Shown: one piece after another, positions 1-64,000 of the stretch
Position numbering within the stretch: the stretch's first letter is position 1
Layout: every line of letters starts with the position of its first letter
Origin: Schizochytrium sp. TIO01
Lineage: Eukaryota > Protista > Bigyra: Labyrinthulomycetes
NCBI GenBank assembly: GCA_004764695.1
Contig: SMSO01000014.1
Span: 2,723,648-2,787,647 of the forward strand
Length of the DNA: 64,000 nucleotides
Direction: 5' to 3'
Notes under the pieces: model-generated
Told to the model about the DNA's origin: nothing
Databases searched by the model: none
The model's input: the letters and a program-made list of their open reading frames with translations, nothing else
Position numbers and translations under genes: made by a program

Positions 1-2
1 CT

Positions 3-1031
3 TGTGGAGGGACAGATCGTTGTGTAAGAGTTTATTCAGTTCGTGGGAATACGAAGAAGGACCCAGCGGAACGCAAACAAGGCGTAGGCATGCAAAACGG
101 CGGATCAGATGCTCTCACTCTACATCCATATGTTGTACTTCATGGTGGCCCCGTGACTCGCTTGGCCTGGAGTCCAGATGACACATGGCTAGCTGCGGGT
201 GATGACAAGGGACACATACTATTGTGGGATGGCCTGCGTGGTAATGCACCAAATTCAGCTCCAGCTTTTGTTTTTCGAAACTTTCGGAAACGAGTAACTG
301 GCCTTTGTTGGGTGGGAAATACAAATTCCCGCCTTTTAGCGAGTAGCATAGACATTGGAATTGTTCTTTATGACACAATTGATGGCGCGATATTGGCACA
401 ATGGGGAGGATATCCAGTGTATGATTTTGTCTTTTCGAACGCACAAAAGCTCTTGGTTGCTGCTTGTGGCGGAACTAAAGAATGCCAAGGTCATCACAAA
501 GATAACTTTAACAGTCGACGGATGCGAGTCTTCTCAGTGGAGACCAATGAAACAGGACGGAAATTTCGATTGCGCGATTTTTCAGATGCGTGCAAAGCGA
601 ATAGCTTTGGGTCGAGCAAGGACTGTGATGTTGTAGTGAGTATGACACTTTCTCGCGATGAGGAGACTCTTGTGACTACTTTCGAAAACAGCAACCTTAC
701 AGAATGGAGCATGAAAACTGGAATGCCGCAAAGGACATACATTGGGGCAGACTGTGGTAATGCCACAATGCGGTCGTCGCTGGGCGGTTTTTGTGAAAAC
801 CTGCTTGCGACGGGCACAATCGATGGTCAAATTTGCATCTGGGACCGTGCTCGCCCTGCTCCTACTTTCGCATCTTTTGAAGACACAAAAGATATCCCAC
901 CATTGCTCACATTGGGCAATGAACACGTGCAGCCTGTGAATTCAGTCGCTTGGTCTCCTGTGGATCCGTCTCTACTTGTTTCGGTTAGTGATGATGGTTT
1001 AGTATTGCTGTGGTCATGGGCTAGAGAGTGA
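3..1031 (+). CDS. WD40-repeat protein, WDR26/GID7-like (5' end lies outside the window)
   Basis: The frame is open from position 3 into ORF 90..1031. It has WD repeats (HGGPVTRLAWSPDD..LAAGDDKGHILLWD; HVQPVNSVAWSP..LLVSVSDDGLVLLW). The segment MRSSLGGFCENLLATGTIDGQICIWD resembles the RSCFGG..FIASGSED..VYIW region of WDR26. Confidence 0.75.
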   Translation, partial: CGGTDRCVRVYSVRGNTKKDPAERKQGVGMQNGGSDALTLHPYVVLHGGPVTRLAWSPDDTWLAAGDDKGHILLWDGLRGNAPNSAPAFVFRNFRKRVTGLCWVGNTNSRLLASSIDIGIVLYDTIDGAILAQWGGYPVYDFVFSNAQKLLVAACGGTKECQGHHKDNFNSRRMRVFSVETNETGRKFRLRDFSDACKANSFGSSKDCDVVVSMTLSRDEETLVTTFENSNLTEWSMKTGMPQRTYIGADCGNATMRSSLGGFCENLLATGTIDGQICIWDRARPAPTFASFEDTKDIPPLLTLGNEHVQPVNSVAWSPVDPSLLVSVSDDGLVLLWSWARE

Positions 1032-2107
1032 TGTTTGTGTCATGTTAGGTATAAAACGAATTTTTAATTAAAATCAAGCTTGATGTTTTCAAGATATTTT
1101 TCCTTTGAATGAGGTGGTCGGATAGACGAGCAATCAAAAGGAATAAACTAGATAAATTTTTGAGATTGAGTATAAGCAATAGAACGGCATTTCCTTTTTT
1201 CCCTTCTTGTACCTTGACTTCATTTGTTTACTTTTAATTTATAAACAGATATACAAGGGAGCGCGAAATTGAAATGGATGAATGTGACATGGTGCTTCTT
1301 GTGGTTGTCGTATTCTTAAAGCTGTGTGTTTGTTTTGTCTTTCCGCCGTCGACTGGGCGGAATATACGAGCAGTATTTTTTGAATGCTCTATACCTTCAC
1401 AATCCCCCTTTCTCTGCCCTCCTGGGTCCTCCCGGAATGTTTGTCTTAATGTACCCTACCTGGCGAATATGCACGTCAGGCCCAGGAAATGTTCCACCCT
1501 TCATCTACACAACTACGACAACGACAAGCACTTATTTTAAATGAGCAGAAAAACTGCCTGAGCAAAACTTTCAGATGGAAATCGTTTAAAAGAATTCTCG
1601 ACGACGATGTAGCCGCCTGCCTAAATAGTTTCTAAACAGTCATGCCGCCCCCGGCAGTATGTTTTGCCTGTTGCGGAATGAACTTGGACGCACCAAAAAT
1701 AAGGGACACTCTATAAGATCCAAGAATCCCTCTCGATCTTGCTCGGAGCGCTGCGACGGAAACTCTACGAGCAGATAATTTGCAACTTACTAGCGACGGT
1801 GAGTCTTCCAACTTTCTATCCAGCATGTGGTGCCGTCTTGTGGCATGTGCTGCAGTCTCTCTCTTTAGGCTGCACTGCGTTACACACAAAGGGAAGTACG
1901 ATTTCGTACACGTGCGACCCGCGCGTGCAAAACCTGCACTTTTGATTTGGAGACATGCGATCTTCTTTTCATGTGATTACTATCTCGACCAGACAGCAAC
2001 GGGAGCTACCTCGTGTTAAAATTCATCACTGCAACCCTCTTCAATGGGTACCTTCAAGATTGTAGAGGTTTGGCTCAGCTTGGATGCAAATGACAACTAG
2101 ACCAAGG

Positions 2108-2167
2108 CCAGCTGGGAGCTGGGAGCTGGGAGCTGGCTGCCTGGCTGCCTGGCTGCCTGGCTGCCGG
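2108..2167. repeat. Compound short tandem repeat (GGGAGCT then CTGGCTGC)
   Basis: Directly visible in the sequence. Confidence 0.8.
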
Positions 2168-2428
2168 CCATAAACTGCAGAATAATCTGCGAATGTCCAT
2201 ATGATCTGAACATTGGCTTGGCTTGAAGCGAAGAAGCTGGGTGGTAGACGTTGTCCATGTTTTCAGGGTGCATACTGATGCACTCAAAATGCAGCGTTAT
2301 GACGGCAGTGCACACCCCCTATTACCAAGTTTATGACCTTTTAATTATTCATTTATTATTATACTTAAAGAAACATATTTGAATTAAAAATTTATTTTAA
2401 AATGTTGTTTTATTTATTTGATTTAAAT

Positions 2429-2460
<32 letters not shown>

Positions 2461-2684
2461 CTTTTCGAAATGACGCGAATGATATTTAAACAAAATACAA
2501 ATATTCTGTTTGGGTGAAAAATCTTAGTGAGACTTTCTCATTTGCCACAGGAATTCGTAAAAAGGCGCTTAAAACGCATGGGCGAATGCTGCACACAGGC
2601 ACCTACCTGCCTATGAGCGAGGCCGCTAGACGTTGACCATGCGATCTATGGCGACACGTAGGCAGGCACCTGGGTCCTTTCTGT

Positions 2685-2985
2685 TTGTTGTTGTTGTTGT
2701 TGTTGTTGTTGTTATTTTTGAAGTTTCGTCTCCCTTCTTGAATTAACAAAACATTCAATTTGGGAGCTCGTTTTCAGGAACTACGATGCTTTTTACTCTC
2801 AAGATGCAAACAACTCGCAAAGCGATGGTTAGTTCCGCACGAAAGGAATTACACTCGAAATGCTATCTTTGTAATCCCAGCGATGAAAGACTTTCGACCA
2901 GTGGCGATTGCGCTCACCGGAAACCCGGAGCTCGGCGCCGCCGCGACAGCGAAGCCTCTGCGCGCGAGAGAGCCAGGCCCCAGTT

Positions 2986-3016
<31 letters not shown>

Positions 3017-3071
3017 GCAGTGCAACCCCGCCGGTTTGCTCAGCGCCGGGACGAAATAGTTCGTCTCCATC

Positions 3072-3105
<34 letters not shown>
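2685..3105. repeat. Microsatellite cluster: (GTT)n ~2685-2713, (CCTG)n ~2987-3015, (CCG)n ~3072-3105
   Basis: Directly visible in the sequence. Confidence 0.85.
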
Positions 3106-3106
<1 letters not shown>

Positions 3107-3798
3107 TCGTGACGATCGATCAAAGTGCCCTCCATGGCCGTCATGGCCGCCATCATCAGCGTCGCCGCCAGGATTCAAACCGTGGAGGCTCTGGCGGTTC
3201 AACGGGATGGGATCTTCCTTCGCCTTCGAGCAAGCAGCCCGGCGCTGCCGTCGAGCAGCAGCGGCAGCGGCAGCTCAGGCAGAGGCCGCGGATGACGGCG
3301 GTGATAGAGTTACCGCTTCGAGCGATTCGGGTCCGTGTTGAAGCTAATTCTGTGCTGCCGCCTCAGGTCCACACGCCTCGAAGAGATGCGATGCGATGCG
3401 ATGCGATGCGAAGAGATGCGATGCTTCTCCTCGACGGCGGAAGATCCTGGCGGCTGAGGTGCTGTGGTCTTCGTTGGAGTTGAGTTTGAGTTTGGGTTTG
3501 AGTTTGGGTTCGAGTTGGAGTTGGAGACGGAGCTCGGGCTCCTCGTCTGAGATTTCTGGCGACCATCGCCAGAGATTCCCGCGGACCTCTCGCTCCTGGT
3601 CCAAGCTCGCTGCCGGCCCATCCTCAGGTTCTTGCGCTCGAAGACGAGGGTTCTCGAGGTTCCCTCTGCAGAAGCGCTCCGGAGCGCGCGATCGATGGCG
3701 AAGAAGACGAAGAAGAAGAAGAAGAAGTCCTTTTGAAGCGGCTTTCTCTTCGAAACCTCTTCGAATCCCCGCGCGATTTCAAATCATCCAAGTAACTC

Positions 3799-3993
3799 TG
3801 AATTTCGAATTTTGAATTTCGAATTTCGAATTTCGAATTTTGAATTTCGAATTTTGAACTTTGAATTTTGAACTTTGAATTTTGAACTTTGAACTTTGAA
3901 CTTTGGCCTTTGACCTTTGAAACTTGAAAGTCGAGGACACTTTCTCTTCTTGTTCTTGTTCTTGTTCTTGTTCTTGTTCTTGTTCTTGTCTTG
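3799..3993. repeat. Degenerate heptamer array (GAATTTC/GAATTTT/GAACTTT) followed by (TTCTTG)n
   Basis: About 18 tandem 7-mers at ~3799-3930 and a hexamer run at ~3946-3993. Confidence 0.85.
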
Positions 3994-4624
3994 TAACACC
4001 GTACTAGAATTATCATGCCCACGGGGTGCTATCCGCCTCTTATGCTCTACTGTAGCAGTCCAGGTCCTCTTTCCTCTGCTTCTCGTTACAGAGAGCCTGA
4101 CCAGCCGGAAATGACAAGGTGGAACTGACAGCGCGCGTATAAACAAACGGTCCGCGGGGAGTCTCCCGGCGCTCGGAGCTCGTTCTGTAAGCTAGCGAGC
4201 ATGTTTCTAGTTCTTGTTGACGTCAATTGTGATTTCTTTCTTTCTCGTTGAGTCTCTCTCTGAGGGATCCTATTTACCTACTATTTACATTTATTTATTT
4301 ATTTATTTATTTTCATTTAAAGTAAAATAAATCAAAATGGATAAACTAAAATTAGTCAAACTTGAAACTTGAAACTTGAAAAAGTTGTTGAAAGTTGGAG
4401 AAAGGCCAAACTTCAACTGAAAACGGAGGTCCATCGAGGATAACCAAAGCGCGACCCGGAGCGAACAAAGGAAAGCGAAGATACCGACGCCGAATTAACG
4501 CCCCGATTAGACTTTGGCCACCGTCGATGAAGAGCTCAGCGAAGCCTGTCGAAGCACTGCATATCTTCCGAGCCGGTTTTGGCGTGCGTTGGCTCTGCGT
4601 CACGAGAACTGACTTTGCTTACTT

Positions 4625-4630
<6 letters not shown>

Positions 4631-4692
<62 letters not shown>

Positions 4693-4694
4693 TC
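4631..4694. repeat. (TTTC)n microsatellite
   Basis: Directly visible in the sequence. Confidence 0.95.
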
Positions 4695-6342
4695 GGAGTG
4701 TTCTATGTTGGGCGCTTCGGTGTTCTTATGCTTCATGACTCGTATTTACCCATTACTAAAAGCAACAATGAATGATAGCACCTGTTATTGATTCCATTTC
4801 ATTCCAATCTCATCTTTACGATTTGGGGAAACTGCTGCTGTTAGATGAAAACGTATATTGCATGCTATTTGATCGAAATCTTTCGCGAAGGCAAGAAAAG
4901 AGGGCCTTTGCCGCGGCTTTCCTTCGCTCTTCTTCGGGCCACGAGGAGAAAGAGGCCGTCTCCCAGAGCAGAGACACGGGTTTCGAGCTTCCTTATCCCA
5001 TCCTCGAAACTCTGATCGGCCAAAGCAGAGGGAAAGCAAGAACGGGACGTTTTACTTCATTTCACTTTATTACATCTTCATTTGTTCATCCATTCAGTTT
5101 TGAATGCTTATTTAAAGTCATATTTTTTTTAATAAAATTATTAAAAGAAGTTCTTTTCGAGCCTCTCCAAGAATGTAAACATCATTCAGTTGGAACCTAC
5201 CTGTTCCTCCTCCATATTCAAACTGGCGAGGAACGAGCTCAGCTCGCTAGCCACCCTAGGGATTAGCTTAGGAGGCGCTGCGGCGCCCGCAGAGAACAGC
5301 TCGAGGTCACCCGGCTCGTGCCTTCTTATTCGGCGTGGCTGGCCTATTAATTGGTACTTGATCCATTCTTTCGTTCATTCATTCATTCATTCATTCTCTT
5401 CGCTTCCTCTCTTACGCGAAAGAGGCGAAGTTGACTATGAAATGGCCTATTCTCTGGAGCGCCGGTCTATCTGCCTCATCTTCGCTTCGATCCGCAGGCA
5501 CGTGCGGCCTCATTCCTTCATTCGTTTCCGCTCCGTCCTTCTTTGCTGTTTGCCTTCCCTCGCGAAGCTTCGCAAAGCAGCGGCTCTGAGCGAGAACGAG
5601 CAAAGAAACAAACAAACAAAGCCTTCGAAGGCCCTTTGGAATGGCTGACGCCCAAAACTGCCGAAGCGAATAGGTATCACCACCTCCTCGAAATTCAAAT
5701 TTTCAGGCTTCAGGAACCGAGGAAAACACAGGTGGGTGGAATGAAGAGTGAATCGTGAATCGTTCTTTCTTTCTTTCTCTGTCTCTCTCTTTCTCTCAGG
5801 TGTCTTGAAGAACGCGCGCGCTGTCCTGCTTTTCTGGTGTGTGGTGGTTTGACGATTGAAAAACAACGCAAACGCTGCGGCGGCGGCTTCTTTGATCTCG
5901 ATTTGGGGAAAACAATCTGCGAGCAGCGCGTCAGAGGCGCCGTCGCACTCTTATTTGCCGTCTGCAACTGCTTCTGCGAGCTCAGGACAGCAATTTCCCA
6001 AAATCAATATCTTTATTATAATTGTTGTTATTATCATTTAATTATTGTTAGTTTTAATTAAAAGATTTTTTTTCTTCTTCTTCTTCTTTCTTTTCTTTTT
6101 ATGAATATAAACGTATAACTTCATTATAATATTTCTGATTATCATCGATCATTATTTAAAATTTAAGTCTGAGGACTTGCTTTATTTCATGGAGGGAAAG
6201 GCAAGTGAGAGACAGGCGATAGATCAGGAACGCGCAAAAGCAAAGCCAAGCGAATATTACGGCAGTTTCACGATAAAGAACCTGCGGAAAACTCATAAAA
6301 CGACCGGCTCTGGCGAAGAAATGCTCAGATGTTCGGAAGAAT

Positions 6343-6392
<50 letters not shown>

Positions 6393-6403
6393 CAATCAAT
6401 CAA
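6343..6403. repeat. (AATC)n microsatellite
   Basis: Directly visible in the sequence. Confidence 0.9.
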
Positions 6404-7134
6404 ACGAAGAAGTTTGCTGCGCCAACTATAGCTAGCGGAGGAAAGCACACCAGGCTGAAAGAAATGTCCTTCGGACCCTTTCTGGTTGTCCCGGATAGTA
6501 GTGCCTAGCTAGATAGTAGCTACCTATCCAGTAGTACCTTGGTAACCACTAAACTGCCTATTTCATCAGTCCGCCGAAGAGGTCTCAAGGCGCCTGCATA
6601 GCTTTTTCGGTAGGACTGCTCATGATGTACGTGCACGCCTCTGAAATAAGTTCCTTTCAGGTTCGCACTGCGGGGCTTGCTGGCGCGATCCATCTCGCTC
6701 AAGTCTTGACTCGCGCCTCTGTGCACTGCCTCATGGAAACGCCAGTGGAGAGCAGAGAAAGCTGCGGGGCACGCGAGGCAACTCATGCCTGCGACTGCGG
6801 GGCTTGGAGCCATGATTTTCTACTTTGGATGTTGAGCAGACCGAGCGTCAGCGACGAAAGGAGAGAAACAAACAAACAAACAAACAAATAAATAAATAAA
6901 TAAATAAATAAACAAACAAAATAACAAACACCTTGGAGTTGCTGGCTGGGAGGAGATTGGCAGTGAATTATTTCGTGGCTTTGTGAAGAATTGGTCAATT
7001 CGTGGAGAAATGAGGCCCTTTCGAGAGCGCTCGGATACCACGAATTGGGGACGAATTCATTAACGACATTGAAGAGTATCTTCTTTCGAATGCTTGCAGC
7101 TTTTCAAGTCTCTTGGTTTCCCCTACTTAATTCA

Positions 7135-7425
7135 ATGCAAATCAAACCGATTAGCTCAATCAACTCAAATCAGCTCAAATCAAAGCATATCAAATTTAGC
7201 CAAACTCAATTAGGTCAAATTAGATCAAATCAGATCAAATCAGATTAGCTCAAATCAAATCAAATCAGCTCAGATCAACTCAGATCAGCTCAAATCAACT
7301 CAAATCAACTCAACTCAACTCAACTCAACTCAACTCAACTCAACTCAAATCAAATCAACTCAAAACAAATCAACTCAAACAAATCAAATTCAATTCAACT
7401 CAACTCAACTCAAACCAAATCAATT
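7135..7425. repeat. Compound pentamer satellite (AAATC/AACTC/AGCTC/AGATC)
   Basis: About 290 bp of 5-nt periodic sequence. Confidence 0.9.
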
Positions 7426-9083
7426 CTCATGCATCTCACAGGTTTCAAGCACCTTCATGGCTTTCAAAATCTCATCCAAAATTCACGATTCCTTCTTCTT
7501 TGTCTATTACTCTTTTTAATTCTTTCTTCCAGATCTCGTACGTCACCCTAATGGCTTTCTCACAGCCCACGAGAGCCCAGCGAGCAAACGCAACACCAAG
7601 CTAACATACGAAGGCCAAACAAACTCGAGGTTTCCGCCGCCAAGGTTCTCGAGGGCCTCAGTTAAGACACGGGTTTGGCACGGCCCGTGCCATCCAAAAA
7701 CGCAGACGCTCTAGCCGAACGCCGGCCCTTCAATTCTCAGGAGGCGGCTTCTCAGCCACTCCTGAGACCCATCTCCAAGTGCTGTGCTCAGAGCCGCACG
7801 CTTGCGTCAGCCGGGCCGCCCTGCTTGCACTCGTATCAAACCCTGCGCAGCACCTTCGACGGCACTTTTCCCTTCAAGAGCCTGTGTTCCAGGTGTTCTC
7901 TCGCGCGCGACCCACAGAGAGGCACGAGCCGCGGCAAAAAAGGAGATCGGGCGCCTCGTCAATCGCAGACTGGAGCCGAAGCAGGGAGCTCTGAGAGGGT
8001 TTAGACGGGACCCTCGGCCACGGAGGAGCTTGGAAGGCTCGTCTTTGCAAGACACCAACATAGAGGAAGAGGTACGCAGGTTTGCGGAAAGAGAAGAAAC
8101 CCAGGTCAGGTTGGATGCTGATCTGATTTTATGGAGCTCTTTTTTCCCTTCAAGTTGTTGGGATTTGTTTTTTAATTTGAAAAGAAGCTAAAGTCGCGAC
8201 AAGAATTTATTGGTTTTATAACTTGGGTTGCCGGAAAGACGCTCTCTACGGCGCAGGCCTTCGCAGTTCAAGTTTCCCCCGGGAAGGCCAAGGGAGAGAC
8301 AGCTCAAGCAGAGCGTATACGCAGCGTGATGATCGAGGCGACGAGAGAAGCGCGGCCTTCTCCGGTCTATCTGGAGCCTCCTCTAATTATCAGGTTATTT
8401 ATTTTAAAAGTCACTTTTGCTTTGGAATCACGAATCGTCCTCTCTATTTCCCATGTGGGTTTCCTTAACTTCCAATGAAATGAAATCGAGTTCTTCCTCC
8501 TCTTCTTCTTCTTTCTTTTAAATAAGTACATACATTCATTCTTTCGCTCACCAAAACCCATCGAGATGAGGTGCAATGTTAATCATCAATCAATCAACTT
8601 GAAGGGTTCATGGACATTCATTCATTCATTCATTCATTCATTCATTCATTCATTCATTCTTTCTTTCATTCATTCTTCATTCATTTAACGAAGACAGAGC
8701 AGAGAGAAAACACACAGGGTTGGAGACACGCCACGCGAGCATCTTGAACTCAAGAGTCCGAGCTCGTGCTGGTCACTAGTCTGCCAGAGGAAGGAAAGCA
8801 AGCAAGCAAGGCGCATGAACAGAGGTCGAGGGACCGACCGACCGACCGCATGTTTCCTGCGGGTGGTTGAGATGTCCCTTTCCCTTCCTTTCGGCGTTTA
8901 TAATGTTATTTTTTTTCTGTTATTTTTCGATGCATCTTTACACGTTGTGCTTCTTTTTCAGATTAGCTTTTCAATTGAATTGTAATCGTGTCGAGAAGAC
9001 GATATGGAAAAGAGGGAGGCCGGATATTACCATTTTTAGCCTTTCAGCTGCTGCCGCTGTCTGCTCTCCTGCTATAGTTGGAT

Positions 9084-9200
9084 AGTTAGTTAGTTGATTG
9101 ATTAATTAGTTGATTGATTGATTGATTGATTGATTGATAGATAGATAGATTGATTAATTAATTGATTAATTAGCTAGCTAGCTAGCTAGCTAGTTAGATA
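9084..9200. repeat. Compound tetranucleotide microsatellite (TAGT/TGAT/TAGA/TAAT/TAGC)
   Basis: Directly visible in the sequence. Confidence 0.85.
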
Positions 9201-9300
9201 GTACTTCGAAGTGATAAGTCATCGCCACCATCCATCCATCCATCCATTCGTTTATCCATTCATCCAGCATACGAGCCTGATATGCCACAATGAAGTGAGC

Positions 9301-9545
<245 letters not shown>

Positions 9546-10828
9546 TGAGGCTTCTGAAAGAGGCCAAGAGGCGAGCAGATAAGCGCGGCGCGCCTCGCGT
9601 TCCCTGCTCTGGCGACGCCCGGTGGAGCGTCTCCGCAACCTTTGCGCAGCGCTGGCTGAGGAGAGAGCGTGCGTGGGCAGAAGAGGCAGCGCAGTGCAGT
9701 GCATTCATTCTTTGGTTCATCGCATGCCTGAGTGACCTGTGCTCCGAATAAGTAAGTAAGTGAGTGAGTAAGTGATTAACATATGGCTAAGTGGTAAAAG
9801 AAGACGAAAGAGCTTTCTTTCTTTCTTTCTTTCTTTCTTTTAGATGTACACAGCAAGTAAGGTAAGAAAGTGGTAGTAGAGATCTTTCTACATCTTTAGT
9901 TTCTGATATTTGTCTTGAAATTGAAAAGGGACAGGAGGTACGTACATGCAAGGGAAAGGGCACAGCCCATTCCTTTCATATCATTCTTGCAAACAGATTT
10001 GCTTGCTTATTGTACATGAACATGTAAATTTAAAATGCAATTTCCCCCTTTTTCATTTATCTATCAAAAAATAAAATAAAAATAGAACAGCGAGTTAGTT
10101 TTTTTTTTTTTTTTTTTTTTTAAATTTAATTCTAATTGAGTTTTATAAAATGAGCTTTTAAATAAACAATTAAGTAGAAAGGAATGGGAGAGGCTGAAGA
10201 GTAGTAGAAGAGAAGAAGCACGCGATGATGGCGAAGACTGAGGATTAACTGCCGCTTCTCTCGTCCTGCACTTTCTTTAGGACAGCTCGGGAACTTAATT
10301 AAAGGATCACCTTTAAAGCAAAGCTCCGATGTAAATTGATTAAAGAATTTGCTCGTCATCACTCCCTTTCTACTCACGGAGGAGTATTAATTAACCTTTT
10401 TAATTATAATCAAATCAAAAACTTTAATTGAAAAAATAATAAACAATGGTAAACTGGAACGATCATTCAAATCTTCAAAAAGCAGAAATGGGCCCAGGAC
10501 GGTCTCGGCCGAGCGGAGAAACAAGCAAGCTGTCCTCTCTGGGGAGAATGGCGACGCGTGGCTGCGGAGATGATACGAGTACTTAGAGTATTGTAAGGAT
10601 TGGAATGAAGAGGAAACTCGATCAACTGATGATGATCGTGTGATGCAAACCCCAAACTCCAAGCCAAAGGCCACAGATAAACTCGAGCGGCCCAGTTCCG
10701 CTTCGAAGAGCGAGCAAGCAAAACCGGAACTTGGATTCCGCTTCTGTAAACGTTTAGGCTTAACATTCCTTGTGCTTGCCTTCTCCAAGTAATTTTATAA
10801 AAGGGTGGGTGGGGCTGGATATCTCAAA

Positions 10829-12556
10829 ATGGTGTCTCCCAGAGAAATTGCAACCTACATGAAGCCCACTTTGGGCGACCTGAACGGTATGGTCCAGCTG
10901 TTCTTCGATAACGGCGGCACCATTCTCGCTCTCATGTCCACGACCTACGCCGTGGTTTTTGCTCCGGCCACTGATGCACAGGCCGCCGAGGCCAACGACA
11001 TTATCTACCAGCGTATCATTCCTGGCCTTGGTGTCTCTGTGCTCATTGGTGGTCTCTTCTATGCCATCCAGGGTGCCATGCTCTCTGTCAAGGAGGAACG
11101 CTTGGCCACAGCTCTCCCGTACGGTATCAACACCCCGGGTTCCTTTGCCGTTCTCTTTGGCATTATCGGCCCTGTCTTCTGGGCTAACAGTGCCGGCTGT
11201 AGTGATGATGCATGTGTGATCAATGCCATGGAAGAAGCATGGCGTGCAGGTATCACCACCAACTTTCTTGTTGGTGTGATCTCTGTCGTGCTTGGCTTCT
11301 TTGGACCTGCTGTCCGCAAATTCACACCTCCAGTTGCTCTTCTTACAGCTCTTGCCGGAATTGGTATGGCCTTTCTCACTATTGGCCAGCTCACCAACAT
11401 TTATGCAGAGCCTATTGCTGGAATAATTCCTCTCTTTATGGTTTTCATCCTCTACTTTGGTGATGTGTCCATTGGTGCATTCCCCAAGTCCTTGGCCATC
11501 ATTATCGTTGGTACAATTCTCGGCTGGGCTGACTCTGTTCACTCCGGTGCAGACATTCGTGATGCGGCTGATAACCTCAAATGGTGGGGTATTCAAACCG
11601 GATTTAGCGCTCTTGGTGACTGGAGTTCTGTTGGAGATTCCATTGGCACTGTCTTCCCCGTTGCCTTTGCTGCTGCCGCTGGTACCCTTATGAACGTCTA
11701 CTCTGCTGAACAGGCTGGTGACTCGTACGGTGTTACGCTGACCATGGTCTCTGACGGTATCGGAACTATCATTGCCGCTCTCTTCGGTTGCCCGTTCTCC
11801 ACCTCTGTTTACATCGGCCACCCGGCTTACAAGCGCATGAATGCTGGCACCATGTACTCTGTCTTCAACGGAGTTGTTCTCTTCTTCTTTTCACTCTGTG
11901 GTATGTTCGCTATGATCTCTGCTATTGTCCCCATGCCTGCTGTTTCCCCCATCCTCGTCTTTGTCGGTCTCACCATTACCGCCGAGGCAATTGTTGCAGC
12001 TCGCCCTCATGAGTACCCGGCGTTTGCTCTTGGTATCATTCCCTCTATTGTTGACTGGGCCAACCAGGGTGGTGCTTACACCCCCGGCACTGGTGTTGGT
12101 GGTGACAACCCATCCTCATACTACGGCTACGTCGCCATGTGTGATGGCCCTCTTCTCGTCGCTCTCGTGACTTGTGCTATTGCTACTTACACTTGCAACC
12201 GTCAATTTGTGTACGCTGCCGCCTGGTCTCTTGCAACTACGATTCTTGCTGCATTCGGCTTTATTCATCAGCCTTCAGTACGCGTCAAGAACTATTCCGA
12301 GCCTGGATCAGAGTACTGCTACAGTGAGTCCGTTGTTATGGATGTTGAGCGCTTCGAGAGCTTCTCGGACTGTGCCACGGCCTACTTCCCGACTCTGCCC
12401 TGGCGTTTCCTCGTCTCTTACCTCATGCTCACCATCGTCTTCCTTGGCCTTGTCTTCCTCCAGCGCGCTGGCAAGGTCGCCGAGAGCATCCCTATGGATG
12501 AGGATGACGTTCCCAAGCGTGTTGCTGAGAACGAACCTGAGCACCTCGCTGCTTAA
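10829..12556 (+). CDS. NCS2/AzgA-related nucleobase (xanthine/uracil/vitamin C family) permease
   Basis: About 12-13 hydrophobic segments with motifs GDLNGMVQLFFDN, TALPYGINTP and GCPFSTSVYIGHPAYKRM. First ATG is 10829 (the ORF track starts at GTG 10805). Strong codon bias suggests high expression. Confidence 0.85.
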   Translation: MVSPREIATYMKPTLGDLNGMVQLFFDNGGTILALMSTTYAVVFAPATDAQAAEANDIIYQRIIPGLGVSVLIGGLFYAIQGAMLSVKEERLATALPYGINTPGSFAVLFGIIGPVFWANSAGCSDDACVINAMEEAWRAGITTNFLVGVISVVLGFFGPAVRKFTPPVALLTALAGIGMAFLTIGQLTNIYAEPIAGIIPLFMVFILYFGDVSIGAFPKSLAIIIVGTILGWADSVHSGADIRDAADNLKWWGIQTGFSALGDWSSVGDSIGTVFPVAFAAAAGTLMNVYSAEQAGDSYGVTLTMVSDGIGTIIAALFGCPFSTSVYIGHPAYKRMNAGTMYSVFNGVVLFFFSLCGMFAMISAIVPMPAVSPILVFVGLTITAEAIVAARPHEYPAFALGIIPSIVDWANQGGAYTPGTGVGGDNPSSYYGYVAMCDGPLLVALVTCAIATYTCNRQFVYAAAWSLATTILAAFGFIHQPSVRVKNYSEPGSEYCYSESVVMDVERFESFSDCATAYFPTLPWRFLVSYLMLTIVFLGLVFLQRAGKVAESIPMDEDDVPKRVAENEPEHLAA

Positions 12557-13552
12557 ATTTGCGAGATTATTTCCACCTCCTCTCTGTTTTCCAAGAATTA
12601 AGTTTTACATCAAGTAGGTTCCTTAGACCGCTTGACCAAATTTGTATCATCGGAATGCAAGTATTCCCGATATGCACCCTTTCGTATTTCTTTGCTGCTT
12701 CCGTTTCCACTCCACTACCCTCCTCGCTGTCGAACTTTGGTAAATCTAATCTCGATTTTGTGTTGTCAATACTTCTCATGATATCTGATGCTTGCATGTA
12801 ATACCATCCCGCAGAAGAAGTGGTTATGTTTTAGAAATTCATTTGAAACTTTCATCGCTTGAACTTGAGATTCGCTTGAACTGAAGAAAGTGCACTGCCT
12901 CTGTTTAGCAGGGATGGTCTACTTTTGGTGATGTTGCAAGCAGAAGGTAGTACCTGATGTGTGAATCTCGCTTATGATGGCAGATTGAAGACTTGATGAA
13001 GCCTACCCGAGCCTCACAGCTATTTAGTGTTAAAATTGTATACAGGGAAAACACAATCTTCAATCAATGTATATGTAACGTTAGTTCTTTATACGTGCAG
13101 TATGTATGTACTATATAACCGTTCATTCATGTCTTTCAAACACATTCCTTCATCACACAAGATGAGGTTTTTCACTTTATTTACCCTACCTTGGAAATGG
13201 CTTCTATCTTGTGAGTATTCATTCATTGGTTGATTGCTATAATTGAAAGCTCTGCCTCAGGCAACTTGAAATCCTGTCTGCTAGATTTAGGAACGGGTGG
13301 TCGCTATTCTCTTGAAATCGTTATCCTCGACAACTCCTCTGTTGCTGGCATCCCATCTCTTTGCTGTCCTCTTCATTATCGTATTTTTAGAAGATAGCCA
13401 TGGTCCCTATTTATCAGAATCACAAAGATTAAGATAGAGTTGGGTAGTACCGACTAATTATTTTTGTAAACAAAAAAAATTGATGGAGCAATTCAATCAA
13501 CCAGTTTGGTCAATTCCAAAACCAATTTCAACAGCCAAGAGAGCTCGCGAAG

Positions 13553-16465
13553 ATGCTCGCTTTTGTGCGATGGAAGTGTCAATGTTGTGGATTTGCGGGC
13601 AACGCCGGTAGCAAGGAGCTATGCGGCAAGTGCGGCGCCGAGCGAGGCGCCAAAGCCGGGAGTGGGCCTGGACAAACGCCATCGTCGTCTGAGCCCTCTG
13701 CATCGGGAACGGCAGTTAGTTCTGCAGCAACAGCAGCAGTGATACCGCCGTCAAAGCGAGCTAGGCTTGCAGACGAGCGCGATGACTTTTCCACGAGATA
13801 CCGTATGGTGAGCCTCCCGCAACCGTGGCTTGCGGCGGCCAAAGGTTCTGTAATCTTTCGAGCGTATGAAACTGTGGAGACAACCACCGGAATGACCAAA
13901 GCTAGCGGCCAACAGCCTGTGGCGGGCTTTGATTTCGATGGATGCCTGTGCGTATTTGCTCGTGGCGCAAACACTAGCAACATCATGCAAGCGAACAATA
14001 TTGAGAAGCATCTTGTCTTTAGTCATATTAAGGACGTGCTGGTGGAACTCCATAAACTTGGCTACCGCATCGTCATTTTCTCAAATGAATCACTTGTACG
14101 ATTCAAAAACCCAGACCCAATCCGCGAGGCACTCTTACGAAAACTAGCTCGTTTAGATGCCTTCCTTGAGTATGTTAAGATACCCATGGAAGTATACTTG
14201 GCAACGCACAATGACGACTACCGCAAACCATCCACAGCGGACTTTGAAAAGGGCGGCTATGGCGGTATTGCAATGTGGACTTTCATGAAATCGGACCCAC
14301 TGAAACTTGGCAAGTCAGCACCAGAAGCCTCAAACCTTGGATTCTATGTCGGTGACGCAGCAGGTCGGCCAGGAGATATTAGTGATGGAGATCGCCGTTT
14401 CGCATTGAAGATAGGGTTGCCTTTTCACACTCCAGAAGACTTCTTCTTGCGAGACGGTGCAGCTATGCGACTTACAGGGGTCCAGCCATTTCAGTCCTCA
14501 ATGACCTCAGCAAATCTAACCCAAAACGCGAGTGTGCCACCATTTTCAGGAGATAGCTCTCAAGTGGACCTTGCCTGGCAGCAACTCATCTCCAAGGCTT
14601 CGCGGCCGCTGCTGCTTGTACTCTCTGGGCTTCCAGGCTCAGGTAAATCTTCACTTGGACAGCGTCTTTGCGAAGCAGTTGGTGGTGCGACCAAAGCAGC
14701 TCGATTCAGCCAAGATGTTCTCAAGAGTCGTCCTAAGGTAGAACAGGCCTGTGCACAAGCCCTCAATGAGGGGAAAAAACTTGTCATTGTAGATCGAACT
14801 AACCTCGTGCCTGGGCAGAGGGAATCGTGGTTACATCTTGCAAAGGACCACAATGCTGATGCTGCGCTTGTATTTCTTGAAGTGCATCCATTGGAGTGCG
14901 TTCAGAGATGCCAACAGCGTAAGAATCACGAAGGCAACTTTCCTACAGCCCGAGATCAAATACTCAATGTTGTTCAGCGATTTGCATCCAACTTAGAACT
15001 TCCTCAGACAAAGGAGGGATTTGGGGCATGCTCTGTGCTTCGACAACCTCTAAGCACCGATATCGCAGCATGGGAATTAGCTCATAATTCAGACCTTGCA
15101 GCACTTGTGTCTGGCGCAAAAAATGACCACAGTAACGCTTCTTCCCCGGTGCAGCGTCCGGCAGTTTTGGCCTTCTCATCCATTTCCACGGGGGAGTTCA
15201 AATTTGATATTACCAAGGCTGTAGGTGTTATGCTCCGAACAATCTCGAGATGCTCACAATCATGGAACCTCGGCCCCAAAACCCTTCGCCTCGTGGAGGC
15301 GCCAGGGAGCCCTGTGCTTAAGGCCTTGCAGGAAGATGAGAAACTTGCTGCACAAGTACGCCTCATTCCAGCACTGGAGATAGTTGATGGGGACATTACA
15401 TCTCAAGTAAATGTGAAGGCATTAGCCGTCGGTTCTATTAAGCGTCTAACAAGGCCTGGGGAAAATAAGTCCAACGTCAAAATTCATGCTGCAATCAATC
15501 AAACAAAACCCAATCAACTTGTTGAATTGCTTCAAGGTCGCACTATTGCTGAAGTAGCAAATCCTGTAGCATTAGAGCTTCCTGAGGACCACCCATTGCG
15601 AAAGTCAACCTCAGCTACACACGTTTTGCTAACCCTTGGACCGAACATGAATTCTGCGAAAGATGATTCGTTAGCCGATCAACCACAATATGCTGAGGAG
15701 CTTCTTGAACGTTGCTATTTGCAGTTATTTGAAACATTCAAGACACTTGTGGCCTCTAGCCCAACCCATGAGTCTGCTACGCAGCTATCTGAGGTTTCCC
15801 AAAGCAAAAAGATTACATCTTTCCCGTCTAAAATAGATGTTCCCGCGGGGCCAGTCCCTCCCGCCTCCCGGTCTTGGAAGCATGCACTTAAAGACTATAT
15901 CCACAAGCCAGTTCCCACGAGCCACCTGCCATACATTTATTATCAAGACTCAGAATATACTGTCATCTACGATGCATTTCCCAAAGCTCGAGTTCACTTA
16001 TTAATTTTGCCGCTGGCTACTTCCGGCCTGGCTGAAGTGGATCAGGTTGGAGAACTTGAATCTAAGCACATACCTGCAGTAGAAAAGCTTGCCGGCTTTG
16101 CTCAACAACTTGCCTCTCATGTATATTCCGTTCTGCAAACTGTCAATGCAGATGCGGCCCCTGTGCATATTGGATTCCATGCTGTCCCATCTCTGCACCA
16201 CCTTCATGTACACGTGATATCCCAGGATTTTGATAGCCCGTGTCTCAAGATTAAGAAGCACTGGAATTCCTTCACACAACCTCAGTTCTTCCTCCCGGTA
16301 GATTTAGTATTACAGACCTTGAAAACGAAAGGTCATGATGGCGTTTCTCAACTGCTTCAGCATAGTGAAGAGGCCCTCAAGGCCCCTCTGGCATGCCACC
16401 GTTGTAAGAAATCCATGTCAAATCTCCAGATGCTCAAAGCACATATTGCTACCCCTTGTGAATAA
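13553..16465 (+). CDS. Multi-domain DNA end-processing protein: RanBP2-type Zn finger + PNK 3'-phosphatase (HAD) + P-loop kinase + macro-like domain + aprataxin HIT + C-terminal Zn finger
   Basis: Zn finger WKCQCC..N..CGKC. Phosphatase motifs GFDFDGCL, IVIFSN, YRKP, FYVGDAAGR..DISDGDRRFA..GLPFHTPEDFF. Kinase motifs GLPGSGKS and VIVDRTN. Macro-like motifs LAFSSISTG, VDGDIT, LGPNMN. Aprataxin motifs DAFPKARVHLLILP, GFHAVPSLHHLHVHVISQDFDSPCLK.KKHWNSF and CHRC..LKAH. Confidence 0.9.
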   Translation: MLAFVRWKCQCCGFAGNAGSKELCGKCGAERGAKAGSGPGQTPSSSEPSASGTAVSSAATAAVIPPSKRARLADERDDFSTRYRMVSLPQPWLAAAKGSVIFRAYETVETTTGMTKASGQQPVAGFDFDGCLCVFARGANTSNIMQANNIEKHLVFSHIKDVLVELHKLGYRIVIFSNESLVRFKNPDPIREALLRKLARLDAFLEYVKIPMEVYLATHNDDYRKPSTADFEKGGYGGIAMWTFMKSDPLKLGKSAPEASNLGFYVGDAAGRPGDISDGDRRFALKIGLPFHTPEDFFLRDGAAMRLTGVQPFQSSMTSANLTQNASVPPFSGDSSQVDLAWQQLISKASRPLLLVLSGLPGSGKSSLGQRLCEAVGGATKAARFSQDVLKSRPKVEQACAQALNEGKKLVIVDRTNLVPGQRESWLHLAKDHNADAALVFLEVHPLECVQRCQQRKNHEGNFPTARDQILNVVQRFASNLELPQTKEGFGACSVLRQPLSTDIAAWELAHNSDLAALVSGAKNDHSNASSPVQRPAVLAFSSISTGEFKFDITKAVGVMLRTISRCSQSWNLGPKTLRLVEAPGSPVLKALQEDEKLAAQVRLIPALEIVDGDITSQVNVKALAVGSIKRLTRPGENKSNVKIHAAINQTKPNQLVELLQGRTIAEVANPVALELPEDHPLRKSTSATHVLLTLGPNMNSAKDDSLADQPQYAEELLERCYLQLFETFKTLVASSPTHESATQLSEVSQSKKITSFPSKIDVPAGPVPPASRSWKHALKDYIHKPVPTSHLPYIYYQDSEYTVIYDAFPKARVHLLILPLATSGLAEVDQVGELESKHIPAVEKLAGFAQQLASHVYSVLQTVNADAAPVHIGFHAVPSLHHLHVHVISQDFDSPCLKIKKHWNSFTQPQFFLPVDLVLQTLKTKGHDGVSQLLQHSEEALKAPLACHRCKKSMSNLQMLKAHIATPCE

Positions 16466-17888
16466 ATACGATTCACACTGTACTGGGATAGAACGTCAAG
16501 GAAGTACCTTGTGCACCCCTCCAATTTTAGTTTCTAAATTTTTGAAGTGAAAGGATTTAGGTTTTTATTTTTTAATCATGTACAACAACGTCTCCACGTA
16601 ATCGGCTCATGTCTCTGTTCTTGCGAAACAAACCGCAGTAATGAGTTATAAGCAAATGTATGCATTGCACGTAATATCCATTTGGCCAATGCGCAAGGGG
16701 GAAGTGATTGCAGATACATGACACTGTGCGAGCAACACGACGAAAGGAGAAATGAAGTAAATGTTTTTAAAAAAAGATGAAGGAAACGAATATAGAAGAA
16801 ATTCATTTCTAGGAGTACTATTAGGCCTTGTATGCTAGGAATGCTTGAGAGTGCACACCTTTGTGATTAGTCAACGGACAATCGGGGGGACGAATTTGAC
16901 AATACTGTAGCGCAAAGGGGGGTCACCAGTTGTGTGCACGACAGTTTCAGGTCGCCAAATTTACTGCTATTCCCGGGCACGAACAGAGCAGCGTGTTGCG
17001 CCCCTTTCACGGCTACCTTTACTGCTGGTACTGACGTTTCTATCGGTGGCAGTGATTGAGACAGTGCTCTGAGTGTAACAGGGTACAGCAGCTGTGTACG
17101 TGAAGACCTTTATTGATCTTCAACCCAAAATTTAAAGGTTGATTTCTCCACATACGTTCAAAGGTTATCATTGAAATTCGTGTTATCTTCCCTTGAAGCT
17201 TCTTGCAAGGTGGCCTACGTTGTTCTCCTTCCTATTCATGATTTACTGTCAAGTGTTTAGTTTTCTTTTTTCTCTTAATTCTCTATTTACTTGTCAGTAG
17301 ATGTTTTTTATTTTCTAAAGAAGAACCAGTACAAAGAACCTCCCTAATTCCTATTTTAATGTAGAAGAGTACTATGCATTGAGCAAACCCCAAAACAATC
17401 GCACCGCTCCACGCCGCTGGTTAGCGAGCAAGCTCACGTGCTTGTTTGCTTACTCGAGTGGGGGCGGCGAGCCCGATTTTGTTTCAACGGGCCAACAGAA
17501 ACAGTGGTCTTTGCTCTTCTAAGCTGAAGGCGACACACCTCGGTGGGCTTGAGAACCAGAAAGGCGTGGACGACTTGAAGTGCTTGACGTTCTCCACCCA
17601 TAAGCTGCCTTGCAACTATTACAAAATAAATCAGTTTTCGACAATCGACTTTGCGAGGTGCTGCCTGAGTGAGACATCAAGTAGAGTCGCTTGGCATTGC
17701 CTTTGTAGCCTCAAGTTTTGCGATCCTTCATACTTTGCGTGTCAACAACAGCCATAACAACGGCACTCCCGGACTGCAAAGCTGGCTGGTGGGAAAGTCT
17801 GAGTGCAGTTCGTTCATTTTCCTAGCAGCAGCATATTTCTCGATCGTAGTTGCAGTAGTATACGCTCTCGTTGATTTCGTACTTCGCT

Positions 17889-20567
17889 ATGTCGTATTAT
17901 TCTCCTTCCCCAGGTGCACCGGCTATCTCACGCCCGAAAACTTATGATCCAGATCTGGCAAGACGAACGCAGGAGGAATACGAGAGTGAAATGCATCTTC
18001 ATGATCTTGCAGACAGGATCGCAGAGAACCAGCGACGTTCACTGCGTCAGGAACTTGGCTTCGATGATGACGATGACTTTTTGCTCGATAGTGAAGATGA
18101 TGAAGAAGAGTGCAAAGGAGGCGAAGCAGACGCTGTCATCCGTGAGGAACTTCAGCAGCTTCAACAGCGCTACATGACAGCCTTGCGAGAGCTACATGAG
18201 ACAGGAGAGAAAGAACGCCGTGCCGCCGAGCAAGTGGCAATTCTTAAGCGTATGTCAAAGACACAAGTTACAATTTTGAAGAAATCTTTCAAAGAAAAAC
18301 TTGGCCAGCACCATACCTTAGCACATCGTCTCTTAGCAGAGTTGAAGACTTACGAAAGCTCTCTTGGTCAAGAAGACACTAAATCGGAACGATTTGCAAG
18401 GGCACTTGCTGAGGAGCGTTTGGCCACTGATAATTTTATTGAGAGCGATGTGTCTGATGGTCTTTCAGAGGCAGAGATCTCCCCATCAGTGGAAGATCGG
18501 CTTAACTCATTGCAACGCCAACTTGAATCTCTTGAATCGGAGAATTCTATATTGCGTCAGTCACTTGACGACCTTCGGCCTAGCCACATGCTACTGCGTT
18601 CTCGAACGGGCTCCATCTCAAATCCTGAGACCCCAAAGATGAGGGCCAAGCCCTCAAATGGTGATGCTGGAGCTGAGCGCATTATTACGGATTTGCCCAT
18701 GACCCCTCGCACAGAAAATGCTGATACCCCATCATCTGTGAGCAGCAAGTTGAACAGTCTGAGTGTTGAAGCACTTCGTGTCAAGTTAGTGAAAGCACTT
18801 AAGGTTGCCAAAATTACGCAGACAAAGCTTGCAAACGTAGAGCAAGAAAAGGTCGCCATGCTTGCTTTGTTGAACGAAGCGCAAGCTGAACTTGAGCGCC
18901 GTCAACAGGAGTCTCAAGCACCATCTGTCGCAACCACTCCACCAGCAGCACCTCAGGTGGAGAACATTCCTGCGACACCAAAGAGAACTCCGCAATTGCA
19001 GCTTCAGAGTGAAGCACTTCAAGGTCCCCAAACGCCACCTACACCGGCCATGTCGAATAAGGGTGAAAAAATTAAGGAGAAGTTTGAGAAGCTCAAACAG
19101 AGACTTGCGGAGCGAGAACAGGAAGTTGAAGAGGCAAAATCACTTATGGCTGCTCGTGAAGGCGAACTGTCCAATGCAAAGGCAATCATTGCAGAGCTCT
19201 CAACAGAGCTCGAAAAGTCCCGGAAGGAGGCAGACCATGGTGCACAACAAGAATCTCGCCGGGCTAAAGAGCTTCAGCGAAATCTGGATTCACAAAGTAA
19301 AAAGCAAAAGCGGCTTATCAAGGGACTTGGACGAGTTCGTAAAGAGCTACAAGACTTGCATGCCTTCAAGTCTCAGTTCACTCAGGAGGTACAGGCGATC
19401 ACGCAAAAGACAAATATTGACATGGCAAAGCTTATTCACGAACTCTCAGCGCGTGTTGCTGCTAAGGAGGCTTCGGTATCGGGCATTGTAACCAAGTATG
19501 AGCGAGAGTATAAGGAAAGACGTAGATTGTTTAATATGGTACAAGAATTGCGCGGCAATATTCGTGTGTTGTGTCGCGTTCGACCAGCACTAGACTTCGA
19601 GGAGAACGACGTAATTGTACGCTTCCCAGAGGACGGTACAGTGGAGTTGAAAAACTCAAAGGGACGTGAAAAATCTTGGGAATTTGACCACGTATTCAAG
19701 TCAAATGCCGACAATGCCAAGGTTTTCGAGCAGGTTTCTGACTTGTGCACATCCATCTTGGATGGCTACAACGTCTGCATTTTTGCGTATGGTCAAACTG
19801 GCAGTGGTAAGACCCACACGATGGAGGGCCCGGAAGGTGATCGTGGTGTCAACTTTCGCGCCTTGGACCGCCTCTTTACGAACATGCGCGAGCGTAACGA
19901 AGGAGGGGAGTGGGAGTACGAAGTTCAAGTCAGTCTACTCGAAATCTATAATGAGCAGATCCGTGATCTTCTTACGGACAAGAAACAACAGCAACAGACA
20001 AAGAAACTCGAGGTCAAGGCAGGCCCGCATGGCATGCACGTCCCAGGCCTTACGATGGTTACCGTCAACGATCACAGTCAAGTGCTTAAATTGATGAAGC
20101 TTGGCAAAAAGAACCGTTCTGTTGCTTGTACCGACATGAACTCTCATTCTTCGCGCAGTCACTCGATGCTGTCCACTTACATTTTCGCGCGCAACACAAT
20201 CACTGGCGAGGAGGCGCGTGGCAAGCTCCACCTGATCGATCTTGCTGGTTCCGAGCGCATTTCTAAATCTGGGGTCCAGGGTGCTAGGCTGACGGAGGCC
20301 ACCAATATCAACAAGTCCCTCTCTGCACTCGGAGATGTTATCCAGGCCCGCGCCAACAAGCAAGGCCATGTCCCTTACCGCAACTCGACGCTCACGTACC
20401 TGCTTCAGGACTCTTTGTCGCAGGACTCAAAGACTCTGATGTTCGTACAGGTCAGCCCCGTCAGAACCAATGCCGAAGAGTCGTTCTGCTCGCTCAACTT
20501 TGCTGCCCGGGCTCGCACCGTTGAGCTTGGCAAGGCAGCCAAGCACACGTCCGCTGCCAAGAAGTAA
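17889..20567 (+). CDS. Kinesin-14 (C-terminal motor, KIFC3/KAR3-like)
   Basis: Long coiled coil, then neck ERRRLFNMVQELRGNIRVLCRVRP, P-loop AYGQTGSGKT, NSHSSRSH, LIDLAGSER, HVPYRNSTLTYLLQDSL. First ATG at 17889. Confidence 0.95.
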   Translation: MSYYSPSPGAPAISRPKTYDPDLARRTQEEYESEMHLHDLADRIAENQRRSLRQELGFDDDDDFLLDSEDDEEECKGGEADAVIREELQQLQQRYMTALRELHETGEKERRAAEQVAILKRMSKTQVTILKKSFKEKLGQHHTLAHRLLAELKTYESSLGQEDTKSERFARALAEERLATDNFIESDVSDGLSEAEISPSVEDRLNSLQRQLESLESENSILRQSLDDLRPSHMLLRSRTGSISNPETPKMRAKPSNGDAGAERIITDLPMTPRTENADTPSSVSSKLNSLSVEALRVKLVKALKVAKITQTKLANVEQEKVAMLALLNEAQAELERRQQESQAPSVATTPPAAPQVENIPATPKRTPQLQLQSEALQGPQTPPTPAMSNKGEKIKEKFEKLKQRLAEREQEVEEAKSLMAAREGELSNAKAIIAELSTELEKSRKEADHGAQQESRRAKELQRNLDSQSKKQKRLIKGLGRVRKELQDLHAFKSQFTQEVQAITQKTNIDMAKLIHELSARVAAKEASVSGIVTKYEREYKERRRLFNMVQELRGNIRVLCRVRPALDFEENDVIVRFPEDGTVELKNSKGREKSWEFDHVFKSNADNAKVFEQVSDLCTSILDGYNVCIFAYGQTGSGKTHTMEGPEGDRGVNFRALDRLFTNMRERNEGGEWEYEVQVSLLEIYNEQIRDLLTDKKQQQQTKKLEVKAGPHGMHVPGLTMVTVNDHSQVLKLMKLGKKNRSVACTDMNSHSSRSHSMLSTYIFARNTITGEEARGKLHLIDLAGSERISKSGVQGARLTEATNINKSLSALGDVIQARANKQGHVPYRNSTLTYLLQDSLSQDSKTLMFVQVSPVRTNAEESFCSLNFAARARTVELGKAAKHTSAAKK

Positions 20568-22289
20568 GGGGCTAGAGTTGCGCTCTGGCATCCCATTGAA
20601 CAGCCTGTGCACGGGCTGGCCGCTGCTGCGCTGTTCAAGCTAGTTAGATTAGAAACAATTGCATTGCTCCAGCTTATCAACAACTTCTTCTCTCCATCTT
20701 GTAAACTTTAACGATCGATGCTCATGTTGCTGTCGCTGTGGCACCAACCCGCCACGAGACTTTGTCCCTGCACGTATGTATGTATGTATACCTGCCAGCT
20801 TTGCTCACGAATCGAGTGCTCCAACCGAAGCACGCGAAATGGTCGACTCGGCATTCGCGTATGCCCGTTTGGGATCTCGCGAAACTGCACTTACGCCGCC
20901 GTAAACTTACCGTCTTTGTGAGAGCAAGCTTTCAGAAACATCTCTACCTAAGCCTTAAGAACTACGCACGCGTGGACAAGTACTTTCTGAAATTGCGCTA
21001 TCCAGAACTTGATGCGAAGCGAGTTCTTGAGGCCAGTTCTGCTGCACTTGCTGGCAATGCTGCTGTATCACTCACTTGCGCTTTGATGTCCCTGTACTGT
21101 CGTCATCCATCACTCGCAAGTTTTGGTGTTACGACCGCAGACGAATTGAGTGAGCGATGCAATCGTGCAAACGGAGGATTGATTGCCGAGCTTCGATGGC
21201 GCTAAAGTACGCCCAAAAGGCGTCACTCAGCTGTCACCAGTGGCGTCAAACCCTTCCAGCTCCGTCGTACCATCGCGAACCTGAAGATGGACCCGAGTTC
21301 CATGTCGATTGACACCTTGGAACAGAGAATCGCATTCAATCTTCATCAACTGATTTTATAATCTTACAATCTTATACTCAAAACTCATTCATTCATTCAT
21401 TCATTCATTCGTTCATTCACTGATTCTCTTCTGCTCTAAGTGCACCTTCGCAATCCAGTTCAGGTACTTGGGGATTCAGAGAGGAGTGCACACCTCAGCA
21501 TTTTCTAGCCCCCCCGCATCGCAAGGTCTCCCATGAAAACCCCCCCTTCGCTCGACTTGACCCTCTGCTAAACTGAGGTTCGCCGTCGAAAGGGGGTATA
21601 GAAGGCATAAAAGGCTCTAGAAAAGGTTCACTGTTCATTCGGGAATCGAAAGCCAAGCTCCGGTTTAAGAACTTGAAGGTACATAGGCTCCAAGTCTCAA
21701 GAGTGTAATACCGCACCCACGGGATTTGAGCGGATGGGACATCTTGGAGTAATTTGCTCGCTTCGCACATGATCTCTGGTGACATCGCTGACTCGTGGAG
21801 ATGGCCATTCGTATTGCATTTGTTTGGGAGCTAAAGATGACTGCAATGCGATAAACGCGAAAGGTTGCGGGGTTTTGGGCAAAGTGAAGAGTAAAAGGTA
21901 AAGGTGAGTGATTGATGAGATGATAGCCTGTAGAAAATAAGTCGGCTCCTAGGTAGGGCTAGGCCTTAGTTGCGGGCCACTCAGAGACGAATTACTCGGC
22001 AACTTGGAGAGTGACAAGTGGCGACGCATCAATTCTGGACTCTTTGTGCTTCTTGGAGCTGTGTGTTCCTGCCTCTTTGATAAAGTTTCCCTTTCTTCCT
22101 AGTGTTCAAGAGAGCGAGGTTTTGCGAAACTTGAAAGCAGAAACCAAAAGCAAGCAAAACCCAAATAAGGCTGCGCCAGATTGAAGAAGAGGCGCAGAAT
22201 TTTGATATAAGAGAGGCTTGGGGAAACCTAGGGGGTTAGGGTATTGAAAACAGAGCAAGGAAAAGGCAATAACTAAACTTGGCAGGAAG

Positions 22290-23426
22290 ATGACCAAAAA
22301 GGTTGTTGTACTTGGTGCTGGCTATGGAGGAACAGCTGTAGCAGGAGGCCTTGACAAAATTGTAAAGACGGAAGATCTTGAACTTACAGTGATAGATAAA
22401 CGCGATGCCATGATTCACAAACTTGGTGGTTTGCGTGCTGCTACTGACACGACTTGGGCCGACAAAGTCATTGTACCACGTGACAAGCTGCTTAAGAATG
22501 GCAAATTTATGACTGGAGAAGTGGCAAGTCTCACTGACCACTCCGTTACACTAAAAGATGGAACGTCCCTTGATTTTGACTTCTGTGTCATCGCAACCGG
22601 TGCTCTGAATGCATCACCTGGTGAACCAAGCGCAAACGCGCACTCCATGCAAGATCTTAAGGCCTACTATGCAAAGAGTCACGAGGCCTTTGAGAATGCA
22701 ACGAAGATTGCGATTATTGGTGGTGGCGTTGTGGGCGTTGAGCTTTCGGGCGAAATCAAGAACAAGTTCCCCAGTAAGGATATTACAATCATCCACTCTG
22801 GTGATACTCTGATCAGCGGTAGCACCCCGCCGCTACCTGCTTCCTTTCACCGACGCCTCAACAAGCAAATGGACAAGCTTGGGATTAAGCGAGTCATGGG
22901 GGCCCGTGCGGAGATCGACATGAGCGAGTTTCAGGGTCAAGTACTGCTTCCTGGTGAGCGCACAATCCACACAACAACTGGTGATGATGTGGTGGCTGAC
23001 CTCACCATCCTTTGCGTTGGAACAGTCCCCAATACGGGAGGTTTCCCTAGTGCTTGGCTAAATTCCAAAGCCCTTGTCAAGGTCAACAACAAGCTTCAGG
23101 TCTTGAACGGGGATGAAGCTCTTCCCAACGTTTACGCACTCGGAGATGTTTGCGATGTTGCAGAAAATAAGATGGCCTACTACACGGGTCTAATGGCTCC
23201 AATTGTTTTGAAGAATCTTATAGCGTCAATTCAAGGAAAGAAAGTCATCAAAAGCTATAAAGCTCACAATACACCATTTATGGTGGTCCCTCTCGGCCCT
23301 AAAGGCGGTGCCATGGCAACCCCTCTTGGTGCATTTGGGGCTACATTTGCAAGCATGGTAAAAGGCAAATCCCTCTTTCTGAATTTGGCTTGGCCCCCAA
23401 ACAATCTAAAGACGCCATCTGCATGA
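22290..23426 (+). CDS. AIFM2/FSP1 (AMID)-like FAD-dependent NAD(P)H oxidoreductase
   Basis: FAD motif VVVLGAGYGG, VIATG, NAD motif IAIIGGGVVGVELSGEI, NVYALGD, and C-terminal MVVPLGPKGG...KGKSLF. Confidence 0.85.
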   Translation: MTKKVVVLGAGYGGTAVAGGLDKIVKTEDLELTVIDKRDAMIHKLGGLRAATDTTWADKVIVPRDKLLKNGKFMTGEVASLTDHSVTLKDGTSLDFDFCVIATGALNASPGEPSANAHSMQDLKAYYAKSHEAFENATKIAIIGGGVVGVELSGEIKNKFPSKDITIIHSGDTLISGSTPPLPASFHRRLNKQMDKLGIKRVMGARAEIDMSEFQGQVLLPGERTIHTTTGDDVVADLTILCVGTVPNTGGFPSAWLNSKALVKVNNKLQVLNGDEALPNVYALGDVCDVAENKMAYYTGLMAPIVLKNLIASIQGKKVIKSYKAHNTPFMVVPLGPKGGAMATPLGAFGATFASMVKGKSLFLNLAWPPNNLKTPSA

Positions 23427-23629
23427 TGCCTCCGGCTCCATTATAAAAGCTTTCTTATAATACATATATAATTCTCTTGTTAACCAATTCAGATCGTAAG
23501 TTTTTTGTTAGAGTCTTGGTTTATGCCAGCCCCCAAAACCACGTGAGCCTGCAGCTTTACTTCTCTGTAGCCTATAGCCCAGTAGAATAAAATAAGATAA
23601 CAATATGATTGATTGGACGTATTGAGGTA

Positions 23630-24265
23630 TTATTCTAGCTTTTCTGACACGGCAGAGTATCGCACAGCGCGGATTGGAATGGTTGGAAGAATAAGAGGTA
23701 CTGCAAAGTCGATAAACTCATCATATGTCACAAACCCCGGGGCATCATCAGGAAGATCAAGGTACCGACGAAGCTCCGCCCAATGATCTGCTAGGTCGCT
23801 GACAGCCTCTAAGTCAGGTGGCGAGCAACCCAAATTTGTAACAGCAAACTTAAGATCGCCGCATTTGATTTTGCCAGTATCATTTGGGTCCAACGACCTA
23901 AATAGTCTTGACGCACGCAATAGTGCTGTTTTATCCTCGGGCATATCTAGGTCACCTTCCAGAAGCTCGCGATGCTCTGCTTGAACAAGGCGAGCGGCTG
24001 CTAGAAGGAACTCTTGTTCGTCCAGTAGCAGTTTAGGTTTACTTGGATCTTGCACCACAAGACCGCCACTCTCTGTAAGCTCGACGTTAGGCAGTCCAAA
24101 GTGCCTCAAAACATGCGCAGCCTGATTTGCTTCTACGTACCCCTTCGTCTTCCCGTGTGATGCATGCAGGAAGAAGTCAAAGGCTGCCCTCAGGTCCTCA
24201 ATGTCATCCATCGTCAGCGGGCTGGTGCGCACCAGCACCTTCGCAAACGACTGCAAGTCCTCCAT
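23630..24265 (-). CDS. EF-hand (calmodulin/centrin-like) protein
   Basis: LTMDDIEDLRAAFDFF, FRSLDPNDTGKIKCGDL and GFVTYDEF; some EF loops are degenerate. Confidence 0.7.
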   Translation of the reverse strand: MEDLQSFAKVLVRTSPLTMDDIEDLRAAFDFFLHASHGKTKGYVEANQAAHVLRHFGLPNVELTESGGLVVQDPSKPKLLLDEQEFLLAAARLVQAEHRELLEGDLDMPEDKTALLRASRLFRSLDPNDTGKIKCGDLKFAVTNLGCSPPDLEAVSDLADHWAELRRYLDLPDDAPGFVTYDEFIDFAVPLILPTIPIRAVRYSAVSEKLE

Positions 24266-25373
24266 TCTTCAGCCCGCGCCCGCGAAGATCTACACGGCCT
24301 CACGATTGTCCTTGGGCATCTGCACTCGCTGCTCACTCCTCGCACGCAAGCAGTTCTTGTGCACGTGCGTGCGCTCCCACGAAAAACAATGGGTGGGTAA
24401 ATTACACGTAACGGATCGTTCCTGTCTACCGCAAGTGCACCTCATTTGCCTGTATTCAAGGATATCCTGGCCCGCGCCTTTTCTTTCCTTCAGGTTCTTT
24501 CTTACTTCTGAAAGTGCTGATTATATGATGCACTTTGTGTTTTCGTACCTCCTTATTTATTTGTGCTCCCTTAGAAGAAAGAAGTCAATAACTCGAAAGT
24601 TGTTCGTGCTGCAAGTCTTCTGAGGCCGTCATCGAGAGCCTGGAGCTCTGCCGATACTGTTAGAGAGAGCGTCTCTGGCTGGAAGAGGGGCTCGAGTGCG
24701 TGTGGATCGCGCCGTCCACTTCGCCATTTCCACGAGTTCTTGGAAACGCAGACGGATCCCAAACGGGGCTTTACGATCACAATCGTTGTTTGTTAAGAAT
24801 TAATTGTTTTGGCTTCAAGATGATAATTTTCGAGCTTCAATTTATTTACACACATAGTATGGTCTATACATTCATCATTTTTATAAATGTTCTTTTAATT
24901 TATTAAACATAACCTTGAGAACTTAAACATTTTATTCAACATAAATGAAAACTCCCCCGTAGGACTCCTATCTACACCTAAGCTAACCCTACCTGCGCTG
25001 GGACTTCCGCAAGCTGCCTTAAACTTCTACTGTACTTGGGAAATAGCCCACTTGAAGATAATCTCGGTTACTATGGGGTATAAGTTTGTTCTATAGTATA
25101 CACCATCCGATTCTGCACTTGCCCGCAGCGTCCCCGCTGCCGAAAGGCCAACTTACTCAGTAGCTTCCTTCAGTTCGTTTGTTGTTCTCGTTTGCGGTTG
25201 ATCAGTTTCTTCGCTGGCTTGATCGAAGGTTCGCTCACGCTCTACTGTGGAAGCCTCTGGCTGACCAGAGCTTGGACTGAGGCGACCTTTCCACTGCGAA
25301 CCAGCTCTCGAGGCTGAGCTGTGAAGCTTTCTCAGTCCTTCAGCCATTTGGTCTTTAAGCCGATAAACGGAGT

Positions 25374-25409
<36 letters not shown>

Positions 25410-26755
25410 TGTTATGGGGGAAACTCCTACGCACTCACTTACCACTTTCCACTAAGCTCAACTCTTTTCTAAATTTTTATGTTAGAGAAAGTAAACCGCA
25501 ATTAATTTATAAACAAATATATTTAAAATAATAATAATAAATAATGAATAATAATATATATATATATATATTATTTTTGTTCTGTTTTTTAATATATTTT
25601 TTTAATATTATATGAGGAAAACTATATAATGAAAGAAACATACATCGATGTGAATTGAGACTAAACTGCTGAGAAAGCGAAACGAAGTTAAGTTAATTCC
25701 GAACGATGCCACAACTTCACCGTCGCCGCCACCACCAGTGCTGGCTCGACTGGCTCTGAGCTGGCACCATCGCAGCTCCAGAGGTCGAGAGCGGTTTGGC
25801 GCTAAAAGGGAGGAGGCCGGCGCCAGGAGAGGGCTCGGGGCGACAGCTTTTGCAGCAGGAGCGGCAGCGAACTGACTGACTGAGTGACTGAGTGACTGAC
25901 TACTGACTGCGCAGAAAATAATGAACCAAGAAAGAAAAGAAAACGTAAGTGGAGTAAAGGAAATAGTGCACTTGTGGAGGGCACGCAAAGTAGAGCAAAG
26001 GCGGCGCGTAAGTAGAGAATAGAGCGCAGGAAAGTAAGTAAAGACACTAATAACTTCTTAATAAATTTTAATATAATAGAACATTGTATTATAAAATAAG
26101 TGAATGAATGAATGAATGAATGAATGAATGAAAGAATGAATGAATAAAAATAGTAAATTGGGATCGTCAAAATATTTGAGTTGAAATAGAGTAAAAATTA
26201 TGGGTCCAAGTTCCTTCAGGAAATGACAACAAAGAGGCTTTGAGGGGGCTGGTGGTGGCGAAGTAGAGGCCCAACGCCTGTGCGCGCAGAAACTGGACTT
26301 TGCGTGGCGCCCGTTGGCTGCGGCGAAAGACCATCGCTGGAACGCAGGCGAGAACATTACGGGATCGTAACGGAGAATCCGCGATTTACTGGAATTGCAA
26401 AGCTAGCTTGGCGTATATTGAGACCGTTCGAGTCTCCCTGAAGGCCTGCCTGCTCGAACGGACTTAGACCTGTTCGATCAGCGGCAAGGGTGAAGTCAAG
26501 GCACGCACAAGCTTTGCAACGCGAAGCTCTTGCAGAGGAGCCTCTGAAGACCCTGTTCGGTTTTGGTTTGCACAAAGTTTGTGATCAAGTCAATAACGGT
26601 GAGGATCTGACTTTTCAGACAAGGAATCCTCAAGAGCACAAGCTTCAACTAATTTCAACTAACTTTCGCCAGCTTTTTGAAAATATCGAGACGGGACTGG
26701 AAAGGACCGCTCTTCACTAAGGAGCCCGTGTTGTTGTAGCAACACACGAAAGAAA

Positions 26756-28396
26756 ATGTTGGCAACGAGAGGTCTGTTCATGCGGAGCGTACGAGCTTCG
26801 GGTGGAGTGAAACTACTCAAAGGTAGATTTCGCTATGCAGGAGGTGCAACTGGTACCTCTGGACCGGATAAGACAAGCAGTGGCGTGCAGGAGGTGGAAA
26901 ACACTGCAGCAGGACATCCCTTGCAACAGTGCCGGCACATTTCATTTGGGAGCATTATTAGCAAACTTAATCCATTCGAATCTACCTCTGTGACTGGAGT
27001 TACCGCGCGTCTTGATGATCGGTTCGAGCTTCTTGAAGAGCTCGGCCGTGGTCGTTACGGAGTTGTCTACAGATGCAAAAGACTTCCGCAACACAACACA
27101 GAGTGCAATGCGGATTACTATGCTATTAAGGTAGTACACAAGGACTCGGTTGATCATCTCGACGAGCTACGTACAGAGCTAGAAATCATGGAACGTATTG
27201 AGCATCCACACTGCGTTGGCCTGACTGAGGCGTTTGAGGACGTTGATAAAGTTTACTTTGTCAGCCCTCTATGCGTAGGTGGCGAACTCTTTGACCGCAT
27301 TATTGCTAAAGGATTCTACACTGAGGCTGATGCGGCAAAGCTGATTCGCCAGGTTCTCTTGGCCCTTGAATACTGTCACGAAACCCTTCATGTAGTACAC
27401 CGTGATATCAAGCCAGAAAACCTACTTTTCTGGGATAAAGATGAGCAATCTGCCCTCGGCCTGTGTGACTTTGGAATGGCCCATCCCTTTAAAAACGACG
27501 AGCTCATGCATTCCAGCTGTGGCAGCCCTTCGTATGTAGCCCCAGAGGTATTAGATGGTAATTACAACGAAAAGTGTGACATCTGGAGTGCTGGTGTTAT
27601 TCTGTATATTCTTTTGAGTGGCAGCGTTCCTTTTCCTGGCGAATCGGACACTGAAATCATGCGCAACGTGGCTCGTGCACAATACGATTTTGATGACATA
27701 GCTTGGGACTCAATCTCCGATAGCGCAAAAGAGCTAATTCAAGGGATGGTATGCAAAGACCATACAAAGCGAATGTCGGCATCGCAATGTCTCCATCACA
27801 AGTGGATTCGTGAACTTGGCGAGGGCCGAGAAGTCCCACTCTTGCTCGCTCTGGAAAATCTCCGCGCATTTGATAGGTTTGCTCGCATCAAACGGATCGC
27901 GCTTCAACTTGTGGCCAAACATCTAGCCTCTTGTGCAAACCATGATGAAATGGACTCTTATATCATGAGTCTACGTGAATTTTTCGATTGTCTGGCAAAG
28001 GATAACGGAGGATTAATTTCTGCTGAGGATTTGGCCCAGGCCATTGTAAAAGAGTCACAAAAGGAGAACTCATTCAACGTTTTAACCACAGCTGAGGATC
28101 TCGTCAAATTGCTTAACAACTCTGATTTGGATCGTAACGGAATGATTGATCTGAACGAGTTCTGCGCTGCTTGCCTTAACGAGTATCTTCTGACGAAAGA
28201 AACTGAATTGCGTTGGGTCTTCGAATTCATTGACCACGACAGCGACGGTGTTATTTCATTGGAAGACCTGCGAAAGGAGTATGGTGACTCCGAATCGTAC
28301 GAGAGTTTGAAGGAGGAATTCGATCGTTACGATCTTAACAATGATGGTGTAATCTCTTATGAGGAATTCACCTCAGGAATGAAGAAGTCGCCGTAA
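26756..28396 (+). CDS. Calcium-dependent protein kinase (CDPK) with N-terminal extension
   Basis: Kinase motifs LGRGRYGVV, YAIK, HRDIKPEN, DFG, YVAPE. Junction LENLRAFDRFARIKRIALQLVA. EF hands DLDRNGMIDLNEF, DHDSDGVISLEDL, DLNNDGVISYEEF, plus a degenerate first loop. Confidence 0.95.
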   Translation: MLATRGLFMRSVRASGGVKLLKGRFRYAGGATGTSGPDKTSSGVQEVENTAAGHPLQQCRHISFGSIISKLNPFESTSVTGVTARLDDRFELLEELGRGRYGVVYRCKRLPQHNTECNADYYAIKVVHKDSVDHLDELRTELEIMERIEHPHCVGLTEAFEDVDKVYFVSPLCVGGELFDRIIAKGFYTEADAAKLIRQVLLALEYCHETLHVVHRDIKPENLLFWDKDEQSALGLCDFGMAHPFKNDELMHSSCGSPSYVAPEVLDGNYNEKCDIWSAGVILYILLSGSVPFPGESDTEIMRNVARAQYDFDDIAWDSISDSAKELIQGMVCKDHTKRMSASQCLHHKWIRELGEGREVPLLLALENLRAFDRFARIKRIALQLVAKHLASCANHDEMDSYIMSLREFFDCLAKDNGGLISAEDLAQAIVKESQKENSFNVLTTAEDLVKLLNNSDLDRNGMIDLNEFCAACLNEYLLTKETELRWVFEFIDHDSDGVISLEDLRKEYGDSESYESLKEEFDRYDLNNDGVISYEEFTSGMKKSP

Positions 28397-29059
28397 GGAC
28401 TCATGAATGAGGGCTTCACACCGTTCCAGCCTCTCGAATCTACCCATTTATCGAAAAAGACCAAATGCCATATTAATATGGTGGTCCAGGCTCACACAGC
28501 ATCTATTGTTTGTGGAGCCGTTGTCCCGTCCAGCATCTGCACCATTGTCCACCGATCTATGAATTCATGTGTGCCAATGCAATAATGTCTACAAGTAGTA
28601 TAAGCCCCACTGTCTGCGTGCTCTAACTTCAGAAAGCGAATATATGTTTAACATGGGGTATCATTTAGAACAACAAGAAAAGAATGATGATTTGAAGATG
28701 AAAGAGGAGGTTTTTTGTTAAAACTGACATCAAAATAACGACTTTGACAATCTATCTTTTTATTTTTACATGCCATATCTCCCACATAGAGGTCACGCCA
28801 TTGGCTTGTTCATTTTAAAAGTGTTAAAAATAAACATACTGAGAACATCAAAACATTTTCAATTCTCTTCCGACCATTATCAGGATTCAATTTTAAATTT
28901 TCATTTTTCATTTAAAAGTTAGAAAGAGTAAGAGCGAAATCGTAAGCGGCAGAACAAGATCTTCTTTTTCCTGGAAAGACAGGCGCACAGACAGACCTCT
29001 CTCTATACCCTTTCAGGACTGATTATGTATGTTTGTTAGTTATATTTACGTCATGTTGT

Positions 29060-31444
29060 TCACACAACCCAAAATTGACGAAGCATTAACGTTAAGGTTA
29101 CAGCTGGCAACACAATCAAAAATAAAGGAAAGATTATCAATGGCGAGTAATCTGGTAGCACAATCTGTTCCCGTTGTTTTGCAAGAAGCTTTTCTTTTTC
29201 AAATCGACCAGCTGTGAAGAACTCTAATAACCAATATGTCGCTGGAAGTGTATTGGTCTTCCAATCTACTCCAAGGTAGCGCATCCAATTCACTGGAAAC
29301 CCATGGAAAGCATGCGTGCCTGGCACAACATGCATTGTACACTGGTGACCCAAATCCTTGAGAAATCTATTTGCAATAAGGTTGCAGGGCAGTAAAGGGT
29401 CAGATTCGCCGCAAATAAGCATCGTCTCTGGTGCATAGCACTTCAGCTCCTCGGCAGGAATGTCTGTCAAAGAAGACCTTGGACCACTCGCACCCTTGGC
29501 TGGAGTGTTCAGCCCACTGTCGTATAGTCGAAATACAAGAAGGATTGCAATGTGACATATCATTTTCCAAAGCCACGAACTTGTTTCAAAACCCTCTACC
29601 TTGTCCCGAATCGGTGTTTGCCTACCAAGAAGTCCATACAAAATACCGACCCTTTCAACCTTGGGGAAATCCTCCAACGTAAGTTGCTTGAAGATTTCGT
29701 ATTTTGGCGAGACGCAAGCTGCAGTCTTCTCGTAAAGCTCCTTGTTAGTGAGCAGAGCTGTTGCCATGGCAACAAGACTGCCTCCTGCAGAGTCCCCGAG
29801 AAATTGGATTTTGTCAGTCCCTAGCGTACCTCCACACCAACGACACTTTCGGTCCTTTTTTGAAGGCTTTAGATTCGAATAATCCAGCACAGGAGGAGAG
29901 AATCCGCACGTTGAAAAATGGCACTCATGAGAGCCAAGGCGATCTGTAAATGGGTCTCTTGCAACACAAGGATAAATGCATTCGGGGTTTCCGCAGTGAA
30001 ACTCTTGAATCCATAAAAGCGCATGCAAAGCGCTAAATACAGCAGCTGGGTATTGCTCATCAGGACTCAATGGATACTCCACAGAATAGACAGTAATACC
30101 AGCTCTTGGGAATGGTGTCATCGAATGCAAGAGCAACTCTGATGATACAGCAAGGTGCCCTCCTCCATGAAGATAAACTAGTGGGGCTAAAGATTCGCCC
30201 TTGGCTAGTTTCGTATGTATCTGATCCATATGTAAAGGCCGCAAAATATCCAAGACGTGACGGCGCGAGGGGGCATATGCAATGTTGCGTTGCAAATGAA
30301 TATTCTGTAGTGCTTGGAGGCCATCAGGTGATAACCAGCCTTTCCAACGTTTTGCAGTAATGCCATAGATATGCATGGGGTAGTCCAGAAAAGCACGGAT
30401 TGAAGGCAAAATGATGTACGAAAAAAAGCGGATAAAAATGTAGACCACGATTGTTGAGAGTGGGATTGCAATAAATGAACCAAACATTTCGCGTGGAGAT
30501 GTAGTCGAGACCGTTGCTAGTGCTAAAAGAATATGAGATGCTAGATTAGACAAACCAGCAAGGGTAGCCGACCATGCCTTTGGGATATACTGATTATTAT
30601 ACACGCTGTTGATGACCAAAAGCGCACCAAGAAGAATTGTAAAACTCCACATGGCAGAACCAAGAACGACCAATGTTGGAGAATATAATCCTGACTTGCG
30701 GACTTTTGAGCGCATCATTACAAAGCCCGAAAGAGGAACAGAGGCGCAAGCTGCAACCCATGCGCTCGCGATAATTGGACGGACAAAGGAGTATGGCAAC
30801 GCGAAGCGAATCACAGCAAAATCTACAAGAGTGAATAACGCGACAGAAAACAGACTTAGCATAAGACCAACACCACCATCAATAGTTGCTGCAAACTTTG
30901 GCAACTTCGTGTAATAGCGCAATGACCAAACTAGGATCAGCTGCGAGGATGCAAAACCCGCGCCCAAGAGTGAAAGAGAACCTCGAATTGCTACTACATA
31001 CTCCAGACCTGCGTTTGCCGCAATAAGGGACATCACTAAACAAACAGAAAACAAAGACCATGCAATTGATTGGAACAAAACAAACATCGATCCGCCTTGG
31101 AAAGGTTGAAAGAAGCGATATCCAGGCTGTGTACGAGGTCCAACCCAGATATGAGTTAAAAAGACTCCAAACAAGGCCATGCTCACGGCAGCTATAAAAG
31201 CTTGCTGTAGCAGCAAGATTGATTTGGGCTCAGACCAATCAGCTTGGTCTATCCACACAAATATTACCGCCTGCACAATAGATTCAACAATTACTACCCA
31301 AGGTGACCATCCGCTGCTTTGTGGCTGTGCAGCCAAAAGCATACTCATAGATGTTGATCTCCTTCGACGATCATCCCTCTTTCCATGTGCCATTTTTTGC
31401 TCTTCATCAAGTCGCACGAGCGCACCATAGCGGAATGAGCACAT
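29060..31444 (-). CDS. Multi-pass membrane region + hormone-sensitive-lipase-family alpha/beta hydrolase (probably the 3' part of a frameshifted gene)
   Basis: LVYLHGGG oxyanion motif, VEYPLSP, nucleophile GDSAGG, GESDPL (Asp), GTHAFH (His). The N-terminal TM repeat YRFFQPFQGG..F..Q..AW is shared with the upstream ORF. Confidence 0.85.
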   Translation of the reverse strand: MCSFRYGALVRLDEEQKMAHGKRDDRRRRSTSMSMLLAAQPQSSGWSPWVVIVESIVQAVIFVWIDQADWSEPKSILLLQQAFIAAVSMALFGVFLTHIWVGPRTQPGYRFFQPFQGGSMFVLFQSIAWSLFSVCLVMSLIAANAGLEYVVAIRGSLSLLGAGFASSQLILVWSLRYYTKLPKFAATIDGGVGLMLSLFSVALFTLVDFAVIRFALPYSFVRPIIASAWVAACASVPLSGFVMMRSKVRKSGLYSPTLVVLGSAMWSFTILLGALLVINSVYNNQYIPKAWSATLAGLSNLASHILLALATVSTTSPREMFGSFIAIPLSTIVVYIFIRFFSYIILPSIRAFLDYPMHIYGITAKRWKGWLSPDGLQALQNIHLQRNIAYAPSRRHVLDILRPLHMDQIHTKLAKGESLAPLVYLHGGGHLAVSSELLLHSMTPFPRAGITVYSVEYPLSPDEQYPAAVFSALHALLWIQEFHCGNPECIYPCVARDPFTDRLGSHECHFSTCGFSPPVLDYSNLKPSKKDRKCRWCGGTLGTDKIQFLGDSAGGSLVAMATALLTNKELYEKTAACVSPKYEIFKQLTLEDFPKVERVGILYGLLGRQTPIRDKVEGFETSSWLWKMICHIAILLVFRLYDSGLNTPAKGASGPRSSLTDIPAEELKCYAPETMLICGESDPLLPCNLIANRFLKDLGHQCTMHVVPGTHAFHGFPVNWMRYLGVDWKTNTLPATYWLLEFFTAGRFEKEKLLAKQREQIVLPDYSPLIIFPLFLIVLPAVTLTLMLRQFWVV

Positions 31445-33455
31445 GAGAGAAGATATACCCTATTGTAGTTGCAGTGATCCACCCCCGGGCAGTTGTTAAT
31501 GTAGTAATAGAAATGCGTACATGAACTTCTTTGGCTACCGGGATTCCTAAAATTACAGCGCTACCAAGTGCAGAAATTATAAATAATGTCCACGAGATAG
31601 CCTCGCAAAGAATCCACAAATCAGGACCCTCAAAAGGACGCCATTTGCTAAGGTTTCCATGATATGCAAGCAAGTACAGGAACAGCCGAGCGAAAAACCA
31701 CGTGAAACCTGCACCGACATGGACAATCCACCACACCCACTCGTCAACGATAGACACTTGCAAGAGGAAACTACTGCCAGCCGCTATAATGGCAAGAAGA
31801 TCAGTAAAATGGAAGCTCACGCCGACGGCTTGCTTTTCAGACGAAGTAGCTTTAGAGCTTGATCGGCTTCTATCACTCTGCTCGGCGGAATCTGAACCGC
31901 CTGACGATGCCTTTGATGAGCTACGAGTATAATGACGTACTGAGGCATAGAGAAGCATAAATGAGATGATACACAATGGAGCATACAGCTCTTCATGCCG
32001 TCCGTGTGTTATCAATAAGACATAAACCTGCAGACCGTATAGAATCCATCCAAAAGTTTGAGCGAGAATGTGGGACGAGTTGCCGTGCAACGGCTTAAAC
32101 AGGCGATAACCCATGGCATCTCGCAGCTTGACCCACCCACCTAGGTGCACGAGTGGTGGACCAATATATGCGGAGAGCTGGATCCCACCAGAGCTTACCA
32201 GATTGAGCCCTAGGAAGTAATGAAGCGAAACAATCAATACAAAGATCCAGCTAAAATACAAAAGACCAGAAGAACCCATCTGTTCACGATTCACACTGGC
32301 AGAGTCTTGGGTTTGCGACCGAGTTGACTGAAAATGAGACATGCTATTAACCATAAGTGTAGATGAAGTGAAACCAAATGCACCAAAAAGTGCCGGTGCT
32401 CCCTGAAAGGTAATCAGTCCGAATGCATCGCGGTGAACGAAGGTATAAACATTGACGCCAAACAGCGCCCAGCCGATACCTTGCAAAACTTGGAACTCCA
32501 TTGAACCTTGAAATGGCTGGAAAAAGTGATAGCCCTCCTGGTGTAAGTCCGCCATGCCTGAAAGAACATGTGTGACAAAGACACTGGCACCAAAAGCCCC
32601 CACCGCGAGGCGCAGAGCAAGCTCCATCCAGTCCTCCCGCAAACGTGAATCGCTAGCCCAACTAGCATCCAGAATGCATAACACTATAAATGTGCCACCA
32701 CCGAGAAGTAGTGAAAATGAATGTTTAAAGGAACGTTGTCCAAGCAGTGTATTGATCCTCCGGCGAATGCGGGATTCGTGACGTTGTGGTGAGAACCGAT
32801 CGAGACTCGAGTTCAGAAGTGCATTTGCGCAGAATCCTAGAGCGCCAATGCCCATCATCGTTCCTTCTGGTACATTAGGATTCAACGCAATGAGGATGCA
32901 CATGCCCAGAGCAATGGCGTAGAAGGTCCAGCCCAAAGCTTGCATAATCACAAATGAAAAGCCACCTTGAAGAGGCTGATAGAATTGAAACATATACGAT
33001 CCATATTTTTGGGTGCCAGCAATGATCGTCAGCGGCCCACTCCACAAAAATCCAAGGACGCCAAGCACTACAGGAAGTTGGTCTCTTGCGACGATATTCT
33101 CGTGCTGAGTTTGCCTTGCAAAGTCACCATCGGTCAAAGCAAAACAACCAACCGAGAACACTGCCAGAACCCATGCTAGAGTCCTCATTGACTGGCCATC
33201 GGCCTGTATCGTAGGATTCACATTTTGCCTAGATTGGTTTTCTTCTTTATCATTCTTAATATTGTTGTCATTAGCGCTTTCGGACTCGTTCCCTTCAATT
33301 GACCTGCACACTCCAACGTTGCTCTGCAATACGTCCCCCGGGCGAAGGTCATCCACACCTTCGGATCTGGTTACCTCGCTCGAGGACGAGTCAGCGGTCT
33401 GCAAAGGCAGCTTACTCTCACCCCTCCGCCTCAGCAGCGCAGACATCGCGCTCAA
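31407..33455 (-). CDS. Multi-pass membrane protein with about 4 repeats of (Y/F)xFxQPxxGxxxxxxxQxxGWxxY (probably the 5' part of the same gene as 29060-31444)
   Basis: 682 aa, highly hydrophobic. Repeats FQFYQPLQGG..QALGW, YHFFQPFQGS..QGIGW, YRLFKPLHGN..QTFGW, KWRPFEGP..EAISW. Overlaps the next ORF by 38 nt. Confidence 0.75.
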   Translation of the reverse strand: MSAMSALLRRRGESKLPLQTADSSSSEVTRSEGVDDLRPGDVLQSNVGVCRSIEGNESESANDNNIKNDKEENQSRQNVNPTIQADGQSMRTLAWVLAVFSVGCFALTDGDFARQTQHENIVARDQLPVVLGVLGFLWSGPLTIIAGTQKYGSYMFQFYQPLQGGFSFVIMQALGWTFYAIALGMCILIALNPNVPEGTMMGIGALGFCANALLNSSLDRFSPQRHESRIRRRINTLLGQRSFKHSFSLLLGGGTFIVLCILDASWASDSRLREDWMELALRLAVGAFGASVFVTHVLSGMADLHQEGYHFFQPFQGSMEFQVLQGIGWALFGVNVYTFVHRDAFGLITFQGAPALFGAFGFTSSTLMVNSMSHFQSTRSQTQDSASVNREQMGSSGLLYFSWIFVLIVSLHYFLGLNLVSSGGIQLSAYIGPPLVHLGGWVKLRDAMGYRLFKPLHGNSSHILAQTFGWILYGLQVYVLLITHGRHEELYAPLCIISFMLLYASVRHYTRSSSKASSGGSDSAEQSDRSRSSSKATSSEKQAVGVSFHFTDLLAIIAAGSSFLLQVSIVDEWVWWIVHVGAGFTWFFARLFLYLLAYHGNLSKWRPFEGPDLWILCEAISWTLFIISALGSAVILGIPVAKEVHVRISITTLTTARGWITATTIGYIFSHVLIPLWCARAT

Positions 33456-36167
33456 TGTCCAGGAAGAGCTCGGAGTTCGGGTTTTGCCGCTTTCAGTTCT
33501 CAGATTTCACGCAACTCACTCATCATCGTCATCATATAATTTATTATTCCATTTTTGCACAATGCGCAATCAAAACAGTGCCTATAAAAAAGAAAAGAAA
33601 AAGAAAACCAAAATAAAACAATCATATTTCTCTTTCTCTACTTTCTATAATACAGCACTTTCGCTTGCAAGTTTCCATCTTGTTAGGCCTGCTACAGTTG
33701 TTCTGTGCTGTCACGACCTTCGTTTGCTGCTCTAGTTCTGCTCTTGGTTAATTGAATGTTTGATCGTTTGTTCGAGTTTGCAATCGCTCAATTTGTATTT
33801 CACTTCGTTTTACAGGAGACGCTCGTTTGGGGCATTTGAACGGCAGTTCTCGTCTTTTCTTTCTGTCTGTTTCTTCAAAATTGGACCTAATGTTAAGAAG
33901 AGAAATGTGTGCGCATGATGCGTAATTTCCATTGACATCATGCTGCAGAGCTGCGTGTACTTTGCCTGAGATTTCATTCGAAACACTCGGAAGCAGCTGA
34001 TTGTAGCTTTGGCACGCTTGGGTTTAGGTGAGGCGGCGAGGAAGGAAACCGTCATGCTCAATTGTACTACTACTTCTTCAAGATGCCGCTCTTTCTGAAC
34101 CATATTCGGTTCTCAACAGGTCGAAACATGTGCAGTAGCGCCAGTGCAATGGAAATGCCAGCACAGCAGTAAGGTGTGTAGATCCTCGCTGTTCAGTTGT
34201 ACGAAACCTGAGGATGAGGAATCGAGGTTAGACAAGCTGCCTCTTGAATGTTGAGCCTCTCTTGTTAGAGCTGATTTTGGTCCTCGCTGGTACAAGCGTT
34301 AGCTGCCGGCTTTCCCAGGGCAAATCCAAACTGTTTTAAGCACTTTATTTTAATCTTCTGCTGGCAAGAACTACGTCAAAAGCTCTTCTTCCCTGTCTTG
34401 TAAGTTTATGAGGCTCTCGACGTGCTATTCACTGCTGCAGAACAATTTGATTATTTTTAGCCCGAGCGATTTTATACCGCACTTTGAGAAATTAAGCGAT
34501 AGCGGGGGCTCTAATATCGTTTGCAACTGTCTAGTTACTAGGTGGGGCGTGGTCATGGCGGCTTAAAGTTGATTGACTACCACGCAGGAGTAGGGCGTTC
34601 CTGGTTTGGGGAGCTTGACAGCTTACTGGTAAAATCTGACCACTGAACCGTGGAAGGTAATCAAAGCTGCCTCAAAGCTACTAAGAAGAGAGCACGGTTG
34701 CGCTCCATGCGATGACGAATCGGCTATCATCGAGGAGTGTACGCAAATGGAGTTCACCAGCTTAAAAGAACAGCCGCAAGAAATGCAAAAGCCAGGAACA
34801 CGACAGCATTCACTAAGCTAGGACAGCTGTTGCTGACTCCATTGGTCAATCAACGCTCCTGAAGGAGACAACGCCGCTTGAATGCTCCATTAAATAGCAA
34901 CATGCGAAGCTCCCCTCGCTTCCCCTGATCTGGTCCGAGGATTTGCGCCATTACAACCAACCATACATTTTGCAAACCCCCGAAAGCGTTGATTGAGGTG
35001 GCTGTCCACAGCATAGCTTCACCAGAACTATTCTATTCCTCTGGCACCCATCACCGACGCTTTCCACTCTCGCAAGCAACCATCTGAACCCAGGGGTATC
35101 GAGACGGCAAAGCTGTGGCGATCCTGCAAGAACAGCAGGCCATCAGATACCCGCACGAGTTGTTGCATGTCATCTCAATAGCGCCAAATTGATGAAGTCC
35201 ACGCGGTCAGTATGAGCTGACTTCATGGCACTGCCAATGTGCAAGCCCAGCTTGGCCCAGCCCAGAAGCTGGGTCCACATGTCCTGAATACATACAGCCT
35301 ATTGAAGAAGAGTCCATTGCAGGGCTCTTGGAGCGCCAGAATCGTCCCAATCTAGGTCCTGGTAATTGCGAGAGAACCAAGGGGTCCCTTTGTTTGCAGC
35401 CAAGCTTAGCTCAGGTTTAGCAGTTCGGATATGCGCAAGTAAGGGTAAGCCCAAGTCAGCAATTGCGCGTGGCGTGAGACAGATCAAATGCACGAGTGGG
35501 CTTGTGCTCGCGTCCAAGATCGCCTTGAGAAGAGGCTGCGGATGTGCCTTGATTTGCTTCAGGAATACCAGGATTCCTGAAATAGAGCAGCAGGTAACCA
35601 ACCTAGTTCTCAAAGCTTGCTTGGAATATGCAATAATAACAAGGAAGGCTCAGCTGTTCTTTTAGAATCCAACAGCAAATGAGATTGGAACAGAGGATAC
35701 CAGCGGTCATATCCGCGCAAAGACGAGAGCAAACTCCGTTCGGGTAAGGCAGACGAGGCTCGATGATTGTAAACATGGTCGTCGGTTGGTTTCTTCTTTG
35801 GTAGTCCATCAAAGTTAGGCGTATGAGAACCAGATGGGATGAAAGAAACACCATGATGACATGAAAATAAATATGTATTAAAAATAAAAATAAATGAAAA
35901 TCCTTAGTCCCCCATGGTCTCGTCCGTACCATGCCAAGCCATCATTCCGTCGCGTGGACCATGGCCCAAGAAGCTCTAAACGCGCAGCGATTTCGATGCA
36001 AGCACGGAGCTTGTGGCAAGGCCCGCCCTGCGATGTCCGGGCCTCTCGAGGCAGCGTGGAAGGGCTTGGATGACAGGCCATTGTCCAAATTTGGAGGTCG
36101 GCATGATCGGAGTTACATAGTAAAAGGGGGCAATAATATTGGAAAGCAGTTCTATGAGGGTAGGTAC

Positions 36168-36203
<36 letters not shown>

Positions 36204-36292
36204 CTACGCCAATTGTAATGTTCTGTCGAGACACGAAATCAACACCAAACCTGGAATTCCAGTACCGCTCAGGGCCACGACGAGCCCTTGCG

Positions 36293-39200
36293 ATGGATTT
36301 AGGCACGATGGAGAAACGAGGAGCGGCAGCTGCGGCAAGGAGGCGCGTGCGTATGTTTATGGAGCACTTGTCTCTGGATTCTTCGGCAAGAGCTGGCGGA
36401 CGTGGAGCAGAACTGCAGCTCCAGCTGCAGGTACAAAGTCTAAGTGCAGAAAAGTTGTCCTCTGAAGTTACGATCTCTTCAGGCGGAACGGTGAGATGCT
36501 CCATTGTGACGCAAGATCCCAAAAGACCTGATCTTGTACCTCATGGGTTTCTTGATCGATTTCGGAATGAGGATGACGGCGAGATTTCGCAAACCTGTCT
36601 TGAAGGTCTCCTTTTTCTAATGAAGAAAGACAAACTCGGCCAAGACACATTCCTTGTCGGCGCACCAGGTAGGGTGAAACGAAATCTTGCACTAGCATAC
36701 TGCGAGCTCACAAGACGCGAAGTTGAGTTTGTGGCGATCTCGCAAGATATTACAGTTAGCGACCTGACGCAGCGCCGCGAGATCCGAGCGGGCTCTGCCA
36801 TTTTTGTTGATGGACCTGCTGTACGGGCGGCTATCAAGGGTCGCATTTTAATTCTCGAAGGCGTTGAAAAAGCCGAGCGGAATATTCTCTCTGTACTAAA
36901 TAATCTCTTGGAGAACCGTGAGATGCAGCTCCTCGACGGTCGCTTTTTGACTCACCCAAAGCGTTTCGATGGTCTTCAAGCAGCTGGGACACTGGGAGAA
37001 GAGAATAAATCCCAGAGTGGGAATGGAGGTGATGTGCCGTTAATCCGTGTCAGTGATACCTTCCGTGTTTTTGCCCTTGGTCTACCAGTGCCTGAATATG
37101 ATGGAAGTCCGCTCGATCCGCCCTTCCGCTCGCGCTTTCAAGCTTTCGATGTTCCTGTATCAAAACTCCTGCACGAGGATATGGTGGCCAAAGATCCTGC
37201 GCACTCCTTTTCAAAGCTTGTAGCCCTCCGAACGTCTATGATGGCTGCAGAAGCAGCAGGCCTTGAAGGTCTACCAGCACGTATGATGCGCAGGACTGAA
37301 TTTCCACGAGAGCTGAATGCTGTTAAGACATTGCTGCAATACTTCCCACAAATACCGATTCGAGTTCTGGTTGGTTTTGTGTATCCCTACTCTAGCTTGC
37401 CTTGGTACGATCCGCTCCAGGGCCAACTTTTCGTTGAGCTCCTCGTACGCCAAGGTATTTTACCTATGAATGTACTTAAGGCTGATTCTTTGGCGTCGAG
37501 GTGGGCCCCAGTTTCAATCGACCCTAAAACAGGAGAAAGACGAAAATTTCAAGAAATTCGCGAAGAGGTCCTTCGCCGCGATAATGTAGGCATGAGTATC
37601 CATGAGGTTAATGCACGATCACGTCTTATTGGTGAAGGGTATACTTCTACATGTGGCTATCAACTCAAACTTGAGAATGGTGTGCTTTCCCACCCTGATC
37701 CTTCCTTTGTTAGCATCTCAGTCGCTGTTCCCACTGATCAACAAAACAAGGAAACCACTGGAGCTTTTGTACCAATTCCGTATCACGTTGAATTACTCAC
37801 CCAAATGCTGATGATTCATCACTCAGGCCTAGACATGTGTCTCGTCGGCAAACGTGGAAGTGGAAAGAGTGTACTGGTTCGCCAGTTTGCCAAAGCTGCC
37901 GGCCGCAATCTCTTATATTTTCCTCTCTACAAGGACATGACATCGCTTGACTTATTGCAGAGAAGGTCGACGAAGCCAAATGGTGACACCTATTGGTTGC
38001 CATCCCCGCTTGTTCTTGCTTGTCTGCACGGGGGGGTTGTTGTTCTTGATGGTCTCGAACAAGTTCCCCCACCCACTCTCGCATCTATTCAGTCTTTACT
38101 AGCAGACCGAATGATTGCACTTCCAGATGGAACCCGCTTTCATGATGCAAAATCTGTAGAGGTACTACGGCAGCGTGGCCATTTGCGTCAACCAGAGAAT
38201 GAGCAGGAGGATCCGGTGCTAATTCTTCCTGTGCATCCCAATTGTCGAATAATTGGAGTAGCAAGACCTCACTCACTTGCATCTGGAGCTTCTACAATGT
38301 CTTCTTGGTTAACCCCCGAGGTGACTGCGGCATTTTTACCATTTTTGTGGGTGCGCGCACTCGAGGAATCTGAAGAAGCTGAAGTCATTCGCGCTTTGGT
38401 TGGTCAAGCTTTAGAAAGCGGGTCTGATGTAAGCAAAATGCTAGCCCTTGCTCACGTTCTTCGAGGCCGATCTGATGAGGAAGCCAGGTCTATTGCAACA
38501 ACGATCACCACTCGACAAATGCTGCGCATAGCACGACGTGTAGCAAAACGGGAGAAAGACCATCATGAGGAAAGTGTGGCTACCCTCATTCGAAACGCTT
38601 GCTTATGGCGATTTCTGCCATCTCTAGCACAGCAAGTGTTGCAGACCGAATTAGAGACTGCTGGTCTTGTTGAGGCTCAAGATGAAGATGCAGAATTCGA
38701 GGCGCTTATGTACGCGGAGCCGTCGGAAATCCCCAAAATTACCATACGACAATACCAGTCTCCTAAGCCATCATCATTTGTGAAGACTAATTCTGACCCT
38801 CCAACAGGGATAGAACTTCGCCGGCAAAGGCCAGTTATCGGTGAATTGCAAATTGGGAATGCTCGTACTTTAATCCATGAGTCCTCAAATCGTCTACTCG
38901 TTCCCCAAACTGTGTTTTATGACAATCCGCGCCAAACAAGCATTTTAGCAGATATGCTTGTTGATTTCGAGCTAGGGGAACATTTGCTGCTGATTGGAAA
39001 TCAAGGCGTTGGAAAAAACAAACTGGCTGATCGCTTTCTTGAATTATTGAACCTTCCGCGAGAGTACATTCAGCTTGATCGTGACACTACGGTTCATCAT
39101 TTGACTTCACAACCTGTTGTAGAAGAGGGCATTGTAAGGTACGAAGATTCATCCCTTGTACAAGCTGCCTCTCATGGTTATGTTTTGGTCATTGACGAGG

Positions 39201-42200
39201 CTGATAAGGCTCCGACTCATGTCACAGCAATCCTCAAGTCGCTTCTCGCAGACGGTGAAATGTTGCTTGCCGACGGTCGCCGCCTCGTGCGGCATGGCAC
39301 TCAGCTAACGTCATCTGAAGAACAGACTATATGGGTGCATCCTGACTTCCGGGCAATCATTCTAGCTAATCGTCCGGGATTCCCCTTTCTTGGTAATGAC
39401 TTCTTCCGTGAAATTGGTGATATCTTTAGCTGTTATGTGGTCGATAATCCTGATGAAGAGTCCGAAATGCATCTTTTGCGTAAATATGCGCCTGAAGTAC
39501 CCGAAGATACACTACGTAGGCTCTCGGTAGCTTTCCAAGACCTGCGGGGTCTTGTAGATAGAGGAGTAATCAACTATCCATATAGTACTCGCGAGCTCGT
39601 GAATGTTGTGCGCCATATGCAACTCTTTCCTGATGATGGCATTGCTGCGACATTGAGAAATGTGTTTGACTTTGACCAATATGCTGTGGAGGAGAAAGAA
39701 ATCATTATGAATCTTTTCCAACGTCACGGAATTCCTGTAGGTCTAGACGCCGTTTATAAGGTTACTCTTGGGTCCTTGACCCCTTTACCAGCTGACTTCC
39801 TCACCGAACGTTGGTCCCGCCCGTTTGACCAAGTGAAGGCTGTGCGTTGCTCATTCGAAGTATCCGACGTACCTTGGAAAGCTAACTTGACCACAGATCA
39901 AGCTGAGGCAGGCCAGTTACCCAGTTTCGACTTCCCTTTGTCGCGGGCACGAAAAATGCATATAAAGCTACCTCGTTTTGAAGGCCGCACTGCAGTGTTC
40001 AACGAACAGCTTTTCTCTTTTAGCTTACCTTTGGGTACCCAGATGAGTGGGCCCAATTCAGGAGTCTCTGACATGGTGATTGATTCCCAGGGCGAAATTT
40101 TCGTTACTGCCAATGACTCCTTTCATAGCATGTTCTTGTATGCAATCGCTTCAAACCATCGTTCATATGAAAAATTGGAGCTTGACTTTCCGCATTTCAA
40201 TTTTCGTGGAGAAGTCATACCATCCGTACGTAAACCAGCCCCATCGCGCTGTAGTCTCGCACCGTTACAGGAAGGCAAGCGAATTGCAATGTATGTTCAT
40301 GATGAGCAATTTGTACATGTGCTTGATCTTATGTCTAATACGCAGTCTTTAGTTCATTTACCAATTGACGTTTTCCGCGAAGCTCAGATGTCATATGAGC
40401 CAGGCAAAAGCCCAGGGCTCTGGATAGAACGCCAACGCATTACAATGCTTTCAGCTTTGTCTGAGTCGCACAATGTCCTGATGTTTTATCAGTTCGGGAG
40501 CGCGGCGTTTGTGATTCTTAATCTAGCGATGAATACACTTACTACAGTTCGCTTGCCTATCTTAGTAGATTGTATAGAGGTTCTTTCTCCTACGCAATTT
40601 CTCATTACAGAATGTACCACAGGCCTTGACTCCTCTCTCGAGTATAGTCAGCAAAATGCTTCAACTAAAATTCCACTAAATCGGTTTCACATTCTTCATG
40701 CAGAAGGTGAACGAATCGAATCAGGATTAGCGCATAGTTCAATGTCGGCATCTGACGATGTCGCTGTTTATGAGGACAGCTACCATGAAGACGCTGCCAC
40801 CGCTGTAGCAGAAGATGGCTCGTTGGGAACCCAAGGCTCTTTAGAAAACACCATTAAGTCAATGCGAACAATTCGTTATGACGTTTTTGTCGTTGAAGGT
40901 GTTGTGAGAGAGCACGTACAGCCTGTCTCTAAATCACCTACACGATTGCATGCGGAGCATTCTTATCTTGCAGCATCAACGCTTTCTTCAGAACGACTTC
41001 CTCTTCGCGATGGAAGTGCGTCTGTTGATCGTCGTTGTATGTGTAGTAAAGGTACCCTGGCACAAGTTGTTTCAGGTCTCACTAGCAAATTCGCTTTCAA
41101 TGATGCTGTACTCGCCTCTGAAGGTAAGATCTCTAGCTTCGACGCGCGTGAGTCAGGTGTCGAGGTCCGTTCGTATCTTCGTACAACGACAACATCGACC
41201 ATCAACCCTGCTGATGAAATGCTAGCTGGAAATACCTTCCAGAATGTTTCATCACAATTGTGTACCGTATTTATGCAAAAGCACAGTGATGTAGAGAAAT
41301 CCAAAATGTCTCCTGGATCTCAAGCACCTGGATATCTCGGATATTCCAAAGATGCCGTTCTCGAGGTAGTTGACCTTGAGGGTAAGCAGGTGCGCCATAT
41401 TAGCTTTGCGTTGCCTGACACATCCATTTACGGAGCACAGAGAATGCTTACATTGGGGTCGACATTTGAAGAAGACGAAATTGACGATACTGATGCTCCT
41501 GAAGCTTCACTGCTGATGGAGAACCAGGAGTACTCGCTTTCTACTCAGGAAGACAAAGGACCAGCGGTTGGGGGATTTCCAGAGCGTTTCCGGAGGAAAA
41601 TGCTCTTTATGGTTCCTTTACAAGACGGAAACATTATTGTCATGGACCGTACTGGAGTTGGGCGGGTTTTCGAAATCGACTCTGCACAGCTTGAAAAATC
41701 CCACGAGAATTGGCGTAAGATGATTGGAACCAACAGTCCTGCAAACAACGGCGATCTTGATCTGGAGTATGAAAATATGGAAGAGGTTTCTGATGACTCA
41801 TGGGACGGCGAGTCTACAGATCAGAGTGAAGATGGTGAATATGCTGATGTTGACATTCAGAACATTCAGGAAATCGAGATGGAAGGAGAAATTGAGTTTG
41901 ATGAAAATGGAGAAATGACCGGTGAAGGACAATTAGTAGTTGTGCGAGGTGCAAAAGTAAAGGGCGGCAAGCGCAACGGCAAGCGCGTGCGTATCCGTGG
42001 CTCAGATGACTCTAGTCTTGATGCGCTTGGCCAGGGTGGACGCACTAAGACTCAGTCTCAAAGCAAACGTAAAGGCCGCGCTACGCGCCGAGCTCGAGCT
42101 CGAGCTCGCCCTCGAGGTCCTCGCAACCAACGAAACCAGGGCGGAAATGGCGAAGGACAGGGTGAAGGACAAGGACAGGGTAATGGATCGGGCTCTGGAT

Positions 42201-43606
42201 CTGGCTCTGGCTCTGGCTCTGGCCGAGGCTCCGGCAGCGGAGGTGGCGGTGGCGGCGGAGGCGGAGGCGGCGGAGGTTTGGGTGATGGCCTCACGCTACC
42301 AGAACCCGGGCAAATTCATGGGCCTAGAAAGCTTTCGCAAAGAGCACGCGATGAAGTGAATCTCCGTATGTCTGACCTGAAAGAGATGTTAAAGCTCTTT
42401 CCTCACAATGAGAAGCTAGAAGCGGAGCTTGAGACATTGGAAAAACGCCTTGCTGAAGCAGACGAGGCTGAACTACTTAGCCAAGATAATGATGTTGCAG
42501 AGCGTCTTACACGTGAGCGCCGTCGATTAGAACGTGTACAGCAACAAATTTCGCAGGGCAATGTAGATCCTCGTTTACAAGTCGAAGCTAGCCAGCTGCA
42601 GGAACTCATCAAACATCTTGAAAAACAAATGCAAGAGCTTCTGTCGAAACCAGCTGGTCGCCAATCCTTGGAGGAAACAAGACGTCTTCGCCAAGAAAAC
42701 AACAGCGAAATGGCGCTCGAGGCCAAGGAAGCCGCTAAACGTATTGGAATGGAACGCTGGAACGAGGTCCTGGGTTCCCTTGACATGCAAAAGTACGACA
42801 GTGAGATCTATCTGAGATACAAGGAAGCAGTGCGTCAGGAAATTCATGAACTTCGTACAACGCTGCAAGCGATGGAACGCAAGAAGAACGAGCGGACATG
42901 GGTGAAGAATCGAGATAACGGCGATCTTGATGACACACGGATTGTAGATGCCTTAACGGGCTCTCGAAATATCTATAAGAGACGGATGGATCGCCCACCT
43001 GATCCGTACTCCTTCCTCTCAGTGCCTAAGAACCTTTGCTTTCTCATGGACTGTTCCTCATCAATGACATCGATGGGCTTTGATGGGCGCCTTGAGCGTT
43101 CTCTTGAGGCAGTTTGTATGATCCTTGAGAGTCTCAAGGGATTTGAATGGAAGTTTCGCTATAGTGTTCGAGGTCATAGTGGTAGTACAGACGATCTTGT
43201 GTTTGTTGATCCGCTCAAACCCCCTCCTCCGAATGATGGCGCACGCCTACGTGTGCTTAGGGAAATCAATGCCCACTCCGAGACGTGTGGGTCTGGTGAT
43301 AATACCTTAGAAAGCGCTCGTCTTGCCATAAAGGAACTCGCAGCTCAAGAATCCGACGAATCCTTCCTTGTCCTTTTCTCAGATGCAAACCTAGAACAAT
43401 ATGGTATCGAACCCGCAGATCTCCGGGCATTGCTTGAGCAAGATGCCCGTGTTGCAGTGTTTATTATCTTTATTGGCACTAGTGGTGATCAGGCCCAGCG
43501 TTTAAAGTCAGAACTTCCCGCTGATCGTGCATTTATCACACTTGAAACAAGCGATATCCCTCGTGTTCTCAAACGTATCTTCATGTCTTCCGTACTCTCG
43601 GCGTAA
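36293..43606 (+). CDS. VWA8: von Willebrand factor A domain-containing AAA+ ATPase VWA8 homologue
   Basis: MKKDKLGQDTFLVGAPG, three dynein/midasin-type AAA modules (GKRGSGKS; LLLIGNQGVGKNK; LVIDEADKAP; ANRPGFPFLGNDFF; YPYSTRE), GDLDD, and a C-terminal VWA with MIDAS DCSSSM and LFSDANL. Start probably ATG 36293 or 36308 rather than 36218. Confidence 0.92.
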   Translation: MDLGTMEKRGAAAAARRRVRMFMEHLSLDSSARAGGRGAELQLQLQVQSLSAEKLSSEVTISSGGTVRCSIVTQDPKRPDLVPHGFLDRFRNEDDGEISQTCLEGLLFLMKKDKLGQDTFLVGAPGRVKRNLALAYCELTRREVEFVAISQDITVSDLTQRREIRAGSAIFVDGPAVRAAIKGRILILEGVEKAERNILSVLNNLLENREMQLLDGRFLTHPKRFDGLQAAGTLGEENKSQSGNGGDVPLIRVSDTFRVFALGLPVPEYDGSPLDPPFRSRFQAFDVPVSKLLHEDMVAKDPAHSFSKLVALRTSMMAAEAAGLEGLPARMMRRTEFPRELNAVKTLLQYFPQIPIRVLVGFVYPYSSLPWYDPLQGQLFVELLVRQGILPMNVLKADSLASRWAPVSIDPKTGERRKFQEIREEVLRRDNVGMSIHEVNARSRLIGEGYTSTCGYQLKLENGVLSHPDPSFVSISVAVPTDQQNKETTGAFVPIPYHVELLTQMLMIHHSGLDMCLVGKRGSGKSVLVRQFAKAAGRNLLYFPLYKDMTSLDLLQRRSTKPNGDTYWLPSPLVLACLHGGVVVLDGLEQVPPPTLASIQSLLADRMIALPDGTRFHDAKSVEVLRQRGHLRQPENEQEDPVLILPVHPNCRIIGVARPHSLASGASTMSSWLTPEVTAAFLPFLWVRALEESEEAEVIRALVGQALESGSDVSKMLALAHVLRGRSDEEARSIATTITTRQMLRIARRVAKREKDHHEESVATLIRNACLWRFLPSLAQQVLQTELETAGLVEAQDEDAEFEALMYAEPSEIPKITIRQYQSPKPSSFVKTNSDPPTGIELRRQRPVIGELQIGNARTLIHESSNRLLVPQTVFYDNPRQTSILADMLVDFELGEHLLLIGNQGVGKNKLADRFLELLNLPREYIQLDRDTTVHHLTSQPVVEEGIVRYEDSSLVQAASHGYVLVIDEADKAPTHVTAILKSLLADGEMLLADGRRLVRHGTQLTSSEEQTIWVHPDFRAIILANRPGFPFLGNDFFREIGDIFSCYVVDNPDEESEMHLLRKYAPEVPEDTLRRLSVAFQDLRGLVDRGVINYPYSTRELVNVVRHMQLFPDDGIAATLRNVFDFDQYAVEEKEIIMNLFQRHGIPVGLDAVYKVTLGSLTPLPADFLTERWSRPFDQVKAVRCSFEVSDVPWKANLTTDQAEAGQLPSFDFPLSRARKMHIKLPRFEGRTAVFNEQLFSFSLPLGTQMSGPNSGVSDMVIDSQGEIFVTANDSFHSMFLYAIASNHRSYEKLELDFPHFNFRGEVIPSVRKPAPSRCSLAPLQEGKRIAMYVHDEQFVHVLDLMSNTQSLVHLPIDVFREAQMSYEPGKSPGLWIERQRITMLSALSESHNVLMFYQFGSAAFVILNLAMNTLTTVRLPILVDCIEVLSPTQFLITECTTGLDSSLEYSQQNASTKIPLNRFHILHAEGERIESGLAHSSMSASDDVAVYEDSYHEDAATAVAEDGSLGTQGSLENTIKSMRTIRYDVFVVEGVVREHVQPVSKSPTRLHAEHSYLAASTLSSERLPLRDGSASVDRRCMCSKGTLAQVVSGLTSKFAFNDAVLASEGKISSFDARESGVEVRSYLRTTTTSTINPADEMLAGNTFQNVSSQLCTVFMQKHSDVEKSKMSPGSQAPGYLGYSKDAVLEVVDLEGKQVRHISFALPDTSIYGAQRMLTLGSTFEEDEIDDTDAPEASLLMENQEYSLSTQEDKGPAVGGFPERFRRKMLFMVPLQDGNIIVMDRTGVGRVFEIDSAQLEKSHENWRKMIGTNSPANNGDLDLEYENMEEVSDDSWDGESTDQSEDGEYADVDIQNIQEIEMEGEIEFDENGEMTGEGQLVVVRGAKVKGGKRNGKRVRIRGSDDSSLDALGQGGRTKTQSQSKRKGRATRRARARARPRGPRNQRNQGGNGEGQGEGQGQGNGSGSGSGSGSGSGRGSGSGGGGGGGGGGGGGLGDGLTLPEPGQIHGPRKLSQRARDEVNLRMSDLKEMLKLFPHNEKLEAELETLEKRLAEADEAELLSQDNDVAERLTRERRRLERVQQQISQGNVDPRLQVEASQLQELIKHLEKQMQELLSKPAGRQSLEETRRLRQENNSEMALEAKEAAKRIGMERWNEVLGSLDMQKYDSEIYLRYKEAVRQEIHELRTTLQAMERKKNERTWVKNRDNGDLDDTRIVDALTGSRNIYKRRMDRPPDPYSFLSVPKNLCFLMDCSSSMTSMGFDGRLERSLEAVCMILESLKGFEWKFRYSVRGHSGSTDDLVFVDPLKPPPPNDGARLRVLREINAHSETCGSGDNTLESARLAIKELAAQESDESFLVLFSDANLEQYGIEPADLRALLEQDARVAVFIIFIGTSGDQAQRLKSELPADRAFITLETSDIPRVLKRIFMSSVLSA

Positions 43607-44100
43607 GTGAAAAGCACAGTTTTAATTTATTATGATTAAATTTCTGATATTGTTGATATCTTAGATTGTTCTGCCTCGTTTTAAACCTTTCAGGCGTAAG
43701 AAAGAGAAGTGATTCGGTGTCACTACTAGCTAGTCAAGAACCCAATTTATTAATAATAGATCACAGACCTAGTTCCTTTTCGTATTATGGTACAGTACAC
43801 TGGGGGGAGAAATTCTTCTTGCCACAAGAAATAAAATCAAACAAAGTAAAAGTAAATGAACAAATGGGTTTTGTCTTTTGTTGCAGAAATACGTTGGATA
43901 AAACATGTGTTGGGCGGAGTTTTTGTCGCTAAGAGACAGACAAAATGAGTACGAGTGCTTCCTGAAGAAGACAATACATGAATGATAGCAAACTGGAATC
44001 TGTAAAGGGGCAATACGAATCAAAGTTGCTGAAAGAGCCAAATCCAAAGGAGTCTGGGTCGTAGAAGTAGTAAAGGTGATATAGCTGACATGTGTGTGTT

Positions 44101-45495
44101 TTAAAATTGAAAGTTGCGCAGGCCGCCACCGTATGTCTCGATGACATCCTTGTGCTGTTCGAGAAGCCTTCGTGCTGCCTCGCGAACCACACGCTCTCGG
44201 AACTCGTCCTCGAGCTGCTGACGGGTAGCTTCCTCCTTTTCTTGCTCTTGAGCTTTGTAGTACATGTCGAGGCGATCCTTGCGCTGCTTTTCGACAGCAT
44301 CGCGATGAGCACGCATTTGTGCAGCGCGGCGGCGCGCTTCCTCTCGCTCCTTCTCTGCTTGACGCTCGTACTCGTCGAGCATCTTTTGGCGAAGTTCAAG
44401 CTCTTCGAGTGCCTCTTGTTGTTGAATTGCAGACTTGTAACGCTTCTGTGCTTCGTTTGCAGCAATCATCTCCTGCTTCATCTGGCGAATACGTTCCTTT
44501 CTAGCTGCCTCACGGACACGCTCACGCTGCTCAACCTCCTCCAACGACAAGGTCTCACGAATATCCAGAAGCTCCTCTTCTTGGCGACGAATCTCCTCTT
44601 GCTTAAGGAGCATTTCCTGGTAAATAGCTTCTTGGCGAGCAGCTTCCTCCTCGCGCTTTGCAGCCTCAGCTTCTGCTCTTTCGTGTACAGCTGCTTGGTA
44701 CTCTTGCACGCGGCGTTCGTGTTCCTGCTCTTCCCGAATACGAGCAGCTTTTTCCTGCTCGTGCTGCACCTGATACTTCTGGAGCAGTTCTCGTGTCTCT
44801 TGCTGCTTATTGCGTTTGGACTCCATTGCAGCATGCTCTTCGCGCATGATTTGTTCAATGACAGCCTCGACATTTCGCTTGTCGGTTTCATACTCTTCAG
44901 CGGCCTGCTGGCGATTGATTTGTTTGCGCTCCTGCATTTGCCGCAAGAGATCATCTTTGCTCTTCTGGATCCATTCCTGACGGGATGCTTCTTCGCGAGC
45001 TCGACGCTCTTCCTGTTCCTTCATAAAGTCGAGCATAGCGTGGTCCATTTGTGACTCCTCAACCTTCTTTTTGTACTCAAACTCTGACTTTTCCTTCAGC
45101 TGCAGCGTACGCTCTTTCGAGACGTACGCAAGTTTAAGTTTTCGCTGCAAATCTCGCAGACGTGGGTCACTCTGGATGATGAGTTCCACACGCTTAGCAT
45201 CAGCGTTGTCCTCCTGCTGCTTTTTGCGAAGCTGCTCTGCAAGACGGCCTTCCTGGGCACTTTCACGCTCGCGGATCCGAGCATCAATTTTTGCACGGCG
45301 AATTTCCTCCTCACGGCGTCGCTCCTCCTCGAGTTGCTCAACCTTGTACCGGTAGCGCTGTCCCTCGGCTTTTTGCTGCCATCGGTTCACTTGCTGCACA
45401 CGAGAGTCTTCGTTAAGCACTCTGCAAAGACTTTCGCGGCGAGATTCTGCCTCGCGCTGTGCTACCATGCGTCGCTGGTAAAGACGATCGCCCAT
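44101..45495 (-). CDS. MNS1: Meiosis-specific nuclear structural protein 1 (MNS1)-like axonemal coiled-coil (TPH domain) protein
   Basis: E/Q/R-rich coiled coil. DPRLRDLQRKLKLAYVSKERTLQL matches the MNS1 signature; C-terminal EQHKDVIETYGG. Confidence 0.75.
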   Translation of the reverse strand: MGDRLYQRRMVAQREAESRRESLCRVLNEDSRVQQVNRWQQKAEGQRYRYKVEQLEEERRREEEIRRAKIDARIRERESAQEGRLAEQLRKKQQEDNADAKRVELIIQSDPRLRDLQRKLKLAYVSKERTLQLKEKSEFEYKKKVEESQMDHAMLDFMKEQEERRAREEASRQEWIQKSKDDLLRQMQERKQINRQQAAEEYETDKRNVEAVIEQIMREEHAAMESKRNKQQETRELLQKYQVQHEQEKAARIREEQEHERRVQEYQAAVHERAEAEAAKREEEAARQEAIYQEMLLKQEEIRRQEEELLDIRETLSLEEVEQRERVREAARKERIRQMKQEMIAANEAQKRYKSAIQQQEALEELELRQKMLDEYERQAEKEREEARRRAAQMRAHRDAVEKQRKDRLDMYYKAQEQEKEEATRQQLEDEFRERVVREAARRLLEQHKDVIETYGGGLRNFQF

Positions 45496-47391
45496 AGTGA
45501 ATACTAACTTAGTTGTCTGTCACAAAATGCAAGCTGCGACTCGCTTCAATCGACACCGATACACAATAAGATTGGAGAAACTGCGAGTTCGAAGAAACCT
45601 TCAATAACTTAGATGCTTTGTAGAAGACAAACTATACTTGGCACCAAATTATAGATGGACAAAGAAAGGGAGTGAAGGTGCGGCAAGGGCCGTATGAACA
45701 AAATCTCCACAAACAAAGAGCTGGCCCTTGGCTACGCTGCAAAAATTTTCGAGGAGCGCGAAGGCTCCAGAGCGCGATGGACCAGAAAGTGCGATAAAAT
45801 CGCAACTGCCGCGGAGACCGGCCCCGTTGAATGTAGGGCTAAGCGACGCAGAAGCTAGGGGCTGACAGAGAAATAATCGCGAATCCTTCGCGAGTAGCTA
45901 ATCGAAGCAAGGAGACCCTCTTCGCAGCGACGAGACTTCTTTTTGCGCTGCTCAAGAGCTTTGCCCGGTAGTTCGCAGCTGTTTCTGCTTGTTCACAAAC
46001 TTTCTTGTCTGTTAATATTCAATAGTCTTCGTTACTGCATTATATTGCCTTAGTTCGAGAAAATTTAATATTACTGAAACAAGAGGTGATGTCCGTTGAA
46101 GGCGCTTTTCTTCAACACTCATGGTGAATGAACGCACAAGGAATCATAACGTCAATATGGTGATGGCACTTCTAGGAGCAAGTAGAGTCGAGCCTACGTT
46201 TATGTATTGCTTTCTATTCAGAAGACACGTAGCTTTAATGAGAGTTAGTTACCGCATGACTGAGAATGATATACGGTGGTTAGCATGAGTAACAACAGAG
46301 GTATGACGAGAAATGATTGCCGACGAAGATTGTCAAAAGATGGGACATTTGGTTATAGTGAGTGAAAGTTGGCTTTACAGAACAAAAGAAAGGGAATAAT
46401 TGCCTCAGCATTTTGCTCTTCTGGGAGCAACAGTAGGTACTTATGGAGAATTTATCTCTGGAAACGAATTCAGGACTGCTGCGTATTGGGTAATGTCCTA
46501 AAACAGAATTGAAGGAATTTATTTGCAACAGGCTTCTTCGCTAGGAGAACTGATATCGAAACTCCTTCGAATATTTCATCGAGTATTTGTGATTGTCAAT
46601 CTTCGCTTAGACATGAGTTTGTCAGGGGAAATTGATGGGAGACCCATCAAGTCGAATCTGGTTTTTCTTGAAACCAACGCCAGGGCAAGAATGCAAAACG
46701 AACTTAACACTTGATCTCTCATTTGAACTTGAAAATTTTTCTCCAGCCGGGGTGCAAAGGGGTCGCACAACAAATACCGGTTTCTTCGATGCATCCGCGG
46801 GAACCATTAAGATAGATATAGAGATAGAGGGAGATAATTCGAGGTAGATAATTCGCTGGGTTTTAAAGGTGGTGCTTTCTTCTAATTACTCTAGTTAAAT
46901 TGTGCTAGCATATTTTAATTAAGAAACAGAAATAAAAATAAAATAAAGCGCCTCGTAACTACGAAAGTGAGATTCCTTAGATACCCATTCACACATTGTT
47001 GTAATCACTACCAAGGTAGATTCATAAAGTGACAACATTATCAACTAGAACAGTACCGTGTTCAATAGGCAAGATACTGATTCATCAAAAATAGTTTTGC
47101 GGAGTCAGATTCATGCAACACGGTCAAATATCACAAGTTTCGTTTGTGACTCACAAGAATATGCCAATGCTGAACCGAGTGTAATCAGATATGCTATGAA
47201 TTCTAAGAATGTGCTTTGAACAGGTGGTCGTTGTTCCTATTGTCTTGATATTATCACAGAGACAAATGTGTCCTCGAGCACATCTGAGTTAAAGTGGTAT
47301 AGAAACGACGATTGGAATCTGACCAAAGCAACAAAACAATAGCCGACCTAAATAAGACACTAGTTTCAAGGCAAACCCATTATCCTCTGAT

Positions 47392-48669
47392 TTAAAACAT
47401 TCGCTTCTTTGATCGAGGAGCAGCAGAATCTGTTGTGTTGAGATCGTCAAGACGACGCTTGTAGCGGTCAAGGCGGTCACGGTCCTTATCTGACTTTTGC
47501 ATTAACGCTTCGTATTTAGTTTCGAGCACAGAAATTTCACGTCTTAAGGTCTTGGCTATACGCTCACCAGCCTCAATACGGTCATCTAAAGCAGCAGTCA
47601 GACGTTGAACCTCAGCCTTGAGCTGTTTGTTCTCACGTTCCATCTCTTGTAGAGAGCGACGGGTAGCGTGTAACTCTTTGATCGCACCTTGACCAACATC
47701 AAGAAGTTGAATTGTCGTAGGACCTGACCTGCGCCTATTCAGGGCAGAAGCTAATACGGAATACTGTGATTTAACAATAGACTGGGGATGCATCCCCCCA
47801 TGCATCACGTGATGCTGTGAACCTTGTTGCATTCCATCAATGTTTGCATCCTGAGTTTGGTCACTGCCTTCATGAATGCCACTCCCCCCTGGGTTCCCTT
47901 GTGAATCTCCGTGGCTATGATGTTGCTCATCCATTTCATGACCAACCTGACCAGTACCATCACCAGAAGGGTCATCCTCTGATGGAGGCATCGGCGGAGC
48001 GCCACTTCTCTCTGCGTTAGGATCATCATGTGAGTCCGGTCCCAGCCCACCATATGCAGAAGTCGGGGGAGGAGGTGGCGGTGGATTTCCATGGTGATCA
48101 TTAAGCGACCCATCCTGGTGCATAGTGTCCACACCCCCAGAGCCAGCGAGTTCGGATATATGATCATCTGGCATGGGAATCACTATACGCTCAATCATGT
48201 ATTGGTCTAACATTGATCGCATCTCAGCTTCGGAGATTTCTGGCACTGTTATTTCATAATCTTTGAGATCTTTCGTAAAAAGATTTTCAGGTGGTGTAAC
48301 ATTTGTTGCAGGTTTCCATCGCACAAGACGTTTACCATCGAATCGAGAGCTTGAAAAATGAGCTTTACTCAGACGTTTGTCTTTACCTTTTTGCACTTCG
48401 TCCTCAGAAATGCCTAGTGCTGCAAGCCATCTAGTTCTGGAAAAGGTATTAAGCTCCCTCTGATTTTTAGCATCTTTTGATGGGAGTTCCACAAAGCCTC
48501 CTCTAATATCACCAAGCTGTGAGAAAACACTAGTCAAAACTTTACACATGTCCCTGTCACACAGACAACGTTTTTTTAAACGCGGGACCTTTGACGTAAC
48601 TAGAGCGGAGGGTTGCGAGCTGGTTGCTCCCATGGGTAATGGAGGAGGTGGAGGGGGCATCTGCTGGTG

Positions 48670-48700
<31 letters not shown>

Positions 48701-49533
48701 TGGTGTTGTTGTTGCTGGTGTTGCTGTTGCTGTTGCTGGTGTTGCTGTTGCTGGTGTCGTTGTTGCTGCTCCTGCTGCTGCTCCTGCTGCTGCTCCTGAT
48801 CTTGCTGTTGTTGTTGCTGCTGCTGCTGCTCCCGCTGCTGATTCTCTTCTTCATCACGTGGGTTCTGCTGGTCTTGATGTTCCTGATGTTCCTGATGTTC
48901 CTGCCCAACCTGCTGACCCGGCTGTTCTTGTTGATCTTGTTGTTCGTGCTGACTGTGGTGGTCCTGTGAATCGTGCTGGTTGTGCTGATCGAGCTGGTCT
49001 TGCTGAACTTGCGGATCTTGCTGTTCCTGCTGATCATGTTGGTCGTGTTGGTCGTGCTGATCCTGTTGATCGTGCCGTTCTTGTTGGTCTTGTTGGTCTT
49101 GTTGATCCTGCTGAACATGTTGCTCATGATGACCATGTTGATCAAGATCATCCTGCAAATCTTGAATTGGTTGTTGTTGAAGATGATGTTGGTGATGTTG
49201 CTGCTCGTCCTCCCGCTGCTGCTCTAATTGCTCAACCTCCTCCTGTGCTTGGTGCCCCTGCTGCTCTTGCTCAATTTGAATCTGTTGTTCATGAACATCT
49301 TCTTCATCTCCATCATTCTGCTGACCATCATCAAGACTCTGTTGCTCTACTTGGTGTTCCTCGTGGTCTTGAACAACACTATTGTCACCCGTAGCTTGCG
49401 CTTGTTCTGACATATCGTTCATGTGCTCCATATTCTCCACATTTTCAACATCCTCGGGATCCACAGAAGCTTGCACAGACGATGCGGCTGGATCGAGATT
49501 GCCAATATCGACGTTCCCAGAAGGATCTGCCAT
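47392..49533 (-). CDS. Q/H/D/E-rich low-complexity protein with a central THAP-like domain, C-terminal coiled coil and basic NLS; putative transcription regulator
   Basis: 713-aa ORF with polyQ. Central KKRCLCDRDMC..FVELPSKD..RTRWLAAL..RLSKAHF; coiled coil LQEMERENKQLKAEVQRL; terminal PRSKKRMF. Confidence 0.75.
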
Positions 49534-51138
49534 TCTATTTCTGTGCCGGATGGTTAATATTGCGTGAAGAAGATGTGACCAGAAAGGAAAATCAAGGGCG
49601 CAAAGGCGTCGTTGGAGGCCAGCTCCTGCCGCACAACCTTACTCTGGCACAGGACTCCAGGACCGGCGCAGCTCTCTAGAGCTCGTTCCTTGTATGGTAC
49701 GGGAGCCGGTTTCGTGGCGTGCTCCCTGCGAGAGAGACTCGCGTCTGGGGCCACGCCGTGCGCAAGGCAGTCTCGGAATTGGCTTGGCAAAAAAGAAAGA
49801 AACAAAGAACGAACTGTAGTAGGGACCTAGACTAAACTGGAGATGCGATTTGTTCCGTAAGTTCCTGATGATCCAAATGCTCCTAATTTAGTTAGATACC
49901 TACGCTTATTTATGATATGTGATACATTCTCCTTGTATAAAACGAGATGGTGCTCTGATATCTGAGCATTCGTTTCAGGAAATCTATGTCTGTATTTAGT
50001 TCAAATATATACCAAACAGAAGAATGTTTAGGAAGTTTATTGATGTGAAGCTGACGGTGATTAAGGTAGGATGCTGTAATTTGCAGCAAGGAACGCTACT
50101 CCAAAGAGTTCGCACAGAAGAATAACAAGCTTCTTGAGTTCTGTATCAATGTTGACAAAGCCCGCATTACTTAAATACTTTCTACAGAGTTCTCATATAC
50201 CTCCAAATTTATCAAAAGGTTTCCATTGCTGACGTAAGATACGAGGTTAGATGTACTACTTGATAACGAAAAACAGAAGACTAAAGCTCACATAATTCAT
50301 TCTTCATCGGGTATATGAATGTATCAGCCCCAATCTTAGGACTTGAAAGCTCCTAACCTTTGCAGTAGAAAATCACAAAGATACAGTTATGCAAGGGAAG
50401 TGCATACGTTGGATGAGATTGATAATAATGGCATGAATATACTATTGGCTTGGTAGAAACGAAAAAGGACAACCCGTATTCCAGAGGGAAAATAAGTATT
50501 CTTTTCGCCTTTGTATATTCGATTCCTATCTTAACTCTCAGTTCCAAGTTTCCATCGATGGTGCTAAAACGACTAGCACCAATTCATATGTTTTACTTTT
50601 TGAATATTTTCTTTTCACGACTCGCATCCACAAAGCATAGATAGCTAGATTATAAGGTAAATGTACAGCTTAACCCATCGGATTGGTTCGCACTACCTAA
50701 CGAGTCTCGAGGCGTAATCATATGTTTGACAAGTAAACCATCTTTGGATCATTGGGTTCTTTGTCATGGAATCAACTTAAGACATGCTATCGTTTCTATT
50801 CTTTGCTAAAAATGGTTCTTGTAACTAATAAAATTAATGAAGCATTACAGATGGATCAAAAAACGTAAAAGTTCGATAACTTATATTTCGATGTGATTGT
50901 TTCATATTAACCATATATTATGTTTAGTTAGATTATTAATAAGAAGTAGAGGTTAGATAAGAAAATGGGGAGGCCGAGGAACCGACAAGCTCCAAACACT
51001 GCAAGTGGAGCAAACCTCGAATACAAACCAGCAAAGTTCTTTCACCATCTCATTGGAAACACGCTAGTCGCTTACTTGATGCTTCAGGTGCTGACGCGTG
51101 ATTTGCGGGGGAGTATTGAAGTAATATACAGCTACTGT

Positions 51139-51164
51139 CTAACCTAACCTAACCTAACCTAACC
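51139..51164 (-). repeat. Interstitial telomere-like (TTAGG)5 / (CCTAA)5 tract
   Basis: CTAACCTAACCTAACCTAACCTAACC at 51139-51164. Confidence 0.85.
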
Positions 51165-51292
51165 AAGCCCTCATGTCCGACACATCCTGTGTATCGGACT
51201 GACATCATACATTCATTCCTGCCTGTATCCAGACCTGAAACCCCAATAACTCATATATCATCCTCTTTCTCTTTCTCCTGAGTTCGTCATCC

Positions 51293-51957
51293 TTGTCAGA
51301 CTACCTCTCCACGCTTCACAGCTCAGGCTACTCTGCAATAGGAAGTTTGGGGTCTCAGCAAGCGCCCTTCGGGGCTGGGCCGACGGCGGACGCGTGCGCT
51401 TCGCGCGCTTCCCCGGAGGCAAGCGCATCTATGCCAGCGACGATGTTGAGCGCATCTTTGATTGCGGTTCCACCGGCCGCGAGCAACGCAGCTCTGGATG
51501 TACCGTTATCTACGCCAGAGTGTCCTCGGTCAAGCAAAAGGAGGACCTCGAACGCCAGGTTGGCGATCTCCAGCGCGCCTACCCAGATGCTTCCGCCGTC
51601 TACAAAGACATCGGTAGCGGGGTCAATTTCAAACGCCAAGGTCTGTGCTCCCTACTGGACGCCTGTGACCGCGGCGGAATCGGCCAAGTTGTGGTCATGC
51701 ACCGCGACCGACTTGCGCGAATCGCAGTCGACCTCTTGGAACACCTTTTCGAAAGATAAAATGTCAAACTCGTGGTACACGGCCAAGATGCACATGCCGG
51801 AGACTCAGACACCTTCACCAAAGACCTCCTCGGAATCATCACCGTCTTTGTGGCATCGCATCACGGAAAACGAGCAGCGCAAAATAGACGGCGACGACGC
51901 AGCGAGGAAGAAGCGAGCTCGCACGAAGGCGCGCAAGACCATCAAGAAAGAATATAA
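51293..51957 (+). pseudogene. tnpA: IS607-family TnpA serine recombinase (MerR-like HTH + resolvase), disrupted
   Basis: Frame of 51394 reads RKFGVSASALRGWADGGRVRFARFPGGKRIY (HTH), VIYARVSS (catalytic Ser codon 51523), KQKEDLERQ, KDIGSGVNFKRQGL, VVVMHRDRLAR. An in-frame TAA at 51757-51759 is followed by NVKLVV...DLLGIITVFVASHHGKRA to stop 51957. There is no in-frame ATG upstream of the HTH. Confidence 0.88.
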
Positions 51958-53137
51958 CCTTGTCCGTACCAGAAAGGTTAGGGTATATCCTACTAAAGAT
52001 CAACGTACACAGTTGCTTAAATGGTTTGGTGTCACTAGAAGAGCCTACAATATTGGCGTTGCGTTTCACCGAGACATGGCGAAGGGCGAGGAAGAAGCCA
52101 TCAGATTGCATCAAGAAGCGTGCATCAAAAAGGATCGTAAGACGAAGCAGGTTTTGGTAGATGAAGATGGGAATCCAAAAACACATGGGGCACTTGGTGG
52201 AGAACTGAAGGCCGTCCGATATAAAGAAAAGAATGCTGCTCCTAAATGGGTTCTCGAGGTCCCACAGGCTATCCGTGATTCCGGGATTCTGGATTTCTTC
52301 AAGGCTATTAACTCGGGACGAGCCAAAAACGAAGAACTCGCTGTACAAAAGAAAGTCCATGAGCAATCTTTTTATAAGTTTCGGACCAAGCGTGATGAAT
52401 CACAGATTTTCGAAGTGAATGCACGTACCTGGAATGCGAAGAAATCAAAGACCTCCAACTTTCTAAAAGAATTCCGAATACGTAAAGAAAAGTTCCCCGA
52501 CCAGATTTCGAACGCCATGCGTGTGCAAATGAATCGCCTTGGGCATGTCTACTTCTGCTTCTTACGAGAAGAAAAAAAGCGTCCAATGGACCAGGCACCC
52601 AAGGCGCACCATGGTGTCATTGCTCTAGACCCGGGTGTTCGCTCGTTTCAGACGATGTATGACGCCGATGGCCGCGCCATTGAATGGGGCACAGGGAAAG
52701 ATTTTAGAACCATATTCTATCTCTGTCGCCGCGTTGATAAGATCCAAAGCAGCATTGATAAAAAGAAAACTGCATCCAGTGATAAAGACAATTTCAACAC
52801 CCCCTTGAAGCGCGCCTTCTATCGCGCCCAACTCAAGATCAAGAACAAGATCACTGAGATTCACCGCAAGCTCGCGCTTTGGCTTTGTGAAAACTATCGT
52901 GTTATTCTCCTGCCCAAATTCGAAACCTCTAAGATGAGCAGGAGGATGGAGCGACGGATCTCCAAGAAGTCTATTCGAATGATGTGTCGTTGGTCCCATT
53001 TTGGGTTCCGCCAGGCTCTCATTCATAAGGCTGAGATGTTCCCGTGGTGCAAGCTTGTTCTTTGCCAAGAAAGTTACACTTCCAAAACATGCAATGAGTG
53101 TGGGAGAAATAAGGATAGTGTTAGACTAGTGTACTAG
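51431..53137 (+). CDS. Fanzor2 / IS607 TnpB-like RuvC RNA-guided endonuclease, C-terminally truncated
   Basis: RTRKVRVYPTKDQRTQLLKWFGVTRRAYN (TnpB N-terminal/HTH region); RuvC-I GVIALDPGVRSF (Asp 52628); KIKNKITEIHRKLALWLCENYRVILLP (Pro 52913 at the canonical RuvC-II Glu position); WSHFGFRQAL; CQESYTSKTCNECG (alternative Glu 53069 and first CxxC). Stop at 53137 comes before the second CxxC and DRD. First ATG 51431; frame open from TTG 51293. Confidence 0.9.
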   Translation: MPATMLSASLIAVPPAASNAALDVPLSTPECPRSSKRRTSNARLAISSAPTQMLPPSTKTSVAGSISNAKVCAPYWTPVTAAESAKLWSCTATDLRESQSTSWNTFSKDKMSNSWYTAKMHMPETQTPSPKTSSESSPSLWHRITENEQRKIDGDDAARKKRARTKARKTIKKEYNLVRTRKVRVYPTKDQRTQLLKWFGVTRRAYNIGVAFHRDMAKGEEEAIRLHQEACIKKDRKTKQVLVDEDGNPKTHGALGGELKAVRYKEKNAAPKWVLEVPQAIRDSGILDFFKAINSGRAKNEELAVQKKVHEQSFYKFRTKRDESQIFEVNARTWNAKKSKTSNFLKEFRIRKEKFPDQISNAMRVQMNRLGHVYFCFLREEKKRPMDQAPKAHHGVIALDPGVRSFQTMYDADGRAIEWGTGKDFRTIFYLCRRVDKIQSSIDKKKTASSDKDNFNTPLKRAFYRAQLKIKNKITEIHRKLALWLCENYRVILLPKFETSKMSRRMERRISKKSIRMMCRWSHFGFRQALIHKAEMFPWCKLVLCQESYTSKTCNECGRNKDSVRLVY

Positions 53138-53603
53138 ATGGGTGATAAACCTTGCTTAACCAATTATTATCGTTTAAGCTAATTGTCATTATTTATATTT
53201 TCAGAGATTAACCTGAGTGGAGGAGACATGGTTCCGCTGCGACTAAAACCTCGTGAATGCCTTCTGGCAAATTGGACATTTTATGAGGGATCCCTCCTCG
53301 GAAGAGTTCTCTATATATTTATTGATGACGTATGACGCTTTGCATTAGTATGGTAGAGTGATCGGCCGCAGCAGTACAGTTTTTCACTATGTAACATATG
53401 TAAATGGTAGTAGTTACTCTTATCCGATTACTGTGTGTAGTGATAGCCTTTTGTCAATCAGGAGTGATTGTAGAACACTTTCACATGAGCATACTAGAAG
53501 GCACTGCAATCAAATGCAGACGAACACAAACCCTGATCAGGGTTTTCAAGGCTTGACAAGCTCTGCCCAAGCAAGCGTGCTCGGAAGAGGCTACAACGAT
53601 TAG

Positions 53604-55034
53604 ATGTTTGCCAAGGGAAAGCAACAAGAGGCTACAGGAGAGAGGGGTCAGTACAAATGGTTCGATCGTCTACATCGTTCTTGCCTTGGTTCCGCTAAAG
53701 TTGACTCGAAGGAATTCCTTGAGAAGGCCCTCAACATATGCGAGGAAATCAAAGATGCGCTGTCTAAGGAGGAGGGTGATGACAAACACGCCCAACTATG
53801 TGACTCAATCAGATCTTTCTTCGCAGTCACTGGCATGACTGTTGCAAATCTTGATGTTCTCGACTTTAAAAGCTTTGAAAGCATCATTGAGTCGTTCAGA
53901 CTCGTTGTGATTGCATATTATGAGATTGAAGACCCTCGGAGAGCTCGTGCCATTGCATTACTCGGCTTGGAGGTTTCCAAAGGGCTTCAAACTCGAAACC
54001 GAAACTTAAAATCAGATAGCGTGGAACATTATTTCCAGCTTTACGAAGCCATATTTAAGAATATCAGTAGTGAAGACCACTTGGCTTATATGGAGCTGGC
54101 GTACCAAATGAAGAAAGATCTAGGGCTACATAAATTGAATCAAGACTCAGTTAAGGTGATTCTTCCATCAAAACCTCATTTATTCTTGAAAGTGAATATA
54201 TTACATTCTCTTTGCAAACTACGTTTGCCCACTGCACGTTGGGGATCAATTCCTATGGACTCTGAACACGTGAATATATTTTTTCTTCACGCATGTGCAC
54301 TTCTTCTGGTTTCGTGGCTCCTAAACTCACGGAGTATTTTACTGATGACATTATTTGATGTTTTACTCCTATACAAATCCGCTCGCCAAGAGTTTTCTCG
54401 TGTAGAATCCGTAACTCCTTCGGAGCAGCAGGCAATCAAGCGTGAAAAAATGAAAACATTCGAGAAGAGCGAAGCTGATTATTTAAAAATGGACTTAACT
54501 AGAGCCCAAGCAGACCTCAAAGATCTTGAAAAGCAGCTAGAGAATTTACACAAAGAGCTCGAATATTCGAAGCTTGAAACAACCAAACAGGAGCATGTAG
54601 CAGCAGCCCTTCGTAAAGAAATGGGTCTTTCTGAAAGGAGCAACGCCAAATTTAAGAAGACTTACCAAGCCAGAATAGAGGAACTTGAGAATACGATAGA
54701 GGCCAACATGCAGGAAATTGAACACTTCAAAGAATTAGATAAGGTCCGCTGTGAAGAAGAGAAGGTAAAGAAGATAAAGGCGGATGCTGAAGTGTTAGAT
54801 CGCCTGAAGAAGATTGATGAAGCGGCAGTCAGAGGCTGGGAAAACTTTGTGGACTTCATCAATAAGGAGTATTGTGTACCTCAGCAGCGAGATAAGGCAT
54901 TAGACAGAAGAAAGGTAATTTTGCGCGCACTTAGAGCGTATCATCCTGACAAAGCCTGGAACGTCCCAAGCCTGTCAGGGGTGGACGCGAGCATTTGGCT
55001 AAGAATTGCAAAACATTTAAATAGTTTCAAATGA
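53604..55034 (+). CDS. Uncharacterised helical protein with a hydrophobic (TM) segment, coiled coil and C-terminal J-like (YHPDK) domain
   Basis: 476-aa ORF; hydrophobic VNIFFLHACALLLVSWLL..LLMTLFDVLLLY; E/K coiled coil; ILRALRAYHPDK. Confidence 0.7.
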   Translation: MFAKGKQQEATGERGQYKWFDRLHRSCLGSAKVDSKEFLEKALNICEEIKDALSKEEGDDKHAQLCDSIRSFFAVTGMTVANLDVLDFKSFESIIESFRLVVIAYYEIEDPRRARAIALLGLEVSKGLQTRNRNLKSDSVEHYFQLYEAIFKNISSEDHLAYMELAYQMKKDLGLHKLNQDSVKVILPSKPHLFLKVNILHSLCKLRLPTARWGSIPMDSEHVNIFFLHACALLLVSWLLNSRSILLMTLFDVLLLYKSARQEFSRVESVTPSEQQAIKREKMKTFEKSEADYLKMDLTRAQADLKDLEKQLENLHKELEYSKLETTKQEHVAAALRKEMGLSERSNAKFKKTYQARIEELENTIEANMQEIEHFKELDKVRCEEEKVKKIKADAEVLDRLKKIDEAAVRGWENFVDFINKEYCVPQQRDKALDRRKVILRALRAYHPDKAWNVPSLSGVDASIWLRIAKHLNSFK

Positions 55035-56251
55035 AATGATCTGCACCTTCCTTTTGTTTTTCTTTGAAAAGTTGACTGAGACAATGTAACAAACTTGAAA
55101 ATAAATAAGAGTCAAAAAATAAAAGAGGGGCAACTCCACTGCAGCTAATTATTCATTACTATTTCTCCTTCTAATACTAGGTATTTATATATTGGCCTGC
55201 ACGTTTTGGAAAGAAAAAGAAAACATTATTATTATTATTATTATTATTAAATTATTTTTTAATCACATGCTGGAAATTAAGGACAGTACTCAGCGAGAGA
55301 TGGTGTATGCGTCACACTTTTAATCAATTGTACCTTGAGATCTCAAAGCAGCCCGAAATACATTCATCACGGTAGAATCTGATTTTTGATTTCGAATGGC
55401 AAAACTCTAGTGGGGGCTGCTGGCACGTCTTTTTATACTATCGCAATAAGTAGCTTGAAAATATTGGAAATGACACTGATTGAGAAACATTCAGTCTTTA
55501 TTTTTAAAAAATAGCCTTTATAAAATATGTGGGGCTACATATATATTTCACATTAGGAAATTTAGGTTTTAATTTTAAATAAAAAATAAAAAAATCAATA
55601 CTACATATATATATATATACATATAATAATAAATATAAGAACACTTTTTTATATTAAAACTTTTTTAAAAAATTGAAGTGTTAAATCCATGTGTTGAGAG
55701 CGCTCCCAAGAGTTCAGAGAGCTTTACCATTAGTACTTGGTTACTCGTAGAGTCAATCGATGTGTTTGGTTTCAGAAGGCCTATATATCATGACGATTCA
55801 TCAGTCGAGGGATGCATTCTCTAGAGTTTCTCACTGCACGAGACTCTTAAGCACGCGCCAGAACGTTTTTGAAATATTCTCTGCTGTAGTATGAAAGCTC
55901 AAGTATGTCGAAGAAACATCACTCTGCAGTAGAGAGTTTAGTTTAATGTAGAGATTAACAAGTGCACTGGCTTGATTATCTTGCCCCGTGCCACTCCCAT
56001 TAGATAGAATTCAGTACCAGAAACCCTTGCACTTAGATAAAAGCTCAAAGCAAAAGTACATCACTCATATAAGCTTTTGCTTCTTTGTATTTTTGAATTG
56101 TAAGAATTTCTCAATCAGTCTATGTGTGCATTATTTGGCACAAATAATACTTCTCCTTTCCATTGGGTTAGGAGTTTATAGTAAAGGTATTTCCGTGAGG
56201 AGCGCCAAACTCCGCGTCTACAAACCCTCAACCCTTGGAAACAAACAAATC

Positions 56252-58036
56252 ATGGGTGGCACACCATCCAGTAACGCAGGGGTAACAAAGTCCGGCCTAA
56301 GCGTCAGAGAAGTCTACTCGAAGGCATTCTCAATAGAGGATGATCCGGAAATTATATTTGCTGAGCTGAGAAAGGTCATCGAAGGGAATGTATCTACTTG
56401 TTGGACACCAAGTTTACGTGGCTATTGTTTGCTACTTGCGGGAAGACTTGAGAACCATCTCCAAGGCCAACGATTGAAATCGAATCTAAGCTCCCGGCGC
56501 GCTCAACTTTATACATTTGCCGCAATTTACTTCAAGGCCCTAGCTGAAGAAAAGAGTGATAAACCATCTCGTGCAACGGAGCTGATGAAGCTAGCTTCAA
56601 GCAAACTTTCTCAAGTGCATGAATCTTATGTCTTCAGAAAACTCAACCTTGATGGCCTCAACAATCGAGAAGATTTAACTTCTCGAATACAGAATCTAAG
56701 TATTTATACAGCAAGAATCGCTTATGCTCGTAGGGTACAGGTTCAACAATTATCTTCGTTTTTGCAAGAGGTAGAAACCTACTTAGAAAATTCGAATGGC
56801 GAGAATGGTAGTGTAAGCCTTCATAAACTTCGCTCATACGAGGACGTCTTTCGTAAATTGACGAAAATCGGCTCAAGCCGCAGCTTAGCAAAGCGTGCTG
56901 CATATATACGGCTCAATCTCTGCGCCCAAATCATATCTCATTCTAGTGAGAACAATTCTGAATCAGATGTCTATCTGAGCATTTGCCTCCATGTTGCGAG
57001 CATACTAGCAGACCTGAATGATTGGTTGGAAAGCTGGGAAGTTGACGAGTTTGTACTGTCTCCAGATCATGTACCTCAACATTCTGTTAATGTGGCAGAG
57101 TTTGAGATGATATCATATAGACTCGCCCCCTTTTTGAGTATTGCGCAGCTCAACAGCGCTCTGAGGCACACTTCGAACTGGGTGGTGTACTCACAAATTT
57201 GTCTCATGCTTGCGCGCAAACATTTGCATGCAATGGTGGAGATTCGCGAGAACCAAGGGGAGATAGGGAAAATTCTGCAACATGCAGAGCACGGTCTTAT
57301 GCTTCTCCGGCAAATTGAGGTTGACAGTAGTCTGTCAACTATTCGTGAAGAACTCCAGATAGATATAGATACGAACTTGGAATTTGCAAGGGGGCATTCT
57401 GCCCTTGACAACGCAACACGTGCTCTCAACACGGCTTTGTTCGATTCTGAAGAGCTCAATGTTGAATTGATCTGGGACGCGATCGATCAGTTCCGCAATG
57501 TACCAGAACACACCTTTGAGCTACACCCTGCTGTAGCGGGAAACATTTCTATCGCATTTAGAGCGCTAGGAATTTTTGAAAAGGCACACAAGAATGCATA
57601 CGCGGCCACGCAACTGGCGCAAGCTTGTGCTCCAAGGACATTTAATCACGAAACCTGGTATCAGGAGTGTTTGAAGATTCTTGAAGAGCGCGATCGCAGA
57701 AATAGAGAGCAAGAAGCAGAAGAGGCCCGTAAGCAAGCAAAGCTTGATGAGCCCATTTTAAAGGAACTACAACCTCAGCTTGAGGCTATAGAAAAGGCAG
57801 CACGGGCTTCATGGTCCGACTTGATTCGACATATCTATGAGCATCACCCAGTGCCAAATCGTAAGCAACCTGAGGACTTGTCAACAGAGAGTTGGAAGGT
57901 AGCATTGCGTGCAGCTCTTCTTGCATATCACCCGGACAAAGTGCCTCCGAACAGTCCGCGTAAAGTACAACTCTTGCATAACAACATTACTCGTCACCTC
58001 ACTGAGAAATACAACAAGTTGAAAGATTTGGACTAA
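56252..58036 (+). CDS. Uncharacterised helical-repeat protein with an N-myristoylation-like start (MGGTPS) and C-terminal J-like (YHPDK) domain
   Basis: First ATG 56252 in ORF 55988..58036; TPR-like helices; HIYEHHPVP..KVALRAALLAYHPDK..HNNITRHLTEKY. Confidence 0.75.
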   Translation: MGGTPSSNAGVTKSGLSVREVYSKAFSIEDDPEIIFAELRKVIEGNVSTCWTPSLRGYCLLLAGRLENHLQGQRLKSNLSSRRAQLYTFAAIYFKALAEEKSDKPSRATELMKLASSKLSQVHESYVFRKLNLDGLNNREDLTSRIQNLSIYTARIAYARRVQVQQLSSFLQEVETYLENSNGENGSVSLHKLRSYEDVFRKLTKIGSSRSLAKRAAYIRLNLCAQIISHSSENNSESDVYLSICLHVASILADLNDWLESWEVDEFVLSPDHVPQHSVNVAEFEMISYRLAPFLSIAQLNSALRHTSNWVVYSQICLMLARKHLHAMVEIRENQGEIGKILQHAEHGLMLLRQIEVDSSLSTIREELQIDIDTNLEFARGHSALDNATRALNTALFDSEELNVELIWDAIDQFRNVPEHTFELHPAVAGNISIAFRALGIFEKAHKNAYAATQLAQACAPRTFNHETWYQECLKILEERDRRNREQEAEEARKQAKLDEPILKELQPQLEAIEKAARASWSDLIRHIYEHHPVPNRKQPEDLSTESWKVALRAALLAYHPDKVPPNSPRKVQLLHNNITRHLTEKYNKLKDLD

Positions 58037-59040
58037 TATTCTCTCTCTCAGCAACTGTGTTTCCAGCCGACACAACAGTCGATGAGGCATATAAAGAACC
58101 AAGTACTTAGACCGTGCAATAGTATTCATAGACCTACATTTAAAAAAATTATACATTCTCATTGTCCTCTTCATAGATCCATTTCACCAATCTATTCTCT
58201 CTCTAGACTTTCCACCGCCGTCCACCGCAGCACTTCATGTTTTACAATCGCTCGTGCAGAATATCACTCCCCGTCATGTGGGGTCCCCTCAATCTTGAAA
58301 CGGTGGGTCTGACCCAATCCCACATCACACAACTGTTTGTTACCGACTCTTTCTACAGAGGGGATGGGCGCCTCCCGCCTTTCGGCCCAACGGTGCGGTA
58401 CACGAGCAGGTGGCTTTCGTGCAGCTCCATCTGGCAGCGCCAACTCTGCGATCCCGCGTAACCAACCCCCCACTTCTCGCTGCTCAGGAACAAACTTCGA
58501 AGCATGCAGTACTTCTAATTCCCGATTCCTACAAAGAAGCCGCCTCCCTAAGAAGCAAGTGCAAAAGCAAATGGAGACTTACTTACTTACCTCCTTGGTT
58601 CTCCGAGCTTGGCTGCCCCCGAAGCTCCTTCGATCATCGTCTCTACTCAGGCGCTCCCGCTTCTTCTTTCTCTCCTCGAGATGCACTGGCAATGTCTCCT
58701 TTCCTTCAGCTAAGCTTCGAAGGGGCTCGCTCGCTCGCTGGTGCACAGCGACGCTGCTGCGCTCCAACCAACCAGGTCCTGCGCCCAAACTGCCGCGCGG
58801 GCGGGTGCCCGAGTCGGTGAGGTTTGCCGCACCTCGCGTGGCCGTCCGCTCGCTTGCATCCGCCACAAGCGAGCAAGCGAGTGAGCCGCTTTCGGGCTCT
58901 GGATGGCCTCGGTCCGTGTCGCAGCCGCCGTCGCAGGCGGCGGATGGCTTGTGCTGCCTTCCTTGCGAGAGGCAGAGCTCGAGGTGCTGGAGTCAGGTCC
59001 TGACGGCTGCTGGCGAACCGGCAGGCAGGACCTGACTCCA

Positions 59041-59120
59041 GTGCTTGCTTGCTTGCATGCTTGCATGCATGCTTTGCTTGCTTGCGTGCTTGCGTGCTTG
59101 CGTGCTAGCGTGCTTGCTTG
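59041..59120. repeat. Compound (GCTT/GCAT/GCGT)n microsatellite
   Basis: Directly visible in the sequence. Confidence 0.8.
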
Positions 59121-60187
59121 GCCTCTGCGACGCTCTTCGACCAGCTCAGCTCAGCTCTGCCTGGCTGACTCCGGCTGCGCCGCCGCGACGTGGCTTTGCG
59201 ATGCTCTCCGAGTGGGTGGCAACTTCGTCTCCGCCAGGATCGTACCGTGCTGCGGTTCTCGCCTTGAGCCGAACGCCAGCTCCAGTGACACGAAGGAGCG
59301 GCCATGTCATGTCACGACAACCATGACACGAGTCTTGACTCATGCGCCATGAGTCATGAGCCGTGTCATATCTTCGCATCCGCTTTCTTCAAGTGCCTTT
59401 GGACATCCAACTGAAAGAAGAACTCCAAAGGTGAACATCGCTGCTCCAGGAACTGCGTGAAGCGCAGCACTTGCGAGAGCCCGTGAGGGCATCGTATAGT
59501 TTACGATAGGTGCCCGTTAGGAACCCACCCTGGAGGAAGTAAGTAGTTCTGGTACAACTGGAGGAAGAACTGAGTGAGGCCTAAAGGAGCGCGTCTCAAA
59601 TTGAAGATCGTCTCGAAAGAGAAAGCAAACCGGAGACCTGAGGGAGAGAGGGCCGCCCACGTGCTGGTCGACCCGCCTCGGAGTTAAAGTGGATTGATTG
59701 ATTGATTGATTGATTGCCTCGAGGAGTAAATGAACGCGCATAAACTGCGTCGGTCTGTTTCTGGGTCTCTTTCCATGATTTCTTGTAACATTTTTACCCT
59801 CTTTATTTTTTTTATTTTTTTTAAAATTTTAAATTTTTTTTTTTTTTATTCTTCTTCTTTTTCCTCGTATGAAAGAATGGTACCTTCCTATAAAGAGGTT
59901 TTGCTGTTTTGTTAGTTAAAAGTGTTTTCTTTCTTTCTTTTTTTTGTTTCCTCATCAAAGAATGGGGCACTAGAAGTGCCTAGCGCTTTGCATAGTACAT
60001 ATGAGCAATTTTATATAAATTTTGACTTTTGACTTTTCGTTTAATTCTAAATGTGAAGGCCCTCGAGGCATTTCCGCTTGGCCTCACGACTGTGAAATGA
60101 TTCTTGGCGGCAAATGCGTATAGCTTGAGGTATCTCTGGCAGGTCTTTGGAGCACCTTGGAGGAGGATCGAGAGAAAAGCGTCCACC

Positions 60188-61864
60188 ATGGACGGTATTT
60201 CTTCGGTGCTGCCCTCGCAGAATGGGCGCTGCTTTATTCTGCAGAATATGCTCTCGACGTTCTACCTGATGCCGCTCACGTCGATGATCTTGAACGCCGG
60301 CGTAGCGGCCCTGCTTTGCCTGGCGTCAGTAGATATCACCGCAGATGATGTGCAAGATCTAATGCCCCCGTCTTGCCATGCCTGCGTACTATTCTTTTCG
60401 GGATCTGCCTCGGATGCTCATGATTTGCTTGGAATGGTCTCGTCGGCATGTATCTCCATTTCAACTCTTACTTTCTCACTAACTGTAGTTGCCATCCAGC
60501 TTGCCTCGGTAAACTACTCGCCTCGACTTCTCGATGAGTTTTTGAAAGACCCTATCTCTAAACAGGCATTTGCCATCAACCTTGGAACCTGGGTTTACTG
60601 CTACGTAGTGCGCAACAATGTCTATGTTGCGACTGATGAGGTTGAGGGTTTCGTACCAATCATTGCCGTGAATGTTTTGGCGCTACATGTTGCAGCGGTC
60701 ATGTGCAACTTCATTTACTTCATCCAGTATTTTGTAAACAGCTTACGCCTGGAAAGTATCCTCGTGAAAGCCGCAGACTCCGCATGGAGCGCGGTCTTGC
60801 GTCTTCGCCTTCTTGACGACACAGACGAAGAAACCCACCTTCCAGACGTGCCAGCCGGTGCGCATCGAGCTCTAGCTGATAGTAGTGGATATGTTTCGTC
60901 GTTTTGCTTTGAGACTGTGCTTAATCAGGCTGTGAGCCTGGACGTGATCGTACGATACGCATGCCATAACGGCGAATTCGTAACAGAAGGTACATTGCTT
61001 GCCTGGATTTGGCCTCGCGATGGTGACCACAGTGCCTTAGAAAAACGAATTAATGAAAACTACCCCCAAGAAACAGACAAGCTTCCTTTTGCTGGGAGCA
61101 TGCAAACCCACGTCACTGACCAGCAACGTGCAGGAAACGCCAAAAATCACATCGCACGGGTTCTTTGGAAATTGGCGAATGATGGGGTTGTTTTGTCGGC
61201 AACCCGTTCGAGAGAGAACGATGTCTCTCTTGGTGTGCAACAACTTGCAGACATTGCAACTAGGGCTCTCTCACCTGGGGTAAATGACCCGCAAACAGCC
61301 ATCCAGGCGATGGACTCCCTAAGTGTTGTCTTTAGTCGCCTCACAGTATCTAAATTTTCACGGAATGCATCTAAGGACTCTGACAAATGTCTTCGTCTTG
61401 TTGCACCTGTTCGAGGTTTCGCGTTTCTTCTCTCTATTTGCATGGAGTCAATTCGCTGCTATGGTGCAGGTGATGCCAAAGTGGTAAGACGGGCCATGTA
61501 CTTCTTAGGTGATATCGGAGCAATCGCTGCTCGTGTACACCATCAAGATCGGGCTTCTGTTGTTAAAGATCACATTCATCAATGGTATGCTAACGCAGAA
61601 GCATCCTTTGGAACATCTAGCGTAGAGTACGGAACGATCACTGAAGTTTACGAGCATGCATTACACCTGATTGACACAGCTCCCTCTGCACGAGTCCCAG
61701 AAAACGAAGACCCGAAACATCATAATGACGAAGCACTTGAAGGCCATGTTCAGGATAGCGAAGATGAAGAAGAGAAGAAAGAACATAATCTAATCCCATC
61801 AAGTTTACCTCAGCCTGTTGCTGAGGTCGTCAATAAGGTTTCCCATCTCACCACTCTTGTATAA
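60188..61864 (+). CDS. DUF2254-family predicted membrane protein
   Basis: TLTFSLTVVAIQLASVNYSPRLL..FLKD, SSGYV, GEFVTEGTLL and QQLADIATRALSPGVNDPQTAIQAMD are characteristic of DUF2254. First ATG 60188. Confidence 0.85.
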   Translation: MDGISSVLPSQNGRCFILQNMLSTFYLMPLTSMILNAGVAALLCLASVDITADDVQDLMPPSCHACVLFFSGSASDAHDLLGMVSSACISISTLTFSLTVVAIQLASVNYSPRLLDEFLKDPISKQAFAINLGTWVYCYVVRNNVYVATDEVEGFVPIIAVNVLALHVAAVMCNFIYFIQYFVNSLRLESILVKAADSAWSAVLRLRLLDDTDEETHLPDVPAGAHRALADSSGYVSSFCFETVLNQAVSLDVIVRYACHNGEFVTEGTLLAWIWPRDGDHSALEKRINENYPQETDKLPFAGSMQTHVTDQQRAGNAKNHIARVLWKLANDGVVLSATRSRENDVSLGVQQLADIATRALSPGVNDPQTAIQAMDSLSVVFSRLTVSKFSRNASKDSDKCLRLVAPVRGFAFLLSICMESIRCYGAGDAKVVRRAMYFLGDIGAIAARVHHQDRASVVKDHIHQWYANAEASFGTSSVEYGTITEVYEHALHLIDTAPSARVPENEDPKHHNDEALEGHVQDSEDEEEKKEHNLIPSSLPQPVAEVVNKVSHLTTLV

Positions 61865-64000
61865 GCACGCAGCTCATGCAATTGCAATGATCTTAAGCCT
61901 CAATACAGAATGGTAAGTAAGGTAGTTCCCCTATGATGGCTAAACTGGGGGTGAACCATCATCTTTCTGAATCATCGTTTCCGTAAGCTTTGCACGTGAT
62001 TGATTTACAGTGATAAGCTCCTTCTCTCCCTTATGTATAACATGCGTCTGATACTTAATCTAAATTCAAAATCTGAGGCATTTTGACGATCACCCACCCA
62101 TGTTTAGATGACGTTATTGAGACAAACATGAATTTGCCATGCCAATTTACAAAAATTGATCCAGCTGTTTCTTTAAAAGCAAGTCACTCTCCTGCAAATT
62201 TTGTCTTCTGAAGAACGATGCCCTCAAATTATCTCGATTACCCACTGAGTGCAGCAAGTGATCTCCAAAAACGACATTTTCAGCTCGCATATGTGAGCTT
62301 TACTTGTCTTATAACAAATATGTAATCTAACGAATGAGACAGAGGGTAAATGAAAGTTCTACCTATAACGACCTTATATTCACAATTATCGTATGAAGAA
62401 CAAACAGCACCCCGATGCCTTTTGTTTCAGGCTGTGAATTGTTTTCAGGAACTAGGTACCTTCTACCTATTATTCCTACTAGTTTTGTCTTCAAATTTGG
62501 CAAATTAATAAATAAGCAAGTATCTTGATTCACTTAAACCATGTTCATGAGACTGGAAACAGTAAGTAGCTCCATTTGATAGCATCGGAAATGATGCTAG
62601 GATACTTTCCAAACCCGTGCACATGGGGTATATTTCAATTACATTCCAACTTTTACATTCTGGAGATAGAACTTCAAGGTTCTTTTTTGAGCACATTCAG
62701 TAATATCTTGATCCCTCTAGATTTTTGTCAATGTCCGAGCCATGTCTCATCAACTATTTTTCACTGTCGTAGCATAGCAATGACGCTGACATCAGGACGG
62801 CCCTCCCACAGCTCCTCGACGCTTAGGGTAGAAGAGTACACACCTTTGGGTAAGGAAGCCTTGATGATGCGTCTTCTAACCTATACTGTAGAACTATTGT
62901 TAAGGACATCGATTAGTTTCTTTTAGTTGACTAGATGGTGGGTGTTATACTCATTGAGATTCGCGCCTTTGACCACGACACACGCGTAAGCACCTACTCT
63001 CGTTGATCTGTGACACGCAGTTCAATCTCAATATCTAGCTTAACTTACTGTTTAAAGCCAAAAAAAAGAACAACCGAAAAGATTTGTAATGAGGACCATA
63101 TGACTTGAAATGGAAGATAGTAACCCTGTCCATGTGTTTGTCATTCTCAATACAGTCCGCAGAAAATGATTGGGTGCTCGCTGAGTTTTTTTCTATATAG
63201 TACTCGTAGTATATTAACAGATCTATCGTCCTAGCGTTTCATTTTCGAAATGTATGTTTCTGCGAGTTTTAGAGCACGTTGTGAGAATCGATAGCAAGCA
63301 ATTTACAGAAAAAGATACATGCCATAATTTTTGTATGGGAGTGGCTTTCGGTAATCTGATCATACTTCCTAGGAGTTGAAACCTAGAACCCTATGATTGC
63401 CGTAGTAATTCCTCTATGAGAGTCTCCCTGGGAGGTTTTGTTTGAGTGCCATCGCTTCTTCTACCTCTAAGGAGTGTACCCATATATACTTCATGCGCGC
63501 TCACCCCTTCTGGAGGTGAACTCCAATTTGGATATTGAAGTTCACGAAACTGGGAAATCTCTTGAAATCAAAGTATCGTGGATTTTGCAAGTTCGGAAGT
63601 TATTGGAATCTTAGGCAAAAAGTCTGAACGATATCGTGCTTCTCCTCTACGAGTCGAAACTTAATCTCAAGAACAAGAAAACTAGAGAAAAAGCTAGAAA
63701 CCTTCATTTTAGTGGCCCATTCATTGTCTTCATTGAGACCAGATACAACTTTTTGGTTTTGTTCATCTCTCGCAACTGACAGATGGTACAATGATGCAGG
63801 GATGGTGCTGCTCCGGTAGCGCGACTTGTCTTCAAGAATTAATAAACTAAGGCAAGACATGCTGTATAGTACTCCTCGCTGACCTTCCAGGAAACTGCTC
63901 CTCTGATTCACAGTACCCTCGCTTCATAGGACGTACCCACGCGCCACATTTTGCAAAGTCTCCGAGGCGCCATCTTGCCTGCTCTTGTAAGATGGAGCGT

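Follow-up and report, generated by a model that had tools for sequence, protein, structure and literature searches.

A truncated copy of a probably recently mobile IS607-type Fanzor2 family in a thraustochytrid genome, and the conserved overlap of its nuclease reading frame with tnpA

Background

The Fanzor2 enzymes are compact nucleases that can be programmed for genome editing. Linkage to IS607 as a mark of Fanzor2 was already stated by Bao and Jurka in 2013 (PMC3627910), and 3,655 Fanzors have since been listed (PMC10530073). The signature of the pro-Fanzor/Fanzor proteins combines a DPG motif at RuvC-I with a RuvC-II Glu that is displaced towards the C-terminus (Yoon et al., 10.1101/2023.08.09.552727), and in ApmFNuc of mimivirus, cleavage is abolished by either of the mutations D324A and E467A (PMC10530073). 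No thraustochytrid was found among the Fanzor hosts listed in the Fanzor literature that we searched.

We analysed a 64,000-nt stretch (the window) of contig SMSO01000014.1 of Schizochytrium sp. TIO01. We conclude, with a probability of roughly 0.9, that it harbors a non-autonomous, 3'-truncated copy of a recently mobile IS607-type Fanzor2 family in an Aurantiochytrium limacinum-like thraustochytrid genome. Elements of this kind are already known, and the family is a further case of them; what is new in the finding is a conserved overlap between the Fanzor frame and tnpA, for which sequence comparison suggests dual coding.

Results

Assignment of the two proteins

The earlier note on this DNA, made from the letters without database searches, had proposed an IS607-type Fanzor2 element with its serine recombinase, and our searches bear this out. 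The HTH and YARVSS resolvase that it described as TnpA correspond to a Pfam Resolvase match (E 4.5e-16) on the window ORF at 51394-51756, and the intact TnpA is a serine recombinase of 232 aa that has a Resolvase domain and an HTH of the MerR type; one such protein from a sister copy scores 143 bits with the NCBIfam IS607 transposase equivalog NF033518, whose cutoff is 110. The second ORF had been called TnpB-like, and it has matches to HTH_OrfB_IS605, OrfB_IS605 and Cas12f1-like_TNB. The family protein shows the TnpB-type layout of HTH/WED, REC, split RuvC and zinc-finger TNB domain: the first and third of these Pfam models score above their cutoffs, with OrfB_IS605 sub-threshold and NCBIfam guided_TnpB at 86 bits, under its cutoff of 100. 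Both genes lie within the common element ends in 17 copies.

The motifs ALDPG, ILLP and QESYTSKTC are present as had been described. The RuvC-I Asp (ALDPG, 52628..52630, forward strand as are all features below) aligns to D324 of ApmFNuc and the relocated RuvC-II Glu (QESYTSKTC, 53069..53071) to E467, and both residues are invariant in our protein alignment (A1). The Pro of ILLP at 52913-52915 occupies the position of the usual RuvC-II Glu, an assignment based on the ApmFNuc alignment, and the region of the relocated Glu matches the published pattern E-x6-[CH]-xx-C. Using AF2, we obtained a model of the Fanzor core with pLDDT 70-90, for which the top Foldseek matches are Fanzor2 and TnpB structures, and the nearest solved relative by both sequence and predicted fold is the mimivirus Fanzor2 (PDB 9b0l).

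Among named homologues, the nearest comes from a dinoflagellate (~46% identity), and the closest viral contigs match the family at 34-44% identity; delivery by a large DNA virus, which the earlier note had suggested, is conceivable. Rather than falling inside the bacterial TnpB clades at high identity, an outcome that the earlier note had named as contrary to its reading, the family appears to form a clade separate from the named bacterial TnpBs, to which it is at most 36% identical. In a FastTree phylogeny of 56 mostly unnamed rows, built without a curated Fanzor2 reference set, the family groups with a clade that includes one Durusdinium and one EukProt protein (SH 96-100), and the cyanobacterial TnpBs and chloroviruses form other clades.

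Structure and decay of the window copy

Alignment to full-length sister copies places the element at 50851-53103, in place of the span 51165-53137 given earlier. It is preceded by the left junction CAG (50848..50850), whose C is target-derived and whose AG is the putative crossover dinucleotide, the three nucleotides together being the predicted TAM. The left end and 5' untranslated part (50851..50964) were delimited by the same alignment, and the first 5 nt (ATGGA) lie within a short stretch that differs among copies. The tnpA gene starts at the ATG at 50965, with the same N-terminus as the intact TnpA in copies L005 and L012, and its codons 1-27 (MGRPRNRQ..., 50965..51046, from the ORF list and BLAST boundaries) are detached from the remainder by a 294-bp insertion that splits the gene at 51046/51047. 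The insert (51047..51340) is a fragment of a Ty1/copia LTR retrotransposon, comprising ~71 bp from the end of the internal sequence and the 228-bp 3' LTR, and is 99% identical to L113:1058-1356. The L113 element spans 5.8 kb, its two 228-bp LTRs are identical, and it has an ORF with RVT_2 plus integrase. Copies of this LTR are dispersed through the genome. A telomere-like (CTAAC)5 tract at ~51139-51166 was considered as the left end of the element and rejected, since it sits within the copia LTR.

The remainder of tnpA (51341..51957, from the ORF and Pfam) holds the end of the HTH, the YARVSS catalytic serine and the resolvase domain, and carries an in-frame TAA at 51757-51759, where intact copies have Gln or Lys. 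The Fanzor2 reading frame, +1 relative to tnpA, runs over 51431..53103 from the first ATG downstream of the LTR insertion; it overlaps tnpA at 51431-51957, and its conserved core begins at 51944 (KKEYNLVRTRKVRVYP). Homology to the sister copies stops at 53103, within the CNECG of the zinc finger, and unrelated sequence (53104..53137) continues in frame to a TAG at 53135-53137. An intron at the 3' end of this ORF was rejected as the sister copies reveal a plain truncation: past this point, the full copies continue with TLHH...CPNPKCNHVADRD...SKDMI and then a 109-nt structured tail. The window copy thus misses 244 bp from its 3' end, and consequently half of the zinc finger, the RuvC-III Asp and the predicted omegaRNA with the right end; it ends after the first CxxC, with neither the second Cys pair of a complete C4 finger, nor the RuvC-III ADRD motif, nor any of the 3' non-coding end, all of which are kept in the sister proteins (CNECG...CPNPKC...ADRD) and their tails. 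With tnpA split and carrying an in-frame TAA, and the nuclease frame 3'-truncated, the window copy is dead.

Copies of the family in the genome

The family unit is ~2.2 kb, and a complete element consists of the left end, tnpA, Fanzor2 in the +1 frame and, on the 3' side, a structured tail of ~110 nt, which ends in ...CTAAG-AG. Intact sister copies, which had been expected from the window alone, were found: about 20 young copies are 92-100% identical, and at least 8 of them have both genes intact (L007, L009, L010 and L014-L018, where L014-L018 form one cluster at 99-99.8% identity). The 17 full copies show a mutual identity of 94-100%, and there are more than 60 old fragments. Matches to the family are spread over many contigs (44 at the DNA and 108 at the protein level). 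For 2004 bp, the sequence of the window copy agrees at 100% with that of a copy located elsewhere, on a second contig and between other flanks.

Since both genes are of a type usual for prokaryotic insertion sequences and introns are absent from the element, bacterial contamination or misassembly has to be weighed, and missing linkage to eukaryotic flanks would have pointed that way. However, dozens of family copies lie on chromosome-size contigs of 1-10 Mb; a eukaryotic Ty1/copia fragment interrupts the window copy; one site that is occupied here is empty in another strain; a dinoflagellate protein is the best match among named homologues, with named bacterial TnpBs at 36% identity or below; and a family transcript occurs in a eukaryote transcriptome set (MMETSP), encoding a 601-aa ORF at 91% identity. 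We therefore consider the chance of contamination negligible, and the family is, as proposed earlier, resident in a eukaryotic genome, whose telomere motif is TTAGG, as published for A. limacinum.

Element ends, target site and mobility

All copies share exact ends and lie between unrelated flanks. In 16 of the 19 young copies, a CAG precedes the conserved core of the left end by 2-7 nt, the right end reads GAG, and AG is present at both junctions in most copies. At the one site known to differ in occupancy, a contig of the other strain joins L018:1304 straight to 3507, and the 2202 bp skipped correspond to the element with a tolerance of 1 nt. Without the element, the site reads GATC followed directly by AGAAGC, and with it GATC-G-TATGAC...CTAAG-AG-AAGC; a target duplication is absent, in line with TnpA-mediated integration at an AG dinucleotide. 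The left junction of L018 is CGTATG rather than the expected CAGTATG; for the one empty site to agree with the AG-crossover model, L018 must have lost an A at this junction. The model also leaves unexplained that the 2-7 nt following CAG vary among copies that are otherwise 99-100% identical.

L018 bears the left end of the other subfamily. Such apparent exchange of left ends, and a strain difference that is known at one site only and could be old, would suit an origin of the young copies by segmental duplication or gene conversion instead of TnpA transposition, with the family now immobile. We regard this as quite improbable, given that exact ends common to all copies are set in unrelated flanks and that the segment skipped at the empty site coincides so closely with the element. 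Moreover, a subfamily with the LTR-bearing, broken tnpA occupies four different sites at 99-100% identity, which fits mobilisation in trans by copies with intact TnpA.

For the recent transposition that we favor, the following cycle can be proposed. TnpA would excise the element and integrate it at an AG dinucleotide, with C-AG as the left flank. A transcript running through the right end would provide the omegaRNA scaffold and then flanking sequence as the guide. Fanzor2 with this omegaRNA would cut the vacated site, which presents CAG and then the guide match, and occupied sites, where the guide is preceded by GAG, would be spared. The element would return to the cut site by copying through homologous repair; copy-back of this type has been shown for bacterial TnpB. 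Homing and RNA-guided cutting by the family, as well as CAG as its TAM, are inferred.

The 3' tail and transcripts

The 3' tail folds into consecutive hairpins (z = -4.05), and the old family has retained the core motif of the tail. SL2 and SL3 lie in different registers in the two families, and RNAalifold predicted no pairs from a gappy alignment of 31 mixed old and young 3' ends, in which dead copies decay neutrally; covariation support for the tail is anecdotal. Rfam contains no family for the tail, the sole hit being a chance miRNA match below threshold. We give the omegaRNA, together with its ends and the length of the guide, as predictions.

Contigs of an RNA-like run cover the element and continue past its right end into the right flank, with the left flank uncovered and with no splice joints, and an oligo-dT RNA run yielded two element contigs at low depth; three of the four runs were classed as RNA or DNA by guess, and their storage as contigs makes them blind to transcript starts and levels.

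Overlap of the Fanzor frame with tnpA

In this family and in its virus relatives, the Fanzor frame is open backwards, in the +1 frame, across nearly the whole of tnpA. Within tnpA, 0 stops are found in this frame versus 3.3 expected, and 0.8% of synonymous shuffles of tnpA are stop-free. Lineage substitutions amount to 22/696 in the overlap versus 123/1281 downstream (p = 4e-8), with singletons equal between the two regions. Ten relatives, with identities of 43-47%, conserve the N-terminal extension that the open frame specifies, and a degenerate back-translation test indicates that their -1 frame is able to encode a TnpA. Separately, between the old-family consensus and the young family, 0.81 of the tnpA third positions are identical versus 0.69 of the Fanzor-only third positions, an observation that lends weak support to the overlap.

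The frame could conceivably be open for a reason other than translation, such as codon or composition properties of the TnpA clade, a constraint acting on the RNA or a frameshift fusion that happens occasionally, with the Fanzor protein itself beginning near the end of tnpA. Stop counts on the actual DNA of IMG/VR and GTDB loci bear on this in two ways. In 71 giant-virus loci with a downstream Fanzor, 66 +1 stops were observed versus 293 expected, whereas five virus loci without a Fanzor have 170 versus 167 expected; hence the depletion tracks the downstream gene, and the +2 frame is undepleted (ratio 0.98). On the other hand, prokaryote-labelled relatives are depleted of +1 stops in part only (ratio 0.46, median 1 stop). 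The extension is also predicted to be disordered (AlphaFold pLDDT <50), and its first ATG differs by subfamily, at element position 235, 283 or 295, two observations in favor of this alternative. However, Trp, Cys and Pro motifs of the extension are conserved, for which tnpA third positions must be fixed, and in the virus loci the Fanzor-frame ATG follows the tnpA ATG at a median of 11.5 nt. Furthermore, the closest full-length metagenome match retains similarity to the extension (E 1e-10 to 1e-14 with composition correction off), though its -1 frame has stops and is without TnpA similarity. No relative with tnpA was found in the metagenome scan, and a single-protein TnpA scan of viral contigs gave no matches, so that a TnpA alignment query (A4) was needed there. 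Taken together, we find an untranslated open frame unlikely.

As judged from these patterns, selection keeps the +1 frame open over tnpA, and we read the overlap as true dual coding, with leaky scanning as the probable means of expression. As the next ATG after that of tnpA is in the Fanzor frame, we propose that one capped mRNA would yield both TnpA and Fanzor in this way; the tnpA ATG has A at -3 and G at +4, a strong context that speaks against leaky scanning being abundant. Fanzor would then begin with a disordered, overprinted extension of ~170 residues, which ends in a basic, NLS-like stretch. Since the +1 frame is already partly open in bacterial relatives, this openness may have been the pre-adaptation by which this two-gene insertion sequence could function in eukaryotes and their viruses. 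The whole proposal, that in IS607-Fanzor2 elements the nuclease is overprinted on the transposase and reached by leaky scanning, with such a pre-adaptation, is plausible, and we offer it tentatively. Our literature search found no earlier description of Fanzor overprinting on tnpA.

Discussion

The family offers recently moved intact copies in a culturable protist, a difference in occupancy between strains and a testable TAM prediction (CAG) that is not A/T-rich, which together would permit a homing test in the native host. The overlap bears on gene models, for many Fanzor2 proteins in databases (550-780 aa) include the extension; provided that it is translated, the extension suggests a way for a two-gene element of bacterial type to be expressed under eukaryotic translation rules.

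Among known systems, the Fanzor1 SpuFz1 (PDB 8gkh) is likewise an RNA-guided eukaryotic nuclease of the TnpB family with a relocated Glu, but its Foldseek E-value of 1e-5 is far weaker than the 1.7e-15 for 9b0l, and Fanzor1 genes are carried by other transposon superfamilies without an IS607 TnpA. The mollusc Fanzor2 elements (MmFNuc, DpFNuc and BaFNuc) and the IS607-type Fanzor2 elements of Bao and Jurka are, like this family, multi-copy and intron-less in eukaryotic genomes; however, their TAMs are A/T-rich (TTTA, TA, TTA), unlike the CAG predicted here. On the bacterial side, the named cyanobacterial TnpBs share 30-36% identity with the family and form a separate clade in our tree. The IS607 TnpB of ISXfa1, in the 'pro-Fanzor' clade (10.1101/2023.08.09.552727), accompanies a serine recombinase that inserts at a dinucleotide, as we propose here, and its left-flank TAM GGG and right-end junction CGG differ by one base, so that occupied sites are spared; the parallel pair in our family is CAG and GAG. 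ISXfa1 differs in being bacterial, in its operon-type layout and in its dinucleotide (GG versus AG).

The best match is mimivirus ApmFNuc (ApmFz2, L79, PDB 9b0l), with a sequence E-value of 1e-16 beside the Foldseek value above. In both, the Asp lies in a DPG motif, the Glu is relocated, and a CxxC...CxxC finger and a DRD motif are present; both also have a TnpA partner of the IS607 type, a basic region at the N-terminus and a right-end guide RNA, the last being predicted here. On the other hand, the two are about 20-25% identical, ApmFNuc resides in Acanthamoeba polyphaga mimivirus rather than on a protist chromosome, and it prefers the TAM NGGG (PMC10530073) where we predict CAG. The activity of ApmFNuc is proven, whereas the present family, known here from its sequence, adds intact copies on the chromosomes of a protist.

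A degraded copy of an IS607-type Fanzor2 element in the window

An earlier note placed an IS607-type element, with a Fanzor2 RNA-guided nuclease and its serine recombinase, at 51165-53137, and the motifs that it cited (ALDPG, ILLP and QESYTSKTC) are all present in the window sequence as claimed. While the kind of element was read correctly, the flagged copy is a relic, and alignment to sister copies sets its bounds at 50851-53103 on the + strand. The recombinase gene, tnpA, starts with an ATG at 50965 (MGRPRNRQ...), is interrupted after codon 27 by a 294-bp insertion (51047-51340, + strand), resumes at 51341-51957 with the end of the HTH, YARVSS and the resolvase domain, and contains an in-frame TAA at 51757-51759. 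The conserved core of the TnpB-like frame starts with KKEYNLVRTRKVRVYP at 51944, in frame +1 relative to tnpA; all these features are on the + strand. Homology to all sister copies ends at 53103, within CNECG, beyond which the Fanzor ORF continues for 11 codons through unrelated DNA. Relative to full copies, this one lacks 244 bp, and with them the second Cys pair of the zinc finger, ADRD, the stop codon and a 109-nt tail. As tnpA is broken and these 244 bp are lost, neither TnpA nor an active nuclease nor a guide RNA can be produced from the window copy. Beside the element lies an uninterrupted 713-aa ORF (47392-49533, - strand), in which very long low-complexity stretches are rich in Gln, His and Asp.

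The 294-bp insertion consists of about 71 bp of internal 3' sequence plus the 228-bp 3' LTR (51114-51341 in the window) of an element at L113:1058-6894, with 99% identity. Since this 5.8-kb element has identical 228-bp LTRs (1058-1285 and 6667-6894) and an ORF with an integrase upstream of RVT_2, it is a Ty1/copia retrotransposon. Its LTR family also occurs in a second locus, L112, and has at least 10 dispersed matches in the genome. The LTR holds five telomere-type CCTAA repeats; the (CTAAC)5 tract was considered as an end of the Fanzor element and rejected, because it sits inside the copia LTR. The published assembly of A. limacinum MYA-1381 has about 62-64 Mb, 45% GC and TTAGG telomeres, with which the composition and motif of the window agree.

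Family assignment of TnpA and the nuclease

The assignment to a Fanzor2-type IS607 element with a serine recombinase is borne out by both proteins. TnpA scores 143 bits against the NCBIfam IS607 equivalog, whose cutoff is 110, and the nuclease matches Pfam HTH_OrfB_IS605, Cas12f1-like_TNB and, below threshold, OrfB_IS605, as well as NCBIfam guided_TnpB (86 bits, below its cutoff of 100). By sequence, its best solved relative is the mimivirus Fanzor2 L79, ApmFNuc (9b0l, E 1e-16); the Asp and the Glu of the nuclease line up with D324 and E467 of that protein, which is dead when either is mutated (PMC10530073). The DPG motif with a shifted Glu is a signature of pro-Fanzors and Fanzors (10.1101/2023.08.09.552727). 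An AlphaFold model built from the alignment of Fanzor homologues has a core pLDDT of 70-90 and is structurally closest to 9b0l (E 1.7e-15), then to ISDra2 TnpB, with Fanzor1 structures at E ~1e-5. In a large protein collection, the family comes closest to the product of an MMETSP transcript (91% identity), then to a group at 43-49% with a Durusdinium trenchii protein among its members; identity to named cyanobacterial TnpBs is 30-36%. In a FastTree phylogeny the family groups with a clade that contains a dinoflagellate protein (support 96-100), and cyanobacterial and chlorovirus sequences form clades of their own. The domain searches that the note had proposed agree with its reading.

Intact sister copies and old derivatives in the genome

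We searched the 64.07-Mb genome (37 contigs) and found 44 element matches by DNA and 108 by protein search. Seventeen copies are full length (about 2,200 bp), with exact common ends and pairwise identities of 94-100% (99-99.8% within the cluster L014-L018). Intact sister copies had been anticipated, and in eight copies (L007, L009, L010 and L014-L018) both genes are indeed intact, encoding a 232-aa TnpA and a Fanzor frame ending in ...RYLSKDMI. The copia-bearing subfamily, to which the window copy belongs, comprises four copies at different sites, one of them, on another contig, being 100% identical to the window copy over 2004 bp. As tnpA is broken in every member of this subfamily, these copies must have moved in trans.

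The genome also holds at least 60 older fragments, many of which belong to a family of shortened copies (about 940 bp; L092-L111, e.g. G000:C30:8949820-8951250), where a deletion has fused element positions ~46-500 to ~1705-2198. These derivatives are 65-70% identical to young copies. What they retain of tnpA is its first ~125 codons, along with the left end, and what they retain of Fanzor is its last ~130 codons, along with the right end; the right end reads ...CTAAGTG versus ...CTAAGAG in young copies. A majority consensus was built for the old short family alone and was used for counting identities by codon position.

The Fanzor frame over tnpA in this family and its relatives

The Fanzor frame of this family runs the full length of tnpA with 0 stops, versus 3.3 expected and 5 in the third frame; only 0.8% of synonymous shuffles of tnpA are free of +1 stops. 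Among young copies, parsimony-informative sites are depleted in the overlap relative to the Fanzor-only part (22/696 versus 123/1281, p = 4e-8), as are variable third positions of tnpA relative to those of Fanzor (11/232 versus 56/427, p = 6e-4). Singletons, taken as a sign of post-insertion decay, are equally frequent in both (25/696 and 45/1281).

Ten protein relatives (43-47% identity, 618-667 aa) keep the extension, including C[VA]P[FY]WTP, LWSCT.T.L, SW[FY]T and SLW..ITENEQRK; LWSCTATDL is what TnpA VVVMHRDRL gives in +1, and it can stay conserved only where the third positions of tnpA are fixed. By degenerate back-translation, the -1 frame of their extensions can encode a TnpA-like protein (scores of 607-682 versus ~280 ± 17 for shuffles), a result shared by about 42 of the 48 homologues with an extension of at least 100 aa. 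A metagenomic relative, L051 (contig Ga0209390_10020585, 1514-3808; 43% identity), keeps similarity in the extension in a search with composition correction off; stops occur in its -1 frame, which shows no TnpA similarity, and it may be a Fanzor that lost its transposase. An apparent gap, possibly an intron, lies between its extension and core, which were handled as two separate pieces and not joined in a spliced model. In the AlphaFold model, residues 1-141 are predicted to be disordered, followed by a helix over ITENEQRK and a basic region.

DNA of other genomes gives the same picture. At the 71 giant-virus tnpA loci with a Fanzor downstream in +1, there are 66 +1 stops where 293 are expected (median 0, with zero in 43 loci, versus 16 in +2), and at every virus locus that has a downstream Fanzor it lies in this frame; five loci without one have 170 against 167 expected (medians 35 and 21). 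For prokaryote-labelled loci the counts are 125 against 272 where TnpB is downstream in +1 (n = 55; medians 1 and 10), 42 against 49 where it is in another frame (n = 7; 3 and 11), and 65 against 70 where there is none (n = 7; 9 and 6). Loci that have a +1 TnpB/Fanzor differ in their stops from loci that have none (Mann-Whitney p = 2e-7). Selection keeps the Fanzor frame open over tnpA, and the frame is most likely translated. Five prokaryote-collection loci with the top TnpA identity (L194-L196, L198 and L212; 51-56%) have fully open +1 frames. Their contigs of 0.5-2 kb sit in bacterial MAGs ('Glo_2', 'Glo_3', 'Glo_5' and one of Hydrogenophaga), where they look like mis-binned pieces of eukaryotic or viral DNA.

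The simplest route to express the overlapping frame in a eukaryote is leaky scanning. In our family the tnpA ATG is at element position 111 and the next ATG, at 235, is in the Fanzor frame. Across 72 virus loci, the median distance from the tnpA ATG to the first ATG of the Fanzor frame is 11.5 nt; 61 loci have it within 150 nt, and 50 have no ATG in between. L136, an IMG/VR sequence of mimivirid size (1,021,348 bp), has the complete overlap: its Fanzor-frame ATG lies 7 nt past the tnpA ATG, with 0 stops in +1 and 15 in +2. Our partial search of the literature found no description of a Fanzor2/tnpA overlap.

The 3' tail and transcript evidence

The last 122 nt of the element fold into consecutive hairpins (z = -4.05), and the motif ATGCAAGTTTTGCAAATTTT(A/G)TAG is nearly invariant, old family included. 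Stem 1 varies by transitions that keep G-C or G-U pairs, and stem 2 differs between families (GGAG/CTCC, GGGC/GCCC and GGTC/GACC, with shifted registers); this variation is suggestive and is not equal to a covariation test. RNAalifold gave no consensus structure for the mixed old and young alignment, and Rfam has no family for the tail. In a run judged RNA-like because the left flank is uncovered, contig coverage starts about 70-90 nt in from the left end of the element and continues for 280 nt past the right end; none of the contigs has a splice joint, and contigs indicate neither transcript ends nor levels. From a true oligo-dT run, two low-depth contigs lie on the element.

Element ends, insertion site and predicted TAM

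The note had called for full-length copies, both ends and empty sites, and all were found, including one empty site in another strain. Nearly all young copies end on the right with ...GTAGTTTAAAATCTAAGAG, followed by unrelated DNA. The left-end core is [A/T]CAAAAA[A/C]CGT(T)AAAA..GATAACTTATATTTCG, with CAG 2-7 nt upstream in 16 of 19 copies, and the two ends share inverted similarity (...TAACTTATATTTC versus the reverse complement ...AAACTTGCATTTC). Among public contigs on L018:1000-3800, a DNA run of the other strain joins L018 position 1304 to 3507, skipping 2,202 bp and reading ...GCGATC|AGAAGCGCC. This fits the model expected for IS607, in which insertion would occur at an AG dinucleotide and duplicate no target bases (left C-AG-TATGAC..., right ...CTAAG-AG-flank), although the left junction of L018 lacks the A that the model calls for. 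The 2-7 nt between CAG and core (L002-L018 and window 50851-50855) vary among copies otherwise 99-100% identical (TATG, TAAGA, TAGGG, ATGGA, GA, TAC and others), and L018 bears the left-end variant of another subfamily. Two young copies, in the pairs L009/L022 (G000:C13:3.96 Mb) and L016/L031 (G000:C13:5.82 Mb), each lie head-to-head with an old copy, within about 40-70 bp of its left end; insertion could be drawn to sequences like the element's own end, or these two cases could be chance.

The kind of element is already known; what the analysis adds is natural intact sister copies, a site occupied in one strain and empty in another, evidence of the Fanzor2 frame overprinting tnpA across the element lineage, and a concrete TAM prediction. 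Excision would leave CAG next to the right flank at the donor site, and at an occupied site the right flank follows GAG, a difference by which the element would spare itself. Because this pair of vacated CAG and occupied GAG parallels the GGG and CGG pair of ISXfa1, CAG is the predicted TAM of this Fanzor2.
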